Source: a virus. From it: 64,000 bases of DNA. The stretch is taken from the UHGV virus genome UHGV-0134778; one strand, given 5' to 3'. This document shows, piece after piece, positions 1 through 64,000 of the stretch. Both the position numbers and the translations under genes were made by a program. Within the stretch, counting starts at the first letter, position 1, and the number at the start of each line of letters is the position of its first letter. The notes below the pieces were generated by a model. It made no database searches. It worked only from the letters and a program-made list of their open reading frames with translations, and was not told where the DNA came from.

Positions 1-256
1 CAAGATTTTAAATAACTCTTCAATAGAGTTATCATCAAGTTCTTGAAACAGGTAAGCCAGGGCTGTAGGAAGGACCTCTGCCATATTCTGACCACCTGAG
101 AGAATAGATCCGCCGACAGCTCCTAGCGGGACAGCTACAATCTTACCGATTTTAGGCATGTTTTTCATTGCTTTCATCGGTCCCCAGTGGGTGATCACAA
201 AGTTGTGCCCTGCTAAATCAATCTCTGTTGTAGGTCTAAAGTTTATAGCCATTTTA
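1..256 (-). CDS. hypothetical tail-module protein (partial; C-terminus lies outside the window)
   Basis: ATG at 256 on minus strand, open frame running off the window edge; sits downstream of the putative tail tube gene. Confidence 0.4.
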
Positions 257-414
257 TAGCATCCTTATTAGTCATGTTGTGCACCATATTTGTGTATTTT
301 ACCATGATTATGGTGCATTGTCAATTTAACCTTTCAAGCAATCCAAAAGAGTTTGTCAAAACCATAAAAGCAAAAAGCCCCACCCGAAGGTGAGGCTTAT
401 ACTAAAGTGTGCCC

Positions 415-888
415 TTAGATAATACCTGCAAGACCTGCGAGGCCAGTGAGAGCACCAGTGATGTTGTCACGGTTGAGCCATGCATCCAGAATACCGATAT
501 CCCAGTCCAGCTGACCTACTTCGGTTCCGTAAGTGAGGTCAGGCTGTTTTTGGATCCAACCGATTGTAGCAATACCAGGACCCTGGCTACCTTCCAGTAG
601 AACCGGGAAGAATACCAGACCAGTAATAGATGCCTGTTTCTGCCAGTCAGAAAGGTAGGCGTTCCATACAGAAGTGTTCTGCAAAGACACAGTCATAACA
701 CCAGATTGGTTACGAGACAGGGCTGCAGACATTTCGCCATCCACACCAACGTGAGGGTAGATGTTGTCTTCGTTTCTTGAAACAACGATCTTGGTGTCAG
801 CAGCGAAGCCAGTGACACGCTGCTGCATCAGGTACAGTTTGACCTTTTTAGGGTCATAAGCATAAGGAGTTAAAATTTGAGTTTCCAT
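415..888 (-). CDS. putative tail tube protein
   Basis: 157-aa ORF immediately downstream of the putative sheath gene; size and position typical of contractile-tail tube proteins; no motif verified. Confidence 0.4.
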   Translation of the reverse strand: METQILTPYAYDPKKVKLYLMQQRVTGFAADTKIVVSRNEDNIYPHVGVDGEMSAALSRNQSGVMTVSLQNTSVWNAYLSDWQKQASITGLVFFPVLLEGSQGPGIATIGWIQKQPDLTYGTEVGQLDWDIGILDAWLNRDNITGALTGLAGLAGII

Positions 889-898
889 CTAGTCTTCC

Positions 899-2275
899 TT
901 ATTCAGTCATTGCAACAGCATTGGTGGATTTAGAACCAACTTTGTCCAGAAGGACGTTGATCCGGATACGAACGAAGTGCAGGGCGTTGTTATACACCAG
1001 TTCTACTTTCACACCTTCCAGAACACGAGCAGCCAACTGATTGGTTGGGATCTCTGCACGTTTAGGAACTGTGATGATCGGGTCGTAGAACACATTGTTG
1101 TCTTCGTCAAAACCTGTCAGGATCGCGCCATTCTTAATGCCAGTATTGATCGGGTTGTTCATCAGAACAGATTTGATAACCGGAAGATCATCATCAGACA
1201 TCTTCATGCTTAAACCCATGTTGGAGCGGCGATGCATGTACCCAAACATGGATTCTTCAGATCTGAACTTGATCCAGTGTGCAAAACGAATAGCGTCTGC
1301 ATACTGACCTGAAGCACACTTACCTTCCCAGAAAGCGCCAACACCGTTAATCATTCTGTAGAAGTTAACGTGGTTTTCCCAAATCGCCATACGCTGAGTT
1401 AAAGTCAGAGATGGTGCAATCACACCCGGCATCTGTTTTAAGTGCAAGCTGTCACCGTAGGACGGATCGTTGGATGCCATAGCACCTATGATACCACCCT
1501 CCGGGAAGTCCTTATCTGCACGAGGATCGTACATGCCAACACTGTCATATTGTGCAGCTTTCAGTTTGGTAGCGATGTTACTATCTTTGCCAGTCACATC
1601 TTCTGCAGTAGAGTAGACATGGAGCTTGTAGTTAGCCTGAGCCCACTTAGCACATGCTTCAATGTCGGTGTGGTCTTCATGGCACAGGAAGTACCAATTG
1701 TCACGCTCAGCATTGATCTTATCAACTACTGTAGAAGGTTTTTCAGTATTGGCGATATTTTTGATTGTATAGTTACCAGTATGATAACCAACAGTACAGT
1801 CACCAGTGATGGTGATAACACCTTCAGAAGCCTCCACAGTGATATCTTCCAAGTTATCATCTGCTTCGATTTTAGTCTTCATTGATTCTGCAATCTGAGT
1901 TGCAGCTGTTCCACCAGAGATAGGAACTATCAAAGAGGTATTGTAGCCACCTTTTGCAATAGTCATTACGACATCGGTATCGGCTGCGGCAGCAATACCC
2001 TTAAAGTCTACAGTGGTTTTTTCTTTGGCCTGTCTGCCGATCATAACATATTGTGGAGGGAATACACCACCAAAAGCTTTTGCTGCAAACTCATACGCTG
2101 CAGAGCCTTGTGCGAAACCATCTTCCACCATCTGATCCAGCTCCGCATATACGCGAGCTCGCTCAGTAAAGTTGTTGTGGATAGCGATGAACAGGGGAGT
2201 TTCGAAACCTACAGTGTCAATAGGTTGGGTTCCGAGGTTAACTGTAACATCTACCACTTTATCTAAATATGGCAT
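899..2275 (-). CDS. putative tail sheath protein
   Basis: 458-aa ORF at the distal end of the head-to-tail gene order, followed by a ~150-aa ORF; assignment by synteny and size only; alternative is another major structural protein. Confidence 0.45.
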   Translation of the reverse strand: MPYLDKVVDVTVNLGTQPIDTVGFETPLFIAIHNNFTERARVYAELDQMVEDGFAQGSAAYEFAAKAFGGVFPPQYVMIGRQAKEKTTVDFKGIAAAADTDVVMTIAKGGYNTSLIVPISGGTAATQIAESMKTKIEADDNLEDITVEASEGVITITGDCTVGYHTGNYTIKNIANTEKPSTVVDKINAERDNWYFLCHEDHTDIEACAKWAQANYKLHVYSTAEDVTGKDSNIATKLKAAQYDSVGMYDPRADKDFPEGGIIGAMASNDPSYGDSLHLKQMPGVIAPSLTLTQRMAIWENHVNFYRMINGVGAFWEGKCASGQYADAIRFAHWIKFRSEESMFGYMHRRSNMGLSMKMSDDDLPVIKSVLMNNPINTGIKNGAILTGFDEDNNVFYDPIITVPKRAEIPTNQLAARVLEGVKVELVYNNALHFVRIRINVLLDKVGSKSTNAVAMTE

Positions 2276-2347
2276 TTGTTTCCTCTTAATATCTGTGCAC
2301 GGATATCAAACACGCAGTGTAATCATTACACTACACAATTATAACGA

Positions 2348-2899
2348 TTACTGACCACTGTCTGTAACCGCTTTACCAGAATTGGGTGAAGGGAAATGTG
2401 TGGTTATTTCAGCCTTAATTCCCTGAAGATCCTCAAAAGCCCCAATGTCTGTCTCAACAAACCTTACGTTAAATGTCAGCATTACGGTAGCTCTATTTTC
2501 ATACGTCTGCTTATTCAACGGCACCCTTTGAGGTGAAATTGTTGAATTGTTAGAGTAGGCAAAGCACGATCCCAGAGGGAAATACTTGTCATAAAACATT
2601 GGAAGGTTTATTGCTTGCAATACTCTGCTAAGTGCAGCATATGCCCTGCCGCGATAAGCTGTTAACAGATAAGTAACAGTATAACTGTGGGTGACGTAAG
2701 CATTACCCTCCGCATCTTGAAACTCATTATCTTCCCAAGTGGTGGGATTGATCGCCAGGGTTTGCAAAAGTACAAACTCACCTTCCGGCTTCGGTATGGT
2801 AGAGCTTTCTGCCAGAACTACAGTTCTTCCTGTGGCAACCATGACAAGCTTAGCGATGGTTGTTTCAAGATCAGAAAAAACTTTTTCGAAAGCTTCCAT
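2348..2899 (-). CDS. hypothetical virion protein (neck or tail completion)
   Basis: 183-aa ORF in the co-directional late array between capsid and sheath genes. Confidence 0.45.
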   Translation of the reverse strand: MEAFEKVFSDLETTIAKLVMVATGRTVVLAESSTIPKPEGEFVLLQTLAINPTTWEDNEFQDAEGNAYVTHSYTVTYLLTAYRGRAYAALSRVLQAINLPMFYDKYFPLGSCFAYSNNSTISPQRVPLNKQTYENRATVMLTFNVRFVETDIGAFEDLQGIKAEITTHFPSPNSGKAVTDSGQ

Positions 2900-3324
2900 C
2901 AGTTTTCTCCTTCAGGCTCTTCTACCACAAAAAATCTATATCTTCCACCACCAGATGTGACATATGCATCGCATTTTAAAACGGTAAACCATTTCAAGTC
3001 ACCACGGATGTCAGGTAGTTGAATTTGATCAGCCATTGCATATGTTCCTTCATCTGGACTATACAACTTGGTTGATGAGTAAACTGTAAAAGCCTCGTAC
3101 TGTCTGTCACCCTCAGGATTTATCTGGGAGGAGTAATCTTTAGCTGCTCTTCCTGTCAACGGCTGCACAACACACTCTAAGACATCAAACTCTTCATACT
3201 CAAGTTCTAACCCCTCGTTAGCAAAAGGACTGCCAACTGTTTTGTTATACACTCTGTGGCGACCTTTGAATGTTTTACGAGGTATTAGCCTGTTCTTTCC
3301 TATCAGCTTATAACCTGCTGCCAC
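2899..3324 (-). CDS. hypothetical virion protein (head-tail joining region)
   Basis: 141-aa ORF, start/stop overlap with neighbour, late array. Confidence 0.45.
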   Translation of the reverse strand: MAAGYKLIGKNRLIPRKTFKGRHRVYNKTVGSPFANEGLELEYEEFDVLECVVQPLTGRAAKDYSSQINPEGDRQYEAFTVYSSTKLYSPDEGTYAMADQIQLPDIRGDLKWFTVLKCDAYVTSGGGRYRFFVVEEPEGEN

Positions 3325-3343
3325 TCAACCACCCCCTTATTTT

Positions 3344-3814
3344 TTACTGTCCAATTTTAAAGGTTGCAGATTCAAGCAGCACATCGTAATGCCGCATAGC
3401 CTCGTTGAAGCCCTTCTCTTGTGCCCACTGCTCACTAACAGTAGGGTTACTAAACTGACCAGCCTCAATAACAAACTGGATAGCTTTGGCCCCTGTGTCC
3501 CCCATCTGCCTAAGAACAGCCTCTGCACTTGATCCTCTAGCCATAGCTCTCAACAATTTTTCTGTCAAGGTCTGTAGTTGCGTGCTGTGAAATGCAAAGG
3601 CCGTCTCCATGAAATTGCGAACAGGCAGCCCGTTCCAACCGAAGTTGTGAATAGCTGCCAATGTTGCCATATTTAAGCCTGACGGGTGAGGTTCATCATA
3701 AAAGCCGTAGGTTATTGTTTTGCTTTCAAGTTTCACAAGGTCTTTATAAAAGCGATCTAAACGCTTTAGGTTGAACCTTGTTTGACATTTAACCTTTAGC
3801 ATTATATTCCTCAC
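3344..3814 (-). CDS. hypothetical virion protein (head completion or neck)
   Basis: 156-aa ORF in late array. Confidence 0.45.
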   Translation of the reverse strand: MRNIMLKVKCQTRFNLKRLDRFYKDLVKLESKTITYGFYDEPHPSGLNMATLAAIHNFGWNGLPVRNFMETAFAFHSTQLQTLTEKLLRAMARGSSAEAVLRQMGDTGAKAIQFVIEAGQFSNPTVSEQWAQEKGFNEAMRHYDVLLESATFKIGQ

Positions 3815-3855
3815 TAATGTATTTTACCACAAAGATACATCAAAAGCAACAATTT

Positions 3856-4476
3856 TTAAAAACTGCGTTTGCGTCTTGGGTGGCGAGGAGGTTGATTATT
3901 TAGACCACTAATAGGTGTAATCCCCTGAACATCGAACGGGCCGTTACTGTTTTCATTAAATTTAACCCGAATTCCTTCGTCTACACGAACACCGCCAATG
4001 ATAATCATTCTGCTATAAGCATCTAGCTCAGAGTCTACATAATCTGGGTGTGCCAGCAGCCAATCAAGAAAATCTTTCCACTGAGCGTAGGAAGATCCAC
4101 CACGAATCTCTATGGTCTCATCACCTATTTTTTCCAGACGAGAAGTTATACTTGCATTACCGCTGGAAACTTCCTGCATCATCAGCCACCGCACAAGCTG
4201 CACAAGCACATTGTACTTAAGCAGGGGTAGCTTATCAGGGTCTGCCGGATAATTTAGTTTCAGCTTCTCCATGTCAAGGAATGTTTTAATTACCTCATCA
4301 GGGAGTGTTTCCTCATCAACATTGCCAAGCAATAACCTCATAATATCGATAAGAGGTTGGTCTGGATCAGGTTCCGGAGGCACAGGATCTTCTTTTGGTG
4401 GTTCTTCTGGGGTATCGACTACACCATCATGGTTAGGCGGTGACGGGATAATCTCTTCATCTTCATACCATGCCAT
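3856..4476 (-). CDS. hypothetical virion protein, Pro/Asp/Glu-rich N-terminus
   Basis: ORF-track ORF trimmed to the internal ATG (MAWYEDEE...) that has a GAGGT RBS 8 nt upstream and lies just past a terminator-like hairpin. Confidence 0.45.
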   Translation of the reverse strand: MAWYEDEEIIPSPPNHDGVVDTPEEPPKEDPVPPEPDPDQPLIDIMRLLLGNVDEETLPDEVIKTFLDMEKLKLNYPADPDKLPLLKYNVLVQLVRWLMMQEVSSGNASITSRLEKIGDETIEIRGGSSYAQWKDFLDWLLAHPDYVDSELDAYSRMIIIGGVRVDEGIRVKFNENSNGPFDVQGITPISGLNNQPPRHPRRKRSF

Positions 4477-4490
4477 TTGAAAATACCTCG

Positions 4491-4528
4491 TAAAAATAAA
4501 GCCCCATTCCTGATTTGGAAGGGGCCTT
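4491..4528 (-). terminator. putative rho-independent terminator or attenuator after the 4536-5390 gene
   Basis: On minus strand: GC stem GCCCC...GGGGC followed by TTTATTTTT, directly after the stop codon. Confidence 0.5.
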
Positions 4529-4535
4529 AACAAAA

Positions 4536-5390
4536 TTATGCCAGTGCAGCCTCAAAATCTTTCATCATATTTTGGAAAGTTTTTGCCTTACTTAAGGTAA
4601 CACCGTGCTCTTTAGCGAAGGTTTGGAGTGCATCTTTCGAACCACTCTTGTCATCTTCGTTGTTAAGAGCTGCGGCTTGCTGCAGTATGGCATCAACATC
4701 GCCGTGAGAAGATCTTGATTCTTGTGCCTGTTCAGGATCCTGCTCAGTACCTTCCGTACCCTCCGGTGCGGTCGGACCTGGTGATTCCTCACTGCCACCA
4801 CCAGGTTCAGTAGGGCCTACAGGTGGCTCCGGCTCTGGTTCAGGTTCTGGGGCTACTGTAGAAGTCAGCCCAAGATTTACAACCTGAGAACGTTTCTTAG
4901 GCCACTCAATGGTGAAAGTCTGGGTATCTTCTGCATAAGCAACATCGCATTGCTCATCGTTTATGGTCACTTTTTTAGGCATCCCTTCAGGGTCCCACAG
5001 ATGGCCCTCTGCCACTGAAACTTTGAAAGCGGCATCTACCTCTTTAAACACTGACGGGGTGAGTGTGATATTGACATCACCGCTTTGCAGTGTTAAAGTG
5101 CTTTCATCAAGGTTCTCTGTGAAGAACAGAAGAATAACACCCATACGGATAGTTGAAATACCAGTATCAATTGGCAGACCTGTGTGTTTTGCAATCTTCT
5201 CGAAGAAGTCTACAATCGTTCTGCATGGATAGTGAACACTGCCAATAACGAACTCTGTTGGTGGCAGCAGGGCTGATAAACCAACATTGATTTCTGGATT
5301 GTATTGTGCTAAAAATTGATAAAAACTTAACTGATTGTTGAAAACTCTTAATAGAGGATCATACTCGACTGGATATACGGCTCTCTTCAC
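4536..5390 (-). CDS. hypothetical capsid-associated protein with PEPEPEPEP linker
   Basis: 284-aa ORF directly downstream of the major capsid gene; low-complexity Pro/Glu linker and acidic region. Confidence 0.5.
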   Translation of the reverse strand: MKRAVYPVEYDPLLRVFNNQLSFYQFLAQYNPEINVGLSALLPPTEFVIGSVHYPCRTIVDFFEKIAKHTGLPIDTGISTIRMGVILLFFTENLDESTLTLQSGDVNITLTPSVFKEVDAAFKVSVAEGHLWDPEGMPKKVTINDEQCDVAYAEDTQTFTIEWPKKRSQVVNLGLTSTVAPEPEPEPEPPVGPTEPGGGSEESPGPTAPEGTEGTEQDPEQAQESRSSHGDVDAILQQAAALNNEDDKSGSKDALQTFAKEHGVTLSKAKTFQNMMKDFEAALA

Positions 5391-5471
5391 GGGACACTCC
5401 TGTTAAACCCTAATAAATAAAAAGGGGAGGGGGAGAACCCCCTCCCCATATGGGATGAATCACCTTAGTGA

Positions 5472-6479
5472 TTAGTCACCTTTCAGAGTTGCTTTAACAA
5501 CCAGCTCTGGGCGGGTGTTAACTGCCAGCATTGAAGTTTCAGATTCAATCTTCTCTTCACGCAGGTATGCAGAGTGTTTATACCACATGTACAGTTCCTG
5601 TGCAGGGGTATTTGCTTCGTTAACATCATCTGCCGGAGCAAAGTGCAGCTGGAACATCTGATCAATACCCATCGGCAGGATGCGAGCCTCTTTCTTAGGA
5701 ATATTGCCAGAGATATCTTCGATAAAGGTGATACCTTTATGTTCAAACACACGGTATACGCTGTCTTGACCGCCAGCACCCAGACGGCGACGCAGAGGTT
5801 CCTGAGCAGAGCCGTAATAGGTGTATGCCAGTTCTACCAGTGGGTGATGGGTAATAGCACTGAAGAACTCCGGTGAGCACAGAGCTACAATACGATAGCC
5901 AGCTGCGTTATCACCAGCTTGCAGTGCGATGTGCAGACGAGCTTCTTCCAGAACCTCCATAGGATCCTGATCTGCTTTTGCAGGGTCGATCTCAACAGAC
6001 TTCTGAGACACACCCCACAGAGTGTAGTAGTCATACTGACAGGTTGTGTCACCCGGTGCATAGGATTTACCCAGAATAGCCTGGAACAGCGCTTTCTCAC
6101 GCAGTGCTTCATGAGAAACACGGATACGGCGAACAACGCGGGTTACTACGTCCTGAACAGTTTTCGGAGCGTCAGGGGTGAAGTAACGACGGAAGTTCTG
6201 AACATCTGCGGCAGTGATGCCTTTGTCCAGAGGGAAGAACGGGATGTTCAGGTTTTTAACCTGGGCACGTTCACTACCAACGTAGTTACGCTCACCACCA
6301 CGACGGCGTGCCGGAATGTCGGTTACAACTTCATCAACACGCTCGATCTGAGCAATTGTTGAGGTGCCGAGACGGGTTTCGAACAGATCCATACCAGTGA
6401 TCAGTCGGAATTGGCGCGGAACAAGGTCCAGAGTAGCACCTAAATCAACAATGCCAAATTCATCTTTACGAGTAATCAT
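5472..6479 (-). CDS. major capsid protein (lambda gpE-like family, tentative)
   Basis: 335-aa ORF downstream of portal, protease, scaffold and decoration genes; R-RGG and A-L-GK-Y segments resemble lambda E as recalled from memory. Confidence 0.6.
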   Translation of the reverse strand: MITRKDEFGIVDLGATLDLVPRQFRLITGMDLFETRLGTSTIAQIERVDEVVTDIPARRRGGERNYVGSERAQVKNLNIPFFPLDKGITAADVQNFRRYFTPDAPKTVQDVVTRVVRRIRVSHEALREKALFQAILGKSYAPGDTTCQYDYYTLWGVSQKSVEIDPAKADQDPMEVLEEARLHIALQAGDNAAGYRIVALCSPEFFSAITHHPLVELAYTYYGSAQEPLRRRLGAGGQDSVYRVFEHKGITFIEDISGNIPKKEARILPMGIDQMFQLHFAPADDVNEANTPAQELYMWYKHSAYLREEKIESETSMLAVNTRPELVVKATLKGD

Positions 6480-6529
6480 TTATTTCTCCAAAGTAAAACT
6501 TAAATATTTCCCGAACAATTTAGGGCTTA

Positions 6530-6916
6530 TTATTCACCAATAGTCTGGACGTGAACTTTGTTACCTAAAGCTTCCAACTTATCCAGAATTCTTTGGTCTG
6601 CTTTAGCTCCGTCTGCACCTAACAGCATATCTTTTGCAAAGGTAACACCGTGGACGGCAACAACCAGGTTATAGGACTGTCCCACTTCTAATGGTTTTGC
6701 AAGATGAACCGTACCAGCATCTTTGACAAGAGCACGGTCAACAAGAACGCCGTACACATCAGAACCGTCTGCGTTAGCGATAGTCCCAGTTTTTGTTACA
6801 ACAGTACCAGCGTGGTGATGCTCTGTCAGTGTTACCTTGATCTCTTTAAAATTGTAGCCCGCATCGCTAGAATCAACTTTGCCGAGCACGATATCAGAAT
6901 ATTGAGCGGTAATCAT
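6530..6916 (-). CDS. putative head decoration protein
   Basis: 128-aa ORF between scaffold and major capsid genes, Gly/Val/Thr-rich; assignment by position. Confidence 0.4.
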   Translation of the reverse strand: MITAQYSDIVLGKVDSSDAGYNFKEIKVTLTEHHHAGTVVTKTGTIANADGSDVYGVLVDRALVKDAGTVHLAKPLEVGQSYNLVVAVHGVTFAKDMLLGADGAKADQRILDKLEALGNKVHVQTIGE

Positions 6917-6936
6917 TTATTTCCCCCGTTAATGTC

Positions 6937-7914
6937 TTATTTGTTAGATTCTGCACGTGCACGAGCAAGTGCTTTTGCAACGTTTTCAGCAAGAATTTCT
7001 TCTGCGGATTTTGCAATATCATCCACAACAGGTTCGCCATCATTACCATGTTCAGTGGTGGCAAACTCTTCTTTGGTTTTATGCACCTCTGCTTCCAGCT
7101 CTTCAATTTTGGCTTGAGCTTTCTCCAGCATAGCTACAATAGGTTCGTTAGCTTTTTCCAGCATGAAGTCAACCAGGGTTGCATGATCTTCTTCACCAAC
7201 AAAGCTTAAAGCTTGAGCTTTAGCCAGCATTTTAGCTTTTTCAACTTCAACCTGGGCCTTGATGATTTCTTCAGCTTTACTCTGGGTTGCTTTCAGCTCT
7301 TCTACTTGCTTCAGCAGATCCAGATACTCTTTAGTTTTGGTTACGTCCACCGGATTCTCCTCGGTATTTGCGGATTTTGCAACATCATCCACCTCGGTAG
7401 TTTTATCCACCTCAGTAGGTTCCTGTACCGCCTTGATCAGGTTCCCTTCTTTATCGAAGAGATCAGCGGTTACTTGTTCAAAAATCTGTTGTGTTTTTAA
7501 CAGACTGTACTGATCTACCACACTAAGCTGCTTGCCTTCTTTTGCAGCTTTATGAATGGTCACGTTATCACAACGCTCTTCCAGCCATGCAATGCAAGAC
7601 TCTGCGTCAGCTTGTGCCCATTCCCAATCAGGATGCTCTTTAGCCCAAGCTTCCTCTTCAATCTCAAAACCAAGCATGTGTGCAAGTGCTTTGGCATCAT
7701 CATACCACATATCGAAGAAACGACGCAGGTATTCTTCAAAACTCAGCTCCACAGTAACTTGGCGAAGTGCCTTAACAATATCGTCTGTTAACTGCTCAGG
7801 CTGAAGATCACTCTTCATCAAAAGAGATACAGGTCTGTTGTTAGCGCTATAGCCTTGCGCCTTATGGCACAGGGCAATCCCCTTCTCTTTAATAGTAATC
7901 GTTTTTTCAGACAT
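6937..7914 (-). CDS. putative scaffolding protein
   Basis: 325 aa, strongly Glu/Lys/Ala-rich with heptad-like coiled-coil character; sits between protease and capsid genes. Confidence 0.5.
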   Translation of the reverse strand: MSEKTITIKEKGIALCHKAQGYSANNRPVSLLMKSDLQPEQLTDDIVKALRQVTVELSFEEYLRRFFDMWYDDAKALAHMLGFEIEEEAWAKEHPDWEWAQADAESCIAWLEERCDNVTIHKAAKEGKQLSVVDQYSLLKTQQIFEQVTADLFDKEGNLIKAVQEPTEVDKTTEVDDVAKSANTEENPVDVTKTKEYLDLLKQVEELKATQSKAEEIIKAQVEVEKAKMLAKAQALSFVGEEDHATLVDFMLEKANEPIVAMLEKAQAKIEELEAEVHKTKEEFATTEHGNDGEPVVDDIAKSAEEILAENVAKALARARAESNK

Positions 7915-8345
7915 TATTCATTGCCCTCTTCTACAACACTGATCCCGAAGTTTACGTTGGTAATTTCACCAGTTTCTTCATCAACATTACCTGTTGCCTG
8001 AATGCTTAGGCCACCAACAATGCCAGCCTTCTTAGCTTCCCATAATTCAGGATTATTGTATTTAACTTTAGCAACCCAAGAGCCAGCCTTGATGACCTGC
8101 TCAGTGCCAATTACTACAACATCAAACTCTTCTTGAATCCACGTCTTTTCAATGGTGAAAGCATCTGTGGAGGTCAAGTGGAAAAGGTTTTCAGAAACTA
8201 GGCCTGCGGCGTATGCTGCGTCCCAATTATCTTTAGCCTTTTTGATGGTGTCTTTACTCATCCACTCACCGTGAGCATCTTTAGTGTCAGGTTCGTAGAT
8301 GATTTCGTAGGAAATCATTTCTTCCTGTGGCATCTTATTCCCCAT
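7914..8345 (-). CDS. putative prohead protease (XkdF-like, S78 family)
   Basis: Segment YEIIYEPDTKDAHGEWMSKDTIKKAKDNW resembles the conserved N-terminal region of XkdF-type phage proteases; lies between portal and scaffold; start trimmed to ATG after the portal stop. Confidence 0.5.
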   Translation of the reverse strand: MGNKMPQEEMISYEIIYEPDTKDAHGEWMSKDTIKKAKDNWDAAYAAGLVSENLFHLTSTDAFTIEKTWIQEEFDVVVIGTEQVIKAGSWVAKVKYNNPELWEAKKAGIVGGLSIQATGNVDEETGEITNVNFGISVVEEGNE

Positions 8346-8400
8346 GTGGATTATTTTATCACGCCAAAGGAGGTTTTGCAACCCCCTGTGTTGATAATTT

Positions 8401-9957
8401 TTAATTTTCCATGTTAGATATGGAATTATCTCTGGTCGATGACATCTTAGAAGTGCCGTTGCCAGTGGATCCTGCAGCCATACCATCACCAGCCCTGCTG
8501 ATGTCCTGGCCCAAGAGCTTCATCAGCTCTTCCTGATCCATGTCTTCGTCAAATCTTTCATCAAACCCGCCTACTTCAAGAATCTTATTAATTACTGCAG
8601 GAGTTTTTGGCAAGTAACCTACAGCACCGATCCTCTGGACAAACTTGGAGAAGCTCTCCATGTCCACTTCTTCAATCAGACCAGGTTTCAGTTTAGGCAT
8701 ATCATCATCTTCAAGGATGATACCATTCAATGCCAGAAGCTGTGGAATAAGATCTTTATTGAAGGCCTCAGTGATAATATCTATATCACGCTGAACAAAA
8801 TGACCATGAATGGACTGTTTTGACTCAGACAGAGAGAAGGATCCGACGTTATCGTTACCGAGGTTAATAAATCCAGCACCGAAACGGTCAAGAATCGCCT
8901 TCTTACGGGCATCAATCAAATCTTTAGTAGAATACTGCTTACCCATACCATCAACCCCCTTCAGGGTCATGGAGTAAAGCTCTTTACCAGACTTATCTCT
9001 ATCAGACGGAAGTATAAAGAAACTTTGCTCCCCACTATGGGCGTTTGCTGCGTCCAACATAAGATCTGCAACCATTCTCCCTTCCATCGAATTCGGGTCA
9101 ATGCTGGCCTTGTTCAAAATATTGGAAGGAATTTTCAGCTCAAGCACACCACCAAGGTCTTTGGAGCAGCCAACAACCTCAAGGTTTTCAATCAAAACTT
9201 TCTCACGGAAAGATCTGTAGCAACCTATCATCGGTGACACACCTGCAGGATTAGATTCTGTTCCTGACAGAGTCATGAGCATAAGCTTTTTAGCAGGAAT
9301 GAAAATTTCAGGCTCATTAAAGCCTTTTGAAGGCATTGCAGCGAGAGGTCCAGCCCAGCGTGCATTCTGAGTGTTTAGAAATGCATTAGGTGACTGATAA
9401 ATACCTGTCAGTGTTCTGCTATTCTTGTCAAAGACAAACGGCTCTGATCTGGACAAACTGGCCTGTGGTCGGAATGCAATTTTATCAATAAGAAGCATCC
9501 CGGCATATTTACCTTCTTTCTCTCTGCGGTATACTTTCTCAAACAGTGAAAAACCATACTCGTTAAAGGTAGCTGCGCTTCTTGCAATATCTCGAAGAGT
9601 TTGTTGGTTTGCCAAATTACGCAAAGAATACTCTATAAGCTCGGCGGCTTTCTTAGAGTCTTCACTTTTAACATTATAAAGGATCTTAAAATCATTGAAT
9701 GCTTTCGTGATGAAAACATATTTTGTATCTAAGGCAGTAGCAACTGTGGAATCACATTTCATAGTCTCCACTGTGGCAATCAGCTGAGGCCAACGCAATT
9801 CCTCAACCATCATAGATTGTGATTCTGCCATAATTTGGGAAAGTGCGCCAGAACCGATCTCACTCATACGAACATTATGAGTTGGTGCGCCTGCGTTCCC
9901 AGATTTATTCACAGTTTTGGCTGTGGCGTTGTGTTTCCTGCGGTTCTTTTTGGACAC
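8401..9957 (-). CDS. portal protein
   Basis: 518-aa ORF immediately downstream of the large terminase and upstream of protease/scaffold/capsid; size and synteny. Confidence 0.65.
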   Translation of the reverse strand: MSKKNRRKHNATAKTVNKSGNAGAPTHNVRMSEIGSGALSQIMAESQSMMVEELRWPQLIATVETMKCDSTVATALDTKYVFITKAFNDFKILYNVKSEDSKKAAELIEYSLRNLANQQTLRDIARSAATFNEYGFSLFEKVYRREKEGKYAGMLLIDKIAFRPQASLSRSEPFVFDKNSRTLTGIYQSPNAFLNTQNARWAGPLAAMPSKGFNEPEIFIPAKKLMLMTLSGTESNPAGVSPMIGCYRSFREKVLIENLEVVGCSKDLGGVLELKIPSNILNKASIDPNSMEGRMVADLMLDAANAHSGEQSFFILPSDRDKSGKELYSMTLKGVDGMGKQYSTKDLIDARKKAILDRFGAGFINLGNDNVGSFSLSESKQSIHGHFVQRDIDIITEAFNKDLIPQLLALNGIILEDDDMPKLKPGLIEEVDMESFSKFVQRIGAVGYLPKTPAVINKILEVGGFDERFDEDMDQEELMKLLGQDISRAGDGMAAGSTGNGTSKMSSTRDNSISNMEN

Positions 9958-10059
9958 AAGCTTTACCCCTCAAAACAGTATAACAAAATAGCCCTCGTGT
10001 CAGAGGGCTAGTATCTCCGATTACTCTATTCTACCACATCTAATTAAGATTGGCAACAC

Positions 10060-10866
10060 TTAGATAAAACGCTTGAACATAGAAGGTGATGAGATTGATG
10101 GAATCACACAAGGCAGCGCTACCTCCTCTTTCTCCAGGAAATTAATCGCAGAAGCTACACAGTCGGCCCAGTCGTCTTTTCTGTTAAATGTTGATCTTTC
10201 CCCGTTGAACTTTTCAAGTTCAGTCAGAAATGCTTCCAGAGTGTCAGGATGGAAACTGGATTTTACAATCCTCACCATTCCTTGTTGGGCAAGATTGGCA
10301 AAAGGTGAGAACCTTGTCAGTTTAGATTTGTTGGAAGGCATTGGATCTTCTTCAACCCTGAACCCTTCGGCGAGCAAGGATCTGGACGAGGTTAAGAATT
10401 CACTCTTACCTGCCTGACCGGGGTCCACAGAAAATACGATTATGCAATCATCTCCATCAAACTGCGCCTGTTTCCTGATGATCACATCTCGTTCCCCAGC
10501 CTTTTTACAGAACTTGCCTTCCAGACCTGTGGAATACCTACCGTCATCCACGTTCTCAGGACAATAATCCCCGGACAGGTAATAAAAGCCGTCGCTATCT
10601 TTACTTACCTTAACACTGGCGGTAAAGTCAGGAAATTTATTACCGGAAGTTCTCTCGGTTCCTGCCTTATCCCATGCCCTGCAAGATACTGATCCAAGAG
10701 GTACTCTATCGGCATCCCGAAGGAAAGATCTTTGGAAATAGTTTGCACCTTCAGGTTTGGCAAACCAGTTGCCATGAAGAAGCTGGGCTTTTTCAAGCTC
10801 TGGCAGACCTTCAAGGAAAGCAAGGTATTCTGGGTTGTCTCTCAAGCAGACAGGATTATCGAATCC
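10060..10866 (-). CDS. terL: terminase large subunit, C-terminal nuclease part (exon 2 or separately translated fragment)
   Basis: Open frame continues upstream of the ORF-track TTG start to a stop at about 10867; no convincing RBS of its own; acidic residues spaced as in terminase RNase-H-like nuclease domains. Confidence 0.6.
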   Translation of the reverse strand, partial: GFDNPVCLRDNPEYLAFLEGLPELEKAQLLHGNWFAKPEGANYFQRSFLRDADRVPLGSVSCRAWDKAGTERTSGNKFPDFTASVKVSKDSDGFYYLSGDYCPENVDDGRYSTGLEGKFCKKAGERDVIIRKQAQFDGDDCIIVFSVDPGQAGKSEFLTSSRSLLAEGFRVEEDPMPSNKSKLTRFSPFANLAQQGMVRIVKSSFHPDTLEAFLTELEKFNGERSTFNRKDDWADCVASAINFLEKEEVALPCVIPSISSPSMFKRFI

Positions 10867-11837
10867 TTATATTCAAGGGTGGTCGCAACACCACCCTCCG
10901 CACCATTACGTGCTGCTGCATGTTACCATGCAGAGTAGACTATATCACCACCCATCTCAGGGGTGCTTCGCTTTTCGAGCGCCATAAGCTTGCGCCCTAC
11001 TCCCTCTCGGGATAGTCGTTGAACTACATTACCAATCATAATTGTTTGAAATATAGGTGTAAGTCTTACGGTCTTTTATTCCTTTAACAACACTAAAACT
11101 TACTCCCCACTTCTTAGCTATTTTATTTACACACAAAGCCCTACCACTAAGATCCTCGCAGATACCTATTATCTTGTGCTCACTTATCCTATTAGAGGTT
11201 GGCACTTTTCTAAAGTTAAATTCTTTAGAAATATCTGGGTATACTGAGCCATTCTTTATACCACTTACAAGTGGTTGATTGACACCAAACATTTCACAAA
11301 TGTCTTTTACCCTTGCACCTTGCTCTAACAGCCTACATATTTCAAGAGCAGTGGCATCATCTAGGGACCTGTATTTATTGACATAGTCCTTTTTAAGTCC
11401 CATTTCATGAGCGTGATGTGTGTTTTCCTCAGGCGTTGTCCACTCAAGGTTCCATGCGGCGTTATTCAACTTATTGCCATCCAGGTGGTTTACTTGAGTT
11501 TTCACACTGGGGTTATCATTATCTACAAAAGTCATAGCAATAACTCTGTGGACTAGCACTTGGAACTTTTTCCCGCCCTCGCACAAAGTGACCATAGCAT
11601 AGCCAGTCTTTTTCTGCACATTAGGATGGAGGAATTTATTAGAATACAGGCTGTAAATTCTGCCATCGTATGTAGCACAATAATGATTGTAACCTAAAAA
11701 GCCTAAATTTTTCATTTCAAACATCTCCCTACTACAGGTTCGGAAGGGTAATTATAGCTGCTGATTGTCCGTTTAGCAATCGGATTTTCCAGCAATTAAC
11801 GAAGTTATTCGACGTGCATTTCTGCACGAAGCCACTA
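10867..11837 (-). mobile_element. putative group I intron carrying an HNH homing endonuclease gene, inserted in the large terminase gene
   Basis: About 970 nt separate the ATPase and nuclease halves of terL; GC-rich hairpin-forming sequence flanks a free-standing HNH ORF; exact splice sites not determined. Confidence 0.5.
11029..11724 (-). CDS. HNH homing endonuclease
   Basis: 231 aa with HNH_3-like motif (QVNHLDGNKLNNAAWNLEWTTPEEN) and a C-terminal DNA-binding-like region; embedded between the terL halves. Confidence 0.7.
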   Translation of the reverse strand: MFEMKNLGFLGYNHYCATYDGRIYSLYSNKFLHPNVQKKTGYAMVTLCEGGKKFQVLVHRVIAMTFVDNDNPSVKTQVNHLDGNKLNNAAWNLEWTTPEENTHHAHEMGLKKDYVNKYRSLDDATALEICRLLEQGARVKDICEMFGVNQPLVSGIKNGSVYPDISKEFNFRKVPTSNRISEHKIIGICEDLSGRALCVNKIAKKWGVSFSVVKGIKDRKTYTYISNNYDW

Positions 11838-12587
11838 TCATTTAATGGTTGCGCCTATGAACGAGAATGACAACGGTCTTGGCTTGATCTCTACGCCAAG
11901 TCCGTTAACCGTGGTGTATTTCTCTATCAACTCTTCTTTAGAGTCTCCCCAGATAAATTCGCCGTCGCGTCGGATAAAATACCTTTTCTTACCGCATTTC
12001 TCCGGATCTGGATACCCTTCATCGTCCAACCACCATCTAACCAGTTTGGCAAGCATGTGTTCTGAGTCTGGGTTACAGCTGATAACCATTCTTGATGGAT
12101 ACTTTGACTGAGATCGCAGACGAGACATCAAATAGTCTATCTGCTCCCATTCGAATTGCGTGCCTTCATCGAAGCAAACCATGGTGTACTCAAGGCCTTG
12201 ATGGTTAAGCTTATCTTGGACATACTCCATGTGGCAGTATTTTACAACGGCCCCTTTTTTGCTCCTGTCCCACTTGCCAGTGCTCGGATCAAACCGTGGA
12301 AAAATAAACTTATGATCCTTCTCTCTGAACTTTGGTTTAATGTTTTCAGGCAGATCACTGTAAATAGCTACTGCTTTAGGCCATAGACCACCCTCACCTT
12401 CCAACTGTGGAGTTGTTCTTCGGAACATAACCACAGAGCTGTGCGGGTCATCAATAATTTTAAGCGGCATTAGCTGCAAGAGGAACGACTTGCCAGACCC
12501 AGCTGCACCTCCGATCACCAAAATATCTGCATCGTTCTCTAGGATCATCTTCTGCTTTTCAGAACACGGTCCGTAAATCTTAGACAT
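11838..12587 (-). CDS. terL: terminase large subunit, N-terminal ATPase part (exon 1)
   Basis: Walker A GGAAGSGKS and Walker B-like MVCFDEGTQ; frame ends in a stop inside the inserted element. Confidence 0.75.
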   Translation of the reverse strand: MSKIYGPCSEKQKMILENDADILVIGGAAGSGKSFLLQLMPLKIIDDPHSSVVMFRRTTPQLEGEGGLWPKAVAIYSDLPENIKPKFREKDHKFIFPRFDPSTGKWDRSKKGAVVKYCHMEYVQDKLNHQGLEYTMVCFDEGTQFEWEQIDYLMSRLRSQSKYPSRMVISCNPDSEHMLAKLVRWWLDDEGYPDPEKCGKKRYFIRRDGEFIWGDSKEELIEKYTTVNGLGVEIKPRPLSFSFIGATIK

Positions 12588-12874
12588 TAACCTCTCTCCT
12601 TTGGAAACAGTGTTCTTATATAGTCTTGCAAAATGATCAATTTAGCTCTATCATTACTACAAGACAGGTTATTATCCCTCATAATGCCAGAATTCACCGC
12701 ATCTGGCGCACCTTTCTTCAAAGGGATAGCTTTAGCAGGTGGTTTCATAGCACCCTCGGGAGGTTTAACAATCAACCTTCCTACATCCGGAGGGTCAATC
12801 TTGTATTCTCTCTCAACGCTGGTTGCACACCCACACAATAACAAGCACAAAACAACCAGTGCAGTAACTCTCAT
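12587..12874 (-). CDS. outer-membrane spanin (Rz1-like lipoprotein)
   Basis: N-terminus MRVTALVVLCLLLCGCATS is a lipoprotein signal with lipobox Cys; Pro-rich; 4-nt overlap with the upstream i-spanin gene. Confidence 0.6.
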   Translation of the reverse strand: MRVTALVVLCLLLCGCATSVEREYKIDPPDVGRLIVKPPEGAMKPPAKAIPLKKGAPDAVNSGIMRDNNLSCSNDRAKLIILQDYIRTLFPKERG

Positions 12875-13269
12875 CGAACCTCCTGATTGATACTCTCATT
12901 ATAAATATCTATTAGCTGATCAGGAAGTGTTGACTTCTTACCTTCAGGAGATTGGAGGTAGATAATCTGCTTTTCTTTACCTGCCTTCTCAGCCATATTT
13001 AATTTATCCTGTAGATCAGAAAGAGATTTTTCAAGGTTTTTAACCTCCTCTGCGTGGCCCATTTTAATTTTGTCGGCCTGCTTTTGTTGTTGGTCAAGGA
13101 TCCGTTCCCACTTTAACTCTGTTGCTGACACACCTTCTTGATAAGCATCATTGAGCTTAGAGTTAAACCAATACACGGCCCCAAGATAAGCCATGCCTAT
13201 AGCCGCTGCAAAAACTAAACCTTTTATGATCCCTCTGTGTTTACTCATCAATGTTAAAACTGAAATCAT
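12871..13269 (-). CDS. inner-membrane spanin (Rz-like)
   Basis: N-terminal transmembrane segment followed by a coiled-coil-like charged region; paired with the downstream lipoprotein ORF. Confidence 0.55.
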   Translation of the reverse strand: MISVLTLMSKHRGIIKGLVFAAAIGMAYLGAVYWFNSKLNDAYQEGVSATELKWERILDQQQKQADKIKMGHAEEVKNLEKSLSDLQDKLNMAEKAGKEKQIIYLQSPEGKKSTLPDQLIDIYNESINQEVR

Positions 13270-13375
13270 TTTTAAGGCTCCAGAAACGAAAAAACCCCGC
13301 AGCTATACAGCTAACGGGGCGGGTTAAAATTGAGTAACCTAAATAGATCGAAACTAACTAAAAGGAGACTAATAC

Positions 13376-13645
13376 TTATCGAGGCACTCGGTGGATGATT
13401 CTGACAGTAACCGCATTCTCATTCATCAAGTAAGCATCCACATCTCTGTAAATATAAAACTTCTGCTCGCTATCAACAACACAAGCTACTGCCCCTTCAG
13501 AGTTGTCTTCAAAGAAGACCACAACTGCATCGCAGCTTAGTTCATGATACGACTCTCGAAGATTTACAGCAAGAGGGTTGAAATCGTCACGAAGATCTAA
13601 AGTATGGGTTGGATTTACACGTTCTACAATTTTAAGTGTATACAT
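13376..13645 (-). CDS. hypothetical protein
   Basis: 89-aa ORF between the tRNA cluster and the spanin genes. Confidence 0.45.
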   Translation of the reverse strand: MYTLKIVERVNPTHTLDLRDDFNPLAVNLRESYHELSCDAVVVFFEDNSEGAVACVVDSEQKFYIYRDVDAYLMNENAVTVRIIHRVPR

Positions 13646-13691
13646 TTTAAAGGTTCCTTTTGTGTGTATATATTTAAAGTATAACTAAAGG

Positions 13692-13768
13692 TGGTCTCCA
13701 CGGAGTGATTCGAACACTCGACCTCCTGATCCCAAATCAGGCGCTCTACCAAGCTGAGCTACGCGGAG
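13692..13768 (-). tRNA. tRNA-Pro (anticodon TGG)
   Basis: Hand-folded cloverleaf: 7-bp acceptor stem, D arm GCTC/GAGC, anticodon loop TTTGGGA, T loop TTCGAAT, encoded CCA. Confidence 0.85.
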
Positions 13769-13779
13769 TATTTATTATT

Positions 13780-13854
13780 TGGTGGCCCTGGGTGGAATTG
13801 AACCACCGTCTGGCGATTATGAGTCGCTTGCTTGAACCTTCCAGCTACAGGGCC
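13780..13854 (-). tRNA. tRNA-Met (anticodon CAT; elongator type, could be lysidine-modified Ile2)
   Basis: Acceptor GGCCCTG/CAGGGCC, anticodon loop CTCATAA, T loop TTCAATT, encoded CCA; G1-C72 pair argues against initiator. Confidence 0.8.
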
Positions 13855-13855
13855 A

Positions 13856-13931
13856 TGGTGCTGATGGCAGGACTTGAACCTGCAACCTATTGATTACAAA
13901 TCAATTGCACTGCCAATTGTGCTACATCAGC
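13856..13931 (-). tRNA. tRNA-Thr (anticodon TGT)
   Basis: Perfect 7-bp acceptor stem GCTGATG/CATCAGC, anticodon stem-loop ATTGA-TTTGTAA-TCAAT, T loop TTCAAGT, encoded CCA. Confidence 0.85.
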
Positions 13932-13935
13932 AAAA

Positions 13936-14034
13936 GGTGCTAGGTGATGGAATCGAACCACCTATGTATTCAACGACTACCTCGTCTATTTTCAGGATTA
14001 AAAATCCTCGCCCTTGCCAAAGGGCTTACCTAGC
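13936..14034 (-). tRNA. atypical tRNA-like element (99 nt): possible non-canonical tRNA or tRNA pseudogene
   Basis: Perfect 7-bp acceptor stem (GCTAGGT/ACCTAGC), canonical D arm and T arm (GGTGG-TTCGATT-CCATC), but A8-A9 instead of U8, an AGGATT-TTT-AATCCT hairpin in place of a standard anticodon arm, and a ~31-nt insert containing a second hairpin; no CCA encoded. Confidence 0.35.
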
Positions 14035-14132
14035 GCAATATGTTGACCATGTGGCTAGTCGGCGATGACGACTGTAACATTTGATAATCCGGTTCTGCTT
14101 CCGGCTTTCGCTTAATTACAAGGTCAACAATG

Positions 14133-14223
14133 TGGCGGAGAGTAATGGAATCGAACCATCATCGAGTCATCCTCAACGGGACGGTTTTCAAGACCGCTTG
14201 AGCACCATTGCTCCCTACCCTCC
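14133..14223 (-). tRNA. tRNA-Ser (anticodon TGA), class II with long variable arm
   Basis: Acceptor GGAGGGT/ACTCTCC with one G-U pair, anticodon stem-loop GCGGT-CTTGAAA-ACCGT, ~20-nt variable arm, T loop TTCGATT, encoded CCA. Confidence 0.8.
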
Positions 14224-14337
14224 TTTATAAATTACACTGATAATGACACTGATTTTCGAGCAGTTAGTGACTAGTATAAACGACGATAAATATCAATGTC
14301 ATTATCTGTATGATTTATGCATTTAAAAATATAAATT

Positions 14338-14424
14338 TGGTGGGGAGTGGTGGAGTCGAACCACCCGAGTCGCAATGACAATAGATTTACAGTCTACACC
14401 GCTACCTCTACGGGATAACTCCCC
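14338..14424 (-). tRNA. tRNA-Tyr (anticodon GTA), class II
   Basis: Acceptor GGGGAGT/ACTCCCC, anticodon stem-loop GTAGA-CTGTAAA-TCTAT, variable arm, T arm GGTGG-TTCGACT-CCACC, encoded CCA. Confidence 0.8.
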
Positions 14425-14428
14425 AATT

Positions 14429-14503
14429 TGGCACCCCGTACTGGACTCGAACCAGTGTCAACGGCTTAGAAGGCCGCTGCTTTATCCACTAAGCTAACAG
14501 GGC
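14429..14503 (-). tRNA. tRNA-Arg (anticodon TCT)
   Basis: Acceptor GCCCTGT/ACGGGGT with two G-U pairs, D arm GCTT/AAGC, anticodon stem-loop GCGGC-CTTCTAA-GCCGT, T arm ACTGG-TTCGAGT-CCAGT, encoded CCA. Confidence 0.8.
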
Positions 14504-14599
14504 ACTGGGTGGCTTTCTTTTACACCTGAGCCGCCAGAAAAGGTGGGAGACCATGTTTATAATATTACACTGTTAGGCAAAGTTTGTCAAGAAAATATT

Positions 14600-14938
14600 T
14601 TAACTATTGCCAACAGGCTGTATTTCTGTGGTAAATGGCATAAAAGGTGCTGGTTTTTCAGCCTCTTCTACTACCACCTCTTCCTCTTCACCAAACATCT
14701 CATCATATTCTTCCTGCATTCGGTCTGCCTTATCAAGAACATACTCTGCAATGCTTTGACGAATATTTTGTTTGGTTTTCGGGTCCAACATCAGCTCTCT
14801 TAAAACTTTGTGAGCTTCTGGAACCATCGCTATAAAAGATTCCTTCATATCAAGAATGTTCTTCTCTAGCTGAATGGCGTTGGACTCCTCTTTCAGAGGT
14901 CTGCCTCTACGGCGACGCTTTTTAGTTGTATCCGCCAT
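14600..14938 (-). CDS. hypothetical basic/acidic protein, possible DNA-binding (KKRRRRGRP N-terminus)
   Basis: ORF-track ORF trimmed to the ATG (MADTTKK...) preceded by GGAGG; Arg/Lys-rich N-terminus with RGRP AT-hook-like motif and acidic C-terminus. Confidence 0.5.
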   Translation of the reverse strand: MADTTKKRRRRGRPLKEESNAIQLEKNILDMKESFIAMVPEAHKVLRELMLDPKTKQNIRQSIAEYVLDKADRMQEEYDEMFGEEEEVVVEEAEKPAPFMPFTTEIQPVGNS

Positions 14939-14966
14939 GTTTCCTCCATTATCACGTGATAGGTGG

Positions 14967-14995
14967 ATTTTATCACGGCAAATACTGATTGTCAA
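14967..14995 (-). promoter_or_regulatory. sigma70-like promoter for the 14600-14938 gene, with a 10-bp palindrome downstream
   Basis: On minus strand TTGACA-N17-TAAAAT; perfect palindrome ATCACGTGAT (14951-14960) lies between the -10 element and the RBS. Confidence 0.5.
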
Positions 14996-15283
14996 GTTCG
15001 CCGCAGGGTGGTATTCCCTGCGACTTGCCCAGCGTCCTGGACCAGCAAGACCCAACAAGTGGGTTACCAGATACCCATTACCGCGCTCTGGCTCGACCTT
15101 ATTACAGGTTGGCTGGGGTCACATCGTCATGTGCTGGCTGCCCCTACCATTTTAAGTGTGGTGCACTATCAAGCCCTCTAAGGGGAACTCAGACTTCTCC
15201 GAACCCTGTTTCAAAGCATCCGGAGATAAAGCCATCAAACTCATCTTTAAATTGGATATTCATCATGATACACGAAAACAACC

Positions 15284-15526
15284 TCATTGTAAAGCACAAA
15301 TAAATAAAACATACTTAATTTGTTTGTTATCGGGCTCAGGGTAGAAGTAGAAGATCTTGCTATCACCAATCTGAACACCACCATCCCAACAACATAAACC
15401 ATAACCAGTATTCATACAAGCTAAGTCGTTGGCAAAATCTATTGCATCATCTAGTGCACGAAATTCACCTTCATCTTCTAAATAATCCTCATTCATGGAA
15501 CGGAAAACGAGCTTAACCTTAAACAT
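15284..15526 (-). CDS. hypothetical protein
   Basis: 80-aa acidic ORF. Confidence 0.45.
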   Translation of the reverse strand: MFKVKLVFRSMNEDYLEDEGEFRALDDAIDFANDLACMNTGYGLCCWDGGVQIGDSKIFYFYPEPDNKQIKYVLFICALQ

Positions 15527-15602
15527 AGCATTACCTGTAGACCTCGTAAGTTAAAATTGTATCACATCATATTGCAGATCTTATCAGGTAACATTATTTT
15601 TG

Positions 15603-15791
15603 TCAACAGATTCCGGCCTTATCCTTCCTGTCTGCGTATTCTTTAATCGCAACCTCACCTGCATTGGTAACCAGATCTTCAAAGTAATTCTCAAGCTCCT
15701 CGTCAATGTCCGGTGACCAGCTCTTTTTCCTGTCAGTGTGAATTGCAGACTTGTTGAACTTATTACAATTCTTTGCTACCGGATTGTTCAT
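15603..15791 (-). CDS. hypothetical protein
   Basis: 62-aa ORF in co-directional array. Confidence 0.3.
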   Translation of the reverse strand: MNNPVAKNCNKFNKSAIHTDRKKSWSPDIDEELENYFEDLVTNAGEVAIKEYADRKDKAGIC

Positions 15792-15801
15792 TAAGCTCTC
15801 C

Positions 15802-16380
15802 TCAACGTTCGTAGTAAATCTTATTCAACATTACCTCATCGTTTGCAGAAAGGATATCAAGATATGCATCACCAAATCTGCCTGCAACAACCTCTGCATG
15901 ATACATCACTTCGTTAACATCGTCAAGAGTGATAACAGGATGACCATATCTTTCTGAATATTGTCTCAGTGTGCGATGCAACGAGTCGTCATCATATGCA
16001 GACTTTTTAATATCACAAACACGACGAATGGCCTTGATGTCGAAAAAACCTGTGCGATACCACCCAAGAAAAAAGTTCCGTGTAGTGTCAACATCTACAT
16101 CAATACCATTAAGAACCTTATCTACAAGATAGCTGTCATCCTTTGGACTAGCGTCCTTAGTGCGAATGTAGTTGCCATCTTTTCCAGGTGATAGCTCCTT
16201 CTCATCACCAACCTGCATGCCATCATTTGGCGGTGTTAGCCACTTATCAGGATGCTTACGATCACGAGCGTTAGAATGATTACGCTGGAAACCTGGCTTC
16301 CACTTGAAAGTTTTCTCCATCTGTTCTTCATTCTGATAACGTTTTGCAATCTTTTCACTGGCATCTTTGCGTGAACTCAT
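15802..16380 (-). CDS. hypothetical protein
   Basis: 192-aa ORF; no recognised motif. Confidence 0.5.
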   Translation of the reverse strand: MSSRKDASEKIAKRYQNEEQMEKTFKWKPGFQRNHSNARDRKHPDKWLTPPNDGMQVGDEKELSPGKDGNYIRTKDASPKDDSYLVDKVLNGIDVDVDTTRNFFLGWYRTGFFDIKAIRRVCDIKKSAYDDDSLHRTLRQYSERYGHPVITLDDVNEVMYHAEVVAGRFGDAYLDILSANDEVMLNKIYYER

Positions 16381-16884
16381 AGCAGCCTCCTCTTCAAGTT
16401 ATAGAAAAACTCACTGTATCGCTTTGTAACGAGCTTTTCTATCAAACTGGTGCGATTGCCTTACTTGGTATAGTTTATATAGCTGTGGAGCGATTTAGGG
16501 GACTTCTTGTCAGTTTCCACACATAACTTTATCCGAACTCGCGCGGGAGGCTCTCAACCGACTCCTTCCGGCGCTGGCAAGCTTTCGTCGGTGGTCCACA
16601 TTAGTGCTCGGCCTTTGGCCTGCGCTATCGCTTCGCTCCCACACATGTTAACAGTCCTGCATGTATGCACTTCTGTTATTGTGTGCACTATGGAGGCCCG
16701 GCATCTCGCCCCCCCCGTAGGCGAGTGCCAATGAAGGGCCGACACTACCCATAATAAGTAATAAATTTAAAACATGGTACTTAGGATCTAGTATATTCTA
16801 CATAAGTTAAGTATATGTACTTTAGTACCATAAGTACTAGATCTTTTATTTTTATTATTTAGTTATTTTAGTTATATTCTTTAT

Positions 16885-16970
16885 GTGTCCGTATCACGGA
16901 CAGTTAGTGTCCGTATTACGGGCAGATGTGTCCGCGTGACGGACAGTAGTGTCCGTATCACGGACAGTTA
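16885..16970. repeat. iteron-like array: four tandem 21-22 bp repeats, each with the palindromic core TGTCCGTATCACGGACA
   Basis: Copies at about 16885, 16907, 16928 and 16949 (GTGTCCGTATCACGGACAGTTA and close variants); immediately preceded by an AT-rich tract at ~16790-16880. Confidence 0.8.
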
Positions 16971-17041
16971 CTAACCTCTGTTCCAGAGTGAACATAAAAC
17001 ATACAAATCCTTATAGTACAGATGTTTAAGTTTTTACTGGT

Positions 17042-17392
17042 CTAACCAGTTGTTGACATTCGAATAACTTCTTCTGGTGGCAAAACTTTGGAAAATGTGC
17101 ATCTTTTACCTCTCCCTTGTGTGGATATTTCAACCACTCCTGCACATTCTAAAGTTTTAACGCACGCTGCTGCTTTTGTTTTCTTTATCCCAACATCTGC
17201 TGCAATTTTCCTTGTGCTTGGTGTGAAGCGTGAATTTTCTCCAAGCTTATACCAGTTGTGCAGGTAGCAGTATACGATCTTGTCATATAAGTCAAGAACA
17301 ACAACCTCCCCAGTTGTGTCATTCAAAACTTTTGACATAGACAGTATTTCAAGGGGGACTTTAAGATATAGCAGCTTATCCCCATCTTTCAT
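17042..17392 (-). CDS. putative HTH DNA-binding protein
   Basis: 116 aa; segment TRKIAADVGIKKTKAAACVKTLECAGVVEI has a helix-turn-helix-like pattern; AGGAGA RBS; gene ends ~70 bp from the iteron array. Confidence 0.45.
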   Translation of the reverse strand: MKDGDKLLYLKVPLEILSMSKVLNDTTGEVVVLDLYDKIVYCYLHNWYKLGENSRFTPSTRKIAADVGIKKTKAAACVKTLECAGVVEISTQGRGKRCTFSKVLPPEEVIRMSTTG

Positions 17393-17439
17393 ATCTCCTG
17401 ATTCTCCTTGTGTGGCAATTTTCTTTAAAATAGCAGGGA

Positions 17440-17994
17440 TTACTCCCCGCTGTCAATAGCAAGACTCATTGCAATACGGTATGCCTCTTCTAATGGTAAG
17501 AGTCTCCCCCACACATCCCAACCGACATCAAACTGCCTGCCAAACAACTGCTGTGTGGTTCCGTGAGCATGACCGAACAGTTGGACTGATCCGTGAGGCT
17601 TTCTGTTCCACTTTGCAAACTGGTAATGGCTCATACAGATCAAATTCTTGTTGTGGCGAAGCTCGTAATAATCTACAACCTCATGACCGAACTCTTTCAT
17701 AATTCTGACAGTCGTCCTTGTGTCATGGTTACCACGAACAAGAATAATATGTCCGTTCAACATATTTAGAACATCTGGAAGCAATTTGTTGATATTCTTA
17801 TCATTAGTGCACGCAATATCCCCCAAGTGAAACACAGTGTCTGCAGGTGACACAACAGAGTTCCACTTGGTGATGATTCCCGCATTCATACTGTCAAGAT
17901 TGTGATCATACTGAGATCTGTGTTTTTGACATGAGTCGAACTCCATTACCCGCTGGTGGAGAAAGTGTGTGTCGCTTGTTACAAAGTATTTCAT
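17440..17994 (-). CDS. calcineurin-like metallophosphoesterase (candidate RNA end-healing 2',3' phosphatase or Ser/Thr phosphatase)
   Basis: Motifs DxH (SDTHF), GDIA, GNHD and downstream His residues characteristic of binuclear metallophosphoesterases; start trimmed to MKYF with GAGGAA RBS. Confidence 0.6.
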   Translation of the reverse strand: MKYFVTSDTHFLHQRVMEFDSCQKHRSQYDHNLDSMNAGIITKWNSVVSPADTVFHLGDIACTNDKNINKLLPDVLNMLNGHIILVRGNHDTRTTVRIMKEFGHEVVDYYELRHNKNLICMSHYQFAKWNRKPHGSVQLFGHAHGTTQQLFGRQFDVGWDVWGRLLPLEEAYRIAMSLAIDSGE

Positions 17995-18001
17995 ACATTC
18001 C

Positions 18002-18412
18002 TCATTTAAGTTTAATGCAGTTTTTAAGCTGGCGTTCCATACGATCCACAACCCTGTCTGGAACATCATGAATGCTTTTATTACCATGGCGGTTTTCAAC
18101 CACGATCACGGTATAACTATATCCATGACTGATCGCCATGTCAATATATTCTTGCACATATTTTTCTTTTGTAAACGTATTACTTACCACGATACGGTCG
18201 TAGCCCATACGCATCATATCTTCTACGTTATCTTTGCACCATTTTGCTGCAAGTGTTACTTTACTTGCATCCCAATTGTAATTGCCGTCATCGTCGTACC
18301 AGAACATATCGTTCTCAAAATGTGGATACAGACCTTCTAAAGATAGCGCATTTGCCAGTGTTGATTTGCCAGACCCTGGTAGACCACGCACGATATATAG
18401 CATTTTAGACAT
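18002..18412 (-). CDS. polynucleotide 5'-kinase-like P-loop kinase
   Basis: Walker A GLPGSGKST plus IVVSNT segment resembling the T4 Pnk kinase domain (CPGSGKST ... ISDTN); start trimmed to MSKMLYIVRG. Confidence 0.55.
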   Translation of the reverse strand: MSKMLYIVRGLPGSGKSTLANALSLEGLYPHFENDMFWYDDDGNYNWDASKVTLAAKWCKDNVEDMMRMGYDRIVVSNTFTKEKYVQEYIDMAISHGYSYTVIVVENRHGNKSIHDVPDRVVDRMERQLKNCIKLK

Positions 18413-18533
18413 AGTAACTCTCCGTTTTAATTTTAATGATAGTATACCTAACTGTTTTGTTAATTTCAAGTGTTGACACCAAGTTATTTGTGTGGCAGGA
18501 TAAAGGGACAAAATGACAAATGAGGAATGTATA

Positions 18534-19448
18534 ATGAAGTATTTTAATGCAGACGACCTAGTTGACAAAGGTCTTGTAACCAGCAGATATTACCCGGATC
18601 TTGGGTTAAAGATCTATAAATATGCCAGAAAAGTATTCTACAACAATTTATGGCATTTGTCTCCTCGTTTGCTGGAGTGCCGAGGCATTGTTGTCGGTAA
18701 TGAAGGAAATGTTGTGGCATGGCCCTTCACAAAAGTGTTTAACTTGGGAGAAAATTCCACCAACCTGCCTGACAATAAACTTGTGACGGCGGTAGAGAAA
18801 AAGAACGGATTCCTTGGTGTGGTATCATCTCATAAAGGTGAACTATTGTTCTCAACAACCGGGTCTCTTGATTCTCCATATTGTAACCTTGCAAAGGAAA
18901 CAATCCAGGAGCAATGTGGTAATTTAGATCTTATCAAGAGGGTTATGGGCCATGAAAACATGACATTCATGTTTGAAATTTGTCACCCTTCAGATCCGCA
19001 TATTGTTCAGGAAGATCATGGCGCATATTTGATAGGTTGCAGATATAATGATTCTGGAATAATGCTACCAGAAGCAGCTTTAGATGGGATTGCCAAATAC
19101 CTTGGTGCAAAACGTCCTCACACTGTGCGTGAAATTCCGTTCAGCTATGCAAAAGAATTAGCTGCAGAAACAAGAGGTGAAGGGTATATGATTCGTAAGC
19201 CTTACTACCCTTATGATCTGCAGCTGAAGATCAAGTCTCCATACTATTTGGCACGGAAGGCCGTAATGAGGGGTAAAGCTTGGAAGATTTGGGATGATGA
19301 TATCTTTAAACGTGTTGACGAAGAGTTTTATGGCATGGTAAACTTCATTCGTAGCAATTACACAGAAGATGTGTGGAACTGCCTCCTGGAGCAAGAACGT
19401 CGTGAGATACTTGACTGCTATTTCCACAACGAGGACTATATGCAATGA
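18534..19448 (+). CDS. putative RNA ligase (covalent nucleotidyltransferase superfamily)
   Basis: Ligase motif I KxNG (EKKNGFLG), motif IV-like EGYMIRK, motif V-like LKIK; ~300 aa, too small for a DNA ligase and a separate DNA ligase gene exists; start at second ATG with GAGGAA RBS (ORF-track start 18513). Confidence 0.5.
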   Translation: MKYFNADDLVDKGLVTSRYYPDLGLKIYKYARKVFYNNLWHLSPRLLECRGIVVGNEGNVVAWPFTKVFNLGENSTNLPDNKLVTAVEKKNGFLGVVSSHKGELLFSTTGSLDSPYCNLAKETIQEQCGNLDLIKRVMGHENMTFMFEICHPSDPHIVQEDHGAYLIGCRYNDSGIMLPEAALDGIAKYLGAKRPHTVREIPFSYAKELAAETRGEGYMIRKPYYPYDLQLKIKSPYYLARKAVMRGKAWKIWDDDIFKRVDEEFYGMVNFIRSNYTEDVWNCLLEQERREILDCYFHNEDYMQ

Positions 19449-19795
19449 AGAAGTTGATTGTGTGGCTGGATGACTTGAGAGATCCGTCAAATTATGGGCT
19501 CCCAGATGCTCTTTGGCTAAAGAATTCCTCTGAGTTTATGGATTTTATTAACGATAAGGGAAAGCTCTACAGGCGCGTTTCTGAGTGGCACATGGACAAC
19601 GATCTTGGAGAGGTATTTGAAGGGTACGATTGCCTATCTATGTTGGAGGAAAAATTTGTATTTGGTAAGCCTCCTGTAGTTGACAACGTGAAGATTTTCG
19701 TGCATACTTCTAACCCATCAGCGGCTCGTAAATTCATGATTGCTGCTGACTCGTTTAAAAAGTTTGGAATAGAGATTAAACAAAACATCTACTGA
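19445..19795 (+). CDS. hypothetical protein
   Basis: 116-aa ORF overlapping the ligase stop; no motif recognised. Confidence 0.45.
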   Translation: MKKLIVWLDDLRDPSNYGLPDALWLKNSSEFMDFINDKGKLYRRVSEWHMDNDLGEVFEGYDCLSMLEEKFVFGKPPVVDNVKIFVHTSNPSAARKFMIAADSFKKFGIEIKQNIY

Positions 19796-19803
19796 GGACA
19801 CTT

Positions 19804-20565
19804 ATGCGACGACTGATCATTATCTCCGGTGCTGGTTTGAGCGCTGAATCTGGTATCCCCACTTTCCGATCTGGTGGCACTGCAATGTGGGAGAATTTCA
19901 GCATCGATGAGGTGTGTAACATCCACACCTTTGCCAAGAACTACTATAAGGTGCATGACTTTTACAATGCACGGCGTGTAGCTCTGGGCAGTGTTGATCC
20001 TAACCTTGCACATCTCCGGATCGCTGAGTGGTATTCACGCTGGTCTGGTCGTGTGATCAACCTGACAACCAATGTAGATGATTTGCTGGAGCGTGCTGGT
20101 GTAAAACATGAAGATATTTTACATGTCCACGGATATTTGCCAGAAATAGTCTACGAGGATGATGAAGGGAGTAACGTCATTAAAGACATTGGATACTCTG
20201 AGGTAGACGCAAGCAAGTATACTTGGGTTAAGCCTAATGTAGTGTTTTTCGGAGAAGTAGCTCCAAAGTATACAGACATGTATGACCTGTTGACTTCTCT
20301 GACGAGCAATGATATGGTTATCCTTGTAGGGTGCTCCAACACAGTTATCAATTTTAACTGGGAGCTATTCCCTGCCTGTAATAAGGGAACCAAACTGCTG
20401 ATCGTTAACAAATACGACTCACAGCATTTAGGGGAGAATGGCATTTCACGTAGTGACATTTACCAGTATGAGGATCGCGGCATCCCAGTTTGGTTTAACG
20501 GGGCGGTTGACGCTTTCTCTGATAAAACATTTATTGACATCGTAGAAAACTTTATGGAACTGTAA
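19804..20565 (+). CDS. Sir2-family (sirtuin-like) NAD-binding protein
   Basis: Canonical sirtuin motifs GAGLSAESGIPTFR, TTNVDDL, catalytic His in HVHG, VVFFGE; no Cys-rich zinc ribbon visible between the HG and FGE motifs. Confidence 0.8.
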   Translation: MRRLIIISGAGLSAESGIPTFRSGGTAMWENFSIDEVCNIHTFAKNYYKVHDFYNARRVALGSVDPNLAHLRIAEWYSRWSGRVINLTTNVDDLLERAGVKHEDILHVHGYLPEIVYEDDEGSNVIKDIGYSEVDASKYTWVKPNVVFFGEVAPKYTDMYDLLTSLTSNDMVILVGCSNTVINFNWELFPACNKGTKLLIVNKYDSQHLGENGISRSDIYQYEDRGIPVWFNGAVDAFSDKTFIDIVENFMEL

Positions 20566-20579
20566 GCGGAGGCCTTTTA

Positions 20580-21293
20580 ATGCTGAATACTAAACTGATC
20601 GACAACCTGGAAAAACTGTCTCAGCCTGAAAACTACCTTTGGTCTGCCAACTGGGTGGAAAATTGGAACCGTGTAGCAGCTAAAGTGAAAAAATCATACA
20701 CACCATTCGAACTTCAGCTGAGTTTCATTGAGGAAGAGTTCAATGAAGTTTTGGAAGAGTTGGAGAAAGGTGATGGTGGGGATCATCTCCTAAAAGAGGC
20801 CTGCGATCTTCACGTTGTCACAAGTTATGCCGCTTATCTTGTTAACGATAACCATGAAAAGTGGTCAAACCTGTTTGATAATCCGCGAGGTCTTAAGTTT
20901 AAGATCGGTGAATTTTATGATACACTGATCGCTGCGAAAAATACCTCTAAGCAAAGAGCGTCTGCTTACCGCTTAGCAGAGCTGTCAACGGCTTTACTGT
21001 TCCAGCTTCGCGGTGATGTGTGCGGGATGATGCGGAAGGTTCTAAAATCTAATGACAGCAAGTTTGCACGTGTCAACCATCTGCGGCATTCACACGGTGC
21101 CAGTGCAGATATGCCTGCTGAACAACTCATCGAGTTGGAGATTAAAGATCTTGAGCGACGCTTTGATGGTCGCTATGAAGGTTTTGTTGCTAAAGAAGAA
21201 TTCTACAACGGAAATAAAGTTATCATATTCCTCGACAGTAAAGGTAAGATTATGAAGCCTTCAAGCTTCAAGGATGTAACAGAATATATTTAA
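20580..21293 (+). CDS. hypothetical protein, possible MazG-like nucleotide pyrophosphohydrolase fold
   Basis: Acidic EExxE-like helix (FIEEEFNEVLEELEKGD) reminiscent of MazG/HisE all-alpha NTP pyrophosphatases; weak. Confidence 0.3.
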   Translation: MLNTKLIDNLEKLSQPENYLWSANWVENWNRVAAKVKKSYTPFELQLSFIEEEFNEVLEELEKGDGGDHLLKEACDLHVVTSYAAYLVNDNHEKWSNLFDNPRGLKFKIGEFYDTLIAAKNTSKQRASAYRLAELSTALLFQLRGDVCGMMRKVLKSNDSKFARVNHLRHSHGASADMPAEQLIELEIKDLERRFDGRYEGFVAKEEFYNGNKVIIFLDSKGKIMKPSSFKDVTEYI

Positions 21294-21299
21294 TAACAT

Positions 21300-21320
21300 A
21301 GCCGGGGCGATCCCGGCTTT
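21300..21320 (+). terminator. putative terminator hairpin
   Basis: GCCGGG-gcgat-CCCGGC followed by TTT, directly after the stop codon. Confidence 0.45.
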
Positions 21321-21357
21321 ACTTGTTTCGGAAAGTATGCAAGTGAGGTAGAAAGTT

Positions 21358-21666
21358 ATGTACAAGCACTCCAGAGATCTTGAAAACGATGATGTGTTTG
21401 GGGATCAGATGAAAGAATTGGTTAAACTTATAGGTAGGATAGAGGATAAGTTTGACACTAAGATCTACATCGACAGCAAAGTATTCAACCACAAAATATG
21501 GACAAATCTGTGTGTTGGACTGCATGGAGATAAAGATGTGGTAAATTTAGTTGTAATTAAGTTCATAGTGTGGCAGAATAAAACTATAAATTATTACGAT
21601 CCACACCTACTTGTTTACCCGATAAAAGACCTATTAGAGAAGGAGGACTGCAATGCCGTTATTTAA
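21358..21666 (+). CDS. hypothetical protein
   Basis: 102-aa ORF. Confidence 0.45.
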   Translation: MYKHSRDLENDDVFGDQMKELVKLIGRIEDKFDTKIYIDSKVFNHKIWTNLCVGLHGDKDVVNLVVIKFIVWQNKTINYYDPHLLVYPIKDLLEKEDCNAVI

Positions 21667-21922
21667 TCTTGCTAGACCTGTAGAAGCACACCAGTTTGAC
21701 GGAAGCTCTTCATCAGTATCTGATCTGCAACGGTGGATTGATACAGGTGTGTTTACACCGTCACCTGTTCGGACCAGAGATATTCTTCGCATGTGTGAGC
21801 TTGTCGAGCCGTTTGGTAACCTGGTCTTGTACCAAGGGGATTGGTTAGTTGACTTTATGGGAGACTGGTTGGTAATGAGCAAAGAAGAGATGTTTAAAAT
21901 TTTTAAGGAAGAGGCTGAGTAA
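21653..21922 (+). CDS. hypothetical protein
   Basis: 89-aa ORF with short overlaps to both neighbours. Confidence 0.4.
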   Translation: MPLFNLARPVEAHQFDGSSSSVSDLQRWIDTGVFTPSPVRTRDILRMCELVEPFGNLVLYQGDWLVDFMGDWLVMSKEEMFKIFKEEAE

Positions 21923-23205
21923 TGCATCAGATCAAAACAACACTGTACGCACTGAACAAAGATGGCAGCTACCAACAGTGGAAAGTATTCACGGATGGTG
22001 ATAAGGTTATCGTAGAGTTTGGCAAGCTTGATGGTAAACTGCAATACAAAGAGACGATCTGCACACCTAAGAACGTGGGTCGTGCCAATGAAACTACAGC
22101 TGAGCAACAGGCTGAGCTGGAAGCGATCAGTAAGTGGGAAAAACAAGTCCGTCTGGGGTATGTTGAAAATATGGAAGATTGCGAGCAGGGTGTTGACCTT
22201 TTACCCATGTTGGTGCATGACTACCTGAAGCGTGGAAAGGCACTTAAATTACCTTGCTGGATTTTGCGTAAGTTAGATGGCCTTCGTCTACTGGTTGTTT
22301 TCCAAAACGGTGAGCCTAAATTTATTTCCCGTGGTAATAAGTCCTACCCTATTCAAGGAAAGCTTCTGGAGCAACTTCGTTCTTTCCACTTCACCACCGG
22401 GATTAAACAGCTCGACGGAGAGATCTATATTCATGGTCTGCCTCTGCAGAAAATAGTGTCTCTTGCTAAACGTTGGCGCACACAGGAAGAGATTCAGGCC
22501 GAGATCGATAAAGACTACGAGGCAGATAAAAAACGCCGTCATGCCGCAATTAAGGCAGGCTTATCAACATACAAAAACTTCAATAAGGTAGATATTCCTG
22601 TTGATGTTGAGCCTGTTCGTGATGATTTGCGTTACGGAGGGTACTGTAGCTATGACTTAGAGTATCATATTTTCGACATCCCTAGTGACAAGGTATGGTG
22701 GGATCCAGAAACAGAATCTGGACGATGCAAGGATCTTATGGATGCAGAAGATACCATTACCACCCTGATGCTTGACCATATCAAGGTTGTTGACGCAGAG
22801 CTTGCGTACACAGTTGATCATTGCGAAGAATCTGTTGGTGTATTCATGTCCGAAGGATATGAAGGTACTATCATGCGTAACTTCTGCGGTAAATATGAAT
22901 ATGGTCAGCGAACATCTGAAGCATTGAAATGGAAAAAGTTCAACGATGCTGAGGTGAAAGTTATTGACGTTGAGAAAGATAAGAATGATGAAGGTGTTCT
23001 TATCTGCGTTGACAAGGAAGGTATCGTTGTTAAAATGAAGATGAAAGGCACGCACGAGGAGCGTAGCTATGACAGGATGCAGGAAATGATCGGCAAGTTT
23101 GTCACCTTCAAATATCAAGCAAGGACAGAAGACAACAACTACCAATTCCCTGTCGGCATCTGCGTCCGAAATGTTAACCCTGACACTTGGGAGGTTCTGG
23201 AATGA
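21922..23205 (+). CDS. ATP-dependent DNA ligase
   Basis: Motif I KLDG (ILRKLDGLR), motif III-like FDIPS, motif IV EGTIMR, motif V LKWKKF, followed by an OB-fold-sized C-terminal region. Confidence 0.7.
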   Translation: MHQIKTTLYALNKDGSYQQWKVFTDGDKVIVEFGKLDGKLQYKETICTPKNVGRANETTAEQQAELEAISKWEKQVRLGYVENMEDCEQGVDLLPMLVHDYLKRGKALKLPCWILRKLDGLRLLVVFQNGEPKFISRGNKSYPIQGKLLEQLRSFHFTTGIKQLDGEIYIHGLPLQKIVSLAKRWRTQEEIQAEIDKDYEADKKRRHAAIKAGLSTYKNFNKVDIPVDVEPVRDDLRYGGYCSYDLEYHIFDIPSDKVWWDPETESGRCKDLMDAEDTITTLMLDHIKVVDAELAYTVDHCEESVGVFMSEGYEGTIMRNFCGKYEYGQRTSEALKWKKFNDAEVKVIDVEKDKNDEGVLICVDKEGIVVKMKMKGTHEERSYDRMQEMIGKFVTFKYQARTEDNNYQFPVGICVRNVNPDTWEVLE

Positions 23206-23329
23206 TGTAGGAAGGTTTAGTAGGTAACGGTAGCCAATTGAATGATGGTTTTTCAATTGGCACCTACATAACCACATTATGCAGTGTTGTTGATCGGGTT
23301 AGTTATGAGTAAATTGGAGAGTATGAAAA

Positions 23330-23800
23330 ATGAAACTTGATAAAAATGTTCAACGAAAAGCTTTCTTGGATATGATCGCATATTCAGAAGGTACAGATAA
23401 TGGTAGACAACCTACCAAGGATCGGGGCTATGATGTCATAGTCGGTGGCAAGCTGTTTAGCGATTACAGTAAGCATCCAGGTGTGTACGTTAAGCTAAAT
23501 GCTAAACTTACCTCCTCTGCTGCGGGGCGCTACCAAGTTTTGGAGAAGTTTGCTAAACACTATATGAAACAGTTAGGATTACCAGATTTTGGCCCTGCCA
23601 GTCAGGATAAGATCGCACTACAATTGATCCGTGAGTGCAAGGCGCTCGATGATATTGATGAAGGTCGTATTCATCAGGCCATCCATCTTTGCAGATCCCG
23701 ATGGGCAAGCCTTCCTGGTGCAGGGTATGGTCAGCACGAACAGAAGATCGAAAAGTTGATCGAGGTGTTTAAAAAGTCAGGCGGTGTTGTCCTAGATTAA
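23330..23800 (+). CDS. endolysin, lambda R-type lytic transglycosylase
   Basis: Near-collinear similarity to lambda R as recalled (QRKAFLDM...SEGTDNGRQ...GYDVIVGG...WASLPGAGYGQ). Confidence 0.9.
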   Translation: MKLDKNVQRKAFLDMIAYSEGTDNGRQPTKDRGYDVIVGGKLFSDYSKHPGVYVKLNAKLTSSAAGRYQVLEKFAKHYMKQLGLPDFGPASQDKIALQLIRECKALDDIDEGRIHQAIHLCRSRWASLPGAGYGQHEQKIEKLIEVFKKSGGVVLD

Positions 23801-23803
23801 TCA

Positions 23804-23832
23804 TTGACATGACCACACGGATGTGGTATTGT
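23804..23832 (+). promoter_or_regulatory. sigma70-like promoter with palindromic spacer
   Basis: TTGACA-N17-TATTGT; spacer contains the palindrome CCACA-CGGA-TGTGG. Confidence 0.6.
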
Positions 23833-23863
23833 TACCCAGTAAAATGTTAAGGAGAGTTTAACC

Positions 23864-24070
23864 ATGAAAGATTTTCTGTTGGCAATTTTATTCATGGCAG
23901 CATGCTTTGCCTGTGGTGTCGTGTTTGCAGGTGAAACAGCGTATCTTGTAGATGTATATCGGGACAATGGTAAACGTATTTGCCTTTATGAAACAAGCCA
24001 AGGTGAGCTCTACGAGCTTGTGAAACAAGGCGAGGCTGGATCTTGTCCTCGGACTCACTTCTTCGAATAA
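23864..24070 (+). CDS. small membrane or secreted protein (possible lysis-associated)
   Basis: 68 aa with hydrophobic N-terminal segment LLAILFMAACFACGVVFA; directly downstream of endolysin; GGAG RBS. Confidence 0.45.
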   Translation: MKDFLLAILFMAACFACGVVFAGETAYLVDVYRDNGKRICLYETSQGELYELVKQGEAGSCPRTHFFE

Positions 24071-24080
24071 TGGTGGTAAT

Positions 24081-24299
24081 ATGGCTTTAGAAGGCACTGA
24101 TTATATTCACGATTATCGTGGGAGTGCAGTGTATGTGGGAGATACTGTTGCAGTATACTACGGTTATGGTTCCCTAGAAACAGCGAAGGTCATACAGATC
24201 AAGAATGACCGTGCTAAGCTTGAAGTTTATTACTCTAATGGCGAAAGATCGATTTCTAAGTGGAAAGATGGTCATTGTATGGTCAAATTGGAGGGCTGA
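24081..24299 (+). CDS. hypothetical protein
   Basis: 72-aa ORF. Confidence 0.4.
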   Translation: MALEGTDYIHDYRGSAVYVGDTVAVYYGYGSLETAKVIQIKNDRAKLEVYYSNGERSISKWKDGHCMVKLEG

Positions 24300-24763
24300 T
24301 GGAAGACGGACGTTTAATGAAGTCTGAACGCAGGCTTATTGTGCAACTGATCCCGGAAACAGCTTGGTATAATAACCTCAGAAACGCTGTGAAGAAGAGT
24401 GAGTGGGATAAGATCCGTAAGAAGTGCTACAGAGAAGCCAACTACACTTGTGAGGTGTGCGGTGGTAAAGGCAGCAAACATCCGGTGGAGTGTCATGAAC
24501 TTTACACTTTCGAAGAGGGAGTGATCCGGCTTGTCGGACTGATAGCGTTGTGCCCAGATTGTCACACATCGGTGCATCCTGGTTTAGCAAATATCCGTGG
24601 AAAGTATGCTCAGGCAGTTAATCAGTTGGCTAAGGTGAATAAGATCACCAAGGGTATGGCAGAGGCGTATTACCGAGACTGCTTTGCAGAGTGGCGTGAG
24701 CTTAGTAAAGTTCCAGAATGGAAGACTGACTTTTCGTGGATAGAGGGTTACCTTGATGGCTAA
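24299..24763 (+). CDS. putative HNH-family endonuclease (zinc-binding)
   Basis: CEVCG ... HPVECHELY ... LIALCPDCHTSVH matches the Cys/His spacing of HNH nucleases; start set at the ATG overlapping the upstream stop (ORF-track start 24260). Confidence 0.45.
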   Translation: MEDGRLMKSERRLIVQLIPETAWYNNLRNAVKKSEWDKIRKKCYREANYTCEVCGGKGSKHPVECHELYTFEEGVIRLVGLIALCPDCHTSVHPGLANIRGKYAQAVNQLAKVNKITKGMAEAYYRDCFAEWRELSKVPEWKTDFSWIEGYLDG

Positions 24764-25046
24764 GAAACCTGTAAAAGAGAAATTCGATAAGACAGCTTTT
24801 GTATTTGATACGCCTCTGGACGACATTATCAGAGGTATGCAAGCACTGTATCGAAAGGCTGAATCTGAGCAGTTGTCTGAATCAGAACTTTACTGGCTTG
24901 GTTGGTGGGAGTTAAACCTGCCTAAAGCTGAAAGTTCTTGTCTGAGAACTGTTAAAACGTGCGCCCAAGAAAACGCCGCACTTGGAATCTACCACAAAAG
25001 GAAAAGACCAACAAAAAGCTCTCCAAGAAAGACTAAAAAGTCTTGA
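24753..25046 (+). CDS. hypothetical protein with basic C-terminus
   Basis: 97-aa ORF. Confidence 0.45.
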   Translation: MMAKKPVKEKFDKTAFVFDTPLDDIIRGMQALYRKAESEQLSESELYWLGWWELNLPKAESSCLRTVKTCAQENAALGIYHKRKRPTKSSPRKTKKS

Positions 25047-25071
25047 CAAAAGTGCTATTAATCTGATATTA
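25043..25071 (+). promoter_or_regulatory. sigma70-like promoter
   Basis: TTGACA-N17-ATATTA upstream of the 25106 gene. Confidence 0.55.
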
Positions 25072-25105
25072 TCAGTCAGATATTTATAAACTAGGAGAAC
25101 TAGAC

Positions 25106-25414
25106 ATGCTTAAAATTTTTATTGTTGAAGATAAAGATATTGTCCAGTTGTATGCAAACGAGAATCATAAAGGTATGATCCTGAAGAAGGCAAGCAACCT
25201 TCATGAAAACACCATTCAACCTGGCGATGTAATTAAGATCTGTGGCTATCTGATACCAGACTCCTTGATGAAAATAACCCACCACTGGGGGTCTAATCCG
25301 TTCCTTTTTGAAAAATATTGGGATGTTGAGTCACTTATTGCAGAGAGTGATGATGCATTCCATTACAGCATCCAACCATCTTGCAGAATAACTAACAGGA
25401 GGGTCTTTGAGTAG
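25106..25414 (+). CDS. hypothetical protein
   Basis: 102-aa ORF with AGGAGA RBS. Confidence 0.5.
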   Translation: MLKIFIVEDKDIVQLYANENHKGMILKKASNLHENTIQPGDVIKICGYLIPDSLMKITHHWGSNPFLFEKYWDVESLIAESDDAFHYSIQPSCRITNRRVFE

Positions 25415-26546
25415 AGAATATCCGCTTATTGAGTCCATAGATTGTCTAGCTGATCTTCTTGAACCTGACGCTATAGTTTATTATGACTTCGATCAGGTTG
25501 CATATCAAGCTGCAGCAAGTTGTGAAAAAAGGACAATTGAGGTAACACATAAAGCCTCAGGACGTAAGAAGGTGTTTAAAACACGAACAGAGTTTTGGGG
25601 GAGACAGAAGAACGCAGTTGGTGGTTGGTTAAAGGCTGAGAACACCAACCGTGAAGCTGCATGTAAAAAAGCTGGTAAGGAGTTTATTCCGTGGACACGA
25701 GAAGATTTCGATGTCTTGGATATCCAAACCCCTGATCCTGTAGAGAACTGCTTGCACACAATTAAGTGTAAAGCTAATGCAGTCCTTAACTATCTCGGTA
25801 TTCCTGAAGATCGGTGCGTAGGAGTGCTTGGGGGTACTGGTAATTTCAGACTAGATCTTCCCATGCCGGAACGATATAAAGCCAACCGTAACAATACTCT
25901 TCGACCACTGTTGCTTGAAGATGCAAGACAGTATCTCCAAAAGCAATATAACGCTCAAGTGATCAACGGTATTGAAGCTGACGACTGGTTAGCTATCCAG
26001 CAATTTGAAGGTTGGAACCACTACCAGAAAACAGGCAAGTTCAACAAGTTTATTATCTCTATAGATAAGGACCAGCGAACACTTCCTGGGCTTGTATTCG
26101 ATCCGATGAGGAACGATAAAGGTGATTTTGTAAGAGAGACACCTATGCTCATTGATAACGGTATGGGTAACATATTCATGAAACCAAACGGCGATGTTGG
26201 TGGGTATGGAATGTTGTTCTTCGGTTATCAAATGCTATGTGGTGACTCAGCTGACAATATTAAGCCTTACCAAGGTCTTATTGGTAAAGGGAAGTTTGGA
26301 GATGCATCTGCATTCTCCTTGCTGTCCCAGTGCAGCACACCGAAAGAGATGTGGTTAACAATCATTGATCAGTATAAAAAATGGTTTCCGAAAGGTGCTG
26401 TTAAGTATACCGATTTCAATGGTATCGACCGTAGGATTTCCGTAGGTCAGTGGATGAGTATAATTTTTGACTGTTTGTATATGAAGCGAACATTCAATGA
26501 TCAAACAAAACTTGTTAACGTTCTTAGAAATGTTGGAGCAATTTGA
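25407..26546 (+). CDS. 5'-3' exonuclease / flap endonuclease (FEN-like)
   Basis: GIEADDW motif and H3TH-like motif GDSADNIKPYQGLIGKGKFG, with acidic clusters typical of 5' nucleases. Confidence 0.65.
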   Translation: MSREYPLIESIDCLADLLEPDAIVYYDFDQVAYQAAASCEKRTIEVTHKASGRKKVFKTRTEFWGRQKNAVGGWLKAENTNREAACKKAGKEFIPWTREDFDVLDIQTPDPVENCLHTIKCKANAVLNYLGIPEDRCVGVLGGTGNFRLDLPMPERYKANRNNTLRPLLLEDARQYLQKQYNAQVINGIEADDWLAIQQFEGWNHYQKTGKFNKFIISIDKDQRTLPGLVFDPMRNDKGDFVRETPMLIDNGMGNIFMKPNGDVGGYGMLFFGYQMLCGDSADNIKPYQGLIGKGKFGDASAFSLLSQCSTPKEMWLTIIDQYKKWFPKGAVKYTDFNGIDRRISVGQWMSIIFDCLYMKRTFNDQTKLVNVLRNVGAI

Positions 26547-26869
26547 TGACTAAAAATTCTGTAGATAATGCAATTATGGAAGCTGTTTTTGAGGATGATC
26601 ATACAACAGGGACCCTTAAAACAAAAAATACATTTATTGTTGCTACAGGTATGTGGCGGTTGTATGAAGATGACACTATTGCATACATCTTGTATACTGA
26701 TGATTACGCAGATGATCGTGTATGGTCTGCTGTTTTAAAAGAAGATTGTGAGCTGATTGAGGGCGAGCGGTTATGCATGTTTACCAGCGTGGAAACAGAC
26801 GTTAAGCTTTGCTCTCTTGTGCTATTCAAAGACAAAGCTTATTCCCCAGATGAAGAGGAAACAGCATGA
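26543..26869 (+). CDS. hypothetical protein
   Basis: 108-aa ORF. Confidence 0.45.
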   Translation: MMTKNSVDNAIMEAVFEDDHTTGTLKTKNTFIVATGMWRLYEDDTIAYILYTDDYADDRVWSAVLKEDCELIEGERLCMFTSVETDVKLCSLVLFKDKAYSPDEEETA

Positions 26870-27495
26870 GAGAAAGACTGCTGTCTATAGACCAGTCTCT
26901 TACCCACACAGCCTGTGTTGTATGGGACGATGGTAGGCCTGTTCATAAGGTTGTGTTACGCACCCAAAGCTCATCTGCAAAAGAGAAGAAACCAGGGACG
27001 GTTTCTTTTGCAACAGCGGCTGAGCGTATTGACTGGATCTGCAAACAGGTTAGATATTATATCCACACGCACGGCGTTGACACCGTGGTTATGGAAGGGC
27101 TCTCCTTCGGATCGCGAGGAGATGCCACACGTGAACTGGCTGGGTTGTTTTACGGTCTTGAAGTTATGCTTTGGGATGCTTTAGCAGATTGTGAAAATGA
27201 CGGCCTGTTTAAGGTTCACACAGTGACACCAACAACTGCCAAAAAGTTTGCTCGTAGTCATCTTCCTGAAGAACTTGCTTTTGAGGAGAAGAAAAAGCTT
27301 GACAAAAGGACAGGTAAAGAGCATACTGTGAAGAAACCTGTTACGATGGATAAAAAGTTGATGGTTAAGGCCTGCGAAGTATCTGAACCCGGGTTCCTGG
27401 ATGGGATCAACTTGGTACAAGGTAAGGCCGATCTCGCAGATGCTTATTGGATAGGTAGGGCGCATCTGGAGGGATTATCGCAAAGCGTAAAATAA
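26866..27495 (+). CDS. putative RuvC-like Holliday junction resolvase
   Basis: N-terminal LSIDQSLTHT, VVMEG and DLADAYWIG segments fit the RuvC acidic-residue pattern; tentative. Confidence 0.45.
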   Translation: MRERLLSIDQSLTHTACVVWDDGRPVHKVVLRTQSSSAKEKKPGTVSFATAAERIDWICKQVRYYIHTHGVDTVVMEGLSFGSRGDATRELAGLFYGLEVMLWDALADCENDGLFKVHTVTPTTAKKFARSHLPEELAFEEKKKLDKRTGKEHTVKKPVTMDKKLMVKACEVSEPGFLDGINLVQGKADLADAYWIGRAHLEGLSQSVK

Positions 27496-27572
27496 GAAAG
27501 AAAGCTGTCAAAGCCCCCGTCCATAGCGGGTGGCTAAAAGATTCTAAGGACATAGCCGACTTTCGGAAAGAA

Positions 27573-28052
27573 TTGTCAGAAGAGCAGGATGGTCTTGATC
27601 CAATCTTGTGCGAACCACTTCGTAAGCCTTGTTTAGATCATGATCATCTGACTGGTCGTTGCAGGGGTGTTTTGTCCCAATGCACTAATACCTTTGAGGG
27701 GTATGTGCTTAAATACTGGATGAAATACTGTAACGAGTATACAGATTGCAGTTTATCAGAGGCGTTACGCCGGATGGCTGACTATCTGGAGAAAGACTAC
27801 AGCGACTTCCCGCTCCACAAAAACTACAGAGATGATATGACAAAGTTCTTGAGGAGATGCTCTAAAGCTACGATTATTGCACGTGCAGAATCAGATCTCG
27901 GTCTTGTCATTAATTCAGAGTATACCAAGCATGAGGCTATTGAGTCCTACATGCAGGAGTTTATAAAGAAAACTGAGGAGAGAGATTTCTATGGGGACGA
28001 AAAAGGTATTCAATCCTTGCGATTCAGTTCTGATCAGGATGAAATACCGTAA
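27573..28052 (+). CDS. endonuclease VII-like protein
   Basis: CLDHDHLTGRCRGVLSQCTN matches the Endo VII signature (C-x-DHDH-x-TG-x-x-RG-x-L-x-x-CN); apparent TTG start. Confidence 0.6.
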   Translation: MSEEQDGLDPILCEPLRKPCLDHDHLTGRCRGVLSQCTNTFEGYVLKYWMKYCNEYTDCSLSEALRRMADYLEKDYSDFPLHKNYRDDMTKFLRRCSKATIIARAESDLGLVINSEYTKHEAIESYMQEFIKKTEERDFYGDEKGIQSLRFSSDQDEIP

Positions 28053-28212
28053 CTGGAAAGGTGTTGTTGCAGATCGCTGCGTTACTGAGCCTAATTTATG
28101 GTTTGGCTCTACAGAGTATCATAAAGAAGAGCAGTGGTTGATGCATGCATTTGACGTAGATAAGGGCGAATACCGTGACTTCGCTTTAAAAGACATTCTT
28201 CAGTTTTACTAA
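28039..28212 (+). CDS. hypothetical small protein
   Basis: ORF-track ORF trimmed to the internal ATG (MKYRNWKG); overlaps the Endo VII-like gene end. Confidence 0.3.
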   Translation: MKYRNWKGVVADRCVTEPNLWFGSTEYHKEEQWLMHAFDVDKGEYRDFALKDILQFY

Positions 28213-28224
28213 GGAATCTTAACG

Positions 28225-29208
28225 ATGATGACAAAGTTAACTCTTGAGCAAATTTTAACACTAAAGCAACAGGGATACACTAATAGACAAATTGCTCGTG
28301 AATTTTTAGGGCGTGAGTCGCGTGAAAGCTGGATCCGACTACAGCTTAAACGTGCACAAGAGAATATGTCAGAGATTGTAGGAGAGGCAACGGAGCGCTT
28401 CCTTGAAGAACATAAAGGTGCTAAAGTTTGGGTGTATGACACAGAGACATCTCCAACAAACGGCTGGTTCTTTGGGCATTATAAGACCAACATTCAAACC
28501 TGCGGTATTGAAATTATGCCCTATATGCTGACTTTCGCAGGTAAGTGGTTAGATAGCCCTAGCGTGGTTGACTGTGGTCTTCCTGATTACAAAATGTGGG
28601 ACGAGGATATCCACAACGATCTTGAACTGATTCAAGATTTGTGGTATTATCTGGATAAATGTGATGTAGCAGTAGCGCACAACTCCGGTTTTGACTGTGG
28701 GTGGGCCAACCAACGATTTGCATTTCACGGTTTGCCGCCAACAAGTCCATACAAAGAGGTTGACACCCTCAAGATGATTAAAAAGGCATTCCGTTTGAAT
28801 GCAAACACGTTAGAGTATGCATGTAAATACTTCCAACTGGCCCGACAGAAGCTGATTGACCACACATTTGAAATGTGGATCAAGTGTGTTCATGGTGATC
28901 TTGAGGCGTTTAAACAGATGCGGGAGTATAATGTTGGGGACATCTTGTCTCTGGAAGGCCTGTATTTGCTGGCGCGTCCGTTTGCTAAGCAGCACCCCAA
29001 CATGTCATTGTACTACCAAGATGAGGAGTCAAAAGTTCGTTGCCCACGTTGTGGTGGAGAACACCTTCACGAGGAAGAAGCTTTGGCGTATACTCAGCTG
29101 AGTGCATTTAAAACATACCGCTGCGAAGGTTGTGGATCTGTTGTTCGTGATCGTAACAACATCCGTACTAGGGAAGAGATGAAAAACACCCTTATTCAGA
29201 TAATCTAA
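28225..29208 (+). CDS. DnaQ-like 3'-5' exonuclease with N-terminal HTH and C-terminal zinc ribbon
   Basis: HTH-like LTLEQILTLKQQGYTNRQIAREF; Exo I VWVYDTETS, Exo II AHNSGFDCGW, Exo III YNVGDILSLEGLY; C-terminal CPRCGG ... CEGCG. Confidence 0.55.
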   Translation: MMTKLTLEQILTLKQQGYTNRQIAREFLGRESRESWIRLQLKRAQENMSEIVGEATERFLEEHKGAKVWVYDTETSPTNGWFFGHYKTNIQTCGIEIMPYMLTFAGKWLDSPSVVDCGLPDYKMWDEDIHNDLELIQDLWYYLDKCDVAVAHNSGFDCGWANQRFAFHGLPPTSPYKEVDTLKMIKKAFRLNANTLEYACKYFQLARQKLIDHTFEMWIKCVHGDLEAFKQMREYNVGDILSLEGLYLLARPFAKQHPNMSLYYQDEESKVRCPRCGGEHLHEEEALAYTQLSAFKTYRCEGCGSVVRDRNNIRTREEMKNTLIQII

Positions 29209-29216
29209 CAAATAGA

Positions 29217-29244
29217 GGGAGGCTTGCGCCTCCCTTTTCCTTTT
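29217..29244 (+). terminator. rho-independent terminator
   Basis: GGGAGG-cttgcg-CCTCCC followed by TTTTCCTTTT. Confidence 0.65.
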
Positions 29245-29253
29245 GGAGGCACT

Positions 29254-30060
29254 TTGAGCAAGAAAGAGTCCAACGACAAATATTACACAGACCCCGAGTA
29301 TGCAGAATATCTTGTTGGTAAAGTAAAAGGTAAGTATGGGAATTGTGCATACGTTGAGCCTTCTGCTGGAAAGGGTTCTTTTTCAAAACTATTTTCAGAG
29401 ATACTGTCGTATGATTTGGTACCAGATCCTGAATTTGAAGGCCCAACCCCGTGTATTAAGGCAAACTTCTTAGAGGTGTATCCCAAGGCCGATGTATTCA
29501 TAGGTAATCCTCCATTCGGCAAAAATTCGTCTTTAGCTTGCAAGTTCTTTAACCACTGTGCATCATTGCTAGAGCCTGGTGGAGCTATAGCCTTCATCTT
29601 GCCACGGACTTTTGAAAAAATATTTTTTGCAAACAAACTGGACATGTCGATGCACCTTATTTACAGTGAAAGGTGCCCCAAGAACTCGTTTTTACTTAAC
29701 GGCAAACCTTATGACGTGCCATGTGTTTTCCAAATTTGGGAGAAAAAGGTGTGCAGTAGGGATCCTGTAGAGATCGGGGAGAATAAGTTATTTTCTTTTG
29801 GCACACCGAATGATTATGACTTCTGTATAAGACGTGTTGGGTATAATGCTGGGAAAGTATTGGGAGATGATGACCCAAAATCTGAAGAATCAACATATTT
29901 CATAAAATCTTTAGTTGATGGTATTGACAGAGTGTTTGTTGAGTGCTATTCTTCTTTTCAAGAAGAAGCAGGTAAGACTGCTGGAATGAAGAGTATAGGC
30001 AAGAAAGAACTACAATACATTTTGGAGACCAGGTATGATCAAAAGCATAGACTTGACTAA
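29254..30060 (+). CDS. DNA methyltransferase (N6-adenine or N4-cytosine class, NPPF motif)
   Basis: SAM-binding-like VEPSAGKGSF and catalytic motif IV IGNPPFG; start set at the in-frame TTG after the terminator hairpin (ORF-track start 29224 lies inside the hairpin). Confidence 0.6.
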   Translation: MSKKESNDKYYTDPEYAEYLVGKVKGKYGNCAYVEPSAGKGSFSKLFSEILSYDLVPDPEFEGPTPCIKANFLEVYPKADVFIGNPPFGKNSSLACKFFNHCASLLEPGGAIAFILPRTFEKIFFANKLDMSMHLIYSERCPKNSFLLNGKPYDVPCVFQIWEKKVCSRDPVEIGENKLFSFGTPNDYDFCIRRVGYNAGKVLGDDDPKSEESTYFIKSLVDGIDRVFVECYSSFQEEAGKTAGMKSIGKKELQYILETRYDQKHRLD

Positions 30061-30493
30061 AGAGCTTTCCGATGCAAAAGCTTTTGGTGAGACAGCCGTG
30101 CAAAGGGGGCAGGCTATGGGGCTGGCACTACCTTTTGTCTTAAAAGAGCATTTTACAGATTTTCAGCTTATCCGGGGTGAAAAGGGTATGCTTATTCTGG
30201 AACATAAGCTGAGTAAGAAACGTTATAAAGTTGTTTTTAATTCTAAAGCTCCAACAAAACTTGGATTCAGAACTTACAATCTCAACCCTTCTTATACTAA
30301 GGGTGTTGGAAGAGTGGAGCAGCAGCATTTCAGTGCTAGAGCTTCTTTAGCACCTTTGATGGTAAATTTCTCAGGTGTGGCTTTAGGATACCTAGATAAG
30401 AAAAGAGTTCTTCATGTTCGTTTTACAGACTTTATAACGCTTTTAGCTAACAACGAAGTAGATGAAAAGGGACGTGTAAAAACAAACTTCTAA
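30035..30493 (+). CDS. hypothetical protein
   Basis: 152-aa ORF with GGAG RBS; overlaps the end of the methyltransferase gene. Confidence 0.45.
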   Translation: MIKSIDLTKELSDAKAFGETAVQRGQAMGLALPFVLKEHFTDFQLIRGEKGMLILEHKLSKKRYKVVFNSKAPTKLGFRTYNLNPSYTKGVGRVEQQHFSARASLAPLMVNFSGVALGYLDKKRVLHVRFTDFITLLANNEVDEKGRVKTNF

Positions 30494-30508
30494 TAACGTG
30501 CAGTATGA

Positions 30509-30712
30509 TTGGAGACCGCAATGACACCAGAGTTAACAATTCCAGACAGCTTTTCAGAAAGCTTTATCCCAGAAATGATGAAGAAGATGCGATCACTGCT
30601 TGATCAGATTGAGGAGGCTGTTTGGGAAGACGATGCTGTAGTAGCTAACGAGCTGGTAGATAAGTGTAAAAGTATTATTGATGCAGTTGAAGAATACCAC
30701 GGAGGTTTTTAA
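30509..30712 (+). CDS. hypothetical acidic protein
   Basis: 67-aa ORF. Confidence 0.4.
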   Translation: METAMTPELTIPDSFSESFIPEMMKKMRSLLDQIEEAVWEDDAVVANELVDKCKSIIDAVEEYHGGF

Positions 30713-31314
30713 TGGATATTATTGTTCTTAATGCTCCACCAAGTTCTGGAAAAGACCATATCGCAGATCTTTTGTTGGAAGCCATTCCAAACTCGCATCA
30801 CCGAGAGGTAAAGGAAATGCTATTCAGTGTGGCAATTAAGGCAGCTGGTATTTCACCGCAGTTGTGGAATGCACTCTATGATCGCCGCTACAAAGAAGAA
30901 CCGTGCCCGTTCTTAATGATAGACGGCAAGCATGTTTCTCCGCGAGAATGGATGATCCATTGTAGTGAAAATCTGATTAAACCTATCTTTGGTGAAGACG
31001 CTTTCGGTAAGGCCGCAGTCGCATCCTTGAAGAAAGATTTCCCTGAAGGTAAAGGGGTTGTTGTTTACTCCGATGGTGGCTTCAAAGAGGAGCTGGCATG
31101 CCTTGGCGAGTACGCATACAGCACAGGTGGCGATCTTCTACTGTTCCGTATCCACCGTGCAGGATATGATTGGGGAAATGATTCCAGAACTTACCTTAGC
31201 CTAGAGAAGAACGGGATAAAAGGTATCGAGTTTGATGTTGTTAACCCTGAGGGGTCTCCTTGGGAGTGCGCATCTGAGATTGTGTGCAAGTATATTGATG
31301 CTAAAGAGGTCTGA
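30712..31314 (+). CDS. deoxynucleoside monophosphate kinase-like P-loop kinase
   Basis: N-terminal IIVLNAPPSSGKDHIADLL resembles T4 gp1 dNMP kinase (LSGVKRSGKDTTADF). Confidence 0.55.
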   Translation: MDIIVLNAPPSSGKDHIADLLLEAIPNSHHREVKEMLFSVAIKAAGISPQLWNALYDRRYKEEPCPFLMIDGKHVSPREWMIHCSENLIKPIFGEDAFGKAAVASLKKDFPEGKGVVVYSDGGFKEELACLGEYAYSTGGDLLLFRIHRAGYDWGNDSRTYLSLEKNGIKGIEFDVVNPEGSPWECASEIVCKYIDAKEV

Positions 31315-31319
31315 GAACA

Positions 31320-31913
31320 ATGCTGATCGGAATTGATGTAGATTTAACACTGGTAGACTCAGGAACAGCATGGTGGGAGTGGCTAGAGCGTTTATATGGT
31401 CCAGCCAGCAAGACAGTCGCTAAACCTTCTAACGGACTGATGTATTACGATCTGTCAAAGTATTGGCCTGATCGCCCCAAAGAAAACATCATAGGGCCTT
31501 TTGATTTCTGGAGTGACCCGTTCCTCTACGACTTTCTTAAGCCTGAAGAGGGGGCTATTGAGGTTATGAAAGATTTGGTGGCTCGTGGTCACAAGCTTGC
31601 ATTTATCTCTGTATGCAAGAAAGGTCACCTTGCATCTAAATCAAGGTTCTTAAAGCGTTGGACCAGCGATTTTATGGATCTTGACGATCACACCCAGGGC
31701 CACGGCTTCTATGCCACACATTTCAAAGGTAATGTGGCTGTAGATGTTATAATTGACGACAGGCATGAATACCTGAACCAATTCGCTTCACGCCCTGAAG
31801 TTATTAAAATCTTAAAAGACACTCCTTATGAGCAATTCGAGGAGTTGAAGGTCAGTGTTGACTATACCACCAATAGTTGGTATAAAATAGGAAAGTTTTT
31901 AGAAGGTATTTGA
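31320..31913 (+). CDS. HAD-superfamily hydrolase, probable 5'(3')-deoxyribonucleotidase
   Basis: HAD motif I IGIDVDLTL (DxDxT) and C-terminal VIIDD. Confidence 0.55.
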   Translation: MLIGIDVDLTLVDSGTAWWEWLERLYGPASKTVAKPSNGLMYYDLSKYWPDRPKENIIGPFDFWSDPFLYDFLKPEEGAIEVMKDLVARGHKLAFISVCKKGHLASKSRFLKRWTSDFMDLDDHTQGHGFYATHFKGNVAVDVIIDDRHEYLNQFASRPEVIKILKDTPYEQFEELKVSVDYTTNSWYKIGKFLEGI

Positions 31914-31914
31914 A

Positions 31915-32115
31915 ATGGGCAGATGTTCTAAAGGTGGCGATCCTGTAGTCAGATACGGTGACTGGCTAGAGGTATATGATCTTGGAGGTAAGCTAGTGTA
32001 TGCCTCTAGGATCACCCAAGACATGTGCTCTGATATGTTTAACAGATACCTTGCATTTAAGGCCAACATAAACCCAGACGAAATTTCCAAAATTAAAACA
32101 AGGAGAGCTAAATAA
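31915..32115 (+). CDS. hypothetical protein
   Basis: 66-aa ORF. Confidence 0.4.
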   Translation: MGRCSKGGDPVVRYGDWLEVYDLGGKLVYASRITQDMCSDMFNRYLAFKANINPDEISKIKTRRAK

Positions 32116-33098
32116 TGCTAAAACTGTGCACTGCAAAGATTATTGCCGACAGTATTTCCGAGAAAGGTAAGCGTATCACCACTTTTGAGCTAGAGTATCC
32201 TCGAATTATTCACTCAGAGCTTATGACACATCGAGTGTTCAGCCGAAACGCCATGTCTTCTCGCGCAGTTCCTGTCGGTAAGATGCTGCAGCAGATCGTG
32301 GAGAATCCGGCAATGCCAGTTCGCTTCGGTGTAAATAAGCGAGGGATGGAAGATGGTGGGGAACACGATCAAAAGATCCGTGTAGAGTACACTGACATGG
32401 AGCTAACCCCTGAAGAGTTTTGGAAAGAAGCTGCAAAAAACGCCGCTTGGCATGCAGAGAAGTTCGCCCTTGCTGGTTACCATAAACAAGTATGTAACCG
32501 CTTAGTGGAGCCGTTTCAGCGCATGAAAACAGTTGTAACAAGCACAGAGTGGAATAATTTTTTCCATCTCCGTTGCTGGCACGATGCGGATCCTACGATT
32601 CAGATGTTGGCTAATTGTATGTGGGAAGCTCTTGTGAATAGCACTCCTGAAATCCTTAAACCAGGTCAATGGCACACTCCATATGTAGAGCACGTTTATT
32701 TGGACGGAGAGTTTAACTACGCTGTACGTGACACAGAAGGGAAGCTATGCATTCTCGATACTAAAGAAGCCCTATCTATTAGTGCTAGTTGCTGTGCACA
32801 AGTATCTTATCGAAATATTGACAGCACGTTTGAAAAGGCAGACAGTGTGGCTAAAAAATTGATTGGCGGGGATCGTATTCATGCAAGCCCTTACGAGCAC
32901 CAGGCAACACCTATGGATCACGATAACGCAATGGAACGTTTAAACTACTACCTGTCTTCATGTGAAATCACACAGGACAGCTGTGTTTGGCAGGAAGGTG
33001 TAACCCATCAAGACCGTGATGGTAAATTCTGGTCTGCCAACTTTTGTGGGTGGGTTCAGCACAGACAGCTGCTTAATAACCACTTCATGAAAGGTTAA
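32115..33098 (+). CDS. thyX: flavin-dependent thymidylate synthase ThyX
   Basis: ThyX signature (SELMTHRVFSRNAMSSRAV, i.e. the RHR-x7-S-type motif). Confidence 0.85.
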   Translation: MLKLCTAKIIADSISEKGKRITTFELEYPRIIHSELMTHRVFSRNAMSSRAVPVGKMLQQIVENPAMPVRFGVNKRGMEDGGEHDQKIRVEYTDMELTPEEFWKEAAKNAAWHAEKFALAGYHKQVCNRLVEPFQRMKTVVTSTEWNNFFHLRCWHDADPTIQMLANCMWEALVNSTPEILKPGQWHTPYVEHVYLDGEFNYAVRDTEGKLCILDTKEALSISASCCAQVSYRNIDSTFEKADSVAKKLIGGDRIHASPYEHQATPMDHDNAMERLNYYLSSCEITQDSCVWQEGVTHQDRDGKFWSANFCGWVQHRQLLNNHFMKG

Positions 33099-33127
33099 TC
33101 CTATCACAGCGATAGGTAACTTTTGTG

Positions 33128-33156
33128 TTGACTAATAGTATTAGATAATCTATAAT
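33128..33156 (+). promoter_or_regulatory. strong sigma70-like promoter
   Basis: TTGACT-N17-TATAAT; followed at 33160-33180 by a perfect hairpin GGCTCAC-tttgttg-GTGAGCC at the predicted transcript 5' end. Confidence 0.7.
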
Positions 33157-33196
33157 AATGGCTCACTTTGTTGGTGAGCCAGAAATGGAGACAGGT

Positions 33197-33658
33197 ATGA
33201 GTAATGTTATGATTCCTAAAAAGACATTTATTTCAGTTACTTTAGATTTCCTATCTACTGTTCCCGGATTTAACGTTCGCACACGAAACGGTCTCCGAGC
33301 TGCACTCTTTGCTGTAGGGTTTGATTTAAAAAATATTGATGTTCTTCGTGGAAAAAACGTTCGATGCAAAAATAAGCCAACACATTATAGAAAGGCAGAT
33401 GTATTTGCTGGTGTCATGCGTGCAGACTTTAGATACCCGCAAATGTATAACGGTGTAGATATTTTAGATGTAGATAAAGCACCCGATGAGGCAATGCTTG
33501 TTCAAGATCTTCCCTATGATATCCCTGTAGAAGATCGTGTTAATGTAAGAAAGTATACAAAACAATCTGAAAAGGCTGAAGATATTCATATTGTTGATGA
33601 ACCTTTCAATTTTGAAGATCTGCATCGCCTGGAAAAATTATTCGGTATTGAAAGCTAA
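33197..33658 (+). CDS. hypothetical protein
   Basis: ORF-track start 33158 lies 2 nt after the -10 element, so the start is moved to the ATG (MSNVMIPKK) preceded by GGAG. Confidence 0.45.
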   Translation: MSNVMIPKKTFISVTLDFLSTVPGFNVRTRNGLRAALFAVGFDLKNIDVLRGKNVRCKNKPTHYRKADVFAGVMRADFRYPQMYNGVDILDVDKAPDEAMLVQDLPYDIPVEDRVNVRKYTKQSEKAEDIHIVDEPFNFEDLHRLEKLFGIES

Positions 33659-33668
33659 GGTGGTGAAG

Positions 33669-33899
33669 ATGAGTCATAACTCCAAGTGGAAGGATCTTGG
33701 TTTTGCAAGTCGGGCAGAATATGTTGGTTGGCTTTGGTTCAACGGTCTGACAAACGATATTAAAATGTATGATGATGTTTACTATGACGAGTATACAGGT
33801 AAAATTATAAATATCTCTGTAGAAGAGGATACCTTTGTCCAGCAAGATACTGATACCTGCCTTGATAAATACGTTGATGAAGTGGAGGAAGCAAATTGA
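33669..33899 (+). CDS. hypothetical protein
   Basis: Trimmed to ATG (MSHNSKWK) preceded by AGGTGGTGA; ends at the nrdA start. Confidence 0.45.
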   Translation: MSHNSKWKDLGFASRAEYVGWLWFNGLTNDIKMYDDVYYDEYTGKIINISVEEDTFVQQDTDTCLDKYVDEVEEAN

Positions 33900-36211
33900 T
33901 CACCAAGGTAATTAAAAGCAACGGATGTGAAGTGGCATTCGATCCAGAACGTTTAAATAAGGCGGCTATTTTCGGTGACGACGGTAACGGCAATTGGTCA
34001 CATATTGCACTGGATGCATACAAGCGGCTGTATGATGGATGTACAACCAAAGAAGTTAACCAAGCTATTATAGACTCTTGTGTTAGCCGTAAAGACGAAG
34101 CACATTCCCGTATGGCTGGTCGTGTTCTTATTGGTCAGATTTATAAAGAGGCTTTTGGAGGGTTTACAAAGATCCCTTCCTTACCATCATTTTACAATAC
34201 CATGGTTGAGAAAGGGTATTGGGAGGATATGGGTTATAGCTTTACCGAGCTAAACACTTTAGACGCTGTTATTGACCACAGTAAAGATCTCGGTTATGGC
34301 TATGCAGTCCTTAAACAGTTTCGAGACAAATACGGGATCAAGGATACTCTTAAAGACACCCTGTTCGAATCTCCACAGATGATGTTTATGGGGATAGCGA
34401 TGGCTGTCATGAAAAATATGCCGAAAGAACGCCGTATTGACGATGTTGTAAAATTATACACTTATCTGTCAGACTTAAAGATCAATGCCCCGACACCGTA
34501 CTTAAACGGGCTGCGCACAGGCAAGACAGGGTATGCATCTTGTTGTGTAATAAAAGCTGACGATACAGCAAAATCTATTGGTGTGGCACGTGAAGTTGCA
34601 TACACAATGACGGTTAACCAAGCAGGTATTGGCTACTATTTATCATCAAGATCTGCAGGTGATGGTGTTCGTGGTAACACTATTAAACATATGGGCAAGA
34701 TTCCATATTATCGAGGTATTGATGCTGGGGTTAAGGAGAACAGACAACAATCACGTGGCGGTTCTGCAACAGTATCATTCCTTGCACTGGACCCGCAGAT
34801 TGATGAGCTAATCCGTTTGAGAAACCCTATGACTGTTGCTTCAAAAAGAATCAACACCATGGACTACTCTATAGGTATTAATAGGTCGTTTATCAACCGT
34901 GTGGCTAAAAATTTAGATTGGATGCTTGTTTCTTATAAGCACGCGCCTCAACTGCATGAAGGTATCTTCACCATGTCTATGGAGGAGTTTGATGCCGAGG
35001 TTGATCGTATCGCTAAAGATGACAGTATTCCTAAAACATGGATCCGAGCTAGAGATCTTGCTGTTGAGCTGATCACGCAGCGCACCGAGGTTGGAAGGTT
35101 GTACGTATACTGGACAGATGAGATGAATAGACATACACCTTTTAAAGATGTGATCTATTCAAGTAACCTGTGTGCAGAAATAGCCCTCCCGACAAAAGGC
35201 TATTCAGATATGCGTAATATCTTCAAGTACGATGTTGATGATGGCGAAGTTGCATTGTGCTTCCTGTCATCTCTTGTAGCTGGAAGGGTTACCCCAGAGG
35301 AGTATGAGGATGTTGCATACTACACGGTGCTTATGATTGACAATGTTATGGAAATCATGACATATCCGTATGAAAATATGGAGAGCACTGTTAAAAAACG
35401 CAGATCCATCGGGGTTGGCCTTACCAATGTTGCACATTTTATTGCCAGCCACAAGGTTGCTTACGGGTCTCCTGAAAGTAAACAGCTTGTTCACGATCTT
35501 GCAGAGCTCCACAGCTACAGCTTGCATAAGGCAAGTTTACGATTGGCAAAAGAGCGGGGTGTCTGTGAGTGGATGCATAAAACAAAATACCCGGAGGGTT
35601 GGTTACCAATCGACACTTATAACAAAGAGGTCGATAGTGTGGTGAAAGATCCTTCTCTTAAGCAGGATTGGGAAGGGTTACGTAAAGAAATCATTGAAAA
35701 TGGTGGGCTACGTAATAGCGTTCTTGAAGCATATATGCCTAATGAAAGCTCTTCGCTGGCAACAAACACCACTAACGGGGTTTATCCTGTCCGTGAGCAC
35801 ATTATCTTTAAAAAGTCGCCACAAGGGCAGGTGCTGTTTATCGTTCCTGAATATGATGAACTGAAAGAGTATTATACCTCGGCTTGGGACGTTGATACTA
35901 ACGACATGATTGATATGTATGCTGTGATTCAAAAATTCACAGGACAGGCAATTAGTGCTGACCTATATATTGATTACACCAAGTTGAAAGATGGTAAAAT
36001 TTCAATGAAGGAGCAGCTGGGGTATCTTATCCGTGCTACTAAATTCGGGATGAAGACATGGTATTACTTAAACTCTCGGGTTGGTGCTGGTGACTCTTTG
36101 ACAGAGGAGCTCCACGCGAAGAAACAGGCTGAAGATGAAACCAGAAAGAACTATCCTTTGATTGCAGATAGTTCAGTTGAAGATCCATATTGCGAAAGTT
36201 GTGCACTGTAA
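33896..36211 (+). CDS. nrdA: ribonucleoside-diphosphate reductase alpha subunit (class Ia NrdA)
   Basis: 771 aa; ATP-cone N-terminus, catalytic NLCAEI motif, C-terminal CESC redox pair; TTG start with GGAGG RBS. Confidence 0.9.
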   Translation: MITKVIKSNGCEVAFDPERLNKAAIFGDDGNGNWSHIALDAYKRLYDGCTTKEVNQAIIDSCVSRKDEAHSRMAGRVLIGQIYKEAFGGFTKIPSLPSFYNTMVEKGYWEDMGYSFTELNTLDAVIDHSKDLGYGYAVLKQFRDKYGIKDTLKDTLFESPQMMFMGIAMAVMKNMPKERRIDDVVKLYTYLSDLKINAPTPYLNGLRTGKTGYASCCVIKADDTAKSIGVAREVAYTMTVNQAGIGYYLSSRSAGDGVRGNTIKHMGKIPYYRGIDAGVKENRQQSRGGSATVSFLALDPQIDELIRLRNPMTVASKRINTMDYSIGINRSFINRVAKNLDWMLVSYKHAPQLHEGIFTMSMEEFDAEVDRIAKDDSIPKTWIRARDLAVELITQRTEVGRLYVYWTDEMNRHTPFKDVIYSSNLCAEIALPTKGYSDMRNIFKYDVDDGEVALCFLSSLVAGRVTPEEYEDVAYYTVLMIDNVMEIMTYPYENMESTVKKRRSIGVGLTNVAHFIASHKVAYGSPESKQLVHDLAELHSYSLHKASLRLAKERGVCEWMHKTKYPEGWLPIDTYNKEVDSVVKDPSLKQDWEGLRKEIIENGGLRNSVLEAYMPNESSSLATNTTNGVYPVREHIIFKKSPQGQVLFIVPEYDELKEYYTSAWDVDTNDMIDMYAVIQKFTGQAISADLYIDYTKLKDGKISMKEQLGYLIRATKFGMKTWYYLNSRVGAGDSLTEELHAKKQAEDETRKNYPLIADSSVEDPYCESCAL

Positions 36212-36215
36212 TTTA

Positions 36216-36238
36216 AAAAGGGGCTTCGGCCCCATTTT
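36216..36238 (+). terminator. putative terminator or attenuator after nrdA
   Basis: GGGGC-ttcg-GCCCC followed by ATTTTAG. Confidence 0.5.
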
Positions 36239-36250
36239 AGAGGTAGAATA

Positions 36251-37339
36251 ATGGCTGTATTTAATACTGAGAACACTGCTCATAAAACTGGTGATTATCC
36301 GCTGTTTTTAGGACAGCAGATGGGGATGTACGACTCTATTAACAAAAAGTACCCACAGCTGTTTGAACTATACAAAAAACAAAAAGAACAAGATTGGGCA
36401 GAGGACGAAGTAGATTTGTCACAGTCTATTTCGGATTTCGTAACATGCTCAAAGTCAACTTACGATGTGATGGTGCAGACACTTATGTGGCAATGGGAGG
36501 CAGACAGTGTTGCAGCAAGATCTATCATTTGTCTGTTTTCACCATTTATCACCAATAGTGAACTTTTCACCTTGTTGATGAAGCAGTCTGAGATTGAGGT
36601 TCTTCATGCATTAACTTACTCAGAGATTGTTAGACAATGCCTTCCTAATGCTCGTGAGATTATAGAAGAGATTCAGGAAAACCAGAACGTGCTGAGCAGA
36701 TCTGGAGTTATTGTCAAATATATGCAAGAGCTTGAGGTTATTGGTGCAAAATACCGACTGGATCCTTCCAGTGTTGAAGAGGATGTTGTACGGAAATGTA
36801 TCCTTAGAGCACTTTTTGCACTTTTAGCTCTAGAAAGTATTGAGTTTATTGCAAGTTTTGCATGTACGTTCGCAGTAGCTGAGCAAGGTATTTTTGTTCA
36901 AGTTGCACAACTCGTTCAAAAAATTATGCTTGATGAAATGCTGCATTCGAAAGGCGATTTTGCTATCATCGATATCCTGGTTGATGATCCTGCATGGGAG
37001 CAAAGCTTTCTTGAGATTAAGGGTGAGTTAAAAGAAATTCTTGACGAAGTGCGAATCAAGGAGTACGGTTGGAGTGACTATATTTTCAGCGAAGGAAGAG
37101 CAATTATAGGTCTTAACTCACCATTACTTAAAGAATGGGTTGACTATAACTGCTCACCGATTTATGATTACTACAACATCGACAAAGACTTTGTGCCGCC
37201 AACAAAGGACCCGTTACCGTTTATGCAGGTGTGGATGAAACCTTCACTGCAACAGACGGCTAACCAGGAAATGTCTAACACCGACTACCGCGTCAACACA
37301 ACTGTTAATGACGCTGAAGAAGAAATTTGGGAGTTTTAA
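36251..37339 (+). CDS. nrdB: ribonucleoside-diphosphate reductase beta subunit (NrdB)
   Basis: 362 aa; FLGQ, EDEVDLS and iron-ligand helix EIEVLHALTYSEI parallel E. coli NrdB. Confidence 0.85.
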   Translation: MAVFNTENTAHKTGDYPLFLGQQMGMYDSINKKYPQLFELYKKQKEQDWAEDEVDLSQSISDFVTCSKSTYDVMVQTLMWQWEADSVAARSIICLFSPFITNSELFTLLMKQSEIEVLHALTYSEIVRQCLPNAREIIEEIQENQNVLSRSGVIVKYMQELEVIGAKYRLDPSSVEEDVVRKCILRALFALLALESIEFIASFACTFAVAEQGIFVQVAQLVQKIMLDEMLHSKGDFAIIDILVDDPAWEQSFLEIKGELKEILDEVRIKEYGWSDYIFSEGRAIIGLNSPLLKEWVDYNCSPIYDYYNIDKDFVPPTKDPLPFMQVWMKPSLQQTANQEMSNTDYRVNTTVNDAEEEIWEF

Positions 37340-37342
37340 TAT

Positions 37343-37621
37343 ATGAGTTGTGAAAAATCTTTTTTCATTATCATCTACGGTAAGGATAACTGCCCACATT
37401 GTGTAAGAGCAAAAGAATTTGCAGTAAGCAAAGGTATACCTTTCGTATACAAGACGCTCGGTGAAGGATACACAAAAGAAGAGCTTATTGAGAAGTGTAG
37501 TCCATTTGTTCCCAGAACGTTGCCTCAGATCTTCTTGGAAAGCAACCTTGATAGTGTCCACATAGGTGGTGCTGACGATTTCATCTCTTTTGTTAAGAAT
37601 GGTCTTGGAGAGAAAAAGTGA
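37343..37621 (+). CDS. glutaredoxin-like protein (T4 NrdC-like)
   Basis: CPHC active site and C-terminal LPQIF ... HIGG pattern. Confidence 0.8.
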   Translation: MSCEKSFFIIIYGKDNCPHCVRAKEFAVSKGIPFVYKTLGEGYTKEELIEKCSPFVPRTLPQIFLESNLDSVHIGGADDFISFVKNGLGEKK

Positions 37622-38469
37622 AAGTTGTAAAACGGGACGGCAGAGAAGAGGTCTATAACGGAGTTAAGGTAATCAAGGCGGCAGAGTCCGCCTTACTTGA
37701 GTCTGGGCATACTGAAGAAGAAGCTTACCGGATCGCTTGTGCGGTTAATGAAGTTGTTGCCAACAATCTACCAACCGACCAGTGCACGATCTCTGTAAAA
37801 AATATCCATATCCTTGTTGAAGATGCTCTTATGGATATGGGTTTAAAATGTGCAGCCAGAGAATATATCCAGTATAGACAGACAAGAGATAATAACAGAG
37901 AGGCAGGTGGAAAACTGCTTGCAGATATTAGTGGCTTCTTGGATCGAACTTGTGATGAATTTACAAAAGAAAACGCAAATAAGCCCACTAATCATGTACA
38001 TACTCATCGTGACCTGCTTGCAGGTATCCTTAGCAAACACCTTGCATCAACACAGATACTGCCAGATCGTGTCTCCGAAGAGCACAACAAGGGATTCATC
38101 CATGTGCATGATCTTGACTATCTGATCAGTCCGTTAACAAACTGCTGTTTGGTGAATTATCCGGATATGCTGGAAAACGGATTCAACATTGGCAACGCCC
38201 ATGTCAGTAAGCCGAAGTCAATAGGGGTTGCAACAACAATCCTCAGCCAAATCTCTAGTGCAGTAGCTAGTGCTCAATATGGTGGTCAGACCATGAGCCA
38301 TATTGATCATTATCTGGCGCAGTATGCTGAAGCAACCTATGAGAAGAATCTTAAATTTTGTCAGGAACATTGGTTGCCAGATGCTGAGACTGTTGCAATG
38401 CAAATGACAGATAAAGACGTGTTTGATAGTATGCAAACTTTGCTCTACCAAATCAATACGTTAACTTCT
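37618..38469 (+). CDS. nrdD: anaerobic ribonucleoside-triphosphate reductase NrdD, exon 1
   Basis: ATP-cone N-terminus (VVKRDGREEVYNGVKVIKA) and NrdD N-terminal domain; frame hits a stop 9 nt later; 3' boundary inferred, approximate. Confidence 0.75.
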
Positions 38470-39270
38470 GTCAACGGTTAACAAACTGGCCGTTGTAAAA
38501 CTCTCCTAACCTCATAAGAGGGGTCGGTAAATCCGGCTAACGGGGAACGCTAAGGCGAAAGCTATGCCAATCCCGTGACTAGTTCTTACAGGAGTTGGAA
38601 CGGTTGTAACGACTAACGAAAGGCAGAGATGCTTGACAAACATTTCTGAACCGAGTAGTGTAGGGGTTAGTTGAAATACTAACTTCGAAATGGAGAGACT
38701 CTATGAAAAAGATCATTCTTAATGGTGAAGAATCGAACTACGTGATTGATGAGGTTGGAAACGTATACGGAAAACGTGGAATGCTGCACCCCATATTGTG
38801 GGGAGGTTATGGAAAAGGTAACAAGCATGTCAAACGCCGCTATATGTATTCTTTCAACCACAAAGGTAAGAAGATTCGAATCCAAACTTCAAGGGTTGTT
38901 GCCTTGTATTGTTTGCCAGATGTCCCAGAAGACCCTGAAAACTGGGAAGTGAATCATAAAGATGGCAATACATTGAATGATCATCCGTCTAACCTGGAGT
39001 GGGTTTTGCCGGAAGATAATAAGAGACATGCTTTCCGAACAGGGCTTTGTCCAGGCAAGTGCTACAGGAAAGTGCAGGCATACCGAGGGAAAACCTTGGT
39101 GGGTGAATATCCTTCACTCTATGCCTGTGCAAAAGCCTTAAATTTGAACGTAGGGAACGTCCATAGGGCTATCGAAGGAAATGCCGAAGGTAAGCATCTC
39201 ACAATAAAGGGTTATTATCTTATTGAAGTAGAGTAAGAGATAGTCTGGCCCTGTGGAAACACAGGGGTGG
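38470..39270 (+). mobile_element. putative group I intron in nrdD carrying an HNH homing endonuclease ORF
   Basis: ~800 nt separate two collinear NrdD halves; 5' portion is GC-rich with hairpins, then an HNH ORF, then a short structured 3' segment ending in G before the exon-2 frame; boundaries approximate. Confidence 0.6.
38703..39236 (+). CDS. HNH homing endonuclease
   Basis: HNH_3-like motif WEVNHKDGNTLNDHPSNLEWVLPEDN; own GGAG RBS. Confidence 0.7.
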   Translation: MKKIILNGEESNYVIDEVGNVYGKRGMLHPILWGGYGKGNKHVKRRYMYSFNHKGKKIRIQTSRVVALYCLPDVPEDPENWEVNHKDGNTLNDHPSNLEWVLPEDNKRHAFRTGLCPGKCYRKVQAYRGKTLVGEYPSLYACAKALNLNVGNVHRAIEGNAEGKHLTIKGYYLIEVE

Positions 39271-40539
39271 AGACAGCAGACTCCATTCATCACATTAAGT
39301 TTAGGACTGGATACCTCAATCTTTGGTAGAATGATTACCAAAAACTACCTGAAAGTCCACAAAATGGGTCTTGGTGAAGAACGTATCACACCTGTGTTCC
39401 CTAAGGTGTTGTTCTTCCTGGAGGAGGGTATCAACATGAACCCCGAGGATCCTAACTATGATTTGAAACGATTAGCTCTGGAATGCTCTGCAGAGCGGAT
39501 TTATCCTGACTTCGTATCTGTACCACTAAATAGAAAAGTGACAGGTTCAACAGAAGGTAATGTCACAAGCATGGGTTGCCGGAGTTTTCTTAGCAAATAC
39601 AATGACTTGGAAACAGGAGAGGAGAAATACCTTGGCAGATTTAACTTAGGTGTTGTTAGCCTTAACCTACCAATGATTGCAGCCAAAGCTAAAACGGAAG
39701 GTGTTGATTTCTTTGCAGTTCTTGACGAGTACTTGGATCTGGCCTACGAGGCTCACCTTGTAAGGGTTAACCGTCTAAAAGGAACAAAGGCAGGGCAGAA
39801 CCCCATCATGTGGTGTGAAGGAGCCCTTGCTCGCCTGGATCCTGAAGAGAGTATTGATAAACTTTTCTATGACGGGTATGCTTCCATAAGTATTGGATAT
39901 ATTGGTGTGTATGAAACCTGCCAGATTTTAGGCAGAGAGGGAGACAAGTCCTTAGCTCTTGGGATCCTTCAGCACATGAAAGACGCTTGTGATCGGTACA
40001 AAAAAGAAAGTGGTCTGGCATTCAGCTTGTACGGCACTCCTTCAGAGAGCTTGTGCTATAAGGCTGCAACATGTCTAGATCGTGAATATCCTGAAGTGTT
40101 GAAGCACGAGCACGAATACCTTACCAACAGTTTCCACCAGCCCGTGTGGATCAATAGTTCACCTTTTGACAAGTGGAAGTATGAGGAAGGTTTTGCTATG
40201 ATCTCTTCTGGCGGCAACATTGGATACATAGAAACACCTAACCTGAAAAACAACCCGGATGCTTTGGAAGCCCTTGTCGATTTCGGGTATAAACACATTA
40301 TGTATTTTGGTATTAACCAACCTGTGGATAAATGCCTTAAGTGTGGATTCTCTGGTGAGTTCAGTGCAACAGCTAAAGGCTTTGTATGCCCAGAGTGTGG
40401 AAACCATGAAGAAGGAACGATCAGCGTGATTAGACGTGTATCTGGGTATTTGTCTAGTCCAAACTCCCGTCCTTACAACAAAGGTAAGCAAGCGGAAGTT
40501 ATAGAACGGGTTAAGCACTACGGAAGTTGTGGTTGCTGA
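39271..40539 (+). CDS. nrdD: anaerobic ribonucleoside-triphosphate reductase NrdD, exon 2
   Basis: Glycyl-radical motif RVSGYLS near the C-terminus and zinc-site cysteines CLKCG ... CPECG; continues NrdD sequence from exon 1. Confidence 0.75.
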   Translation, partial: RQQTPFITLSLGLDTSIFGRMITKNYLKVHKMGLGEERITPVFPKVLFFLEEGINMNPEDPNYDLKRLALECSAERIYPDFVSVPLNRKVTGSTEGNVTSMGCRSFLSKYNDLETGEEKYLGRFNLGVVSLNLPMIAAKAKTEGVDFFAVLDEYLDLAYEAHLVRVNRLKGTKAGQNPIMWCEGALARLDPEESIDKLFYDGYASISIGYIGVYETCQILGREGDKSLALGILQHMKDACDRYKKESGLAFSLYGTPSESLCYKAATCLDREYPEVLKHEHEYLTNSFHQPVWINSSPFDKWKYEEGFAMISSGGNIGYIETPNLKNNPDALEALVDFGYKHIMYFGINQPVDKCLKCGFSGEFSATAKGFVCPECGNHEEGTISVIRRVSGYLSSPNSRPYNKGKQAEVIERVKHYGSCGC

Positions 40540-40602
40540 TACTTGACAAAAGCCACAAGGATGTGGCATATTGTTATCACACAGTAAACTAGGAGGTGCA
40601 GT

Positions 40603-40719
40603 ATGTCTACAGGTATTTATAAAATTTGCAAGTGCGGTTGTCATTGCAATCTTCGTTGGTGTAAGGCACTGGACGATTTTATTTGGCATTGTCCTAAATG
40701 CGATGCGGAGTACTTATGA
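40603..40719 (+). CDS. small Cys-rich protein (38 aa; putative zinc ribbon), not in the ORF track
   Basis: Strong RBS AGGAGGTG 7 nt upstream; MSTGIYKICKCGCHCNLRWCKALDDFIWHCPKCDAEYL; its stop overlaps the nrdG start (ATGA). Confidence 0.5.
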   Translation: MSTGIYKICKCGCHCNLRWCKALDDFIWHCPKCDAEYL

Positions 40720-41189
40720 ATATTGTCGGATACACAGAAATATCCTACACCGAAGGGCCGGGTCTCAGGACGGCCTTGTGGGTATCTGGGTGCCCACACG
40801 CTTGTCCTGGTTGCTTTAATCAAGCATTTTGGTCAAAAGATAAGGGAAGAGAATTCACCGAAGAAGATTTGCAGAGAATTTTGTCAGATTTAGACAATGA
40901 ATCTATATGCGGTATTTCTTTGCTTGGTGGAGAACCTTTGGCTACGTATAATGAGCCCGGTATTATTAAACTTATGAGGAGAATTAAGGAAAAGTTTGGT
41001 GACAAGAAAACTATTCTTGTGTATACTGGGTTCACATTTGAGCATATCTCTAGTGATGTTCTTGAGCTGGCTGATATCATCATTGATGGCAAGTATGTAA
41101 AAGATTTACCAACAAAGAAACCATTCCGAGGCAGCGATAACCAAAGAATGTTTAAAAAGGTAGCAGGCGGTTGGGTTCAGGTTGACTAG
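40716..41189 (+). CDS. nrdG: anaerobic ribonucleotide reductase activating protein NrdG (radical SAM)
   Basis: Radical-SAM Cys motif CPHACPGC; start set at the ATG (MNIVGYTE) coupled to the upstream micro-ORF. Confidence 0.8.
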   Translation: MNIVGYTEISYTEGPGLRTALWVSGCPHACPGCFNQAFWSKDKGREFTEEDLQRILSDLDNESICGISLLGGEPLATYNEPGIIKLMRRIKEKFGDKKTILVYTGFTFEHISSDVLELADIIIDGKYVKDLPTKKPFRGSDNQRMFKKVAGGWVQVD

Positions 41190-41192
41190 TCG

Positions 41193-41222
41193 TTGACAAA
41201 GCTTTGGTAAGTTGGTTATAAT
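41193..41222 (+). promoter_or_regulatory. sigma70-like promoter
   Basis: TTGACA-N17/18-TATAAT upstream of a strong GGAGGTG RBS. Confidence 0.6.
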
Positions 41223-41251
41223 TATCGTAATGAAAGCAGAGGAGGTGCCAA

Positions 41252-41365
41252 ATGGCTAAAAAAGCCTTGAAGAAGGCGTACAAGAAAGAGATTGCGCTTG
41301 AGCTTAAGAAAAAACACAAGCGTGAAAAGAAATGTCATGAAGATGAAGAGGGGGTGCAACAGTGA
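41252..41365 (+). CDS. small Lys-rich basic protein (37 aa), not in the ORF track
   Basis: MAKKALKKAYKKEIALELKKKHKREKKCHEDEEGVQQ; GGAGGTG RBS; stop overlaps the GTG start of the next gene. Confidence 0.4.
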   Translation: MAKKALKKAYKKEIALELKKKHKREKKCHEDEEGVQQ

Positions 41366-41712
41366 CACAAGAGCGTATTGATTTAGCCAGTAAGTTTGTA
41401 GATCTCATTTTGCCACGGTTGGTTACTCAACATGCAGACGCTATTTCTACCAATCTTGATGGCTTACGCCTAATGCTGAACCGAACAGATGATCCACGTA
41501 TTCGGGCCGATTTAGAGGCCTCTGCCAACAAACTGGAAAAGTTCTTGCAAGTAGATACGCAAGAAGCCTTGCACAAGATTATGGTGGAAGGTTTCTCTAA
41601 AGAATTCACCGTTAAAGAGCTTAAGGAGCTGATCCGCCAAGAAGAGATGAATATCCGAGTTCAGGCTGTTGCAAGCAGCATGGAAGCGGCTATTGAAAAA
41701 CTGTTGCAGTAG
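41362..41712 (+). CDS. hypothetical protein
   Basis: 116-aa ORF, apparent GTG start. Confidence 0.45.
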   Translation: MTQERIDLASKFVDLILPRLVTQHADAISTNLDGLRLMLNRTDDPRIRADLEASANKLEKFLQVDTQEALHKIMVEGFSKEFTVKELKELIRQEEMNIRVQAVASSMEAAIEKLLQ

Positions 41713-41750
41713 AAGTTCTTGACACATCTCAATCTGAAAGGAGTCCCAAC

Positions 41751-42539
41751 ATGGGTCGAGCTAAAGAAACAAAACGCATGCGTGATGAAGCCAAAGAGGC
41801 TCGCAAATCTGATCGTCTGCGTAAGGCTGCTGAGAAATTTGCTGACGAACGAGAGCACACAGCTCCAGCTCTCAGACCAATGAACAAAAAGCAGCAAAAG
41901 TATCTTGATTATCTAGGATCGCGTAAGATTATTATTGTAAACGGTGTGTTTGGATCCGGTAAGACATTCATGGCATCCGCATATGCAGGTGATCTTTTGC
42001 GTAAGAACGAGATTGATAAGATCATTGTTGCACGCCCTTACGTTCAGACAGGAAAGACTTCAGGGTTTAAACCTGGAAACGCAATGCAGAAACTGTGGCC
42101 CTATCTCCGAAGCATGATGGACACGATTTGTCGTCGTGTTGGCAAAGGTGCTTTTGCCGCAATGCTGGGAGATGGTCAGAACAGTCGTATCGAGATCTGT
42201 GAAGTTGAAAGCATTCGTGGTCGTAGTTTCGATGAGCGGTGCTTTGTCCTAATTGACGAGGCACAGCAAACTAACCCTGAAGAAATGTTATCAATTATCA
42301 CAAGGATCTCTGATCAGGCCACACTTGTAATCATGGGTGATAATAGCCAACGTGACATCCCTGGTAAGTCTGGGCTTGCATGGGTAACGGATTTCTTTAC
42401 TCGTCATCCAGATCCTGAGGTTGGGATGATTAGCTTTGATAGTCCAGACGATGTCGTTCGTTCTGGGTTGGGTCGTCAGATCGCACTCAATCTTATTGAG
42501 GATCGTGCAAATCATATTTGGACCCCTGTTTCCGAGTAA
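41751..42539 (+). CDS. phoH: PhoH-like ATPase
   Basis: Walker A GVFGSGKTF within a PhoH-like arrangement (IIIVNGVFGSGKTFMA ... IVARP). Confidence 0.85.
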   Translation: MGRAKETKRMRDEAKEARKSDRLRKAAEKFADEREHTAPALRPMNKKQQKYLDYLGSRKIIIVNGVFGSGKTFMASAYAGDLLRKNEIDKIIVARPYVQTGKTSGFKPGNAMQKLWPYLRSMMDTICRRVGKGAFAAMLGDGQNSRIEICEVESIRGRSFDERCFVLIDEAQQTNPEEMLSIITRISDQATLVIMGDNSQRDIPGKSGLAWVTDFFTRHPDPEVGMISFDSPDDVVRSGLGRQIALNLIEDRANHIWTPVSE

Positions 42540-42583
42540 TACAGAAGGGTGGTTATTCCACCCTTAAATATCTAAAACAGTTG

Positions 42584-42612
42584 TTGACAAATAGGTAAGC
42601 TTTAGATATTAT
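42584..42612 (+). promoter_or_regulatory. sigma70-like promoter
   Basis: TTGACA-N17-TATTAT; preceded by hairpin GGGTGG-ttatt-CCACCC at ~42547-42565. Confidence 0.55.
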
Positions 42613-42640
42613 TATCGGACAAAACAGAGAGAAGGACAGT

Positions 42641-42952
42641 ATGGCTACAATACAAGAGAAACTGAATAAAATATACTGCCTGTTTGTCTATAACGGCGAG
42701 ACAATTTTGGCAAATAAGGGATCCAAGAATGTGTGGACCAAGGACAGCGGTGGTAATATAATTAACTTAGCGTTGCTACGTGAGCGCCGACACAGATTCT
42801 TTATCGAGTCTCGAATTATTGAAAGCAGCACTTGCTACAGAACAGGCGATAAAGTAATTGTTGACAATGATACGTGGTATGTGGTAGACTGGCAATCATT
42901 GAGCTGTGATGCTTCTGACAATCGTAAGTATTCCATAGTGATTGCTAAATAA
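42641..42952 (+). CDS. hypothetical protein
   Basis: 103-aa ORF. Confidence 0.45.
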   Translation: MATIQEKLNKIYCLFVYNGETILANKGSKNVWTKDSGGNIINLALLRERRHRFFIESRIIESSTCYRTGDKVIVDNDTWYVVDWQSLSCDASDNRKYSIVIAK

Positions 42953-43012
42953 AGGTAAATGTGAATCAGGTTTAAATAAATAGCTTTCAACTTCCAATAT
43001 TAAGGATTTCTC

Positions 43013-44062
43013 ATGAATTTAACACCTCGCAGAACCATGGTACACGGCATGAAAGAAAAACAGAACGGTTTCGAACCTATGAGTAATAAAATGTTTGGTA
43101 TGCCGGGCGGTATCATGGAAACATACAGCTACCCAACACCTGTTGTTGACCACGTTCTTTATATCGACGATTTGGAAGACTTACAAGACCATATGTCTCG
43201 TCTGCAGACGATCCGTATGGCTCAGCCGGAAGAAAGCATTCGGGTGATCATCAATAGCCCTGGGGGTTGCGTGCACATTGCAATGGCTTATCTGCAGGCA
43301 TTCCGAGAGTCTCAGGCAAGCGTTGTCGTACACGCTGAAGGGATGTGCTGCTCAGCAGGAACAATCTTATGGCTGGGTTGCAAAGAACGCACTGTGGCTC
43401 CGGACACAGAATTTATGTTCCACTACTATCAAGGTGGCACTTATGGTAACGGTGTGAACATGAATACTCAGGTCAGCTACTGGAAAAAACGTTTTGAACG
43501 CCTGATTGAAAAATACTACGGTGGGGTGCTGACAGAAGATGAGATCGCATCCATCACAGCTGGCGGTGAAGTGTGGTTGGATGGAGAAGAGCTGGCATCT
43601 AGAACTGGTGCTATCATCTTGGACGATGAAAACATTCAGCGCATTCAGAATGGACAGAAACCGAAAAAGCTTTTGGCAAAAAGAGATGAAGAAGGTGTGT
43701 TAGGTGAGGCAGGCCTTCCAGAGATTCACCAATGCACATCTTTGGACGAGCTGGTTCATGCTGTTGAGTCTGCAAAAGAAAATGGTATGAAAGGTGATGT
43801 TCACACTGTGTTCCTGAATCTACAGATGGAGAGTGGTGAGACCGTTAAGATTGCACTAGGTGAGATTACCTCGGAAGATCTGCAGCGATTCTCTGTGGTA
43901 GAGCTTCAGGACATTTTGTCCCAATTGAAAACTACCCTGAACGGAGGTGAAGAAGTTCAGGTGAAAGATAAGACTCGCAAGCGTCTGGTGGACAATATTA
44001 TTAAAACAGCAAAAGAGCTTAATGAAAAAATCCTGGGCGCAGGAATTGTCGAAGAAGCTTAA
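43013..44062 (+). CDS. ClpP-like serine protease with ~140-aa C-terminal extension
   Basis: ClpP/S14-like core: IINSPGG, active-site-like GMCCSAG, conserved His and Asp positions (FMFHYYQGG; EVWLDGEE). Confidence 0.6.
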   Translation: MNLTPRRTMVHGMKEKQNGFEPMSNKMFGMPGGIMETYSYPTPVVDHVLYIDDLEDLQDHMSRLQTIRMAQPEESIRVIINSPGGCVHIAMAYLQAFRESQASVVVHAEGMCCSAGTILWLGCKERTVAPDTEFMFHYYQGGTYGNGVNMNTQVSYWKKRFERLIEKYYGGVLTEDEIASITAGGEVWLDGEELASRTGAIILDDENIQRIQNGQKPKKLLAKRDEEGVLGEAGLPEIHQCTSLDELVHAVESAKENGMKGDVHTVFLNLQMESGETVKIALGEITSEDLQRFSVVELQDILSQLKTTLNGGEEVQVKDKTRKRLVDNIIKTAKELNEKILGAGIVEEA

Positions 44063-44074
44063 ACATTAATTCTA

Positions 44075-44098
44075 AAGCCCTCTTCGGAGGGCTTTTAT
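44075..44098 (+). terminator. rho-independent terminator
   Basis: AAGCCCTC-ttcg-GAGGGCTT followed by TTAT. Confidence 0.6.
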
Positions 44099-44113
44099 GA
44101 TCTGGAGATTTGC

Positions 44114-44647
44114 ATGACTTGTGCTAGAAAACCTGACGAACAACGTAACGCCTATGATGAATATGTGACACCAGAGTGGTGTGCAGAAGGGTTGTATGAC
44201 CTCATTCCGTTCCCAGAAGATTGGACCTATTTGGAGCCTTGCAGGAATAGCGCCTCAGGTGTGTTCTACTCCCGTATGCCGTTAGGATCTGCATGGGGAG
44301 AAATCCAAGAAGGTGTTGACTATCTGAATACAGAATACAACCATGTTGACTGTATTATCACCAACCCGCCGTACAGCCTGGCTCGTGAGTTTGTGGACAA
44401 GGCGTTGAAAGATGCCGACGTAGTTATTATGCTTTTGCGTCTTAATTTTCTGGAAAGCAAGGCCAGATTTGAATGGTGGCTTGATAATGCCCCTACCACT
44501 GTGATCACAATATCTAAGCGTCCATCATTCCAATCGAATGGCAGAACTGACGGGCAAGCATATGCATATTTTGTGTGGGACAAGAAGAACCGTTTAGACC
44601 TACCGCCATTTATGTGGTTGGCACCTCCGGAGGCAGACTTGAAATGA
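44114..44647 (+). CDS. DNA methyltransferase (NPPY motif; N6-adenine or N4-cytosine class)
   Basis: Catalytic motif IV DCIITNPPY; small phage Dam-like size. Confidence 0.55.
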   Translation: MTCARKPDEQRNAYDEYVTPEWCAEGLYDLIPFPEDWTYLEPCRNSASGVFYSRMPLGSAWGEIQEGVDYLNTEYNHVDCIITNPPYSLAREFVDKALKDADVVIMLLRLNFLESKARFEWWLDNAPTTVITISKRPSFQSNGRTDGQAYAYFVWDKKNRLDLPPFMWLAPPEADLK

Positions 44648-44928
44648 AAATGAGTGCTAAGGACAAGTTGCACCAGTTAGCGCTAAAACGTCCTGTAACT
44701 CTCCCTGACGAGCTTAACTCCATTTATGATGCGATTGTAGGGGAGATACAAAATAAGGCGTTAGCAGGCTTTCTGGGATGCGGATTTTCGATAAATCTTC
44801 CATCACACCTCTCAGACTACTTACCACACATCGTTGGGGATTTGAGGGCAGGAGGTCTGCAGGTGGATGTTGTTGGCATCTCCCCGGAGAAAAATAACAC
44901 AGTTGCCTACTTGACAGTGACCTGGTAG
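44644..44928 (+). CDS. hypothetical protein
   Basis: ORF-track ORF trimmed to ATG (MKMSAKDK) with GGAGG RBS. Confidence 0.45.
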   Translation: MKMSAKDKLHQLALKRPVTLPDELNSIYDAIVGEIQNKALAGFLGCGFSINLPSHLSDYLPHIVGDLRAGGLQVDVVGISPEKNNTVAYLTVTW

Positions 44929-44963
44929 TAGTGTATTTTGTTTTCAACAAGAGGGGGTCATCT

Positions 44964-45203
44964 ATGTATAAGTCATTTTCAATCTACTCAAGACAGACAA
45001 AACACTACACAGAGATTCTGATCACTCAGAAAAAATCTGTGGAAGGTGAGTGGGAATATCATCATAAAATGTTGCGTCCAGACTGGGTTTTTGACAGGCT
45101 TATTGCTATGATCCCTCTTGGAGAAGTATACCCTCTGACAGGTCATAGGGATGCTTGGGATTTAATTGACTATATAGATTCATTTAAGGAGCCTAGATTA
45201 TGA
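44964..45203 (+). CDS. hypothetical protein
   Basis: Trimmed to ATG (MYKSF) with AGAGGGGG RBS. Confidence 0.4.
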   Translation: MYKSFSIYSRQTKHYTEILITQKKSVEGEWEYHHKMLRPDWVFDRLIAMIPLGEVYPLTGHRDAWDLIDYIDSFKEPRL

Positions 45204-45598
45204 AGATTGAGATTACTGAAGAAGGTAAGAAAGTCTCTGGTAACTATGCAACAGTTATCCGTGATGTAATGTTCGAAGTCACTAAGATTGGCACATCCAA
45301 GGTTGGTCAAACGGTGAGTGTGCAAGGTAATATCACCTCAGGAGAGAAGATATTCATCGTAATAAAAGGCCAGGACCCTGTAGAAGGGACAGTTGGACGT
45401 GGCGGATACCTGTGTATCTCTGAAGAGCCTCGCATGCTAGTTGCTGATAACTCTACAGGTAAAAAGCGGGTATGTAACACGGACGAGGTGATGATTATCT
45501 ATCCAGTCAACCCGGATGATCCGGCAACATGGATTGTGGGAAATGAAATCTTCTCTTTAGAAGAGTTATCCTTCCCAGCTCCGCGATCTGTTCAGTAA
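45200..45598 (+). CDS. hypothetical protein (MKIEIT-type N-terminus; paralog group)
   Basis: 132 aa; N-terminus resembles the 50469, 52620 and 56064 ORFs. Confidence 0.5.
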   Translation: MKIEITEEGKKVSGNYATVIRDVMFEVTKIGTSKVGQTVSVQGNITSGEKIFIVIKGQDPVEGTVGRGGYLCISEEPRMLVADNSTGKKRVCNTDEVMIIYPVNPDDPATWIVGNEIFSLEELSFPAPRSVQ

Positions 45599-45637
45599 TA
45601 ATTTATCTTACCAGGGACGGTAAAAGTAGGAGGTAGC

Positions 45638-45871
45638 ATGAAAGTTAAATTTCTTACAGATTTAGGGTACCCTTCCTTGGTTGACTGTGTTGGTAAAATT
45701 GTGGAAGCAAAACGGCTATCTGCAAACGATAATGTTGTCATGGTTAAGGGAAAAGATTTACTAGCTGCAGGTGCAGAGTCTGGCAGGATCTCTCCTGACT
45801 ATACGTATTACCTGTCTTTAAGTAATCTACCAGAACGAGGCGGCAAAGGCCTTGAAGTTGTGGAGGAGTGA
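45638..45871 (+). CDS. small protein of the MKVK...EVVEE paralog family
   Basis: 77 aa; shared N-terminus MKVKFL and acidic C-terminus EVVEE with the 49196, 50925 and 52362 ORFs. Confidence 0.55.
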   Translation: MKVKFLTDLGYPSLVDCVGKIVEAKRLSANDNVVMVKGKDLLAAGAESGRISPDYTYYLSLSNLPERGGKGLEVVEE

Positions 45872-46413
45872 CAGGTATGCTTCTGATTAACTGGGAAGAC
45901 CTCTATGGGGACAAAGACCCTGTTGCGTTTGTTGATCGTAGGTGGAGGTACACTGAAGAACAACTGGCTGCAAAAAATTTAACTGCAAAACGCAGAAAGA
46001 TCATCCAGTGCAAGTACAAATACGCACAGTTTGCTGCAAAAGTGTCTCCACAAATCGAGAGTTTTGTACTTAAATTGTATGACGAGTACCTCAAATTCAA
46101 ATTGGATTTTGTACAGGTATACCGTGCACAGGTACGTCCAGATACCAACATCTGTAGATGGAAGGTTGTTTGTGATGGTAAAGATTTGCCGCTCAGTTTG
46201 ACAATTGAGTGGCGTTGGGGGTATCATGAGTGCGGTTTGTATGATATTTGGGATGTCATTGTAGATCCTGCTAAGTACCTGAACACAGAGGAGCTGGAAT
46301 ATATCAATAAGGTTATTCTAGATATGTTTTTCAGCTACACCCATGAAAACTCTGAGAAAGAACGGGATAATTTTCTTGACACCCTCGGCAACCACCTGCA
46401 GTGTACAATTTAA
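45868..46413 (+). CDS. hypothetical protein
   Basis: 181-aa ORF. Confidence 0.5.
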   Translation: MTGMLLINWEDLYGDKDPVAFVDRRWRYTEEQLAAKNLTAKRRKIIQCKYKYAQFAAKVSPQIESFVLKLYDEYLKFKLDFVQVYRAQVRPDTNICRWKVVCDGKDLPLSLTIEWRWGYHECGLYDIWDVIVDPAKYLNTEELEYINKVILDMFFSYTHENSEKERDNFLDTLGNHLQCTI

Positions 46414-46431
46414 CCTACAAAGGAGGAGCCA

Positions 46432-46635
46432 ATGAGTATAGATGCTGTGCTGATAGGTTACCTGGTAGTAGCTGTTATAACAGCAGTAATCTTGGCAGGT
46501 ATATGCATCGTGTCTACCCGAAGGGTGAAGTTTGATGATTTTATCACCATCATCACTGCTGCGCCCTTTTGGCCTGTTGTTATCTTCATCGTAATAATGT
46601 GCCTAGTTGATTACCACAAGAATATCCGTAAGTAG
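46432..46635 (+). CDS. small membrane protein with two TM segments (holin-like topology)
   Basis: 67 aa; two hydrophobic stretches and a charged C-terminus (HKNIRK); AGGAGG RBS. Confidence 0.45.
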   Translation: MSIDAVLIGYLVVAVITAVILAGICIVSTRRVKFDDFITIITAAPFWPVVIFIVIMCLVDYHKNIRK

Positions 46636-46650
46636 AAAAAGGAGAGTAGG

Positions 46651-46804
46651 GATGGATACCGCACCTAAAACTGTTTATACTGTTCTTAAAGAGATTGCAT
46701 TCTACGCAGATCTTAGCCGGGCACCTTTATGGGAAAAGAATATGTATTTAAAATGGTGCGTGAAATTAGGGGGGCCTTCTAATGTTTCAAGCCATGTTTA
46801 TTGA
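46651..46804 (+). CDS. hypothetical small protein
   Basis: Trimmed to ATG (MDTAPK) with AGGAGAG RBS. Confidence 0.35.
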
Positions 46805-46887
46805 AATGCTCTCTGGGGTATTACTGCTGGTAGCCATTTTAGGTGGCGCGGCGCTGATGTATAATTATCTTGAAAAAGGGGACAGTA

Positions 46888-47073
46888 ATGACAAAAAATA
46901 AATCCTTAGAACAGGCTGAAAACCTTCTCCACGAGCTGGTAAAGGAGTGGAAAGTTGAATACTCAGATTTTAATGCAAGAGAGGGGGAAGATTATTGGCC
47001 TACGGAGCGCTCAGAGGGAGAGTGGTATCAAGATTTCATAGAATGGCTATATCAGACGTGCGATGAGGGGTGA
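46888..47073 (+). CDS. hypothetical small acidic protein
   Basis: Trimmed to ATG (MTKNKSLEQ). Confidence 0.4.
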   Translation: MTKNKSLEQAENLLHELVKEWKVEYSDFNAREGEDYWPTERSEGEWYQDFIEWLYQTCDEG

Positions 47074-47075
47074 CG

Positions 47076-47531
47076 ATGTTTGTTAAATATGTAAAAACGT
47101 GCCTCAACAACCTTGGTAGAGAGCATTGGTACACACTGCTTGAAAAAGGAGAAATTTTAACAAAATCTGGAAAGATAACTTTGATACCTTTGGACGATAA
47201 AGACCCGTCACTACTTGTCATAGATGATTACGTTACAGGTGTGTCGTACGAGGTATCTGTGGAGAGGTTAATACGCAGATCTGGAGGTCCTTATGACCGA
47301 AGAGAGTATGTTTTCGATTCCGTTACAGAGAAGGAAGATCCGTCTCTAATGTTTAGGATGGTAATCAGGGATATGAAATCATCTATAAATAGGATCGTAA
47401 AGGACATTAAGGAGCCTTTTAGGGTAAAAGTTAAGAAGTTTTTTGATTCTAAGATCAACATACTTGCAGTTGTGCTAGGCGTAATTCAACTTCTGTTAAT
47501 TTTGCACTATTTTGAACTGTTGTTTAAGTAA
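47076..47531 (+). CDS. hypothetical protein with C-terminal TM segment
   Basis: ATG with GAGGGG RBS; C-terminal hydrophobic tail LAVVLGVIQLLLIL. Confidence 0.45.
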   Translation: MFVKYVKTCLNNLGREHWYTLLEKGEILTKSGKITLIPLDDKDPSLLVIDDYVTGVSYEVSVERLIRRSGGPYDRREYVFDSVTEKEDPSLMFRMVIRDMKSSINRIVKDIKEPFRVKVKKFFDSKINILAVVLGVIQLLLILHYFELLFK

Positions 47532-47591
47532 TGTGCATTATGGCACAAAGGATGTGCCATAACTAAATAAACTAAGAAAGAGGTAGAGAGA

Positions 47592-47939
47592 ATGTCAAAG
47601 ATTAAATCGATATTAATGTGGGTGGCTGTTGTAGCTTTTGTAGGATACTGGACTTGGGAAACTGAATTAAAAGATATTGGGTATACCAGTCTTGAGAGTA
47701 AGGCGTGCATTGGCATAACCGATGCATTCAGGCAGAATGCTATGGATCACGAATGTGTCGATGCAGATATAGATGAGAAACTGTCTAAGGACAAAGATTT
47801 TTACCATGGTCATGCCTTGCTTGATAGTGGTGATACTGTAGAATTCTGGTCGTGGTTCCGTGAAGATGGGACAATAAAGACAGCAGTAAAGATTTCCAAC
47901 AAAGAGTTGATGCTGTTGCAGCAGAAGGAGGTGCAATGA
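47592..47939 (+). CDS. hypothetical protein with N-terminal signal/TM segment
   Basis: AAGAGG RBS; N-terminal hydrophobic segment ILMWVAVVAFVGYW. Confidence 0.5.
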   Translation: MSKIKSILMWVAVVAFVGYWTWETELKDIGYTSLESKACIGITDAFRQNAMDHECVDADIDEKLSKDKDFYHGHALLDSGDTVEFWSWFREDGTIKTAVKISNKELMLLQQKEVQ

Positions 47940-48205
47940 TCTGGATATCCTACGCTGATGGCACCATGCTGTATACTGCAGGTACTAGATATGAAGTTAA
48001 GGAGGACGATAAAAAATTTATCGTAAAAACATTTGACAAGGACGACAACCTTTTGCTAGAATTGACTTACAAGGTTGGGGATGTATCTAGCATCCAATTG
48101 GATTGCGGTCATAAAGATAACCCGCTCAAGAAACCTGGGGTAGGTAAAGCTTCAGAAGAACGCCTGTCTCGTATTGCAGAAAGCGTTTCTGCACAAAAAA
48201 TCTAA
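47936..48205 (+). CDS. hypothetical protein
   Basis: 89-aa ORF, start/stop overlap. Confidence 0.45.
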   Translation: MIWISYADGTMLYTAGTRYEVKEDDKKFIVKTFDKDDNLLLELTYKVGDVSSIQLDCGHKDNPLKKPGVGKASEERLSRIAESVSAQKI

Positions 48206-48220
48206 AAAGGGGACTAGAAA

Positions 48221-48415
48221 ATGAAAAACTTACATTTTAACACTTATTACTACAACACTTTGAATGATTTGTATTATATTGTTCGAAGTAAAAATCCTGA
48301 AACAGTCCTATTCTGCCGCGAACCTTTCAAAGGAGAGGAAGTGGAGTCTGAGATGAATGTTAGCCAGATTACCTCTTTGTTGCTCTCAGGTGCAATGGAA
48401 GAAGCAATATTCTAA
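48221..48415 (+). CDS. hypothetical protein
   Basis: 64-aa ORF. Confidence 0.4.
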   Translation: MKNLHFNTYYYNTLNDLYYIVRSKNPETVLFCREPFKGEEVESEMNVSQITSLLLSGAMEEAIF

Positions 48416-48433
48416 ACCAGGCGGGAGGGTTTT

Positions 48434-48622
48434 ATGAAGCACTATTGTCTGTCTGGTAGGATGGGGGTGGATTGTGATTGGGTTTTCTTAAAACTTGTCA
48501 GCGTTCGAGAGTCCATCCCAGAGGAAGAGCAAGAAAGCGAGCTGATGTCATGGATCAACCATTACGGTAACACTTTTCGGCATGTTAAGGTAGAAGAGTT
48601 GCCAAGCGAGGCTGAATTATGA
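48434..48622 (+). CDS. hypothetical protein
   Basis: 62-aa ORF. Confidence 0.4.
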   Translation: MKHYCLSGRMGVDCDWVFLKLVSVRESIPEEEQESELMSWINHYGNTFRHVKVEELPSEAEL

Positions 48623-48915
48623 AACTTTTTGAGTGGTTTAAAAAGTTTAAATATAAAGCTGTAGCCATCGTGCCGTGGTCCATTCAGTGGGTTGATGAAG
48701 GTGGTCTACCGATACCTGGTGACAAAGATACTGGGTACTGGATTATGATGGAGAACGGGTTTGGAAAGCGAAAGTATACGTGCACAAACTCTACTCGATC
48801 TGCACTTAATAGAGTGCCTGGTTACAAACTTATGGTTGTGTGGAAAATGTCAGGCGTGCCTCCAGCCAATGCTCAATTTCTTACTGACAATCCGACCACG
48901 GTAGAGGGAGATTGA
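48619..48915 (+). CDS. hypothetical protein
   Basis: 98-aa ORF. Confidence 0.45.
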   Translation: MKLFEWFKKFKYKAVAIVPWSIQWVDEGGLPIPGDKDTGYWIMMENGFGKRKYTCTNSTRSALNRVPGYKLMVVWKMSGVPPANAQFLTDNPTTVEGD

Positions 48916-49199
48916 TAATGAAAAAGATTAACAGTAGTGAAGTAGAGTTTAAACTTGTCGGAAAAGGCACTTACTGGGAAGTTCGTCAAAAGGTATATTT
49001 GTTCGGTCTTATTCCCTACTGGTCTAAATTCTACTGGGGAGCTAACGAGTTGGGAAGATACGCCACCAAATCAATGGCACTTATTGGTATAGCAGAGTAC
49101 ATTGCAGCCCGAGACAGGGTTGGAACCACTTATTACTACACTGCTGACGATATTCGTAACAGTGTTTACGTCCCACAACCACCTGATGGAGACCGTTGA
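48912..49199 (+). CDS. hypothetical protein
   Basis: 95-aa ORF. Confidence 0.45.
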   Translation: MIMKKINSSEVEFKLVGKGTYWEVRQKVYLFGLIPYWSKFYWGANELGRYATKSMALIGIAEYIAARDRVGTTYYYTADDIRNSVYVPQPPDGDR

Positions 49200-49423
49200 T
49201 GAAAGTTAAAGTTTTAGATTCAAGCTTCTATATTGGTCAGGAGCCTTTAGTAGGAAAAGTGTTTACTGCTGTCCCTAACGAAGATTACCCTGACCTTTTA
49301 AAAATAAAAGGAGCAGATCTTATTGCCGCTGGTGCATCTCAGGAATGCTTTGACAGTCAGTGGACCTATAACTTTGCCCTAGGTGAGGATGTAGAGGTAG
49401 TGGAGGACGATCATGAAGGTTAA
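49196..49423 (+). CDS. small protein of the MKVK...EVVEE paralog family
   Basis: 75 aa; MMKVKVLDSSFYIGQ ... VEVVED. Confidence 0.5.
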   Translation: MMKVKVLDSSFYIGQEPLVGKVFTAVPNEDYPDLLKIKGADLIAAGASQECFDSQWTYNFALGEDVEVVEDDHEG

Positions 49424-49667
49424 AATTCTTGATTCTAACGTCTACTTGGGACAATCCTTCCTGAATGGAAAGGTCGTTCCTGCGGTATACTTTGAAGGGT
49501 TGCCGTGGGATGATCCTGTGCGGCAACATCACAGTTATGTAGGCCACAACGTGGTGTTTATCTTGGGATCAGACCTGATCACCGCTGGTGCACCTGAATA
49601 TTATTTCGGGGAAGAGTCCTACTATGCCTTTGGGGTAGGGTCAGATGCAGATATTGTAGAGCTGTGA
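49413..49667 (+). CDS. small protein of the MKVK paralog family
   Basis: 84 aa; MKVKILDSNVYLGQ, closest to the preceding ORF. Confidence 0.5.
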   Translation: MKVKILDSNVYLGQSFLNGKVVPAVYFEGLPWDDPVRQHHSYVGHNVVFILGSDLITAGAPEYYFGEESYYAFGVGSDADIVEL

Positions 49668-49679
49668 TGGGTAACCGTT

Positions 49680-50078
49680 GTGAAAAATAAACTGTTTAAA
49701 GTTACAATGAAAATTCGCGGAGCTTGGAGCGTAAAGCAAGGGCGCATCCCAGAGTTTGAGAAAGACTTCTACGTAGTCTCCACCTCTGAAGAGGCTGCAT
49801 GCTGGCAGGCTGGATATGCCTATGCAAGAACCTGGTACGAAGGATACCAGACTGGAGGCTATGACGGAGAAATTGTCAGCAAGGGTGTGGAAGAAATTAA
49901 TGTGTTGACAAGTGAAAAAGTTTTTGTTATAGTGCATCCTGATTCTAGAGTGAAGCATTACTGGAATGCCAGAACAAAAACCTGGACACCGTTTGCAGAT
50001 TCTGCTACACCGCTTTTAAACCAGAAAGCTCTTGACTCTGCCCCAAGCTATGGGGTTGTTGAAGAAAAGATAAGCTGA
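49680..50078 (+). CDS. hypothetical protein (paralog of 51887-52282)
   Basis: 132 aa; shares VIVHPDSRVKHYWNARTKTWTP-type segment with the 51887 ORF. Confidence 0.5.
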   Translation: MKNKLFKVTMKIRGAWSVKQGRIPEFEKDFYVVSTSEEAACWQAGYAYARTWYEGYQTGGYDGEIVSKGVEEINVLTSEKVFVIVHPDSRVKHYWNARTKTWTPFADSATPLLNQKALDSAPSYGVVEEKIS

Positions 50079-50095
50079 AATAGTGGGGTACTTAC

Positions 50096-50386
50096 ATGAT
50101 GGATTTAGTTTTGGACACTGATAACACCGAATCGTTTAAAAAAGATGGTGTAATAAGCATGGACCAACCCTGCCATGCCAAGATTGACTCAAAATGGACC
50201 TACAAGTTTGACGGTGAGATCTTCGCAAATGATGAGAAGGTCGTGGATGCTGTAGCCATTTTAAACGCTTTAGGGTATGACCCTGTGAACTCATTGATCA
50301 AGGATCCTGTTGAGTTTGCAGAGTATGTTCGTAAAATGGCAGATCTTGCAGTAGATATTTTAAAAACTATCGACGACAAGCTGTAA
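50096..50386 (+). CDS. hypothetical protein
   Basis: 96-aa ORF. Confidence 0.45.
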   Translation: MMDLVLDTDNTESFKKDGVISMDQPCHAKIDSKWTYKFDGEIFANDEKVVDAVAILNALGYDPVNSLIKDPVEFAEYVRKMADLAVDILKTIDDKL

Positions 50387-50392
50387 AAACTG

Positions 50393-50421
50393 TTGACACA
50401 ACACTTGATCTTTAGTATCAT
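50393..50421 (+). promoter_or_regulatory. sigma70-like promoter followed by a leader hairpin
   Basis: TTGACA-N17-TATCAT; hairpin AGAGGG-tttggtt-CCCTCT plus T-rich tail at ~50431-50455 between promoter and RBS. Confidence 0.55.
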
Positions 50422-50468
50422 TATTTTCAAAGAGGGTTTGGTTCCCTCTTCTTTAAAAGGAGCACGTT

Positions 50469-50786
50469 ATGCAGATTGAAATCACTGGCAACGTAGAGAT
50501 CACTGAAGGTATGGTGTCTTTCATTTCCCACAAAATGTCCAAACTGGAGCGTTTGCACCCATCTGCCAACTATGCACGTGTGAGTGTAAAAGTTGAAAAT
50601 GATCACCAGGAAGTTATGGCTTTTATTTTTGACAATTCTGGGAAAGAAGTTATCGCCAAAGCTAAAGGTAGCGATGCTTACGAGGCAACTGACCGTATGG
50701 TGGATGTTGCAGCACGCCAGTTGGCTAAATGCGGTGGAAAGAAAGGTAAGGGAAAAGGTAAAGTAAAGATTGACTTTTTAGATTAA
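50469..50786 (+). CDS. hypothetical protein with Gly/Lys-rich C-terminus
   Basis: 105 aa; MQIEIT N-terminus; GKKGKGKGKVK tail. Confidence 0.5.
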   Translation: MQIEITGNVEITEGMVSFISHKMSKLERLHPSANYARVSVKVENDHQEVMAFIFDNSGKEVIAKAKGSDAYEATDRMVDVAARQLAKCGGKKGKGKGKVKIDFLD

Positions 50787-50924
50787 GGTGCTACAATGGG
50801 CATGATTAAGAAATTAGTCCCAAATGTAGAGATTGCATGCTTTGAAATTATGTTTGCAATCGCAGTTGTAGTTAATGTGTTAGGTTACGGCTATTAATTA
50901 TCAAATAATTGAGGAGACCTCTAA

Positions 50925-51194
50925 ATGAAAATTAAATTATTCAAAACTGAGCTGGCAGACAAAAACTGCGGACTGGTTGAAGGCATGATCGTTGAAGCAC
51001 AACCAGTTGACTACATGAAGGTGGTTCGTGATGCCCTGGGTGAAGGTTTTGATCTGATGGAGCCAGCTCTGCGAGAAGATGTCATCGAGATGGCTAAAAA
51101 GCACACACCGGAAGGTTTGGTAGTGTTTGTTGCACCAGGTAACGGGGAAGAGTTGATTGTAACTCCGGATGTGTATGAGGTTGTAGAAGAGTAA
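50925..51194 (+). CDS. small protein of the MKVK...EVVEE paralog family
   Basis: 89 aa; MKIKLFK ... YEVVEE. Confidence 0.5.
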   Translation: MKIKLFKTELADKNCGLVEGMIVEAQPVDYMKVVRDALGEGFDLMEPALREDVIEMAKKHTPEGLVVFVAPGNGEELIVTPDVYEVVEE

Positions 51195-51286
51195 TCCTGC
51201 TTGGGTTGGAATACTTTCCTCGACAAGAAAGGTTTATAATTATTTGTGGGAAAGGAATCCCCATCTCTTACCAGAGGTGATACTAT

Positions 51287-51550
51287 ATGATTGTTTATTT
51301 TAAAACTTCAGGTGGATACCCTGATTCTCAAAGCTTGATTGGAAAAACGTGCACAGCATACTCACCTCTTGATGAGGAGGTAAGTGGTATCCTACGAGAT
51401 ATGTATCGGATTGATCCACAAGAAGCTTTTGATCAAAACCTTGTATTTGTCAAGGGATCAGACATAAAGTCTTTGGGGGCATTCCCTGAAGCAGATGATG
51501 ATGCTGTTTATTCGTTTATGACACCTTTTGAAGCTATGGTTGTGGGGTAA
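51287..51550 (+). CDS. hypothetical small protein (distant member of the paralog family)
   Basis: 87-aa ORF. Confidence 0.45.
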   Translation: MIVYFKTSGGYPDSQSLIGKTCTAYSPLDEEVSGILRDMYRIDPQEAFDQNLVFVKGSDIKSLGAFPEADDDAVYSFMTPFEAMVVG

Positions 51551-51554
51551 GAAT

Positions 51555-51887
51555 ATGAAAGTACGCTTTATTGGTGAAACAATTCCTGTGCATCTCCGGT
51601 CTCCTGAAGACTCTGCAGATCTTGCATCTCAAAAGGCGAGAGGGTATGATAAGAAAGTGATCTCAAGCAATGTAGAGCTTGAGGCCACCAGTCTGCCTGA
51701 CCCAGCTGCATTCTTCAATCATTATGGCTACTATTTTAGCAATCTGATGAATATTGGTGAGCTTGTGTTTATTAGTGGTGGAGAGATAGTTAGCAAGCTT
51801 GGTGGAGATCCGGATATCTTTCATGAAACCTGTCCTTTTGCATTTGTGGTGGGTTCAGATGTGGAAGTTATTGAGGAGGTTCGGTAA
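51555..51887 (+). CDS. small protein of the paralog family
   Basis: Trimmed to ATG (MKVRFIGE); C-terminus VEVIEEVR. Confidence 0.5.
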   Translation: MKVRFIGETIPVHLRSPEDSADLASQKARGYDKKVISSNVELEATSLPDPAAFFNHYGYYFSNLMNIGELVFISGGEIVSKLGGDPDIFHETCPFAFVVGSDVEVIEEVR

Positions 51888-52282
51888 TGGTAAGTCTATA
51901 CCGTGTTGAGTATAGCTCGGATACTGTATACAACGTAAGAAGCAAAGATCGCAGTGATAGAGTGCAAGAAATGTATGTTCTTGCAGATAGTCCGTTATCT
52001 GCAGCGTTCAAGGCAGGAGCTCTTGCATCTCGTTGGAAATTTGAGGGTGGATCTTTCTATGAAGAAACCCTCGAAGATTCTGTTGTTATTTCTTCTGTAG
52101 AGGTTTCAACCGACTACGAAGGGAAAAAGTTCGTAATGCGGCACCCACACAGCAACATTGCGTACTACTGGGATGTTCTGAACAATGAGTGGACACCTGA
52201 TCTTCAGAAGGCCACTGTTCTAACCCCATTCCTGGCAGATAAGTTCCCACCAGAAGGTAATTTATCTGCACTGTTTCAGTAA
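51887..52282 (+). CDS. hypothetical protein (paralog of 49680-50078)
   Basis: 131 aa; FVMRHPHSNIAYYWDVLNNEWTP segment. Confidence 0.5.
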   Translation: MVSLYRVEYSSDTVYNVRSKDRSDRVQEMYVLADSPLSAAFKAGALASRWKFEGGSFYEETLEDSVVISSVEVSTDYEGKKFVMRHPHSNIAYYWDVLNNEWTPDLQKATVLTPFLADKFPPEGNLSALFQ

Positions 52283-52361
52283 TTTTATGCCACACAGGTG
52301 TTGACAACACCAACCCTGTGTGCAATAATACCTTCATCTTAACAAGATAGGAGACCGATTG

Positions 52362-52619
52362 ATGAAGATTAAATTGAAAAACCTTGAAACGGCAGAGATT
52401 CAGGAAGGTGTTGATTTCCGTTCTAAAGATGGAGACATCCTAGAGGCGAATGTCCCGACATATAAGTTGATTAAAGGTTTTGGCAACGTTCCGGAGGAGG
52501 ATATTACAGACATTCTTATGATGTTGATCCTTGACGGGACTGTGTTTGTAGGTGAAGGTGAGAACGCTATTGCAATCCCGAGCCATTTTTATGAAGTAGT
52601 TGACGAAGAGGTGCTGTAA
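52362..52619 (+). CDS. small protein of the MKVK...EVVEE paralog family
   Basis: MKIKLKN ... YEVVDEE; GGAG RBS. Confidence 0.5.
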   Translation: MKIKLKNLETAEIQEGVDFRSKDGDILEANVPTYKLIKGFGNVPEEDITDILMMLILDGTVFVGEGENAIAIPSHFYEVVDEEVL

Positions 52620-52970
52620 ATGAAAGTAGAGATCACAGGTTTTGATATGAATGCGGTTCCGGAAGATATTTTAGCTAAACTCCCGGAAGGTTTTGGTAAC
52701 GGTGTTGTGGTTGATGCTGTTCCTCCTACCAAAGACATCCTGCTGCAGTATGGTGTGGCAGAGGAAGATGTTGATAAAGTTCTTACAATGATGGCAATCG
52801 ACCGTGTTGTCGTTGTTAAAGGTCTTGAAGGTTTTGATAACGATCCTCTGATTATTCGTGGTGATGACTATCGTATCATCGACAACGAAGGTCAGGGGTT
52901 CTACGAACCTTCTGCTGAAGATGTTCTTAACTTACTACTGGAAGCAGGTACCGTAGAGGAGGCAGAATAA
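52620..52970 (+). CDS. hypothetical protein (paralog-family-like)
   Basis: 116 aa; MKVEITGF ... TVEEAE. Confidence 0.5.
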   Translation: MKVEITGFDMNAVPEDILAKLPEGFGNGVVVDAVPPTKDILLQYGVAEEDVDKVLTMMAIDRVVVVKGLEGFDNDPLIIRGDDYRIIDNEGQGFYEPSAEDVLNLLLEAGTVEEAE

Positions 52971-53299
52971 TGAAAATTGATCCGTTACTGAAGGCTCGTG
53001 CAGAAAAAGCATACACTATTAAGCTGACCTCTCTGGTTCCTACTTGTCATCCAGATGTAGGTTGGCCTGAAGGTCTGGTAGAGGGGACTGTAACAGCCGC
53101 ATATCTCCCTAACATCAAATACCTCATGGAGATCTTGGAGATGGATGAGGAAACGGCAGAACAGTTCCAGTTAGACATGAAGCAAAGTGGGACTCTGGTT
53201 ATTCACGGGTGGTATAATACTAAAGATGCAGAAGATCCCCTGGTAACTTCTAATCTGGCATATGAGATCTTAGGGCCTTTGAACTTGGGGGAAGACTAA
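52970..53299 (+). CDS. hypothetical protein
   Basis: 109-aa ORF with start/stop overlap. Confidence 0.45.
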   Translation: MKIDPLLKARAEKAYTIKLTSLVPTCHPDVGWPEGLVEGTVTAAYLPNIKYLMEILEMDEETAEQFQLDMKQSGTLVIHGWYNTKDAEDPLVTSNLAYEILGPLNLGED

Positions 53300-53586
53300 T
53301 GAAAGATTTGGTTAAGATCAAGATTAAAGACACCAATGGAGAACTCAGCCATTTTGGAATTAACGATGGTGACGAGCTGATCGCCCACCTGCCTACCAAG
53401 GAAGTTGTAAGCAAAGCGGTTGCCGGAGAAGAAGATGCAATGCAGGCTGCAGGTGTGGATGAAAACTATGTAGCAATGTGTATGTGCCGAGATCAGGTTG
53501 TTCTGTATAAAGCGTATCGACCAAATGGAGCACCTGAGTGGCTTGTTTTCCGACCCGAAGGATATGAAATTTTAGAGACGCTATGA
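53299..53586 (+). CDS. hypothetical protein
   Basis: 95-aa ORF. Confidence 0.45.
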   Translation: MKDLVKIKIKDTNGELSHFGINDGDELIAHLPTKEVVSKAVAGEEDAMQAAGVDENYVAMCMCRDQVVLYKAYRPNGAPEWLVFRPEGYEILETL

Positions 53587-53675
53587 TAAATCTTGCCAAG
53601 GTTGCAACGGCACTGTTAATTATTTGCTGGATAGTGACCTTGGCACTATGTCTTGTATTTCATTAAGGGGGCTGT

Positions 53676-53939
53676 ATGAACATCTTGGTGTGGGTTGTAG
53701 CAGTAGCGTTTGTTGCGTGCCTCTCTTGTTGGGTTGCTGTGAGGATTTCTATAGCCACTCTTCGGAAATTAGGGTTCTCAGAGTGGGATATTAATATCCT
53801 TTCTTTTCGCAATGAGACAATCTCAGCCGCCCTGCTGTGTAAGAAGTTTAAGTGGGAACCTTGTGAGGTCATGAACTATCTAAGAACAGGAGATATTCCT
53901 GAGAGATTTAAAAAAGTTCTTGACGGCAAAGACAAATGA
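53676..53939 (+). CDS. small membrane protein
   Basis: 87 aa; N-terminal TM segment VWVVAVAFVACLSCWVAV; GGGGG RBS. Confidence 0.45.
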   Translation: MNILVWVVAVAFVACLSCWVAVRISIATLRKLGFSEWDINILSFRNETISAALLCKKFKWEPCEVMNYLRTGDIPERFKKVLDGKDK

Positions 53940-53967
53940 TAGTATAGTGACTAACAAGAGGTGAGGA

Positions 53968-54108
53968 ATGACTGATTTTACTGAAGCTTTAATGATGGCC
54001 TTATCTGTTTTAGCGCTATCGGTGTGTTTTGGGGCGTTATTCACATCTCTGGTTAAAGTTTTACATACCATATTCTCACCCAAGGAGCACAGTAATGACG
54101 AAGATTGA
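53968..54108 (+). CDS. small membrane protein (46 aa), not in the ORF track
   Basis: Strong RBS GAGGTGAGGA; hydrophobic core ALMMALSVLALSVCFGALFTSLV; stop overlaps the next start. Confidence 0.4.
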   Translation: MTDFTEALMMALSVLALSVCFGALFTSLVKVLHTIFSPKEHSNDED

Positions 54109-54346
54109 CTTAAATGCTGGCGACCATGTTGTTGTCAAATGCATCGGGGATTATCTTGGATTCACAATCGGCAATACTTACGAGGCAGTGGTGGCGAAGG
54201 TTTATCATGATAAAGTCCTTAGCCTTGTATTTGACTGTGATGATGACGGAGATGACCGCTACGTCTGTGAGGTGCTGGCACGTGACGATAGTGAAGACCA
54301 GAAATTCCTGGTTATCGAACTGAACGGTATTTTTGTAGAACGTTAA
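54095..54346 (+). CDS. hypothetical protein
   Basis: ORF-track ORF trimmed to ATG (MTKIDLNAGD) with AAGGAG RBS. Confidence 0.45.
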   Translation: MTKIDLNAGDHVVVKCIGDYLGFTIGNTYEAVVAKVYHDKVLSLVFDCDDDGDDRYVCEVLARDDSEDQKFLVIELNGIFVER

Positions 54347-54374
54347 TTTAAAACAATATAAGGAGACTCTTACT

Positions 54375-54680
54375 ATGGCTAAATCTAAAGTTGAACTGTT
54401 CACCTCTCTGCCTTCTGACACTGCAGAGCGTGATCGCCTCCGTAAAACAATTGAAGAGCTGGTGGAACTTCAGCTTCAGATTAAAGATCTGAAAGACGCT
54501 ATCAAGGATATTATTCTTGTAGAGAAACAGGATCACCTGTATTCTCCTAAGTTTATCAAGTCATTGGTGGCTACCGAATTCGATATCCGCTATGAAGCTG
54601 AAAAACGTCGAGCTAAAATCGAAGAAGAGGTTGAGCACATGTCTGAAGCAGACATTCTGTTCAAACGCTCTGCAGAATAA
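54375..54680 (+). CDS. hypothetical protein, coiled-coil-like
   Basis: 101 aa with AAGGAGA RBS; followed by a strong terminator. Confidence 0.5.
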   Translation: MAKSKVELFTSLPSDTAERDRLRKTIEELVELQLQIKDLKDAIKDIILVEKQDHLYSPKFIKSLVATEFDIRYEAEKRRAKIEEEVEHMSEADILFKRSAE

Positions 54681-54685
54681 CAACG

Positions 54686-54711
54686 AAGAGGGGTCTTGGC
54701 CCCTCTTTTTT
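54686..54711 (+). terminator. rho-independent terminator
   Basis: AGAGGGG-tcttggc-CCCTCT followed by TTTTT. Confidence 0.75.
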
Positions 54712-54734
54712 ACTATCTATGAAGGAGATTAGAG

Positions 54735-55061
54735 ATGCTAATGCCGATTACTGTAAAAGAACTAAATGAACGTGATGCAGGAGGCCTGTGGCCTGCACGG
54801 AAAATACGCTGCGTTTATATGAAAGAGAATCTTGAACACCTTGATCAACAGATTGCGGTTGGCGATATTTTCGAAGTTCTCTATTCTAATCGTCGCAACT
54901 GGGAAACCATTCAACCTTCCGGTTTTGTTCTTGCCAGACTTGATACCGGAGAAGTGATTATCCCTGGGCTGGATATTGTCTTCGAAATTATCCAGGAGTG
55001 GGATCCTGATAAGATTAAATATGAAGAGTTATTCGGTGAAGGTATTATCAGGCCTGTATGA
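54735..55061 (+). CDS. hypothetical protein
   Basis: 108-aa ORF with GAAGGAG RBS. Confidence 0.5.
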   Translation: MLMPITVKELNERDAGGLWPARKIRCVYMKENLEHLDQQIAVGDIFEVLYSNRRNWETIQPSGFVLARLDTGEVIIPGLDIVFEIIQEWDPDKIKYEELFGEGIIRPV

Positions 55062-55369
55062 GGTGGATTATGTCTACAACGACAGCTAAATACTCCTATA
55101 TGCCAGCAACCTCGGCAGAAATAGACTTCAGTTTTGATGTGTTTCCATTGTTTGAGGTGGTTCTGGCATACCCAACAATACTATCTACTCCTGAATCCCT
55201 TGTACCTGTTAAGTTGCAGAACGCTATGCATTCCATGCATTACAACAATAAATGTAGGCACAGATGGTGTCAAGACGAGGAAAAAGATCTGGAGAGTTTG
55301 AAAGATTTTGACAGTCACCTTTTGACACCTTTTAGTTACTCAAACCTAGACAAGCCTTCATGGGTATAG
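55058..55369 (+). CDS. hypothetical protein
   Basis: 103-aa ORF. Confidence 0.45.
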   Translation: MRWIMSTTTAKYSYMPATSAEIDFSFDVFPLFEVVLAYPTILSTPESLVPVKLQNAMHSMHYNNKCRHRWCQDEEKDLESLKDFDSHLLTPFSYSNLDKPSWV

Positions 55370-55394
55370 CAAAATATCAAATTTAAGGCACATA

Positions 55395-55420
55395 GGACGC
55401 TATGTGGCGTCCTTTTCTTT
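55395..55420 (+). terminator. rho-independent terminator
   Basis: GGACGC-tatgtg-GCGTCC followed by TTTTCTTT. Confidence 0.7.
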
Positions 55421-55582
55421 ATCTGGTGCACGATTCCATACCTTAAGCAGTTAATCTCATTACAGAGCGTTTAAAGGCGGCTTACAAGCAACTCTCTATT
55501 TCGAGCGTAGCGAGAACGCACGTCCGTTTTGACCCAAATCACCATACGCTCGGATTTTAACCAAACCCTCGCGGCGTTTCTG

Positions 55583-55611
55583 TTGACACATTACCGCTCC
55601 AGTGATAATAT
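55583..55611 (+). promoter_or_regulatory. sigma70-like promoter
   Basis: TTGACA-N17-TAATAT; lies inside the N-terminal part of ORF-track ORF 55529-55942, arguing that part is not coding. Confidence 0.5.
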
Positions 55612-55643
55612 CCACACATCATTTGGAGAATATGGGATACACA

Positions 55644-55733
55644 ATGAAAACATTGTCAGAGGTTTTGGTGGTGATCCTGATGATCATTACGTCCATAGTG
55701 GCTGTTGCCGGAATACTCACGGGTGGAACATGA
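55644..55733 (+). CDS. small hydrophobic peptide (29 aa), not in the ORF track
   Basis: MKTLSEVLVVILMIITSIVAVAGILTGGT; GGAG RBS downstream of the promoter; stop overlaps the next ATG. Confidence 0.35.
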   Translation: MKTLSEVLVVILMIITSIVAVAGILTGGT

Positions 55734-55942
55734 TAAACACACATGCATCTGAAGAGACATCCAAAGGAGTGACTATATGTCCCTTGGCTGAGCCAGTGAA
55801 AGAGGAAAACTTAGATTCTGAAGATTCTCCATCTTCGCTCCAGGTAGATCCTGAGGCTGATGACCTAACGTGGGAAGACATCGTAGACATCTGGTTCTCC
55901 ATTATGCCTGAGCACGAAGAGTTCAGAGGTGGCAGACTATGA
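55730..55942 (+). CDS. hypothetical acidic protein
   Basis: C-terminal 70 aa of ORF-track ORF 55529-55942, starting at an internal ATG coupled to the upstream peptide; alternative is the full 137-aa ORF. Confidence 0.35.
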   Translation: MINTHASEETSKGVTICPLAEPVKEENLDSEDSPSSLQVDPEADDLTWEDIVDIWFSIMPEHEEFRGGRL

Positions 55943-56063
55943 AGCACCGAGCCCACACAGGTTCCTCATGCTAAAGCATGGCCTGAAGAGGCAAACGTGC
56001 ATAATTCCTGTGCATTGGAACGTATAAAACCCTGTTCACACTCTCATTTCTAGAGGAGATTTC

Positions 56064-56279
56064 ATGAAGATAGAAATATTTGGTGGAGCTGACAACACTT
56101 GTGGCCTGATTTACCTCGAATTCGATGAATCGTACCTGCCAGAAGTGTTAAACATGGATTCTGTTGCTGAGGCTTTGGGAGTAAGTCCTAAAGATCTCTA
56201 CTCTGGTGCTGAGATTGATGGTTGGGAGGAGACCATGAACATCGATTTCAGTGAAGTAGGTGATGAACCGCTGGACTGA
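56064..56279 (+). CDS. hypothetical acidic protein (MKIEIF N-terminus)
   Basis: 71-aa ORF with GGAG RBS; last plus-strand gene before the non-coding region. Confidence 0.45.
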   Translation: MKIEIFGGADNTCGLIYLEFDESYLPEVLNMDSVAEALGVSPKDLYSGAEIDGWEETMNIDFSEVGDEPLD

Positions 56280-57804
56280 CACACAATTAGTTGCCCGGCT
56301 AAAGTGCTGGAAGCACCCATAACATCTTCCAACTAAATTTCCTACCAACACAGTTACTTACCCACCACACATGACTGTTTGCTTGTTTAGTGAGCAGTCA
56401 TCCCTTGACATTCTTGCCTATCTTGATAAAATTAAGTTCTTCTCTTTTCTTTTACCGAGTAATTCGGGTTTTCTGTTCTCTTCGGTTTGAAGGGGTATGG
56501 AGATACACCTGAGTGAACAGGGTGAACAACCGAACCTTTAGCTATGGCATTAGCATGGCGAAGCGGACGGGTGACGAAAGAGGGGCCGGAGGACACCAGT
56601 CACTGCCATATAGTATATGGGTGATAACCTGAAGAGTCTGAATAAGTGTTTAAGTACCAGTCAGAGGAAAAGGTGAATGGTAGCCGAAGGGGGAGGGGGG
56701 TTTCTTATATCTTTAATTTGTATACTTTATATACACTTGTAAACCAATTCAATTAGGATCTGTTTACCACACAAAGTGGATGGAGACAAATATCACCTAT
56801 TAAACTTGAATTATTTATAGAAAATACCACAACACTACTTAAGTCTTTGATTTTACACACAAATCCTACAGATACTCACCCTCCATATTTAACATACTTG
56901 TAACATATCCCATACTCTACCTGTCTGATCAATTTACCCAACTACATCCCCATATTTTTCCTGTCTGTACTACCCCTGCCCCGCCGGGAGTCCCGTCATA
57001 TCTGGCTTCCCAGCAAATATCACACCCACAAATATCATTGCCTGAAGAGGGTTTCATCCCATAATACACACCTTGCCTGAAGAGCGATTCATACACCAAC
57101 TAAATTTTTTAATTGACCCCTCCCCGCCGCCGGAGAGGTTGGCTTTTCCCACACAGGCCTGAAGAGTCAGCCAGAAATATCTGAACAGGCCCAGTTATAC
57201 CACGATTTTGACATGACCGACAGGAGTGCTACCCTGTCAGGAGCCGGTAGCGACTGGAGTGCTGCCAGGCGGACGAAATGGGAATACTTCTCATTCTTAT
57301 AACAATTCTCAAATATCGAGGCAGTGAGGCAAATTAATAGGTGAGGCCGTTCACACAGTGGCACAACATTTGCAACCTATCTTGTGGGGTGAATGAGAAT
57401 ACCTATCATTGTGAGAATAGTTATCATTACGGGCAATTTAACATAATACCCATTATGCGCACCACTGGCGATACATACAGGGATTGATAACATGGGTTAC
57501 TGTTTACGCACATAACAATTATATTTCTTACTATTTGTGCGGGATATAGTTAGCAACCAATAGATTAGATATTGACCTGCGGACTTCTGACCGTCCAGAC
57601 GTCTAAACGCCCACACAACAAGGGTTATACATACATTCCTGAATGTAAACAGGGCCGCAAAAATGCTACCATACCAGTTTGTAAATTTTTCATGCAGCAC
57701 TTGACAAAGAGGAGAAAAACTTGTCTGACACTTTTGCCACTTTTGACACTTTTACCTTTGACACAATATGACACAATAACGGCTGTTACTATTCCATATC
57801 TCAC

Positions 57805-57858
57805 TGTTTACGCATAGACTGTTTACGCCTGAATAGTTTACGCCCAAACTGTTTACAC
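57805..57858. repeat. four direct repeats of TGTTTACGC-like 9-mers with 15-bp period
   Basis: Copies at 57805, 57820, 57835 and 57850 (TGTTTACGC, TGTTTACGC, AGTTTACGC, TGTTTACAC). Confidence 0.8.
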
Positions 57859-57869
57859 AGAGATGATGA

Positions 57870-58163
57870 GCCATGCCATTCGTTTGCATGAAAACAATTA
57901 ACAAGATAACAATTAACAAGTTAATAATCTTTCGCTGGCTATGCCAGGTGACTAGGTCACCCCTTCGGGCGTTTATATGACATAATATAAAAGCAGGGCA
58001 ACTATTAGAAGATCTATAGTTGCCTTGCTTGTTATGTCATGATTAACTAAATACAAGGCAACTATGATCTGAGTAATAGATTGCAGAAAAACTATCACGG
58101 GGGTGATGGTTACTGCTTTTATATTATGTCGCGACTCCGTCGCGCCATGCCATTCGTTTGCAT
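57870..58163. repeat. composite repeat locus: 20-bp direct repeats flanking inverted repeats and a 28-bp palindrome
   Basis: GCCATGCCATTCGTTTGCAT at 57870-57889 and 58144-58163; inverted 18-mer TGACATAATATAAAAGCAG at ~57978-57996 vs ~58113-58130; palindrome GGCAACTAT-N10-ATAGTTGCC at ~57997-58024. Confidence 0.75.
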
Positions 58164-58823
58164 AGTTGCCTTATTGTTACAGGTAAAATAATTACATTAT
58201 TAATTATTTCTTATCTTTCTCTTAGTCATCTAATGATTCCAGTCAGTATAGTAATGTACAGTAAACATTAGACGACTAAAGATTTCTCTGTTTATGATAA
58301 CTCATCGTGATAATTTCGGGCTGTTTACGAAAAATGTTGACACCTGAGCTGATTTATGTTATGCAGTCTACACGAATAATTATTTTATGCAGGTATTGAC
58401 TATTCCGTTATTCTGTGGTTGGAATAAATACTTTGCAGGCTATAGAATGGCGTGCGTACGTGAATTCTGAGATCTGGCGGCTATAGTTATACTCGATTTT
58501 TCGCGTAGAACACGCTTTAGATGCTGTGTAAGTGTATGACTTATAAAGATTTTTAGTTGTTGACAAGATATTGGAGATGTGCATCAGGTTAAAATTTGTG
58601 CAATAGCGGCATTACGTGCACTTTTGGGAGAGAAAACGGGTAAAAATGGACTTGCTACCACACAATGAAAAATTATGCAATAGTTATTTTCCATGTATAT
58701 TTGTACAGTATGTGGGATTGATGGCTAGTCAATTATTCCACTTGCCAGGTAGGGCCGTTTATGGTAGGAGAAGAGCAGACAAAAAGAAAGGGGCCTAAGC
58801 CCCTTGATAATTCAGTTAAAAAA

Positions 58824-59243
58824 TTATAATGATTCGTATATTTCAAAAATCCGATTTGCCAGGTCGTTACGGTAGCTGAATTTTTCCTCACGTTTGATCA
58901 TAAGATCTTTATAGCCGTACTCTTTAAGCACTTCATTAACTTTATGGCGGCATACTTTCATATTATCCTGCGCGTCACCAATAAATCTGTTGCTATGGTG
59001 CATGGCTTTAATTTCTTCTTCCAGGACCAGGGCAACTATGCGGACCGGATCAAGCTGATAGGCGGTAACATCCATGCGGCATTGTAAACGGCTTTTTACG
59101 TCTGCCACCGGATATACTGCAACCTCTTCCCCGTCAACATTGACAATAATTAGTTTACCATCGATTTCGAATCCTTTCGCCGCCGGACCGTGACAAAAAG
59201 CGTTATCAAAGCTATATGCCGGATTATTAGATTTAATGTTCAT
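58824..59243 (-). CDS. hypothetical protein
   Basis: 139-aa ORF with AGAGGT RBS and promoter-like element upstream. Confidence 0.5.
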   Translation of the reverse strand: MNIKSNNPAYSFDNAFCHGPAAKGFEIDGKLIIVNVDGEEVAVYPVADVKSRLQCRMDVTAYQLDPVRIVALVLEEEIKAMHHSNRFIGDAQDNMKVCRHKVNEVLKEYGYKDLMIKREEKFSYRNDLANRIFEIYESL

Positions 59244-59292
59244 GGTGTTTTTACCTCTTAGTTAATTTTCTTACAACTTCCCTTCAAAAAAG

Positions 59293-59322
59293 AATATAGC
59301 AAAACTGCCGATCCCTGTCAAC
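59293..59322 (-). promoter_or_regulatory. sigma70-like promoter with palindrome over the -35 element
   Basis: On minus strand TTGACA-N18-TATATT; -35 embedded in inverted repeat ATCCCTG-gttgac-AGGGAT. Confidence 0.5.
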
Positions 59323-59387
59323 CAGGGATAGCGTAATTTTTATGTGATCAAGGGGCTTTATTGCCCCTGACCATGTAACTTGTTGTA

Positions 59388-59651
59388 TTATTTGTTGCTC
59401 ATCCAGTTTTCCCAAGCTGCCTGATAATCTGCCTCACTACGGCGGATCTCTTCTTGCTCTTCAAGGCGGATCTCTTCTTCCAGGTACCCCAAGATGTCAG
59501 CCTTTTTAGTCTGGCGTAGCATCCAGTCATCTTTTTTGCGAGTGAAGATCTTATAAGCTTTCTCGCAAACCTCTTTTTTGCTACCTTTCTGGACTTCAAG
59601 AACACGATAAGCCATATATTGAACTAATTTGAGCTGATCAAGACGTTTCAT
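59388..59651 (-). CDS. hypothetical protein
   Basis: 87-aa ORF with GAGGTAA RBS. Confidence 0.5.
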   Translation of the reverse strand: MKRLDQLKLVQYMAYRVLEVQKGSKKEVCEKAYKIFTRKKDDWMLRQTKKADILGYLEEEIRLEEQEEIRRSEADYQAAWENWMSNK

Positions 59652-59711
59652 GATGTTTACCTCTTTGTGCGGTTCTGATTAGTGGGCCTTTTGGCCCGTG
59701 TCATTATCTTA

Positions 59712-59984
59712 TTACTTATGGCGGCAGAATTCAAGCGTTTTTAATTGATAATCTTCCTCAGCTTGGAGTACGACCGCCTCGATCATTTCGTTGGCATTGT
59801 TAAAGCCATAACCTTTAGCGAACTCATCCGCGCCACCTTCGTGATCATGTTCTGCGTTCATCGCTTCCACAAAATGGAATTCCAAATTGTTGAGGTAGGG
59901 GCTTGATGTTCCGTCCTCTTTTTCGATGAGATCCCAAATAGCATTAAAACGTGATTCGACTTCTTGATTAATCCAGCTTGACAT
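59712..59984 (-). CDS. hypothetical acidic protein
   Basis: 90-aa ORF. Confidence 0.5.
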   Translation of the reverse strand: MSSWINQEVESRFNAIWDLIEKEDGTSSPYLNNLEFHFVEAMNAEHDHEGGADEFAKGYGFNNANEMIEAVVLQAEEDYQLKTLEFCRHK

Positions 59985-60201
59985 AGTGTTTTCCTCTCTC
60001 CTGGTTGTTGTGTGGGCACTTTTGCCCCTTCAAGATAAATGTTACCTCACCCCATGGCAGATGTCAACGGTTTTTATAGTTCTTATATGACAGGCAGGCC
60101 CGGTGATTGTCTCCCCCTGTTCCCAAGTGCCGCCCGTTTAATAAGAATAGCAAAAGGGGCCGAACAAGTCAACCCCAAAATCAGTACCAAAACACTTTTA
60201 T

Positions 60202-60513
60202 TTATACGGTCCGATCATTGGCCTTTGTCCAGGACCTGGCGATCCGTTTCCCGGTCACCTGGAACGGAGGCTGCATTGTGTGTAATGAGTCCAGAGTAAG
60301 GGAGGACCGTTTACGGCGTATCTTCAGGATCGCTAACGTATTGTCCATCTCACGGCCAGGTCCTGGGCGGTATGGTGTGCCTCCAGCGTTAAGGTTGATG
60401 ATCTCATGTATTGAGATCCGGCGTTGTTTTGCTTCCGCATCTTTGAAGATAGCCAGCGGAGGCGCTATGCGTTGCCGATACCAATCTAAAACGGTTGGCG
60501 TAATAGCGATCAT
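60202..60513 (-). CDS. hypothetical protein
   Basis: 103-aa ORF whose ATG overlaps the stop of the upstream gene; GC-richer than neighbours. Confidence 0.35.
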   Translation of the reverse strand: MIAITPTVLDWYRQRIAPPLAIFKDAEAKQRRISIHEIINLNAGGTPYRPGPGREMDNTLAILKIRRKRSSLTLDSLHTMQPPFQVTGKRIARSWTKANDRTV

Positions 60514-60701
60514 ATTTTACCCCCTATGTAGTCCGGTCGGTTTTTCTCTGTCATACGCTTAAGCAATTCTTGCATGTTGCTTATGGCTTGTAGTGTATCC
60601 TCTTCAAGGGATGAATCAAGATAATCAGGATCATTCTTCACCTTGCAATGATTATGATAACGCAGCACCGCCAGTACTTTTTTAACTTCTTCTGCTGTCA
60701 T
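60510..60701 (-). CDS. hypothetical protein
   Basis: 63-aa ORF. Confidence 0.45.
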   Translation of the reverse strand: MTAEEVKKVLAVLRYHNHCKVKNDPDYLDSSLEEDTLQAISNMQELLKRMTEKNRPDYIGGKI

Positions 60702-60709
60702 TATTCCAC

Positions 60710-60844
60710 CTAAAACAATGAGTTAATATATAACATTAGATCGCTGACCACCAGGACAACACTGATCAGCACATGCCTAACCATAAAGGGAAAGATCGCC
60801 AACATTGCCACCACGATCCCCATGGTAATAATTATCTTTCTCAT
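60710..60844 (-). CDS. small hydrophobic protein (44 aa), not in the ORF track
   Basis: MRKIIITMGIVVAMLAIFPFMVRHVLISVVLVVSDLMLYINSLF; tightly packed between flanking genes. Confidence 0.35.
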   Translation of the reverse strand: MRKIIITMGIVVAMLAIFPFMVRHVLISVVLVVSDLMLYINSLF

Positions 60845-60846
60845 GG

Positions 60847-61131
60847 TTAACGGTTCACGTAAGTTTTCCCGTTTACGGTTATCGGCAGATCCTCCAGGTC
60901 TGGATCTTCTTTAAGGTCGCGAGCAAGTTCACCGCACCGGACGCCCTCGAATCCGTAGTACTCTGTCGTTCCGTCCTTAAAAGTTTTTGCGGCAAGGCAT
61001 AAGCGATAAGTAACACCGATTTGATTGACGGCATGGATATCAGTTAGATCTACCTCTTTTGCCAGCTCTTTGGCCATTACAGGCGCATTAAGTCCAATAA
61101 CCAAGGCAACCACTGCGATCATCTTTTTCAT
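60847..61131 (-). CDS. secreted or periplasmic protein with N-terminal signal peptide
   Basis: MKKMIAVVALVIGLNAPVMA signal-like N-terminus, 94 aa. Confidence 0.5.
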   Translation of the reverse strand: MKKMIAVVALVIGLNAPVMAKELAKEVDLTDIHAVNQIGVTYRLCLAAKTFKDGTTEYYGFEGVRCGELARDLKEDPDLEDLPITVNGKTYVNR

Positions 61132-61220
61132 GTTTTCTATTCTCTTTCTGTTGCGTTTAAGGCGGCGACAACCGCCTGTTTATGCTTTGTCGGTTAATAG
61201 GGCGTACGGTATAGATTAAA

Positions 61221-61445
61221 CTATGCTGTACGCTCAACTATGACAACGGCTTGAGGGATCTCACCTTCCACCACTATCAAGGCTTTTTTCTGCGTAATAG
61301 ATATCTTTACCCGCTTCAGCGTGGCGGTAAAGTCTTTCATTTCGTCACGTGGTGTTTTAGTGCAATGCCAGATCTCAGGCTTACCTATTTGCAAGCCGCG
61401 TAAAAATTCCGTTTTTCCTGTTTTGTTCGTGATCATTTGTTTCAC
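61221..61445 (-). CDS. hypothetical protein
   Basis: 74-aa ORF. Confidence 0.45.
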   Translation of the reverse strand: MKQMITNKTGKTEFLRGLQIGKPEIWHCTKTPRDEMKDFTATLKRVKISITQKKALIVVEGEIPQAVVIVERTA

Positions 61446-61446
61446 C

Positions 61447-61551
61447 TTACCCGATACCGTTGGAAGACAAGATCATATTAGCCATGGTTGCAATCAGGCC
61501 AATACCCAGGGCAATAACCAGGATCACCGCATCAATTAATTTCTGTTTCAT
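61447..61551 (-). CDS. small hydrophobic peptide (34 aa), not in the ORF track
   Basis: MKQKLIDAVILVIALGIGLIATMANMILSSNGIG; stop abuts the start of the downstream gene. Confidence 0.35.
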   Translation of the reverse strand: MKQKLIDAVILVIALGIGLIATMANMILSSNGIG

Positions 61552-61640
61552 CTTGTTTTCCTCTTCTTGTTCCAGGTGGCGGACCATTCCGCCGCCTTAT
61601 GTATTATGCTTTGTTAGATGGTTGTTTGTTGTCAAACTGT

Positions 61641-61820
61641 TTTAACGATAATCATCGTACGCTTTATTAACCTGGCGAATATAACATTCAAAAGCCAGAT
61701 CAATAGATTTATATTCACGGATATATTCACCATAGGAAACTACATACATTTCTATAGCCTCCTCATATGCGAGGAGAATAGAATCCAAGCCTACGATCTC
61801 AGTCTTTGCAATAATAGCCA
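61641..61820 (-). CDS. hypothetical protein (59 aa), not in the ORF track
   Basis: ATG preceded by AAGAGGA RBS; MAIIAKTEIVGLDS ... QVNKAYDDYR. Confidence 0.4.
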
Positions 61821-61897
61821 TGATTTTTTATCCTCTTTGTGGTTGGTGGGGCTTGTTGCCCCCTTTGATTTATATACTACAGTCTTATAGGGTCATG

Positions 61898-62131
61898 TCA
61901 ACTATTTTCAAAAAATTTTTCTGCTGTGATATTTTTCCCGGTAGGGTTCGCTACTTTTAAAATTCTATCATGCACCGGACGCCCGAAAGAATAAGATCCG
62001 TATACAGTAAACCAATAATCACCGTCAGGCTGTACTATTACCGCCGCATATGGTACGCCTTTTTCATTATTGCTCACAAAATAGATCACATTGCCATTAA
62101 TAGCCTCAGCGCGTTTAATTTGTTCCATCAT
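61898..62131 (-). CDS. hypothetical protein
   Basis: 77-aa ORF. Confidence 0.45.
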   Translation of the reverse strand: MMEQIKRAEAINGNVIYFVSNNEKGVPYAAVIVQPDGDYWFTVYGSYSFGRPVHDRILKVANPTGKNITAEKFFENS

Positions 62132-62187
62132 GATGATTTGCCTCTCTTTATTTTCATAATTGGGGGGCCTTTTCGGCCCCGCCAGGT

Positions 62188-62472
62188 TTATTTATTGATA
62201 GCGTGCAGCGGGAAAGGTACGCCAGGTTGATAGATAACTTTTACAACCTCATCAGGACAAAAGAAGTTGCAGAACTCACCGCAATAGGCCTCATCCTCTT
62301 TCAACTCTTCATCAACATACTCAAAAAAGTAGTCGATGCTTGGATAATCCTGGCCGGGATTATAGTCGACCATCGTTAATAGTAACTCTTGATCATTCCG
62401 TAGGATATGCATACCCGCTTTTAAGTATTTTGCTTCCATTTCTACTACATCGCCAACGGTAACAATAGCCAT
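62188..62472 (-). CDS. hypothetical acidic protein
   Basis: 94-aa ORF with GGAG RBS. Confidence 0.5.
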   Translation of the reverse strand: MAIVTVGDVVEMEAKYLKAGMHILRNDQELLLTMVDYNPGQDYPSIDYFFEYVDEELKEDEAYCGEFCNFFCPDEVVKVIYQPGVPFPLHAINK

Positions 62473-62696
62473 GGTTTTAACTCCTATCTATCCGGTTAAT
62501 GATTGGGGGCCGCCCCCCTGATACGTCCTATTATCCATATTGTAGGGCTTGATGCAAGTACTTCTTTAAATTTTTTTAAGCGCCTTGGGGGCCGCTGTAA
62601 CGCTAAAATAATAAAGGCCATGCAACCGCATAGCCTTTATGTGATTATATCGCTTCAGGCCCTGCTAGGGGCCTTATTTTGCATCATTTGCCGGAA

Positions 62697-63017
62697 TTAT
62701 TCAGAGAAAACATCGTTCACAATAGCGATCACAATGCCGCCCACCTTGTCACGGTCAACAATGCACAAATCACCATAGATCATGTGGTAGTCTGGATGAT
62801 CTTTCACGGAATAGTCAATGAGCGTTTTCTTGTCGTCCAGCTTTGTAACTTCCATTCTCATAACGATACGAGAATCATCAAAGGCATTATTCCGAAAAGT
62901 CATAGCCTGACCACCAGGGCACCCAGTGATCTCCACTTCCACGCCGTCTACGATCTGACCATCAAAGAAATAAAGATTATTGGCGGGTATAAACATGATC
63001 ATTGCTCCTTTTTGCAC
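62697..63017 (-). CDS. hypothetical protein
   Basis: 106-aa ORF. Confidence 0.45.
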   Translation of the reverse strand: MQKGAMIMFIPANNLYFFDGQIVDGVEVEITGCPGGQAMTFRNNAFDDSRIVMRMEVTKLDDKKTLIDYSVKDHPDYHMIYGDLCIVDRDKVGGIVIAIVNDVFSE

Positions 63018-63087
63018 TGATTATTTTAACAGGGTTTAAATTTACTTTATTGATGGCCCTGGAGTCAAGGCCATCTAAAAATAAATT

Positions 63088-63288
63088 TTACAGATCTACA
63101 ATCTCTTTAATTCGTTTTACTGCTGCCTCAGCGCCTTGAGGGTAGAAATTATGATAACCAATCACGCGGGTAATACTGATCGCCGCTTGGTGGTCCTCGT
63201 AGTCGCCTTTGAATATTTCTTGACCATCAACCAGCACAGCAATTTTTTCTTCTTTTTTGAAGTTAATAACGCGGATATTGTTGCTCAT
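63088..63288 (-). CDS. hypothetical protein
   Basis: 66-aa ORF with GGGGAAA RBS. Confidence 0.45.
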   Translation of the reverse strand: MSNNIRVINFKKEEKIAVLVDGQEIFKGDYEDHQAAISITRVIGYHNFYPQGAEAAVKRIKEIVDL

Positions 63289-63536
63289 TTTGTTTCCCCT
63301 TTTGGAACTTTGTCTGTGTGGTGGGGAGTGTCTCCCCGTTGATTGTTATTATCCATATTCTGGACCGGATTGCAACACTCAGGAAGAAAAATTTTTTGAA
63401 AAAAGTTAGGCCCCCAGGGATCGGGGGCCGTTATCAGTTGCTTACAGCGATAAAATACATCCCTACGCCTAACAATATTTCAAGGGCGATGATCTCCAGC
63501 CATACCATAACACGGCGCGCCTTATCGGTGCGGGGC

Positions 63537-63662
63537 TTATCCTTGGGTGTCATCGTCTCCCTCTTTCCTCCTGTTAGTAGTGACGTGGTTTACAATGGTC
63601 CCCAGGAGTACTATCGCCACGCACATTACGAGAAAAATTATTTCTTCCGTTGTTCGGTCCAT
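63537..63662 (-). CDS. small membrane protein (41 aa)
   Basis: ATG with GAGAGGT RBS; MDRTTEEIIFLVMCVAIVLLGTIVNHVTTNRRKEGDDDTQG; shorter than the ORF-track version 63537-63722. Confidence 0.3.
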   Translation of the reverse strand: MDRTTEEIIFLVMCVAIVLLGTIVNHVTTNRRKEGDDDTQG

Positions 63663-64000
63663 TGTTATAAAACCTCTCAAGATCAGGCCTAAAAGTAAAT
63701 CTTTCGTTATTGAATCCGTCACGCCAGGCGGCTGGCTTCAAATCTTCACTAAATGGATTAATTAACGTGGCATTATTTAAACGGTTGGCCCACATATTTT
63801 CTATTCCTCTCAAATAGGCGATCCGCCTCAGTTAAACATATCTCATGGGCGTGATCTCTGGTTTTAGCTTCATCAAAAACCTGTTGTGCAAGGCTGCAAC
63901 GTAGGGAGACTGGAAGATCACTATAATAGGCGTTGACAAACGTTTGAGCGTCGTACAGGTCTGAAAATACTTTACCCTTTCTATTATTCCCCTTGTCAAC

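Follow-up and report, generated by a model that had tools for sequence, protein, structure and literature searches.

The genome-end locus

The window, meaning the whole 64,000-nucleotide stretch that was analysed, belongs to a Vequintavirus (rV5-like) E. coli phage. The gene-poor 2.5-kb stretch of it that holds the cluster described here is labelled simply "non-coding" in the rV5 genome paper (PMC3606486). The window is collapsed and concatemer-like, and it contains in single copy a direct terminal repeat (DTR) that was placed by homology. In Gotham, EdH4 and HdK5, an exact 459-bp prefix is identical to the suffix of the genome and maps to 57268-57725 at 96-97% identity. A repeat_region annotation also supports the DTR, and terminal repeats of 458/459 bp have been published (PMC6563267, PMC7471380). 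By homology with these relatives, the left genome end of the window phage would lie at 57268 and the right one at 57725. The features of the locus are as follows.

55981..55990, + strand: motif copy 1, an exact match to GCCTGAAGAG, inside a 32-aa ORF (frame Gly-Leu-Lys-Arg)
56380..56704, + strand: near-invariant non-coding block, defined from alignments, comprising the promoter and ~265 nt and containing copy 2
56405..56432, + strand: predicted orphan sigma-70-type promoter, TTGACA-16 nt-TAAAAT with TGn (extended -10), by consensus match
56627..56636, + strand: motif copy 2, ACCTGAAGAG (GCCTGAAGAG in phage EdH4), inside the near-invariant block
56705..56804, no strand: AT-rich stretch, 73% AT, directly after the G run that ends the block
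56820..57120, + strand: C-rich, G-poor tract (G ~10%, C ~31%), by composition
57040..57049, + strand: motif copy 3, GCCTGAAGAG, 228 bp before the DTR, core invariant
57075..57084, + strand: motif copy 4, (G/A)CCTGAAGAG, 35 bp after copy 3
57157..57166, + strand: motif copy 5, (G/A)CCTGAAGAG, preceded by CCCACACAG, 111 bp before the DTR
57205..57267, + strand: indel-prone zone with one to three copies of CGAC(A/T)GGAGTGCT(A/G)CC, by self-comparison and from relatives
57268..57725, no strand: DTR, by homology
57726..57859, + strand: zone of other short direct repeats just past the DTR, with 9-bp ACTTTTGAC units from 57726 onward
57803-57859, + strand: 15-bp ACTGTTTACGC direct-repeat units

Both edges of the DTR are thus bordered by other short repeats. 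On the upstream side, the number of CGAC(A/T)GGAGTGCT(A/G)CC copies varies between one and three among relatives, with the copy that touches the DTR start always present. On the downstream side, CTGTTTAC occurs six times (p = 4e-11) in a zone (57726..57859) that is hypervariable between relatives. The repeated word that forms the subject of this analysis, RCCTGAAGAG, has no copy within or beyond the DTR; copies 3-5 sit 111-228 bp upstream of it, and copies 1 and 2 lie 640-1290 bp upstream.

Occurrence and orientation of the repeated word

RCCTGAAGAG is found on the + strand at 55981, 56627, 57040, 57075 and 57157, with all five copies pointing in one direction. Four are exact matches to GCCTGAAGAG (55981-55990, 57040-57049, 57075-57084 and 57157-57166), and the remaining one (56627-56636) differs by a single mismatch. 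The first-pass annotation had recorded five same-direction copies within about 1.2 kb, and this is borne out, except that the copy placed at 56628 begins one base earlier. Successive copies in the window are spaced 646, 413, 35 and 82 bp apart. Such a density had been called improbable by chance, and the counts agree: the window holds 13 matches at no more than one mismatch, compared to 3.6 +/- 1.8 expected, and none of 100 shuffles reached 13. The 9-mer CCTGAAGAG alone occurs five times in the 3.3-kb gap, where 0.11 copies are expected (Poisson p = 1e-7), and a 9-mer of any kind with at least five copies arose in only 2 of 2000 Markov-1 simulations of that gap. Further + strand copies in the window, at 31542, 32409 and 39841, are in-frame Pro-Glu-Glu codons in long genes.

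A longer core shared by two copies, TTGCCTGAAGAG(G/C)G(T/A)TTCAT, is also real, with 57038-57057 and 57073-92 sharing 18 of 20 positions. The second of these reads TTACCTGAAGAGCGCTTCAT in most relatives, and the extension is therefore less conserved than the core.

The whole-genome count proposed in the first-pass annotation was carried out on the complete relative Gotham (137,025 bp). RCCTGAAGAG occurs there six times on the + strand and not once on the - strand, and five of the six copies fall within 135281-136457; the 9-mer is expected 0.74 times per strand over the whole Gotham genome under a Markov-2 model. Given this concentration in one stretch, the word is not equally frequent everywhere, and the same concentration, together with the empty opposite strand, argues against a general promoter or compositional word. 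In Gotham the word is specific to the genome-end locus and adjoins the physical genome end, as would be expected of a packaging site. In a collection scan with GCCTGAAGAGNGNTTCAT, only single matches per locus were obtained and just one further relative of the region was found (IMG/VR contig L012). The matches to CCTGAAGAGN{20,50}CCTGAAGAG were uninformative, being mostly in-frame Pro-Glu-Glu coding repeats as judged by match lengths that cluster at 45, 54 and 63 nt.

Conservation and size of the unit

The unit that recurs is a core of 9-10 nt, identical between copies, in which the first position is a purine (G or A) that has changed repeatedly between genomes; at four of the five sites, this base alternates solely between purines among the 17 genomes compared. 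Across the same 17 genomes, 2 of the 45 columns of the 9-mer core are variable, against a background of 26% (p = 0.025). With the near-invariant block left out, the figures are 2 of 36 columns against 34% (p = 0.008). The power of this footprint test is limited because the relatives diverge by just 5-12%. Copy 1 has no variable core column in the 17 genomes. The surroundings are less constant: 8 of the 20 columns downstream of copy 3 vary in the 17 genomes, the downstream flanks of copies 1, 3 and 4 as a group vary at 6-8 of 20 columns, and the distance from copy 4 to copy 5 ranges from 81 to 104 bp between genomes. Copy 4 has been lost in two of the 17 genomes, FV3 and the IMG/VR contig L012.

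Copy 1 must be read with some care, since it lies within the small 32-aa ORF (55929-56027), the frame and peptide of which are largely kept among relatives; its conservation may reflect coding, which leaves four clearly non-coding copies.

The cluster had been interpreted as either repeated binding sites or duplicated regulatory modules. Duplication of modules finds no support, as a sensitive self-comparison detected no similarity between copies beyond 15-20 nt. A core that is identical between copies and nearly invariant, set in flanks and spacings that vary, with no paralogy beyond ~20 nt, instead points to selection on a short unit. The idea of repeated binding sites is compatible with a short, conserved, locus-specific unit of this kind, and the copies are putative sites.

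It is also possible that the word has no function, its copies being remnants of past local duplication or recurring by chance, with an appearance of conservation that comes from close kinship. The 5-12% divergence of the relatives and the modest footprint values (p = 0.008-0.025) are compatible with this, as are the loss of copy 4 without apparent harm in two genomes and the possible coding constraint on one copy. The word is, moreover, a common Pro-Glu-Glu coding string that recurs widely in unrelated sequences. However, the cores of neutral duplicates should decay along with their flanks, and these copies share the 9-mer and nothing beyond ~20 nt. To find one 9-mer five times on the same strand within 1.2 kb is very improbable by chance, and the core is invariant where neighboring non-coding columns vary at 26-34%. 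An absence of function is considered unlikely.

"Regulatory" in the sense of a promoter is poorly supported. The word could overlap a -35 region (TTGCCT...) or serve as an activator box for weak promoters, and there are indications in this direction: TTGCCT-16 nt-CATAAT at 57038-57065 scores 9 of 12, CATAAT lies 9-10 nt past the word at copies 1 and 3, and copy 1, which is upstream of a 71-aa gene, is followed by a perfect TATAAT in some relatives. Suitably spaced -10-like hexamers are nevertheless present at just two or three copies, with none that is consistent for copies 2, 4 and 5, and the downstream flanks of the copies that bear them vary. No gene follows copies 2-5, and elsewhere in the 137 kb of Gotham the word is not found upstream of genes. 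A role as promoter elements is very improbable.

The predicted orphan promoter and the near-invariant block

The predicted promoter at 56405 matches the consensus at 11 of 12 positions, with the TG present, and points at the genome terminus with no gene after it. Both hexamers are invariant among relatives, and variation is confined to the spacer and the sequence just upstream. This promoter is missing from the rV5 promoter table, which jumps from P162 to P164 (PMC3606486). Transcription would be expected from the consensus match, with a terminator-like hairpin located 15 nt past the predicted start.

The 325-bp block that begins with this promoter (56380..56704) has ~4% variable columns, against 26-34% around it. 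It is 95-100% identical in 118 of 119 records; the neighboring 349 bp, most of them coding sequence, have 80-95% identity in 117 of 118 records. The block is G-rich on the + strand (G 35%, C 16%, GC skew +0.37, rank 22 of 2551 windows) and ends in a G5AG6 run at 56689-56700. Coding is ruled out over the G run by indels of 1-2 nt between relatives, which also break a 21-aa ORF that had been considered as a small peptide. TTG-started "MPEE..." frames in the gap were rejected too, the start codon being lost in most relatives. A search of 5,426 E. coli genomes gave no match to the block, and a host origin was rejected on this basis. Of all 100-nt windows of the 64 kb, the AT-rich stretch that follows (56705-56804) is in the top 0.4% by AT content, and it is 70-75% AT in 16 of the 17 genomes. 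Copies 3 and 4 lie within the subsequent C-rich tract and copy 5 just past it, in a composition that is alike in all 17 genomes.

Several known elements were considered for this region and set aside. Mimicry of an E. coli CRISPR repeat was assessed by eye only; 56601-56616 partly resembles a type I-F repeat, but half of the hairpin is missing and relatives differ. The Chi site GCTGGTGG occurs four times in Gotham, with none near the ends. An FtsK/KOPS relationship was rejected, as the 87-aa protein annotated "DNA translocase FtsK" has no FtsK-gamma match in Pfam. That idea had been prompted also by the presence of GGGGAGGG within the G run.

Since every non-coding copy is sense-oriented downstream of the orphan promoter, a role at the RNA level would explain the strand bias as well as a DNA-level role does. 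The promoter might drive a non-coding transcript in which CCUGAAGAG is a linear RNA element, for instance a protein-binding or processing site. Such a transcript would comprise the conserved G-rich 265 nt and possibly continue through the C-rich tract, so that the strand bias would simply be the direction of transcription. A strong, invariant promoter without a downstream gene is in keeping with this, and so are the first 265 nt, which are more conserved than the neighboring gene and non-coding by the G-run indels. Two small hairpins in the block vary in their loops alone, and the C-rich, G-poor tract (56820..57120) has a composition that we take to be like that of a Rho-loading region. On the other side, a search of Rfam over 55400-59000 at the gathering score and at E <= 5 gave nothing beyond three chance-level matches. 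Folding energies are like those of shuffled sequences, with z-scores of -1.2 (+ strand) and -0.15 (- strand), and of -0.95 for 56980-57270, and the 95-100% identity of the block is too high for covariation. YP-6 and FV3 have not retained a hairpin that may enclose copy 5, the transcript itself is a prediction, and the terminator-like hairpin stands close behind its predicted start. On balance an RNA element has a low probability. A hammerhead-like reading of CUGAAGAG (CUGANGA core) was rejected separately, as there is no Rfam ribozyme match and the needed helices are absent.

The same elements could be arranged as a transcription-primed replication origin, likened to T7 phiOR, the T4 origins and ColE1. 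The promoter would then give rise to a G-rich, R-loop-prone transcript ending at G5AG6, the AT-rich stretch would be unwound, and an initiator or helicase loader would act at the copies. The order of elements fits, running from the promoter through the G-rich block (skew +0.37) with its G5AG6 run to 100 nt of 73% AT, an AT-richness kept in 16 of the 17 genomes. A promoter is found in each T7 origin, and phiOR, a secondary origin close to the right end, plausibly acts via an R-loop (PMC8373140). However, the copy spacings (413, 35 and 81-104 bp) are not helically phased as iterons are, copies 3-5 are at least 230 bp from the AT-rich stretch, and no initiator gene was recognised nearby. The turning points of GC skew track the direction of transcription and identify no origin (PMC3606486). 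Replication initiation at this site appears quite unlikely.

Neighboring genes and other genera

Near the locus, neither a small terminase subunit nor another sequence-specific DNA-binding protein was recognised, and a split large-subunit terminase gene alone was found. Among the flanking proteins, matches were limited to a generic "transcriptional regulator" family, phrog_639, and a GapR-like one below threshold. In a comparison anchored on phrog_639, the gap is not syntenic in Seunavirus, Mydovirus, Certrevirus and TH18, and the word is absent at those loci. Schickermooser (Phapecoctavirus) shares the adjacent 139-aa gene and has its own DTR of 329 bp; its locus contains neither the word nor a clear equivalent, and has no nucleotide similarity. 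As regards transcription, Certrevirus CB7 encodes no RNA polymerase (PMC7344957), and for rV5 host-type promoters alone have been reported (PMC3606486).

A proposed role in processing of the genome ends

We tentatively favor a reading in which the RCCTGAAGAG copies are candidate protein-binding sites for the processing or packaging of the concatemer junction, a possibility of some weight in which the protein, its binding and the process are all deduced from sequence. RCCTGAAGAG would be a short, strand-oriented, cis-acting recognition word that marks the right-end side of the Vequintavirus concatemer junction, with the four non-coding copies and the one in the small ORF distributed over what would be the final 1.3 kb of unique sequence ahead of the 459-bp DTR. 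The copies may be bound by a sequence-specific protein that acts on genome ends, for which the likeliest candidate would be the packaging machinery. Terminase could recognise or process the junction through them, at the onset of packaging or, with the motor nearing the end, as the signal for the terminal cut. The one-way CCTAAAG arrays around the T7 terminal repeat offer a putative comparison. In favor of this reading are the position of copies 3-5 beside the DTR, the confinement of the word to this locus, the selection on a short core, the parallel in layout with T7, and the functional link in T7 between terminase and transcription into the junction.

Several observations weigh against packaging. 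Copies 1 and 2, at 640-1290 bp from the DTR, are far away for a signal at the cut site; two of 17 genomes do without copy 4; and the Schickermooser lineage, which has a DTR of its own, lacks the word. No small terminase subunit was recognised near the locus, the DTR and the sequence past it hold no copies, in contrast to T7, and an RNA-level role would account for the strand bias just as well.

Phages of the rV5 type, with over 120 deposited genomes, are widely used in E. coli biocontrol and therapy. To our knowledge, the 2.5-kb "non-coding" box of these phages has never been dissected before. The genome termini are now placed within it, along with three undescribed conserved elements: the orphan promoter, a 325-bp block more conserved than the neighboring gene, and the oriented RCCTGAAGAG sites. 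If these sites are packaging or junction signals, they would define a minimal cis element for transducing plasmids or phage engineering, and would provide a second, independent system in which to ask what the T7 junction repeats do. Were the block to encode an RNA, this would count as a conserved phage non-coding RNA not described before.

Comparison with known systems

Iteron origins, such as lambda ori and P1 oriR, are likewise built from a short word repeated directly within non-coding DNA. Their repeats keep a regular phase and lie beside an unwinding element, whereas the window copies are irregular, with spacing that varies between genomes, and regular helical phasing next to an AT-rich element was not found. 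The transcription-primed origins (T7 phiOR and phi1.1A/B, T4 ori(uvsY), ColE1 RNA II) compare with the window in the promoter, the G-rich stretch and the AT-rich segment.

In lambda, the R-sites of cosB are bound by the small terminase subunit, and cosQ is an orientation-dependent termination signal. Both the accessory sites of lambda cos and the window copies are short sites beside a genome end, those of lambda being cis-acting and orientation-dependent, and the window copies resemble cosQ in that they too are located upstream of the cut, where the genome unit ends. The differences are considerable: lambda has cohesive ends, a known binder and sites within ~200 bp of the cut, while the window phage has a terminal repeat and copies spread over 1.3 kb, and there is no sequence similarity between the two.

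The closest layout is that of T7, the sequence of which was tested directly. Both phages have short DTRs, of 160 bp in T7 and 459 bp in the window phage. In T7 the phiOR promoter, at 39229 and 549 bp upstream, points at the end, and the predicted window promoter at 56405 is likewise directed at the terminus, both being placed some hundreds of bp ahead of the right DTR copy. T7 carries CCTAAAG 13 times around its DTR with no reverse copies, comparable to the one-way RCCTGAAGAG copies beside the DTR of the window phage. CCTAAAG and CCTGAAG are one transition apart, and between the extended forms, (A/T)CCTAAAG and (G/A)CCTGAAGAG, one pair (CCTAAAGAGGGT and CCTGAAGAGGGT) agrees at 11 of 12 positions. 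The T7 arrays were reportedly termed SRL and SRR by Dunn and Studier in 1983. We know of no established function for them, and the parallel is therefore one of layout and not of proven mechanism. The T7 copies flank the DTR on either side and also occur within it, at a spacing of 13-30 bp, whereas those of the window phage are on the upstream side alone, loosely and variably spaced, with different repeats on the other side. T7 phiOR uses the phage's own RNA polymerase, and gene 19.5 lies between promoter and repeats; in the window phage the promoter is of the host sigma-70 type, with nothing coding after it. T7 is a podovirus and the window phage a myovirus, and the groups are unrelated.

Transcription into the T7 junction is functionally linked with terminase, and packaging of plasmids by T7 depends on a pac site and the terminal repeat as well as on an origin (PMC3276506, PMC13236587). 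The window phage shares with the T7-type module a short DTR with adjoining one-way short repeats, but not a phage single-subunit RNA polymerase that pauses at the junction and recruits terminase. With a sigma-70 promoter and no phage RNA polymerase reported in relatives, the locus is at most an analogue of that module and not a member of it. It is conceivable, though improbable, that the promoter, the G-rich block and the one-way sites act as one transcription-coupled module for end processing or replication initiation in a myovirus that uses host RNA polymerase, functionally equivalent to T7 phiOR and the junction repeats. Were this the case, the near-identity of CCTGAAG and CCTAAAG in unrelated coliphages would reflect a shared reader, for example a host factor or a convergent terminase specificity.

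Location and frequency of the repeated word

The window comes from a Vequintavirus (rV5-like), and 122 phage records match it at ~90-95% identity. The five same-orientation copies of a short word claimed in the first-pass annotation were all found, all on the plus strand: GCCTGAAGAG is exact at 55981, 57040, 57075 and 57157, and the second copy, at 56627, reads ACCTGAAGAG. The cluster lies inside a 2.5-kb stretch without credible genes, flanked by a plus-strand gene block that ends at 56279 and a minus-strand block that starts at 58824. This stretch appears in the rV5 genome paper only as a grey "non-coding" box (PMC3606486), and many related records start or end inside it. Terminal repeats of relatives have been published by two groups (PMC6563267, PMC7471380). 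Gotham, EdH4 and HdK5 carry an exact 459-bp sequence at both ends that maps to window positions 57268-57725, and therefore virion DNA starts at 57268, running rightwards, and ends at 57725. Judged by this homology, the window shows a collapsed junction.

Features of the junction
55981, plus strand: copy 1, 1287 bp before the terminal repeat
56405-56432: predicted sigma-70-type orphan promoter, 11/12 consensus positions, extended -10
56627, plus strand: copy 2, 641 bp before the terminal repeat
57040, plus strand: copy 3, 228 bp before the terminal repeat
57075, plus strand: copy 4, 193 bp before the terminal repeat
57157, plus strand: copy 5, 111 bp before the terminal repeat

A density beyond chance had also been claimed, and three counts agree with it. 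Matches with at most one mismatch number 13 in the window versus 3.6 expected, a value reached in 0 of 100 shuffles; the 3.3-kb gene-poor gap has five copies of the 9-mer core CCTGAAGAG versus 0.11 expected; and only two of 2,000 Markov simulations of the gap produced any 9-mer with at least five copies. The longer string said to be common to two copies is real, with 57038 and 57073 agreeing at 18 of 20 positions. The other plus-strand copies in the window (31542, 32409 and 39841) are in-frame Pro-Glu-Glu codons in long genes, which explains the strand bias of the shorter word CTGAAGAG (11 on plus, none on minus). In the complete genome of Gotham (137,025 bp), RCCTGAAGAG is present six times on the plus strand and never on the minus strand. 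Since five of these six copies fall within 1.2 kb homologous to the gap cluster, against 0.74 copies of the 9-mer core expected per strand genome-wide (Markov-2 model), the word is not equally frequent everywhere. A word so specific to one locus cannot stand for a general class of promoters or reflect composition, and a role for the copies as promoter elements is very improbable.

Other repeats are found nearby. CACACA occurs 11 times on the plus strand of the gap (55600-58670) versus 1.3 expected, and CCACACA or CACACA often stands just 5' of the motif copies, e.g. CCCACACAGGCCTGAAGAG at 57148. CCACACA is less locus-specific than the main word, as it is in ~2-3x excess on both strands of Gotham (32 and 23 versus ~11 and 10, Markov-2). 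An indel-prone zone with one to three GGAGTGCTRCC units directly precedes the terminal repeat, and 9-bp and 15-bp arrays directly follow it in a zone (57713-58124) that is hypervariable among relatives. From the first base past the repeat (57726-57859) there are three or four 9-bp ACTTTTGAC-like units, then four 15-bp ACTGTTTACGC units; CTGTTTAC occurs six times in the gap versus 0.05 expected. The left-end non-coding DNA also contains long imperfect palindromes at 57981-58041 (61 bp) and 58222-58279 (58 bp), and the Murica annotation places a minus-strand terminator at about the first.

Conservation of the copies

All five copies are preserved in 15 of 17 genomes; in the other two, FV3 and an IMG/VR contig (L012), the copy at 57075 is the only one missing. 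Four of the five sites begin with either G or A, depending on the genome, and the next nine bases are fixed. Among these genomes, two of 45 core columns vary, versus 26% in the surrounding non-coding DNA (permutation p = 0.025), or two of 36 versus 34% (p = 0.008) if the invariant block (56380-56704) and its copy are left out. Copies 3 and 4 are always 35 bp apart; copies 4 and 5 are separated by 81 to 104 bp, depending on the genome. A sensitive self-comparison detected no shared sequence past 15-20 nt, so the copies are not remnants of the duplicated modules previously proposed; together with the conserved cores, this indicates short sites kept individually. That the copies have no function is rather unlikely in the face of this conservation, although the tests have modest power because the relatives are close. 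Copy 1 lies inside a 32-aa ORF. Most of the ORF's peptide survives among relatives, the changes being synonymous or conservative, so coding constraint may account for the conservation of this copy. A core this short, conserved while its flanks are free to change, suggests that the word itself is what a protein recognizes, either on DNA or on RNA. The choice between the two is framed by the position of the sites against the terminal repeat and by the sense orientation of the non-coding copies 3' of the predicted promoter.

Neither the word nor the gap extends beyond the Vequintavirus genus. The gap is absent from the syntenic place in the other Vequintavirinae examined. The Phapecoctavirus Schickermooser has the adjacent 139-aa gene in common and a 329-bp repeat of its own, but the word is missing there and nothing convincingly takes its place. 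A neighboring plus-strand gene (54375-54680) encodes a 101-aa protein that falls in phrog_639 ('transcriptional regulator') and gives a GapR-like DNA-binding match below threshold. Its identity is 99% or more across 115 records, unusually high for a small protein of early type; homologues 42-60% identical occur in other Vequintavirinae genera and in Aeromonas phages.

The predicted orphan promoter and the near-invariant block

The sites adjoin a predicted orphan promoter that had not been described before and a non-coding block of striking conservation. The hexamers of the predicted promoter are invariant, with only the spacer variable, and no gene lies 3' of it; it is not in the rV5 promoter table, for which only sequence lying 5' of genes was used. 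From the promoter to 56704, identity is 95-100% in 118 of 119 records, and the adjoining 349 bp, largely protein-coding, reach 80-95% in 117 of 118. Every non-coding copy is downstream of this promoter in sense orientation, as an RNA-level motif in a putative orphan transcript would be. Predicted folding of the invariant block is no better than that of shuffled sequence, no Rfam match was found, and the RNA-level reading is rather unlikely. The block has no counterpart in E. coli. Coding of the block through its G run was excluded, as relatives differ there by 1-2 nt.

On the plus strand, the block is G-rich, with 35% G and 16% C; it ranks 22nd among 2551 windows and closes with G5AG6. The 100 nt that follow are 73% AT (top 0.4% of windows; 70-75% in 16 of 17 genomes), and after them a tract rich in C and poor in G (31% C, 10% G; all 17 genomes) holds copies 3 and 4, with copy 5 just beyond. 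Pr121LW (L282) has an unrelated 78-nt sequence in place of the AT-rich stretch (homologous to 56705-56790), containing GATAACCTGAACCTG, which repeats the left context of copy 2 (GATAACCTGAAGAG). The G5AG6 run (56689-56700), whose length varies by 1-2 nt among relatives, includes a match to GGGNAGGG, the word that orients FtsK, and resembles the CSB II G-run, where mitochondrial transcripts become primers for DNA synthesis; nothing tested supported either link.

Other features of the window and related records

The large terminase subunit gene is split (10060-12587, minus strand) into N-terminal (11838-12587) and C-terminal (10060-10845) parts, with an HNH endonuclease ORF between them (11029-11724). 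Two sub-threshold group I intron matches, 10916-11161 (E = 1e-5, 31.7 bits; gathering score 50) and 11493-11854 (E = 9e-4), flank or overlap this ORF; it is probably a homing endonuclease of a group I intron inside the terminase gene. In the tRNA cluster, a 99-nt tRNA-like gene (13936-14034, minus strand) is given a four-base 'anticodon' (atcc) and no amino acid by ARAGORN, scores only 35.5 bits against the Rfam tRNA model, and has a Gotham homologue annotated as tRNA-Lys-TTT. Nineteen GenBank 'Campylobacter phage' records (host usually C. jejuni) share ~91-94% identity with this group of E. coli phages; either their host assignment is doubtful or they represent E. coli phages carried along in those samples.

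Comparison with phage T7

Among phages with short terminal repeats, T7 is the best studied. Its junction has a 160-bp repeat, and the phiOR promoter points at the end from 549 bp upstream of the right copy. CCTAAAG occurs 13 times around and inside that repeat and never in reverse; the consensus (A/T)CCTAAAG is one transition from (G/A)CCTGAAG here, and the copy nearest the T7 repeat is CCTAAAGAGGGT, compared with CCTGAAGAGGGT at 57041. By a rough estimate such likeness would arise by chance a few times in a thousand, which is suggestive but not decisive. We know of no established function for the T7 repeats, so the analogy is one of layout only.

In T7, the terminase proteins are engaged by RNA polymerase as it pauses at the junction, and a plasmid must carry an origin, a pac site and the repeat to be packaged (PMC3276506, PMC13236587). 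phiOR is also a secondary replication origin (PMC8373140); a replication-origin module at the rV5-like junction is quite unlikely. Given these facts and the parallels in layout and word, the reading ranked first, tentatively, is a junction or packaging signal whose copies would be bound by a protein; a search near the locus identified no small terminase subunit or specific DNA binder. The set of oriented short sites at the rV5-like concatemer junction, adjoining the terminal repeat, is real, conserved and locus-specific. It is best filed, with its mechanism as a proposal, among the cis-acting repeats at phage genome ends.

Follow-up and report, generated by a model that had tools for sequence, protein, structure and literature searches.

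An interval of 2.5 kb between two converging gene blocks raises the question of what a phage keeps in DNA that appears to encode no protein. It spans positions 56280 to 58823 of the window, by which is meant the whole stretch of 64,000 nucleotides analysed here (UHGV virus genome UHGV-0134778), and the window is that of a Vequintavirus, an rV5-like myovirus of E. coli. As the first-pass annotation had placed it, the region lies between the last plus-strand gene, which stops at 56279, and the first minus-strand gene, which encodes 139 aa (59243-58824). The accompanying statement that it contains no ORF of 60 aa or more is inexact, as GTG and TTG starts give frames of 81, 67, 65 and 60 aa, but all four are at chance level. 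The longest compares with 82 +/- 17 aa in shuffles of the region, while every other 2.5-kb segment of the 64 kb (113/113) has an ORF of at least 102 aa, with a median of 249 aa. Across 19 relatives, variable sites in the flanking genes are in excess at the third codon position (10/4/35, 11/6/56, 9/4/45 and 22/13/59); no ORF of the region shows codon periodicity of its variable sites (p 0.28-0.93) and, over the region as a whole, the distribution by position is flat (225/231/213). Pfam and PHROG searches with the ORFs of the region gave zero family matches. Since ORF lengths equal the shuffled expectation, codon periodicity is absent and no family is matched, the region is truly non-coding.

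Curated annotations of relatives (rV5, the BASEL phages and LL12) also leave the interval empty. Its equivalent in rV5 (104014-106617, between ORF163 and ORF164) is drawn as an unexplained 'non-coding' box on the published genome map, and no products from it were reported in the rV5 shotgun proteome (PMC3606486). A search of relatives for ordinary genes at this place, which would have spoken for a disrupted coding region, returned none of that kind; the one real gene found at the corresponding place in a relative encodes a mobile HNH endonuclease and belongs to an uncultured sister clade. That the region consists of decayed coding sequence (pseudogenes) or of unrecognised small genes is extremely improbable. 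It is true that automatic annotation has in some cases placed as many as 16 tiny ORFs here, and that two metagenomic relatives (L033/L034) have a 208-aa ORF call. However, the variation lacks codon periodicity, 14-, 26- and 58-nt indels fall in the best-conserved block, ORF lengths are those of shuffled sequence, and there are no family matches, the 208-aa ORF included; this ORF, which is truncated differently in each relative and spans the terminal-repeat boundary described below, is regarded as a chance ORF. A host origin was also considered and set aside, the only match in 36 E. coli genomes being 40 nt at 90 % identity (E 1e-3), taken as chance. ARAGORN detected no tRNA or tmRNA in the region. 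The features discussed below are collected in Table 1.

Table 1. Positions, in window coordinates, of features in and beside the non-coding region
Feature	Position	Strand	Basis or remark
Last gene of the plus-strand block, 71 aa, PHROG of unknown function	56064-56279	+	Codon periodicity 10/4/35
Predicted strong sigma-70 promoter	56405-56432	+	TTGACA, 16-nt spacer, extended -10 TGaTAAAAT
Candidate structured non-coding RNA, ~267 nt	56439-56705	+	Conservation, promoter, hairpins
AT-rich tract, 27 % GC, 165 nt, one CTGTTTAC copy at 56760	56706-56870		Directly after the G-run
Three direct (G)CCTGAAGAG copies (57041, 57076, 57158), candidate terminase or other protein-binding sites	57040-57166	+	Repeat search
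65-aa mechanical ORF	57167-57364	-	GTG/TTG starts allowed
Indel hotspot, 33-nt GGAGTGCTRCC duplication, missing in about half of relatives	57215-57267		Relatives
Direct terminal repeat, 458 bp, single copy here	57268-57725		Record ends, HdK5 repeat, literature
67-aa mechanical ORF	57497-57700	-	GTG/TTG starts allowed
81-aa mechanical ORF	57572-57817	+	GTG/TTG starts allowed
TGACA(C)-core array, 9-10 bp period	57726-57778	+	Starts exactly at right repeat boundary; pi 0.35
Four ACTGTTTACGC-type (YTRTTYAC) units, 15-bp spacing	57803-57859	+	Repeat search
20-nt perfect direct repeat GCCATGCCATTCGTTTGCAT, first copy	57870-57889	+	Brackets palindromic block
Branched DNA palindrome	57935-58185		Folding, both strands, conservation
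AT-rich spacer, moderate conservation, 35 % GC	58186-58787		GC content, diversity across relatives
60-aa mechanical ORF	58616-58798	+	GTG/TTG starts allowed
Intrinsic terminator of leftward gene block	58788-58805	-	Sequence
139-aa accessory gene, last before genome end	58824-59243	-	ORF and relatives

Taken as a whole, the region is likely to be explained by packaging of exact-length DNA with short direct terminal repeats, such that it comprises the end region of the chromosome together with an RNA unit. The first-pass annotation had listed a packaging or terminal-repeat boundary among its candidate functions, and that suggestion is borne out, as the 458-bp Vequintavirus repeat maps to 57268-57725. 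Terminal repeats of 458/459 bp have been reported for Vequintaviruses (PMC6563267, PMC7471380, PMC8407724), with fixed termini reported from sequencing reads for Gotham (PMC7471380) and use of PhageTerm for the bov phages (PMC8407724); the repeat itself is therefore published knowledge. In HdK5, the first 459 nt equal the last 459 nt with zero mismatches, and the boundaries map to window positions 57268 and 57725. Four deposited records start at the first of these positions and three end at the second, each with two places, and ECP2309, YN3, bov10K2, bov22_2 and Pr121LW, which come from separate laboratories, also start or end exactly on the repeat. The relatives with mapped ends are 94-98 % identical to the window over the repeat, and it is from them that we infer the termini of this phage; by this correspondence, the region is the genome-end (concatemer-junction) region, the left physical end of the linear virion DNA beginning at 57268 and the right physical end stopping at 57725. 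A single copy of the repeat occurs in the window, as in ~110/120 records, which is the state of a concatemer junction or a collapsed assembly; ECP2309 and YN3 have two copies, one at each end.

These two-ended records bear directly on another reading, in which the genome is circularly permuted and packaged by headful, the region is a termination spacer of the converging operons, and the shared record ends are copied conventions. The rV5 paper, which offered no explanation for the boxed interval, indeed states a 'circularly permuted genome', and most GenBank records start at arbitrary positions. Still, the repeat occurs at each end of HdK5, ECP2309 and YN3, and a mere spacer would neither exceed coding sequence in conservation nor keep a palindrome architecture across subfamilies (see below), making circular permutation very improbable. 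The layout of a more distant relative agrees with a mapped end here. In Schickermooser, a Phapecoctavirus of another subfamily, the end reads in the order 139-aa gene, terminator, a non-coding stretch of ~0.9 kb that contains a palindromic block, and an exact 329-bp repeat. The 139-aa protein is 88 % identical in Phapecoctavirus, where its gene is also the last before the mapped end, and it is missing from FV3, SYGMH1, HdK5 and pangalan. A terminator equivalent to that at 58788-58805 is annotated in HdK5 and Schickermooser; the rV5 paper expected bidirectional terminators and found none. The 71-aa gene on the other flank is restricted to this genus and is thus of no use as a lead to more distant relatives.

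Within the Vequintavirus group, the right boundary of the repeat is a sharp edge between the conserved repeat and hypervariable arrays, and ~20 conserved nt ending in GCGACWGGAGYGCTGCCAG lie between the indel hotspot and the left cut. The repeat sequence is unalignable in the L007 clade. Two motif readings of the repeat were rejected: as Fur boxes, its TGAGAAT/ATTCTCA motifs give a best site with five mismatches, no better than elsewhere in the window, and a 9-mer in common with the Schickermooser repeat is attributed to chance, ~1 being expected by our own estimate.

Both cut positions are surrounded by short repeats. The repeat families noted in the first pass are real and non-random, as judged by the copy counts of CTGTTTAC, CCTGAAGAG and GGCAACTAT and by the 20-nt direct and 18-bp inverted repeats; the TTGACA-like elements noted alongside them are present but only marginally enriched (7/84, binomial p 0.05). 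On the left, the (G)CCTGAAGAG triplet lies 100-230 bp upstream of the repeat boundary. CCTGAAGAG has four copies within 540 nt, and it occurs five times in the diverged L007 interval, with which block 56974-57057 is among the few segments that can still be aligned. At the right cut, a TGTC-T-GACA palindrome straddles the boundary itself, and the TGACA(C) array beyond it is hypervariable in spacers and copy number; the L026 clade has a CAA-rich tract in its place. The YTRTTYAC array that follows is found as 3-8 same-orientation units in every Vequintavirus lineage, with further copies inside the repeat at 57500 (+) and 57645 (-) and others at 56760 and 58321. Seven of the eight CTGTTTAC copies in the window fall in the region, where 2.2 would be expected in the whole window, and a combined CTGTTTAC and TTGACAC site is located at 58321-58343, within the AT-rich spacer. 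The idea that one lineage had exchanged its CTGTTTAC units for CTGTTCAC in concert was discarded, the variants being mixed within phages. Because the TGACA array is replaced in L026 and the repeat is unalignable in L007, the specific motifs are not universal.

Beyond the arrays lies a strongly folding block. An outer stem of 18 perfect bp (57979-57996 / 58113-58130) encloses nested hairpins of GGCAACTAT units, of which there are four exact copies, and a hairpin at 58090-58111. The folding energy of -54.5 kcal/mol, compared with -24.0 +/- 3.2 kcal/mol (z -9.7), is matched on the opposite strand (-53.7 kcal/mol), and only one of 84 pairs is a G-T wobble. With both strands folding equally and almost no wobble pairs, the block was rejected as an RNA; it is a symmetrical, cruciform-capable DNA palindrome. 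Its diversity is low (pi ~0.02), and it is found in 118 GenBank records (118/~119 genomes) at 95-99 % identity. L007 (z -10.8), L026 (z -9.7) and Schickermooser (z -7.1) each have an analogous block at the corresponding relative position; those of the diverged clades and of Phapecoctavirus share the architecture with no sequence similarity. This conserved architecture appears to have been undescribed before. With the second copy of GCCATGCCATTCGTTTGCAT, at 58144-58163, the palindromic block is bracketed by a 20-nt direct repeat without mismatch, and the FV3 record, which lacks the block and has a single 20-nt copy, looks like a clean 'empty site'. Both facts would suit a small mobile or selfish insertion, MITE-like and with a 20-bp duplication, rather than a functional part of the end. 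Yet there is one copy per genome and no others in the window, the block is nearly ubiquitous at high identity, and the diverged clades and Phapecoctavirus have sequence-unrelated blocks with this architecture in the corresponding relative place, so that a selfish insertion is improbable. As for FV3, the palindromic block may be dispensable, or the FV3 assembly may have lost it.

The other end of the region, ahead of the left cut, resembles an RNA gene. The predicted promoter matches the consensus at 11/12 positions; its hexamers and TG are kept among relatives while the spacer diverges, reaching 18 nt in L008/L029/L036, and the sister clade has TTGCAA-17-TGnTATAAT in the same place, again with invariant hexamers and a variable spacer. 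Conservation begins at the predicted transcription start and stops after a G5AG6 run (56689-56700) and UUUCUU, which form the 3' end of the block. Within these limits are a CU-rich 5' end, the hairpins H1, H2 and H5, and the invariant blocks CUGAGUGAACAGGGUGAACAACCGAAC, CCUGAAGAG and GUUUAAGUACCAG; 56490-56705 is 65 % purine, which upholds the purine-rich patch of the first pass. The block is 97-100 % identical in 119/119 records, with pi 0.00-0.03 vs 0.04-0.14 in the flanking genes, and constraint on its sequence exceeds that on the neighbouring proteins. Stems and apparently single-stranded blocks alike are nearly invariant.

The fold was compared among clades. Three indels across clades are each the size of a whole hairpin, H5 persists in three clades although its sequence differs among them, and H1, aligned by structure among three clades, has three pairs changed on both sides; the variation in H2 consists of U-G/U-A transitions only. 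The formal covariation count is one pair changed on both sides, an initial count of eight having been inflated by a spurious E = 0.22 match that was then dropped; the automated MAFFT and Infernal alignments place the H1 of the sister clade out of register. The whole-molecule folding z-score is -1.26. A covariance model built on the RNA matches every Vequintavirus and sister locus and finds no remote copies in Phapecoctavirus loci, while a scan of both strands of 55500-59500 with Rfam 15 covariance models found nothing at E <= 1. The 3' end has no canonical local terminator hairpin and is not of the Hfq type, and the U-tract after the G-run is not kept in other clades. Based on these comparisons, 56439-56705 is probably a folded, promoter-driven RNA-like element, and it appears to have been previously unannotated and undescribed; the searchable literature yielded no Vequintavirus transcriptome. 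The 'cluster of non-coding RNAs' proposed in the first-pass annotation is thereby reduced to one good candidate RNA gene, the other folding element being the DNA palindrome. Two further readings were dismissed: a hammerhead-like CUGANGA core failed to fit when inspected and has no Rfam match, and a 21-aa ORF with an SD-like sequence at the 3' end crosses the length-polymorphic G-run and variable sequence downstream, and is unconserved.

As a best guess, such an RNA may serve in cis at the chromosome end, a role that we rate about evenly with one in trans. Considered as an account of the locus, it is somewhat unlikely that the ~267-nt RNA is trans-acting, with a regulatory or counter-defence function (e.g. 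by titrating a host nuclease or RNA-binding protein as a sponge or decoy) and an incidental location at the end. A strong constitutive host-type promoter would fire directly after injection, the near-invariant single-stranded blocks suggest base-specific recognition, and in the sister clade the RNA is kept although the HNH insertion shifts its distance to the rest of the end region. Arguing the other way, the RNA belongs to no Rfam family and lacks a canonical terminator or Hfq-type 3' end, and CCUGAAGAG, one of its invariant blocks, recurs three times as DNA beside the cut site, hinting at a link with the end region.

The G-run and what follows it also invite comparison with replication origins, the remaining candidate function of the first-pass annotation. 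In ColE1 RNA II and mitochondrial LSP-CSB II, as would be the case here, a promoter drives a folded RNA of a few hundred nt that has two 3' G-runs and is followed by AT-/U-rich sequence, and the phage encodes a PIF1-like helicase; here, unlike there, the G-run can be explained by an intramolecular helix and hybrid priming is only a proposal. On that proposal, the module of promoter, RNA, G-run and AT-rich DNA (56405-56870) would be a replication origin in which the G5AG6 3' end stays hybridised, as an R-loop or hybrid G-quadruplex, and primes the leading strand into the AT-rich region. The double G-run occurs nowhere else in the 64 kb, and the 165 nt after it have 27 % GC; two G-runs 1-2 nt apart are kept in all three clades, each with an AT-rich tract after them; the CTGTTTAC sites could be initiator sites; and rV5 encodes a T7 gp4-type primase-helicase as well as a PIF1-like helicase (PMC3606486). 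The origin is nonetheless unlikely. The G-run could equally be one half of a closing helix, serving as its 3' strand opposite the CU-rich 5' end, which is just as conserved. Nothing that points to a DnaA box or an initiator turned up, and the HNH gene of the sister clade lies only ~75 nt past the G-run. Cumulative GC skew peaks here but simply tracks transcription direction (PMC3606486) and was therefore rejected as uninformative for an origin. An origin of this kind could coexist with the terminal-repeat explanation. The G-run was separately considered as a KOPS-type site for the neighbouring 87-aa protein, named 'FtsK' in GenBank. That annotation is unsupported, as the protein has no Pfam match to an FtsK gamma domain and falls only in a PHROG of unknown function; since there is no FtsK domain and the GGGNAGGG motif is interrupted in GGGGGATGGGGG variants, the FtsK-gamma/KOPS link was abandoned.

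Returning to exact-length packaging, phages of the T7 type form concatemers with one repeat copy per junction, at which the terminase must cut two fixed sites, and duplication of the repeat needs DNA synthesis. At the Vequintavirus end, the motifs hugging both cuts would be the recognition sites that position the terminase and accessory proteins. This putative set would be made up of the three (G)CCTGAAGAG copies ~100-230 bp outside the left cut and, on the other side, the TGACA(C) array that begins at the right cut, with the YTRTTYAC array next to it. At 210-460 bp inside the same cut, the branched palindrome may be a structural DNA element of end processing or priming, like the hairpin intermediate of T7. 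The strong host-type promoter, ~560 bp before the right-end repeat copy, would fire toward the end and make the ~267-nt RNA; acting in cis, this transcription unit may prime or open the DNA at the end so that it can be replicated or packaged, like T7 phiOR/phiOL. For T7 itself, the need to duplicate the repeat and the occurrence of a hairpin intermediate are documented, and the mechanism is not yet well understood (PMC4281155, PMC13595956).

Several elements of this arrangement have counterparts in known systems. The T7/T3 concatemer junction likewise has an exact short repeat once per junction (160 bp in T7, 458 bp here), short-repeat arrays that directly flank it, and a promoter several hundred bp before the right-end repeat that fires toward the end; details of the T7/T3 SRL/SRR arrays and of phiOR are reportedly those of Dunn & Studier 1983 and Chung & Hinkle 1990. 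It also has a hairpin-capable inverted repeat near the junction, and there too the repeat must be duplicated (PMC4281155, PMC13595956). Unlike T7/T3, the present phage is a myovirus whose genome measures 136 kb; it has no RNA polymerase of its own, so that its promoter is of the host sigma-70 type. Its predicted transcript is long, conserved and likely to be folded, the palindrome is large and branched, the genes at both ends point outwards, each flanking block being transcribed toward a genome end, and there is no sequence similarity. The R-sites of lambda cosB and the hexamer repeats of P1 pac are terminase recognition arrays, although neither phage is known to make such direct terminal repeats. 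They too are clusters of short motif copies within ~50-250 bp of the cleavage site on one or both sides; the motifs differ, and small-terminase binding at the Vequintavirus arrays is purely inferred. In phi29, the pRNA is encoded beside the genome end under an early host-type promoter, replication is protein-primed and no terminase that cuts at specific sequences is known. Both phages would thus have a structured non-coding RNA beside the end of a linear chromosome, with a host-type promoter, the RNA here being a candidate; there is no sequence or structural similarity.

The bolder reading of these parts, which is unlikely, is a previously unrecognised end-processing system, in which the constrained, host-transcribed ~267-nt RNA would act in cis, through priming from its G5AG6 tail or licensing of the terminase, and the branched cruciform would cooperate with it as the hairpin intermediate that duplicates the repeat. 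If true, this would give a concrete, testable mechanism for how phages with direct terminal repeats regenerate their ends.

How phages with exact direct terminal repeats cut their concatemers and regenerate both repeats is still poorly understood (PMC13595956), and Vequintaviruses are abundant, therapeutically used coliphages (BASEL collection, O157 biocontrol). For this group, the cis-acting end region can be described in full, from its two cut sites and three motif arrays to the palindrome, the architecture of which is kept across subfamilies, and FV3 offers a natural deletion variant for comparison. The ~267-nt element, which has a conserved promoter of its own, may well represent a new phage RNA family. 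Finally, most of the ~120 GenBank records have arbitrary starts and no repeat, and the mapping allows their correct re-orientation.

The 2,544-nt interval between the converging gene blocks matches 122 phage records at 88–96 % identity (blastn), nearly all of them from Escherichia phages of the genus Vequintavirus, which are myoviruses like rV5, and in most it is unannotated. On the rV5 map, the equivalent stretch (rV5 104014–106617) is a grey box labelled 'non-coding' between the converging ORF163 and ORF164; the authors expected bidirectional terminators there, found none and offered no explanation (PMC3606486). Because the interval is unannotated in most relatives and 'non-coding' in this published map, the gene-free region noticed in the first-pass annotation is real. 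The accompanying statement that it holds no ORF of at least 60 aa fails literally, since allowing GTG and TTG starts yields ORFs of 81, 67, 65 and 60 aa, but stands in substance, all of them being chance ORFs. The longest (81 aa) compares with 82 ± 17 aa in shuffled sequence, and all other 2.5-kb windows of the 64 kb contain an ORF of 102 aa or longer (median 249). In a 19-phage alignment, variable sites in the flanking genes are in excess at third codon positions (10/4/35, 11/6/56, 9/4/45 and 22/13/59), and within the region they are spread flatly over the codon positions of each ORF (225/231/213 for the whole region); no ORF of the region matched Pfam or PHROGs. The check that had been proposed, for ordinary genes in the equivalent interval of relatives, yielded as the sole real gene a free-standing HNH homing endonuclease (256 aa; phrog_99, E 1.8e-46) in an uncultured sister clade (locus L007, 8716–9486, + strand), a mobile insertion that sits ~75 nt past the RNA candidate described below and explains that clade's longer interval. 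Two metagenomic relatives have a predicted ORF of 208 aa in the interval; it was rejected, as it is Cys/Arg/Trp-rich, differently truncated from relative to relative and without a family. The automatic annotation of PQ511146 (NHEP1) places 16 'hypothetical proteins' of 30–60 aa in the interval, none of them supported, and illustrates over-calling in non-coding phage DNA.

Record ends, the ends of the relative HdK5 and the literature on relatives bear out one of the three functions first proposed for the region, a terminal-repeat or packaging boundary. In blastn, query position 989 (window 57268) coincides with the first base of four records and position 1446 (window 57725) with the last base of three, and all of these records match again at their opposite end. 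When the 458-nt segment alone was the query, it also coincided with the exact start or end of additional records, submitted by separate laboratories, and about eight records carry two copies. Checked directly, the first and last 459 nt of HdK5 are identical, with a left edge that maps to the same left position, between ...GCTGCCAG and GCGGACGAAATGGG, and a right edge that maps to the same right position, between ...AAAAACTTGTC and TGACAC, where the cut is spanned by a TGTC-T-GACA palindrome. Terminus types have been determined with PhageTerm for the bov phages (PMC8407724). The record ends, the HdK5 repeat and the literature therefore supersede the circularly permuted genome that the rV5 paper had described. 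The window holds a single copy of the repeat, as at a concatemer junction, and transcription of both flanking gene blocks runs towards the physical ends. Judged from these sequence comparisons, the genome ends lie in this region; the repeat had already been published for relatives, and its link to the rV5 'non-coding' box had not been made before. In rV5 (NC_011041), it occupies 104973–105431, inside a stretch (104425–105475) with a GC/AT-skew change that the authors ascribed to transcription direction (rV5 paper). Within the window's repeat, 40 nt (57429–57468) match an unannotated chromosomal site at 90 % identity (E 1e-3) in 36 of 5,426 E. coli genomes, including UTI89 and NU14, probably by chance. 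Nineteen UNVERIFIED GenBank records (MG0656xx) labelled as Campylobacter jejuni phages are 87–94 % identical to the region and contain the same repeat and the same RNA; their host labels are doubtful.

Features of the interval and of its counterparts in related clades (conservation as nucleotide diversity, pi, in 60-nt bins; positions are those of the window)
Feature	Position	Clade or phage	Observation
Near-consensus sigma-70 promoter, extended -10	56405–56432		TTGACA-16-TGaTAAAAT
Promoter at equivalent place		Sister clade (loci L007/L039/L040/L043/L047)	TTGCAA-17-TGnTATAAT; boxes invariant, spacer variable; RNA 254–281 nt
RNA version		L026 clade	218 nt
Ultra-conserved block	56340–56700		pi 0.00–0.03 vs 0.04–0.14 in neighbouring genes
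Moderate conservation	56700–57180		
(G)CCTGAAGAG copies outside left cut	57041, 57076, 57158		
Indel hotspot immediately outside left cut	57180–57260		
Terminal repeat	57268–57725		pi 0.02–0.10; 95–99 % identity in 85/120 records
Hypervariable zone, from right cut exactly	57726–57960		pi <= 0.35; many indels
Branched palindrome	57935–58185		
Palindromic block		L026 clade	z -9.7
Palindromic block		L007 clade	z -10.8; sequence not alignable
Palindromic block		Schickermooser (Phapecoctavirus)	z -7.1; ~180–380 bp from mapped 329-bp repeat
Conserved block	58020–58140		pi ~0.02
AT-rich, moderate conservation	58140–58790		

Both cuts are accompanied by arrays of short motifs. Besides its three direct copies outside the left cut, (G)CCTGAAGAG has a fourth within the RNA candidate, and the interval of the L007 clade carries five although the surrounding sequence is not alignable. 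In the 64 kb, CCTGAAGAG occurs eight times, always on the + strand, vs 0.62 expected for both strands together; four copies fall within 56628–57166 and the others (31542, 32409, 39841 and 55982) in + strand coding sequence. From the right cut onwards, TGACA(C)-core units recur in an array with a period of 9–10 bp, and after them come four ACTGTTTACGC-type units spaced 15 bp apart. Seven of the eight window copies of CTGTTTAC lie in the region (2.2 expected in the whole window), two of them, one inverted, inside the repeat. YTRTTYAC units were present in every lineage compared (3–8 copies, same orientation); the TGACA array changes more quickly, a CAA-rich tract taking its place in one clade. 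The terminase-recognition regions of lambda cosB and P1 pac consist of clustered short repeats beside cleavage sites, and the T7 terminal repeat is flanked by short-repeat arrays; by likeness to these systems, the arrays around the cuts may be bound by protein.

Between the repeat and the first - strand gene, lies a palindrome whose perfect outer stem of 18 bp surrounds nested hairpins made of four GGCAACTAT units; its folding energy is -54.5 kcal/mol vs -24.0 ± 3.2 in shuffles (z = -9.7). The two strands are equally stable when folded (-54.5 and -53.7), and only one of the 84 pairs is a G-T wobble; the palindrome is therefore a Watson–Crick, cruciform-capable DNA element and not a strand-specific RNA. 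A sliding-window scan found one such block in each of several lineages at the same relative position, between the repeat and the first - strand gene (139 aa), with a recurring design of an AT-rich outer stem of 15–18 bp and two or three inner hairpins; conservation of structure and position but not of sequence speaks for a function. In T7-type phages the repeat must be duplicated while concatemers are processed, and a hairpin intermediate that contains it has been observed (PMC4281155, citing Chung & Hinkle 1990). A perfect 20-nt direct repeat brackets the block, and in FV3 (NC_019517) everything between the two copies (equivalent to window 57890–58163) is absent, one copy being left. Since 118 other records have the block, including SYGMH1 of the same species, it is either dispensable in culture or was lost in the FV3 assembly; the FV3 gap is thus either a real repeat-mediated deletion or palindrome loss in cloning or assembly.

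The 139-aa protein encoded by that first - strand gene (58824–59243), of unknown function, is 88 % identical in ~150-kb phAPEC8-like phages of another subfamily (locus L010, 2324–2743), where its gene is again the last before the mapped genome end. It is missing in FV3, SYGMH1, HdK5 and pangalan, and has the appearance of an 'end-proximal' accessory gene that is exchanged horizontally. Nearby (59388–59651, - strand), an 87-aa product is named 'DNA translocase FtsK' in several GenBank records; the name has no Pfam support, the sole match being a PHROG of unknown function, and looks like a propagated mis-annotation. Elsewhere in the window, a tRNA cluster (13692–14503) contains six ordinary tRNAs (Pro, Met, Thr, Ser, Tyr and Arg) and, at 13936–14034 (- strand), a 'tRNA-???' of 99 nt for which ARAGORN gives an anticodon of four bases (atcc); this may be a tRNA with an intron or of an unusual kind, or else a miscall.

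Upstream of the ultra-conserved block, the promoter keeps its hexamers and TG in the most divergent Vequintavirus lineages, with the spacer altered and lengthened to 18 nt. Near-invariance extends from the predicted start (~56438) to just past GGGGGAGGGGGG-UUUCUU (~56705), and this block is 97–100 % identical in 119 of 119 GenBank records. Pattern scans of IMG/VR and metagenomes found two further clades. The sister clade, for which GenBank yielded no isolate, shares with the window the identity islands CUGAGUGAACAGNGUGAACANCCGAA, CCUGAAGAG and GUUUAAGUACCAG, the CU-rich 5' end and the double G-run. Independent folds for each clade recover a 5'-CU/3'-G closing helix, hairpin H1, a long CU/GA hairpin (H2) and a bulged hairpin (H5). 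On structural alignment, three H1 pairs differ in both bases from clade to clade (C-G to A-U, C-G to G-C and G-C to A-U), the H5 design is preserved on stems of different sequence (GUCAC..GUGAU, ACUGC..GCAGU and ACUG..CAGU), and each of these hairpins is more stable than its own shuffles (z -2.5 to -4.1). Three indels are gains or losses of whole predicted hairpins (+14, ±26 and -58 nt), lengths that exclude coding. The whole-molecule z-score is only -1.26, an automated count gives one pair changed on both sides without one spurious hit (eight with it), and H2 varies by U-G/U-A transitions only. Searches found no Rfam match to the candidate, no canonical terminator at the end of the unit and, in the literature, no Vequintavirus transcriptome. 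On balance, the block is rather probably a transcribed, selected RNA.

Such an RNA could act in cis, like T7 phiOR and phiOL, as an end-proximal transcription unit aiding replication or packaging. It could also be an RNA-primed origin: its double G-run has no counterpart elsewhere in the 64 kb, the 165 nt after it have a GC content of 27 %, and the rV5 gene products include a T7 gp4-type primase-helicase and a PIF1-like helicase (PMC3606486); however, pairing with the conserved CU-rich 5' end accounts for the G-run equally well. About as likely as a role in cis is that of a trans-acting regulator or decoy. The near-invariant, apparently unpaired blocks fit base-specific recognition by a conserved partner. 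What appears to be new for these phages is the detailed map of cis elements around both cut sites, the branched palindrome with an architecture conserved across two subfamilies, and the strongly constrained, promoter-driven RNA candidate of ~267 nt in all Vequintaviruses and uncultured sister clades.

Follow-up and report, generated by a model that had tools for sequence, protein, structure and literature searches.

In the T7 record, which we checked directly, the terminal repeat occupies positions 1-160 and is followed by 12 CCTAAAG-like heptamers at 175-332 (175-239 and 267-332), mostly 13 bp apart, while further CCTAAAG-like copies lie inside the terminal repeat at 17, 41, 60 and 94 and a looser set lies to the left of the right-hand repeat. 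These arrays (SRL and SRR; Dunn and Studier 1983) have long been suspected of taking part in concatemer processing or packaging; their function is not known to have been established, and our literature search for functional data on T7 pacB/SRL found nothing relevant. Clustered sites beside the cut are also found in lambda (cosB R1-R3), P1 (pac hexamers) and SPP1 (pacL boxes), where they position the terminase. In the recombination sites cer and psi, about 180 bp of accessory DNA, which lies on the XerC-arm side and abuts that arm, binds ArgR/PepA or ArcA/PepA. The terminal repeat of T5, a large virulent coliphage, includes a non-coding region near the genome end (injection-stop) that is rich in direct and inverted repeats and for which control of DNA ejection has been proposed.

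Collections for E. coli O157 typing, biocontrol and therapy make wide use of rV5-like phages. Kropinski 2013 (PMC3606486), who described the rV5 genome, drew the gap between genes 163 and 164 as a grey "non-coding" box in which terminators were expected, and an origin was sought by skew and none was found. This 2-kb box has been unexplained since 2013. Here we describe an array of short repeats in the corresponding gap of a related genome, together with the direct terminal repeat (DTR) that it appears to flank, and the DTR and abutting arrays give the box a concrete testable role.

Results

Genomic context of the array

The window, by which we mean the whole 64,000-nucleotide stretch analysed (UHGV-0134778), is by sequence similarity a Vequintavirus, an rV5-like E. 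coli myovirus, and the region of the array matches about 120 public Vequintavirus genomes at 80-99% identity. The array lies within a gap of about 2.1 kb (56280-58408) that has no ORF here or in curated records; plus-strand genes end on its left, minus-strand genes end on its right, and the maximum of the cumulative GC skew falls at the gap. The features described below are collected in Table 1.

Table 1. Features at the predicted genome end and their coordinates in the window.
Feature	Position	Strand	Remarks
DTR, 458 bp	57268..57725		single copy in circularly opened assembly; homology to EdH4, KPP-1, Hena1
dif-like XerC/XerD core site in DTR	57436..57463	-	minus strand GGTGCGCATAA TGGGTA TTATGTTAAAT
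lone full-score motif copy ACTGTTTACGC within DTR	57499..57509	+	weight matrix; same orientation as array
TGACAY array (TGACAC, TGCCAC, TGACAC, TGACAC, TGACAC)	57726..57778	+	spacings 9, 9, 15, 10 bp
linker ACGGCTGTTACTATTCCATATCTC	57779..57802	+	with decayed unit (GCTGTTAC); common to one subgroup of relatives
TGTTTAC array, 4 head-to-tail units	57803..57858	+	ACTGTTTACGC, ACTGTTTACGC, ATAGTTTACGC, ACTGTTTACAC
conserved block AGAGATGATGAGCCATGCCATTCGTTTGCAT closing the two-array segment	57859..57889	+	holds copy 1 of 20-bp direct repeat
second 15-bp-period repeat AACAATTAACAAGAT	57893..57928	+	2.4 copies; TRF
hairpin AAGCAGGGCAACTAT / ATAGTTGCCTTGCTT, then T-rich run on minus strand	57991..58030	-	likely intrinsic terminator
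weaker isolated motif copy GCTGTTTACGA	58320..58330	+	same orientation; below 9-bit threshold in window

From left to right the order is DTR, TGACAY array, TGTTTAC array, conserved block and terminator of the leftward operon. The last of these is likely the role of the hairpin, to judge from its sequence, and in the Murica record a minus-strand terminator is annotated at a roughly equivalent position; the arrays would thus lie between the terminator and the DTR. The non-coding left flank of the DTR (56280-57267) has other repeats, namely GCCTGAAGAG three times and AAATATCA twice.

Several other readings of the gap were tried and rejected. Structured RNA and tRNA were dismissed as neither an Rfam scan of 55500-59500 (no match at E<=1) nor a tRNA search of the same interval (none) gave a match, and a non-coding RNA from the strong promoter at 56405 was dismissed on a fold z-score of just -1.21. 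A promoter or operator was dismissed since a sigma-70-like promoter scan gave no site overlapping the array; the conserved TTGACA at 57701 has, by eye, no usable -10. Consensus sequences of the host factors LexA, PhoB, OmpR, ArcA and IHF, compared by eye, had no convincing match.

Sequence and periodicity of the TGTTTAC array

The array is real, conserved and far beyond chance. Its four plus-strand units begin at 57803, 57818, 57833 and 57848, so that the start-to-start distances are exactly 15/15/15 bp, and the 9-mers of the original prediction are TGTTTACGC (57805-57813 and 57820-57828), AGTTTACGC (57835-57843) and TGTTTACAC (57850-57858). The four same-orientation repeats with a 15-bp period which that prediction described are therefore borne out, although the unit proved slightly longer than the 9 bp first noted: it consists of an 11-bp core, A[CT]TGTT[TC]AC[AG][CT], and a variable 4-bp spacer. 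The distance of about 10 bp given there between the end of the array and a direct and inverted repeat locus was likewise correct, as 57870 is the first base of the 20-bp direct repeat GCCATGCCATTCGTTTGCAT.

Further scans of the window gave the same picture. TRF found 3.6 copies of a period-15 unit at 57803-57856 (score 64). When the whole window was scanned for 6-mers repeated four times with a constant period between 8 and 30 bp, the sole locus was GTTTAC at 57806 with period 15, and no locus of this kind appeared in 200 first-order Markov simulations (0/200). Counting both strands, the 64 kb contain six copies of the octamer GTTTACRC, and five of the six fall in 57502-57858. With a weight matrix made from the relatives alone, the window being left out, and a threshold of 9 bits, full-score matches (17.5-17.6 bits) were found at 57803, 57818, 57848 and 57499; unit 57833 reached 14.0 bits, and the best match elsewhere in the window 13.1 bits. 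Every strong copy is on the plus strand. The full-score copy at 57499, separated by 36 bp from the XerC arm of the dif-like site, has a counterpart at the corresponding position in every relative examined, and the weaker copy to the right of the hairpin is kept as TGTTTACGA in most of them.

Predicted terminal repeat and genome ends

Korf 2019 (PMC6563267) reported 458-bp terminal redundancies in EdH4 and HdK5. The EdH4 record starts with GGCGGACGGAATGGG..., ends with ...CTTGACAAAGAGGAGAAAAACTTGTC, and its first 459 nt equal its last 459 nt; these ends map to 57268 and 57725, so the window holds one copy of the DTR. From this homology we infer that 57268-57725 is the DTR, with the left boundary A/GGCGGACG and the right boundary ...CTTGACAAAGAGGAGAAAAACTTGTC/ (the slash marks the cut), and that the TGTTTAC array lies 78 bp beyond the right boundary, at the physical left end of the virion DNA. 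Other records are opened at the same places: those of ECP2303, EcoIv14a_Aya and Pr121LW stop at the base corresponding to 57725, those of bov10K2 and bov22_2 begin at 57268, and the first bases of ECP2303, TGACACTTTTGCCACTTTTGACAC..., are identical to the window from 57726 on. In ECP2309, YN3 and bov25_3 the dif site internal to the DTR is 159-198 nt from the start of the record, the same distance as in EdH4.

The ends are also kept beyond the genus. Klebsiella phage KPP-1 has a 514-bp DTR determined by coverage and PhageTerm and called "T7 type" (PMC9862379), 519-bp DTRs are annotated in the record of Erwinia phage Hena1, and both boundary sequences are kept in these two phages. Across genera the left boundary reads A/GRCGGAC and the right boundary falls 17-19 nt past a conserved TTGACA; in several IMG/VR contigs of 93-149 kb the right-end block is found at +265 to +292 from the dif-like site. 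Shigella phage CM1 has a 523-bp tandem duplication running from the left boundary of the DTR to past the TGACAY array, so that in some phages the right boundary may be near the equivalent of 57773. With either right boundary, 30-80 bp separate the array from the DTR, and it belongs to the first unique sequence. In one paper, by contrast, a cocktail-derived Vequintavirus is reported to have been called "headful" by PhageTerm (PMC13211470). The 594-bp duplication of I29 has no correspondence to the DTR and was set aside.

The TGACAY array begins at the first base past the DTR and is present in all relatives with 4-9 copies and a period, by visual estimate, of about 8-15 bp.

Conservation and variation among relatives

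We compared 22 Vequintavirus sequences, of which 17 were distinct. The conservation in related genomes that the original prediction had proposed to check holds within the genus: the TGTTTAC motif is present in every Vequintavirus examined, in 1 to about 10 copies, and the array is absent from the sequence past the DTR in the other genera read there, those of KPP-1 and Hena1. Two conserved blocks, the DTR end ...CTTGTC on the left and GATGATAAGCCATGCCATTCGTTTGCAT on the right, bracket a hypervariable segment of 114-219 bp composed of the TGACAY array and then the TGTTTAC motif. Since the segment lengths differ among relatives by non-multiples of 3, the segment is not coding. One copy of the motif was found in JohannBauhin and CM1, two in JeffSchatz, three in S127, FV3 and isim, four in the window, five in ECP2303 and the EdH4 group, and about ten in rV5. 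Since phages with a single copy are viable, the array need not be multi-copy. By type of array the sequences fall into three groups. In the isim record an automatic "repeat_region" already covers the array, with no function given.

The core was defined on 85 units from the 17 distinct sequences. Three of its positions, which the search pattern had left free, are conserved as well: A at -1 in 93%, R at +8 in 92% and Y at +9 in 94%. The spacer positions 10-13 carry 0.09-0.18 bits only. Spacing between units is 15 bp (27 times), 16 bp (19 times) or 30-32 bp (12 times, with one unit decayed). This constant core with free spacers, fixed phase and one orientation is the signature of selection for protein binding and not of recent slippage alone.

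Subfamily-wide conservation of the array was considered and rejected, the array being absent from KPP-1 (Mydovirus) and Hena1 (Henunavirus), which have the same DTR boundaries and no array beyond the DTR. Each has one TTGACAGTTTACR, 88-169 bp past the DTR, and other related contigs are without even a single one. The array is therefore a Vequintavirus-level elaboration, possibly and tentatively derived from an older single site, and, as these two phages share the boundaries yet have no array, it is not a general requirement of this type of packaging. A scan of IMG/VR for further vequintaviruses gave two contigs only.

A dif-like site within the terminal repeat

On the plus strand the DTR contains ATTTAACATAA-TACCCA-TTATGCGCACC, the reverse complement with respect to E. 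coli dif, GGTGCGCATAA-TGTATA-TTATGTTAAAT (PMC3025954). The two 11-bp arms are identical to those of E. coli dif at 22/22 positions and the central region at 4/6, and the number of such matches expected by chance in the window is about 1.6e-8. The site occurs in every Vequintavirus examined and is the best-conserved block between the DTRs of Vequintavirus and KPP-1. In KPP-1, A73, Hena1, PVP-SE1, 4MG, CR8, PBES 02, KNP2 and others the arms are kept and the central regions differ; in Hena1 it lies inside the annotated DTR, in both copies.

Being within the DTR, the dif-like site is present as two directly repeated copies in each virion DNA, and XerCD recombination between them would be expected to cyclise the genome. 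We know of no use of XerCD/dif by virulent tailed phages, and our literature search found no link of XerC or dif with these phages. Two candidate companions of the site were tried and rejected. KOPS polarity toward it was sought, but the 8 sites (4.2 expected) do not share an orientation in any consistent way. A neighbouring ORF of 87 aa, named "DNA translocase FtsK" in some records, was considered as an FtsK-gamma-like activator and has no Pfam support.

Discussion

Putative binding sites beside the terminal repeat

We tentatively propose, at somewhat less than even odds, that the TGTTTAC array is a genus-specific, DTR-flanking array of putative binding sites for genome-end maturation or packaging. 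The original prediction had compared the repeats with iterons or with an array of binding sites, and it is the second comparison that the data support: the core is conserved, as is the 15-16 bp spacing, the spacers hold 0.1-0.2 bits, and all units have one orientation. Moreover, the array adjoins the predicted terminase cut site, at 78 bp from the right boundary of the DTR. Both protein binding and a part in end maturation or packaging are what we infer from this arrangement, and the binder would probably be a sequence-specific DNA-binding protein encoded by the phage. In replicated concatemers, with one DTR per junction, a protein cooperatively bound to the same-orientation sites, the TGACAY array acting together with the TGTTTAC array, could mark the unique-sequence side of the DTR; the bound protein might then help to position or orient the terminase or a maturation nuclease, and a cut at CTTGTC/TGACA would define the genome ends. 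The CCTAAAG arrays of T7 have long been suspected of such a role.

Several observations count against this proposal. The multiplicity runs from 1 to about 10, and JohannBauhin, with one copy, is an isolated phage of the BASEL collection; further, a period of 15-16 bp sets successive sites on different faces of the helix. KPP-1 and Hena1 share the DTR boundaries and have no array, the other flank of the DTR carries no counterpart of it, and the T7 arrays are themselves not known to have an established function. The CM1 duplication, by which the right boundary may be near 57773 in some phages, and the "headful" call for one Vequintavirus also weigh against it.

Alternative explanations

An unlikely alternative is a tolerated minisatellite, in which slippage or unequal recombination beside a recombinogenic genome end has multiplied the units and at most one ancestral site matters. 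The copy number of 1 to about 10 among genomes about 90% identical points this way, as do the visible gain and loss of units (four in the window, three in S127, five in ECP2303) and the other genera with a single TTGACAGTTTACR only. However, if units had been duplicated and then changed by drift or gene conversion, core and spacer should have fared alike, whereas the core has been maintained and the 4 bp of spacer are random; units stand 15-16 bp apart, or a multiple of that, and every Vequintavirus keeps at least one copy of the array site as well as the copy inside the DTR.

The units might instead be accessory or architectural sites of a Xer system, where a bound protein would control XerCD cyclisation or multimer resolution. 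The perfect-armed dif-like site in the DTR (57436-57463) and the motif copy at 57499, 36 bp from its XerC arm, are what speak for this, but we consider it improbable: the array itself is 340 bp from the core site, with copy 57499 alone inside the zone of about 180 bp by the XerC arm, and KPP-1 and Hena1 have the dif-like site and no array. In addition, since the array is outside the DTR, the dif-like copy at the right end would be without it.

Origin iterons, to which an initiator would bind in order to open a nearby AT-rich region, are in our view very improbable, and the iteron part of the original prediction found no specific support. The repeats are indeed direct and in one orientation, there are AT-rich stretches of 27-28% GC at 58150-58300, the nearest to the array, about 300 bp away past inverted repeats, and in an unrelated 155-kb viral contig four perfect DnaA boxes directly adjoin its dif-like site, so that regions near the ends of large phages are able to recruit replication proteins. 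Against this, the 15-16 bp period is not helically phased and the copy number falls to 1. The window has 10 copies of the DnaA box TTWTNCACA, with 9.0 expected, and none of them is within 900 bp of the array, and the five flanking ORFs scanned gave no Pfam match above the cut-off, initiator-like or other, which is a weak negative. The units themselves were also tried as DnaA boxes and rejected: by eye they are 1-3 mismatches from TTWTNCACA, which is not enriched in the window, the best-conserved bases of the motif (A, Y, T and G, on the 5' side) are outside the box, and arrayed DnaA sites have a spacing of 11 bp, which the period does not fit. Finally, the position at convergent transcription and at the cumulative GC-skew maximum is terminus-like and not origin-like, and the earlier skew analysis (Kropinski 2013) gave no origin signal. 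Protein-binding sites for genome-end processing are more likely than a replication origin, as T7 has the same layout beside its terminal repeat.

An operator array or other end-related binding (repression of read-through into the DNA end, protection of the end, control of DNA ejection) would suit the resemblance to binding sites and the place between the leftward-operon terminator hairpin and the DNA end, but it has little probability, no promoter-like site overlapping the array and no gene lying downstream in either direction before the end.

Comparison with known systems

The proposed end-processing array is best filed as a DTR-flanking short-repeat array, a kind that is known but poorly understood, and the closest counterparts are SRL and SRR of T7. 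Both phages have a short exact DTR with copies of the motif within the repeat, and in both the motif is in one orientation at a constant period below 20 bp and starts less than 100 bp outside the repeat (+1 for TGACAY and +78 for TGTTTAC here, +15 in T7). The differences are an 11-bp core against 7 bp, a period of 15-16 bp against 13 bp, and an unlike motif; a myovirus with host RNA polymerase against a podovirus with its own; and, in Vequintavirus, a highly variable copy number and two unlike arrays in series on one flank with none on the other. Indeed, no match of at least 9 bits was found on the left flank of the DTR (56280-57267), unlike the situation with T7 SRR.

Lambda cosB, P1 pac and SPP1 pacL share with this locus the short clusters of sites, putative here, adjoining a cut site. 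There, however, experiments have shown small terminase subunits to bind, or host factors are needed, whereas the sites described here are putative, and these systems have cos or headful ends in place of a short exact DTR. Iterons of theta-type plasmids and lambdoid phages also consist of several same-orientation repeats with conserved cores, but they are typically 17-22 bp long and helically phased, against an 11-bp core with a 15-16 bp period here; they are placed within or next to the gene for the initiator and have an AT-rich unwinding element and DnaA boxes as neighbours. With cer and psi the locus has in common a nearby XerC/XerD core site, here 340 bp away in the DTR; it differs in that the array is farther away, outside the DTR, and absent from genera that keep the core site. 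T5 likewise has a repeat-dense end-proximal non-coding region, within a terminal repeat of about 10 kb that contains genes.

The genome-end module and its significance

The arrays, the DTR boundaries and the dif-like site could together form one genome-end module, in which host XerCD would cyclise the incoming genome or resolve multimers and a phage protein on the TGACAY and TGTTTAC arrays would give directionality to the Xer reaction or to the later terminase cut; we offer this as a speculative scheme with a low probability. It would be functionally like the Cre-lox cyclisation of P1, with a hijacked host recombinase instead. The importance of the dif-like site may exceed that of the array, as a near-perfect host dif across the DTRs of the subfamily suggests that large virulent phages exploit host XerCD, and the surrounding module, the dif-like site above all, merits separate attention.

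The Vequintavirus arrays provide a second, independent system for the role of T7-type DTR-flanking arrays. Placement of the DTR helps to orient and annotate genomes, most of the roughly 120 public records having been opened arbitrarily, and it is relevant to engineering since deletions here may affect packaging. Outside this genus, Septuagintavirus A73, left out of the comparison for want of mapped termini, carries three copies of CCAACTGT spaced 15-16 bp, along with further arrays.

A dif-like site inside the direct terminal repeat

We identified a dif-like XerC/XerD site inside the 458-bp direct terminal repeat (DTR) of this rV5-like Vequintavirus, and its XerC and XerD arms were identical to those of E. 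coli dif at 22 of 22 positions while the central region matched at 4 of 6. The site was kept in every Vequintavirus sequence examined, and with a variable central region it was also present in KPP-1, A73, Hena1, PVP-SE1, 4MG, CR8, PBES 02, KNP2 and others. In Erwinia phage Hena1 it lies within the annotated DTR, in both DTR copies. A dif-like site in the DTR would be present as two direct copies per virion, which could allow XerCD-mediated cyclisation of the genome. No report of a dif-like site in these phages was found in the literature searched.

Features of the DTR region, the annotation and the tRNA cluster (window coordinates)
Feature	Position	Strand	Description
tRNA-???	13936-14034	-	99 nt, four-base anticodon (atcc), in tRNA cluster; ARAGORN
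Promoter	56405-56432	+	sigma-70, extended -10, near-consensus, TTGACA-16-TG-TAAAAT, 11/12
Repeated motifs	56690-57165		non-coding flank left of DTR
dif-like XerC/XerD site	57436-57463	-	inside DTR; GGTGCGCATAA TGGGTA TTATGTTAAAT
20-bp direct repeat	57870-58163		GCCATGCCATTCGTTTGCAT, two copies 274 bp apart
87-aa ORF	59388-59651	-	several public records annotate it as 'DNA translocase FtsK'

An arrangement of dif-like sites with DnaA boxes was found in an unrelated 155-kb viral contig (IMG/VR UViG_3300026097_000008), in which a 1192-bp locus carries two dif-like sites followed directly by four perfect DnaA boxes, TTATCCACA, with an 11-bp period for three of the four. This arrangement suggests that, in other large phages, regions near the ends or near dif recruit host DnaA.

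Duplications and repeats at and beyond the DTR

Shigella phage CM1 has a perfect 523-bp tandem duplication (L010, its comparison locus, 2060-3110), which starts at the exact left boundary of the DTR and ends past the TGACAY array that begins at the first base after the DTR. Re-orientation of the record probably brought the two DTR copies side by side to give this duplication, which would imply a longer DTR in CM1. Phage I29 has a distinct 594-bp duplication (L025, 1-1080), which had no correspondence to the DTR.

To the right of the arrays, the two GCCATGCCATTCGTTTGCAT copies enclose a cassette of nested inverted repeats, comprising a GACATAATATAAAAGCAG/CTGCTTTTATATTATGTC pair and four copies of CAAGGCAACTAT in alternating orientation. 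Phage FV3 possesses a single GCCATGCCATTCGTTTGCAT copy and lacks exactly the cassette, and in other phages the copies are spaced 213 to 294 bp apart. This reflects either loss of the intervening DNA by deletion or insertion of an element together with a target duplication. In the gap of Septuagintavirus A73 (L017, reverse complement, about 2759-2800 and 2840-3000), three copies of CCAACTGT with a 15-16 bp period adjoin a CTTGTTACTATCC element similar to window 57783-57795, and a direct repeat of about 104 bp is present twice.

The left flank and public records

A separate set of repeated motifs occupies the non-coding DNA to the left of the DTR, namely three copies of GCCTGAAGAG, two of AAATATCA and G-runs such as GGGGGAGGGGGG; some of these motifs recur in Klebsiella phage KPP-1 (L014, 1914-2008) and A73 (L017, reverse complement, 1940-2350). 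The window has eight KOPS-like GGGNAGGG sites, of which three fall within this flank, with no consistent polarity toward the dif-like site. The promoter lies about 850 bp from the DTR and has no ORF downstream; the 275-nt RNA expected from there to about 56712 had no Rfam match and folded no better than shuffles (z -1.21).

The 87-aa ORF gave no Pfam match to FtsK or FtsK_gamma, only sub-threshold matches, all to unrelated families. About 18 public records (MG0656xx, 'Campylobacter phage ...', UNVERIFIED) share 87-97% identity with this region of an E. coli Vequintavirus and carry a Campylobacter jejuni phage label, a host that was probably mis-attributed.
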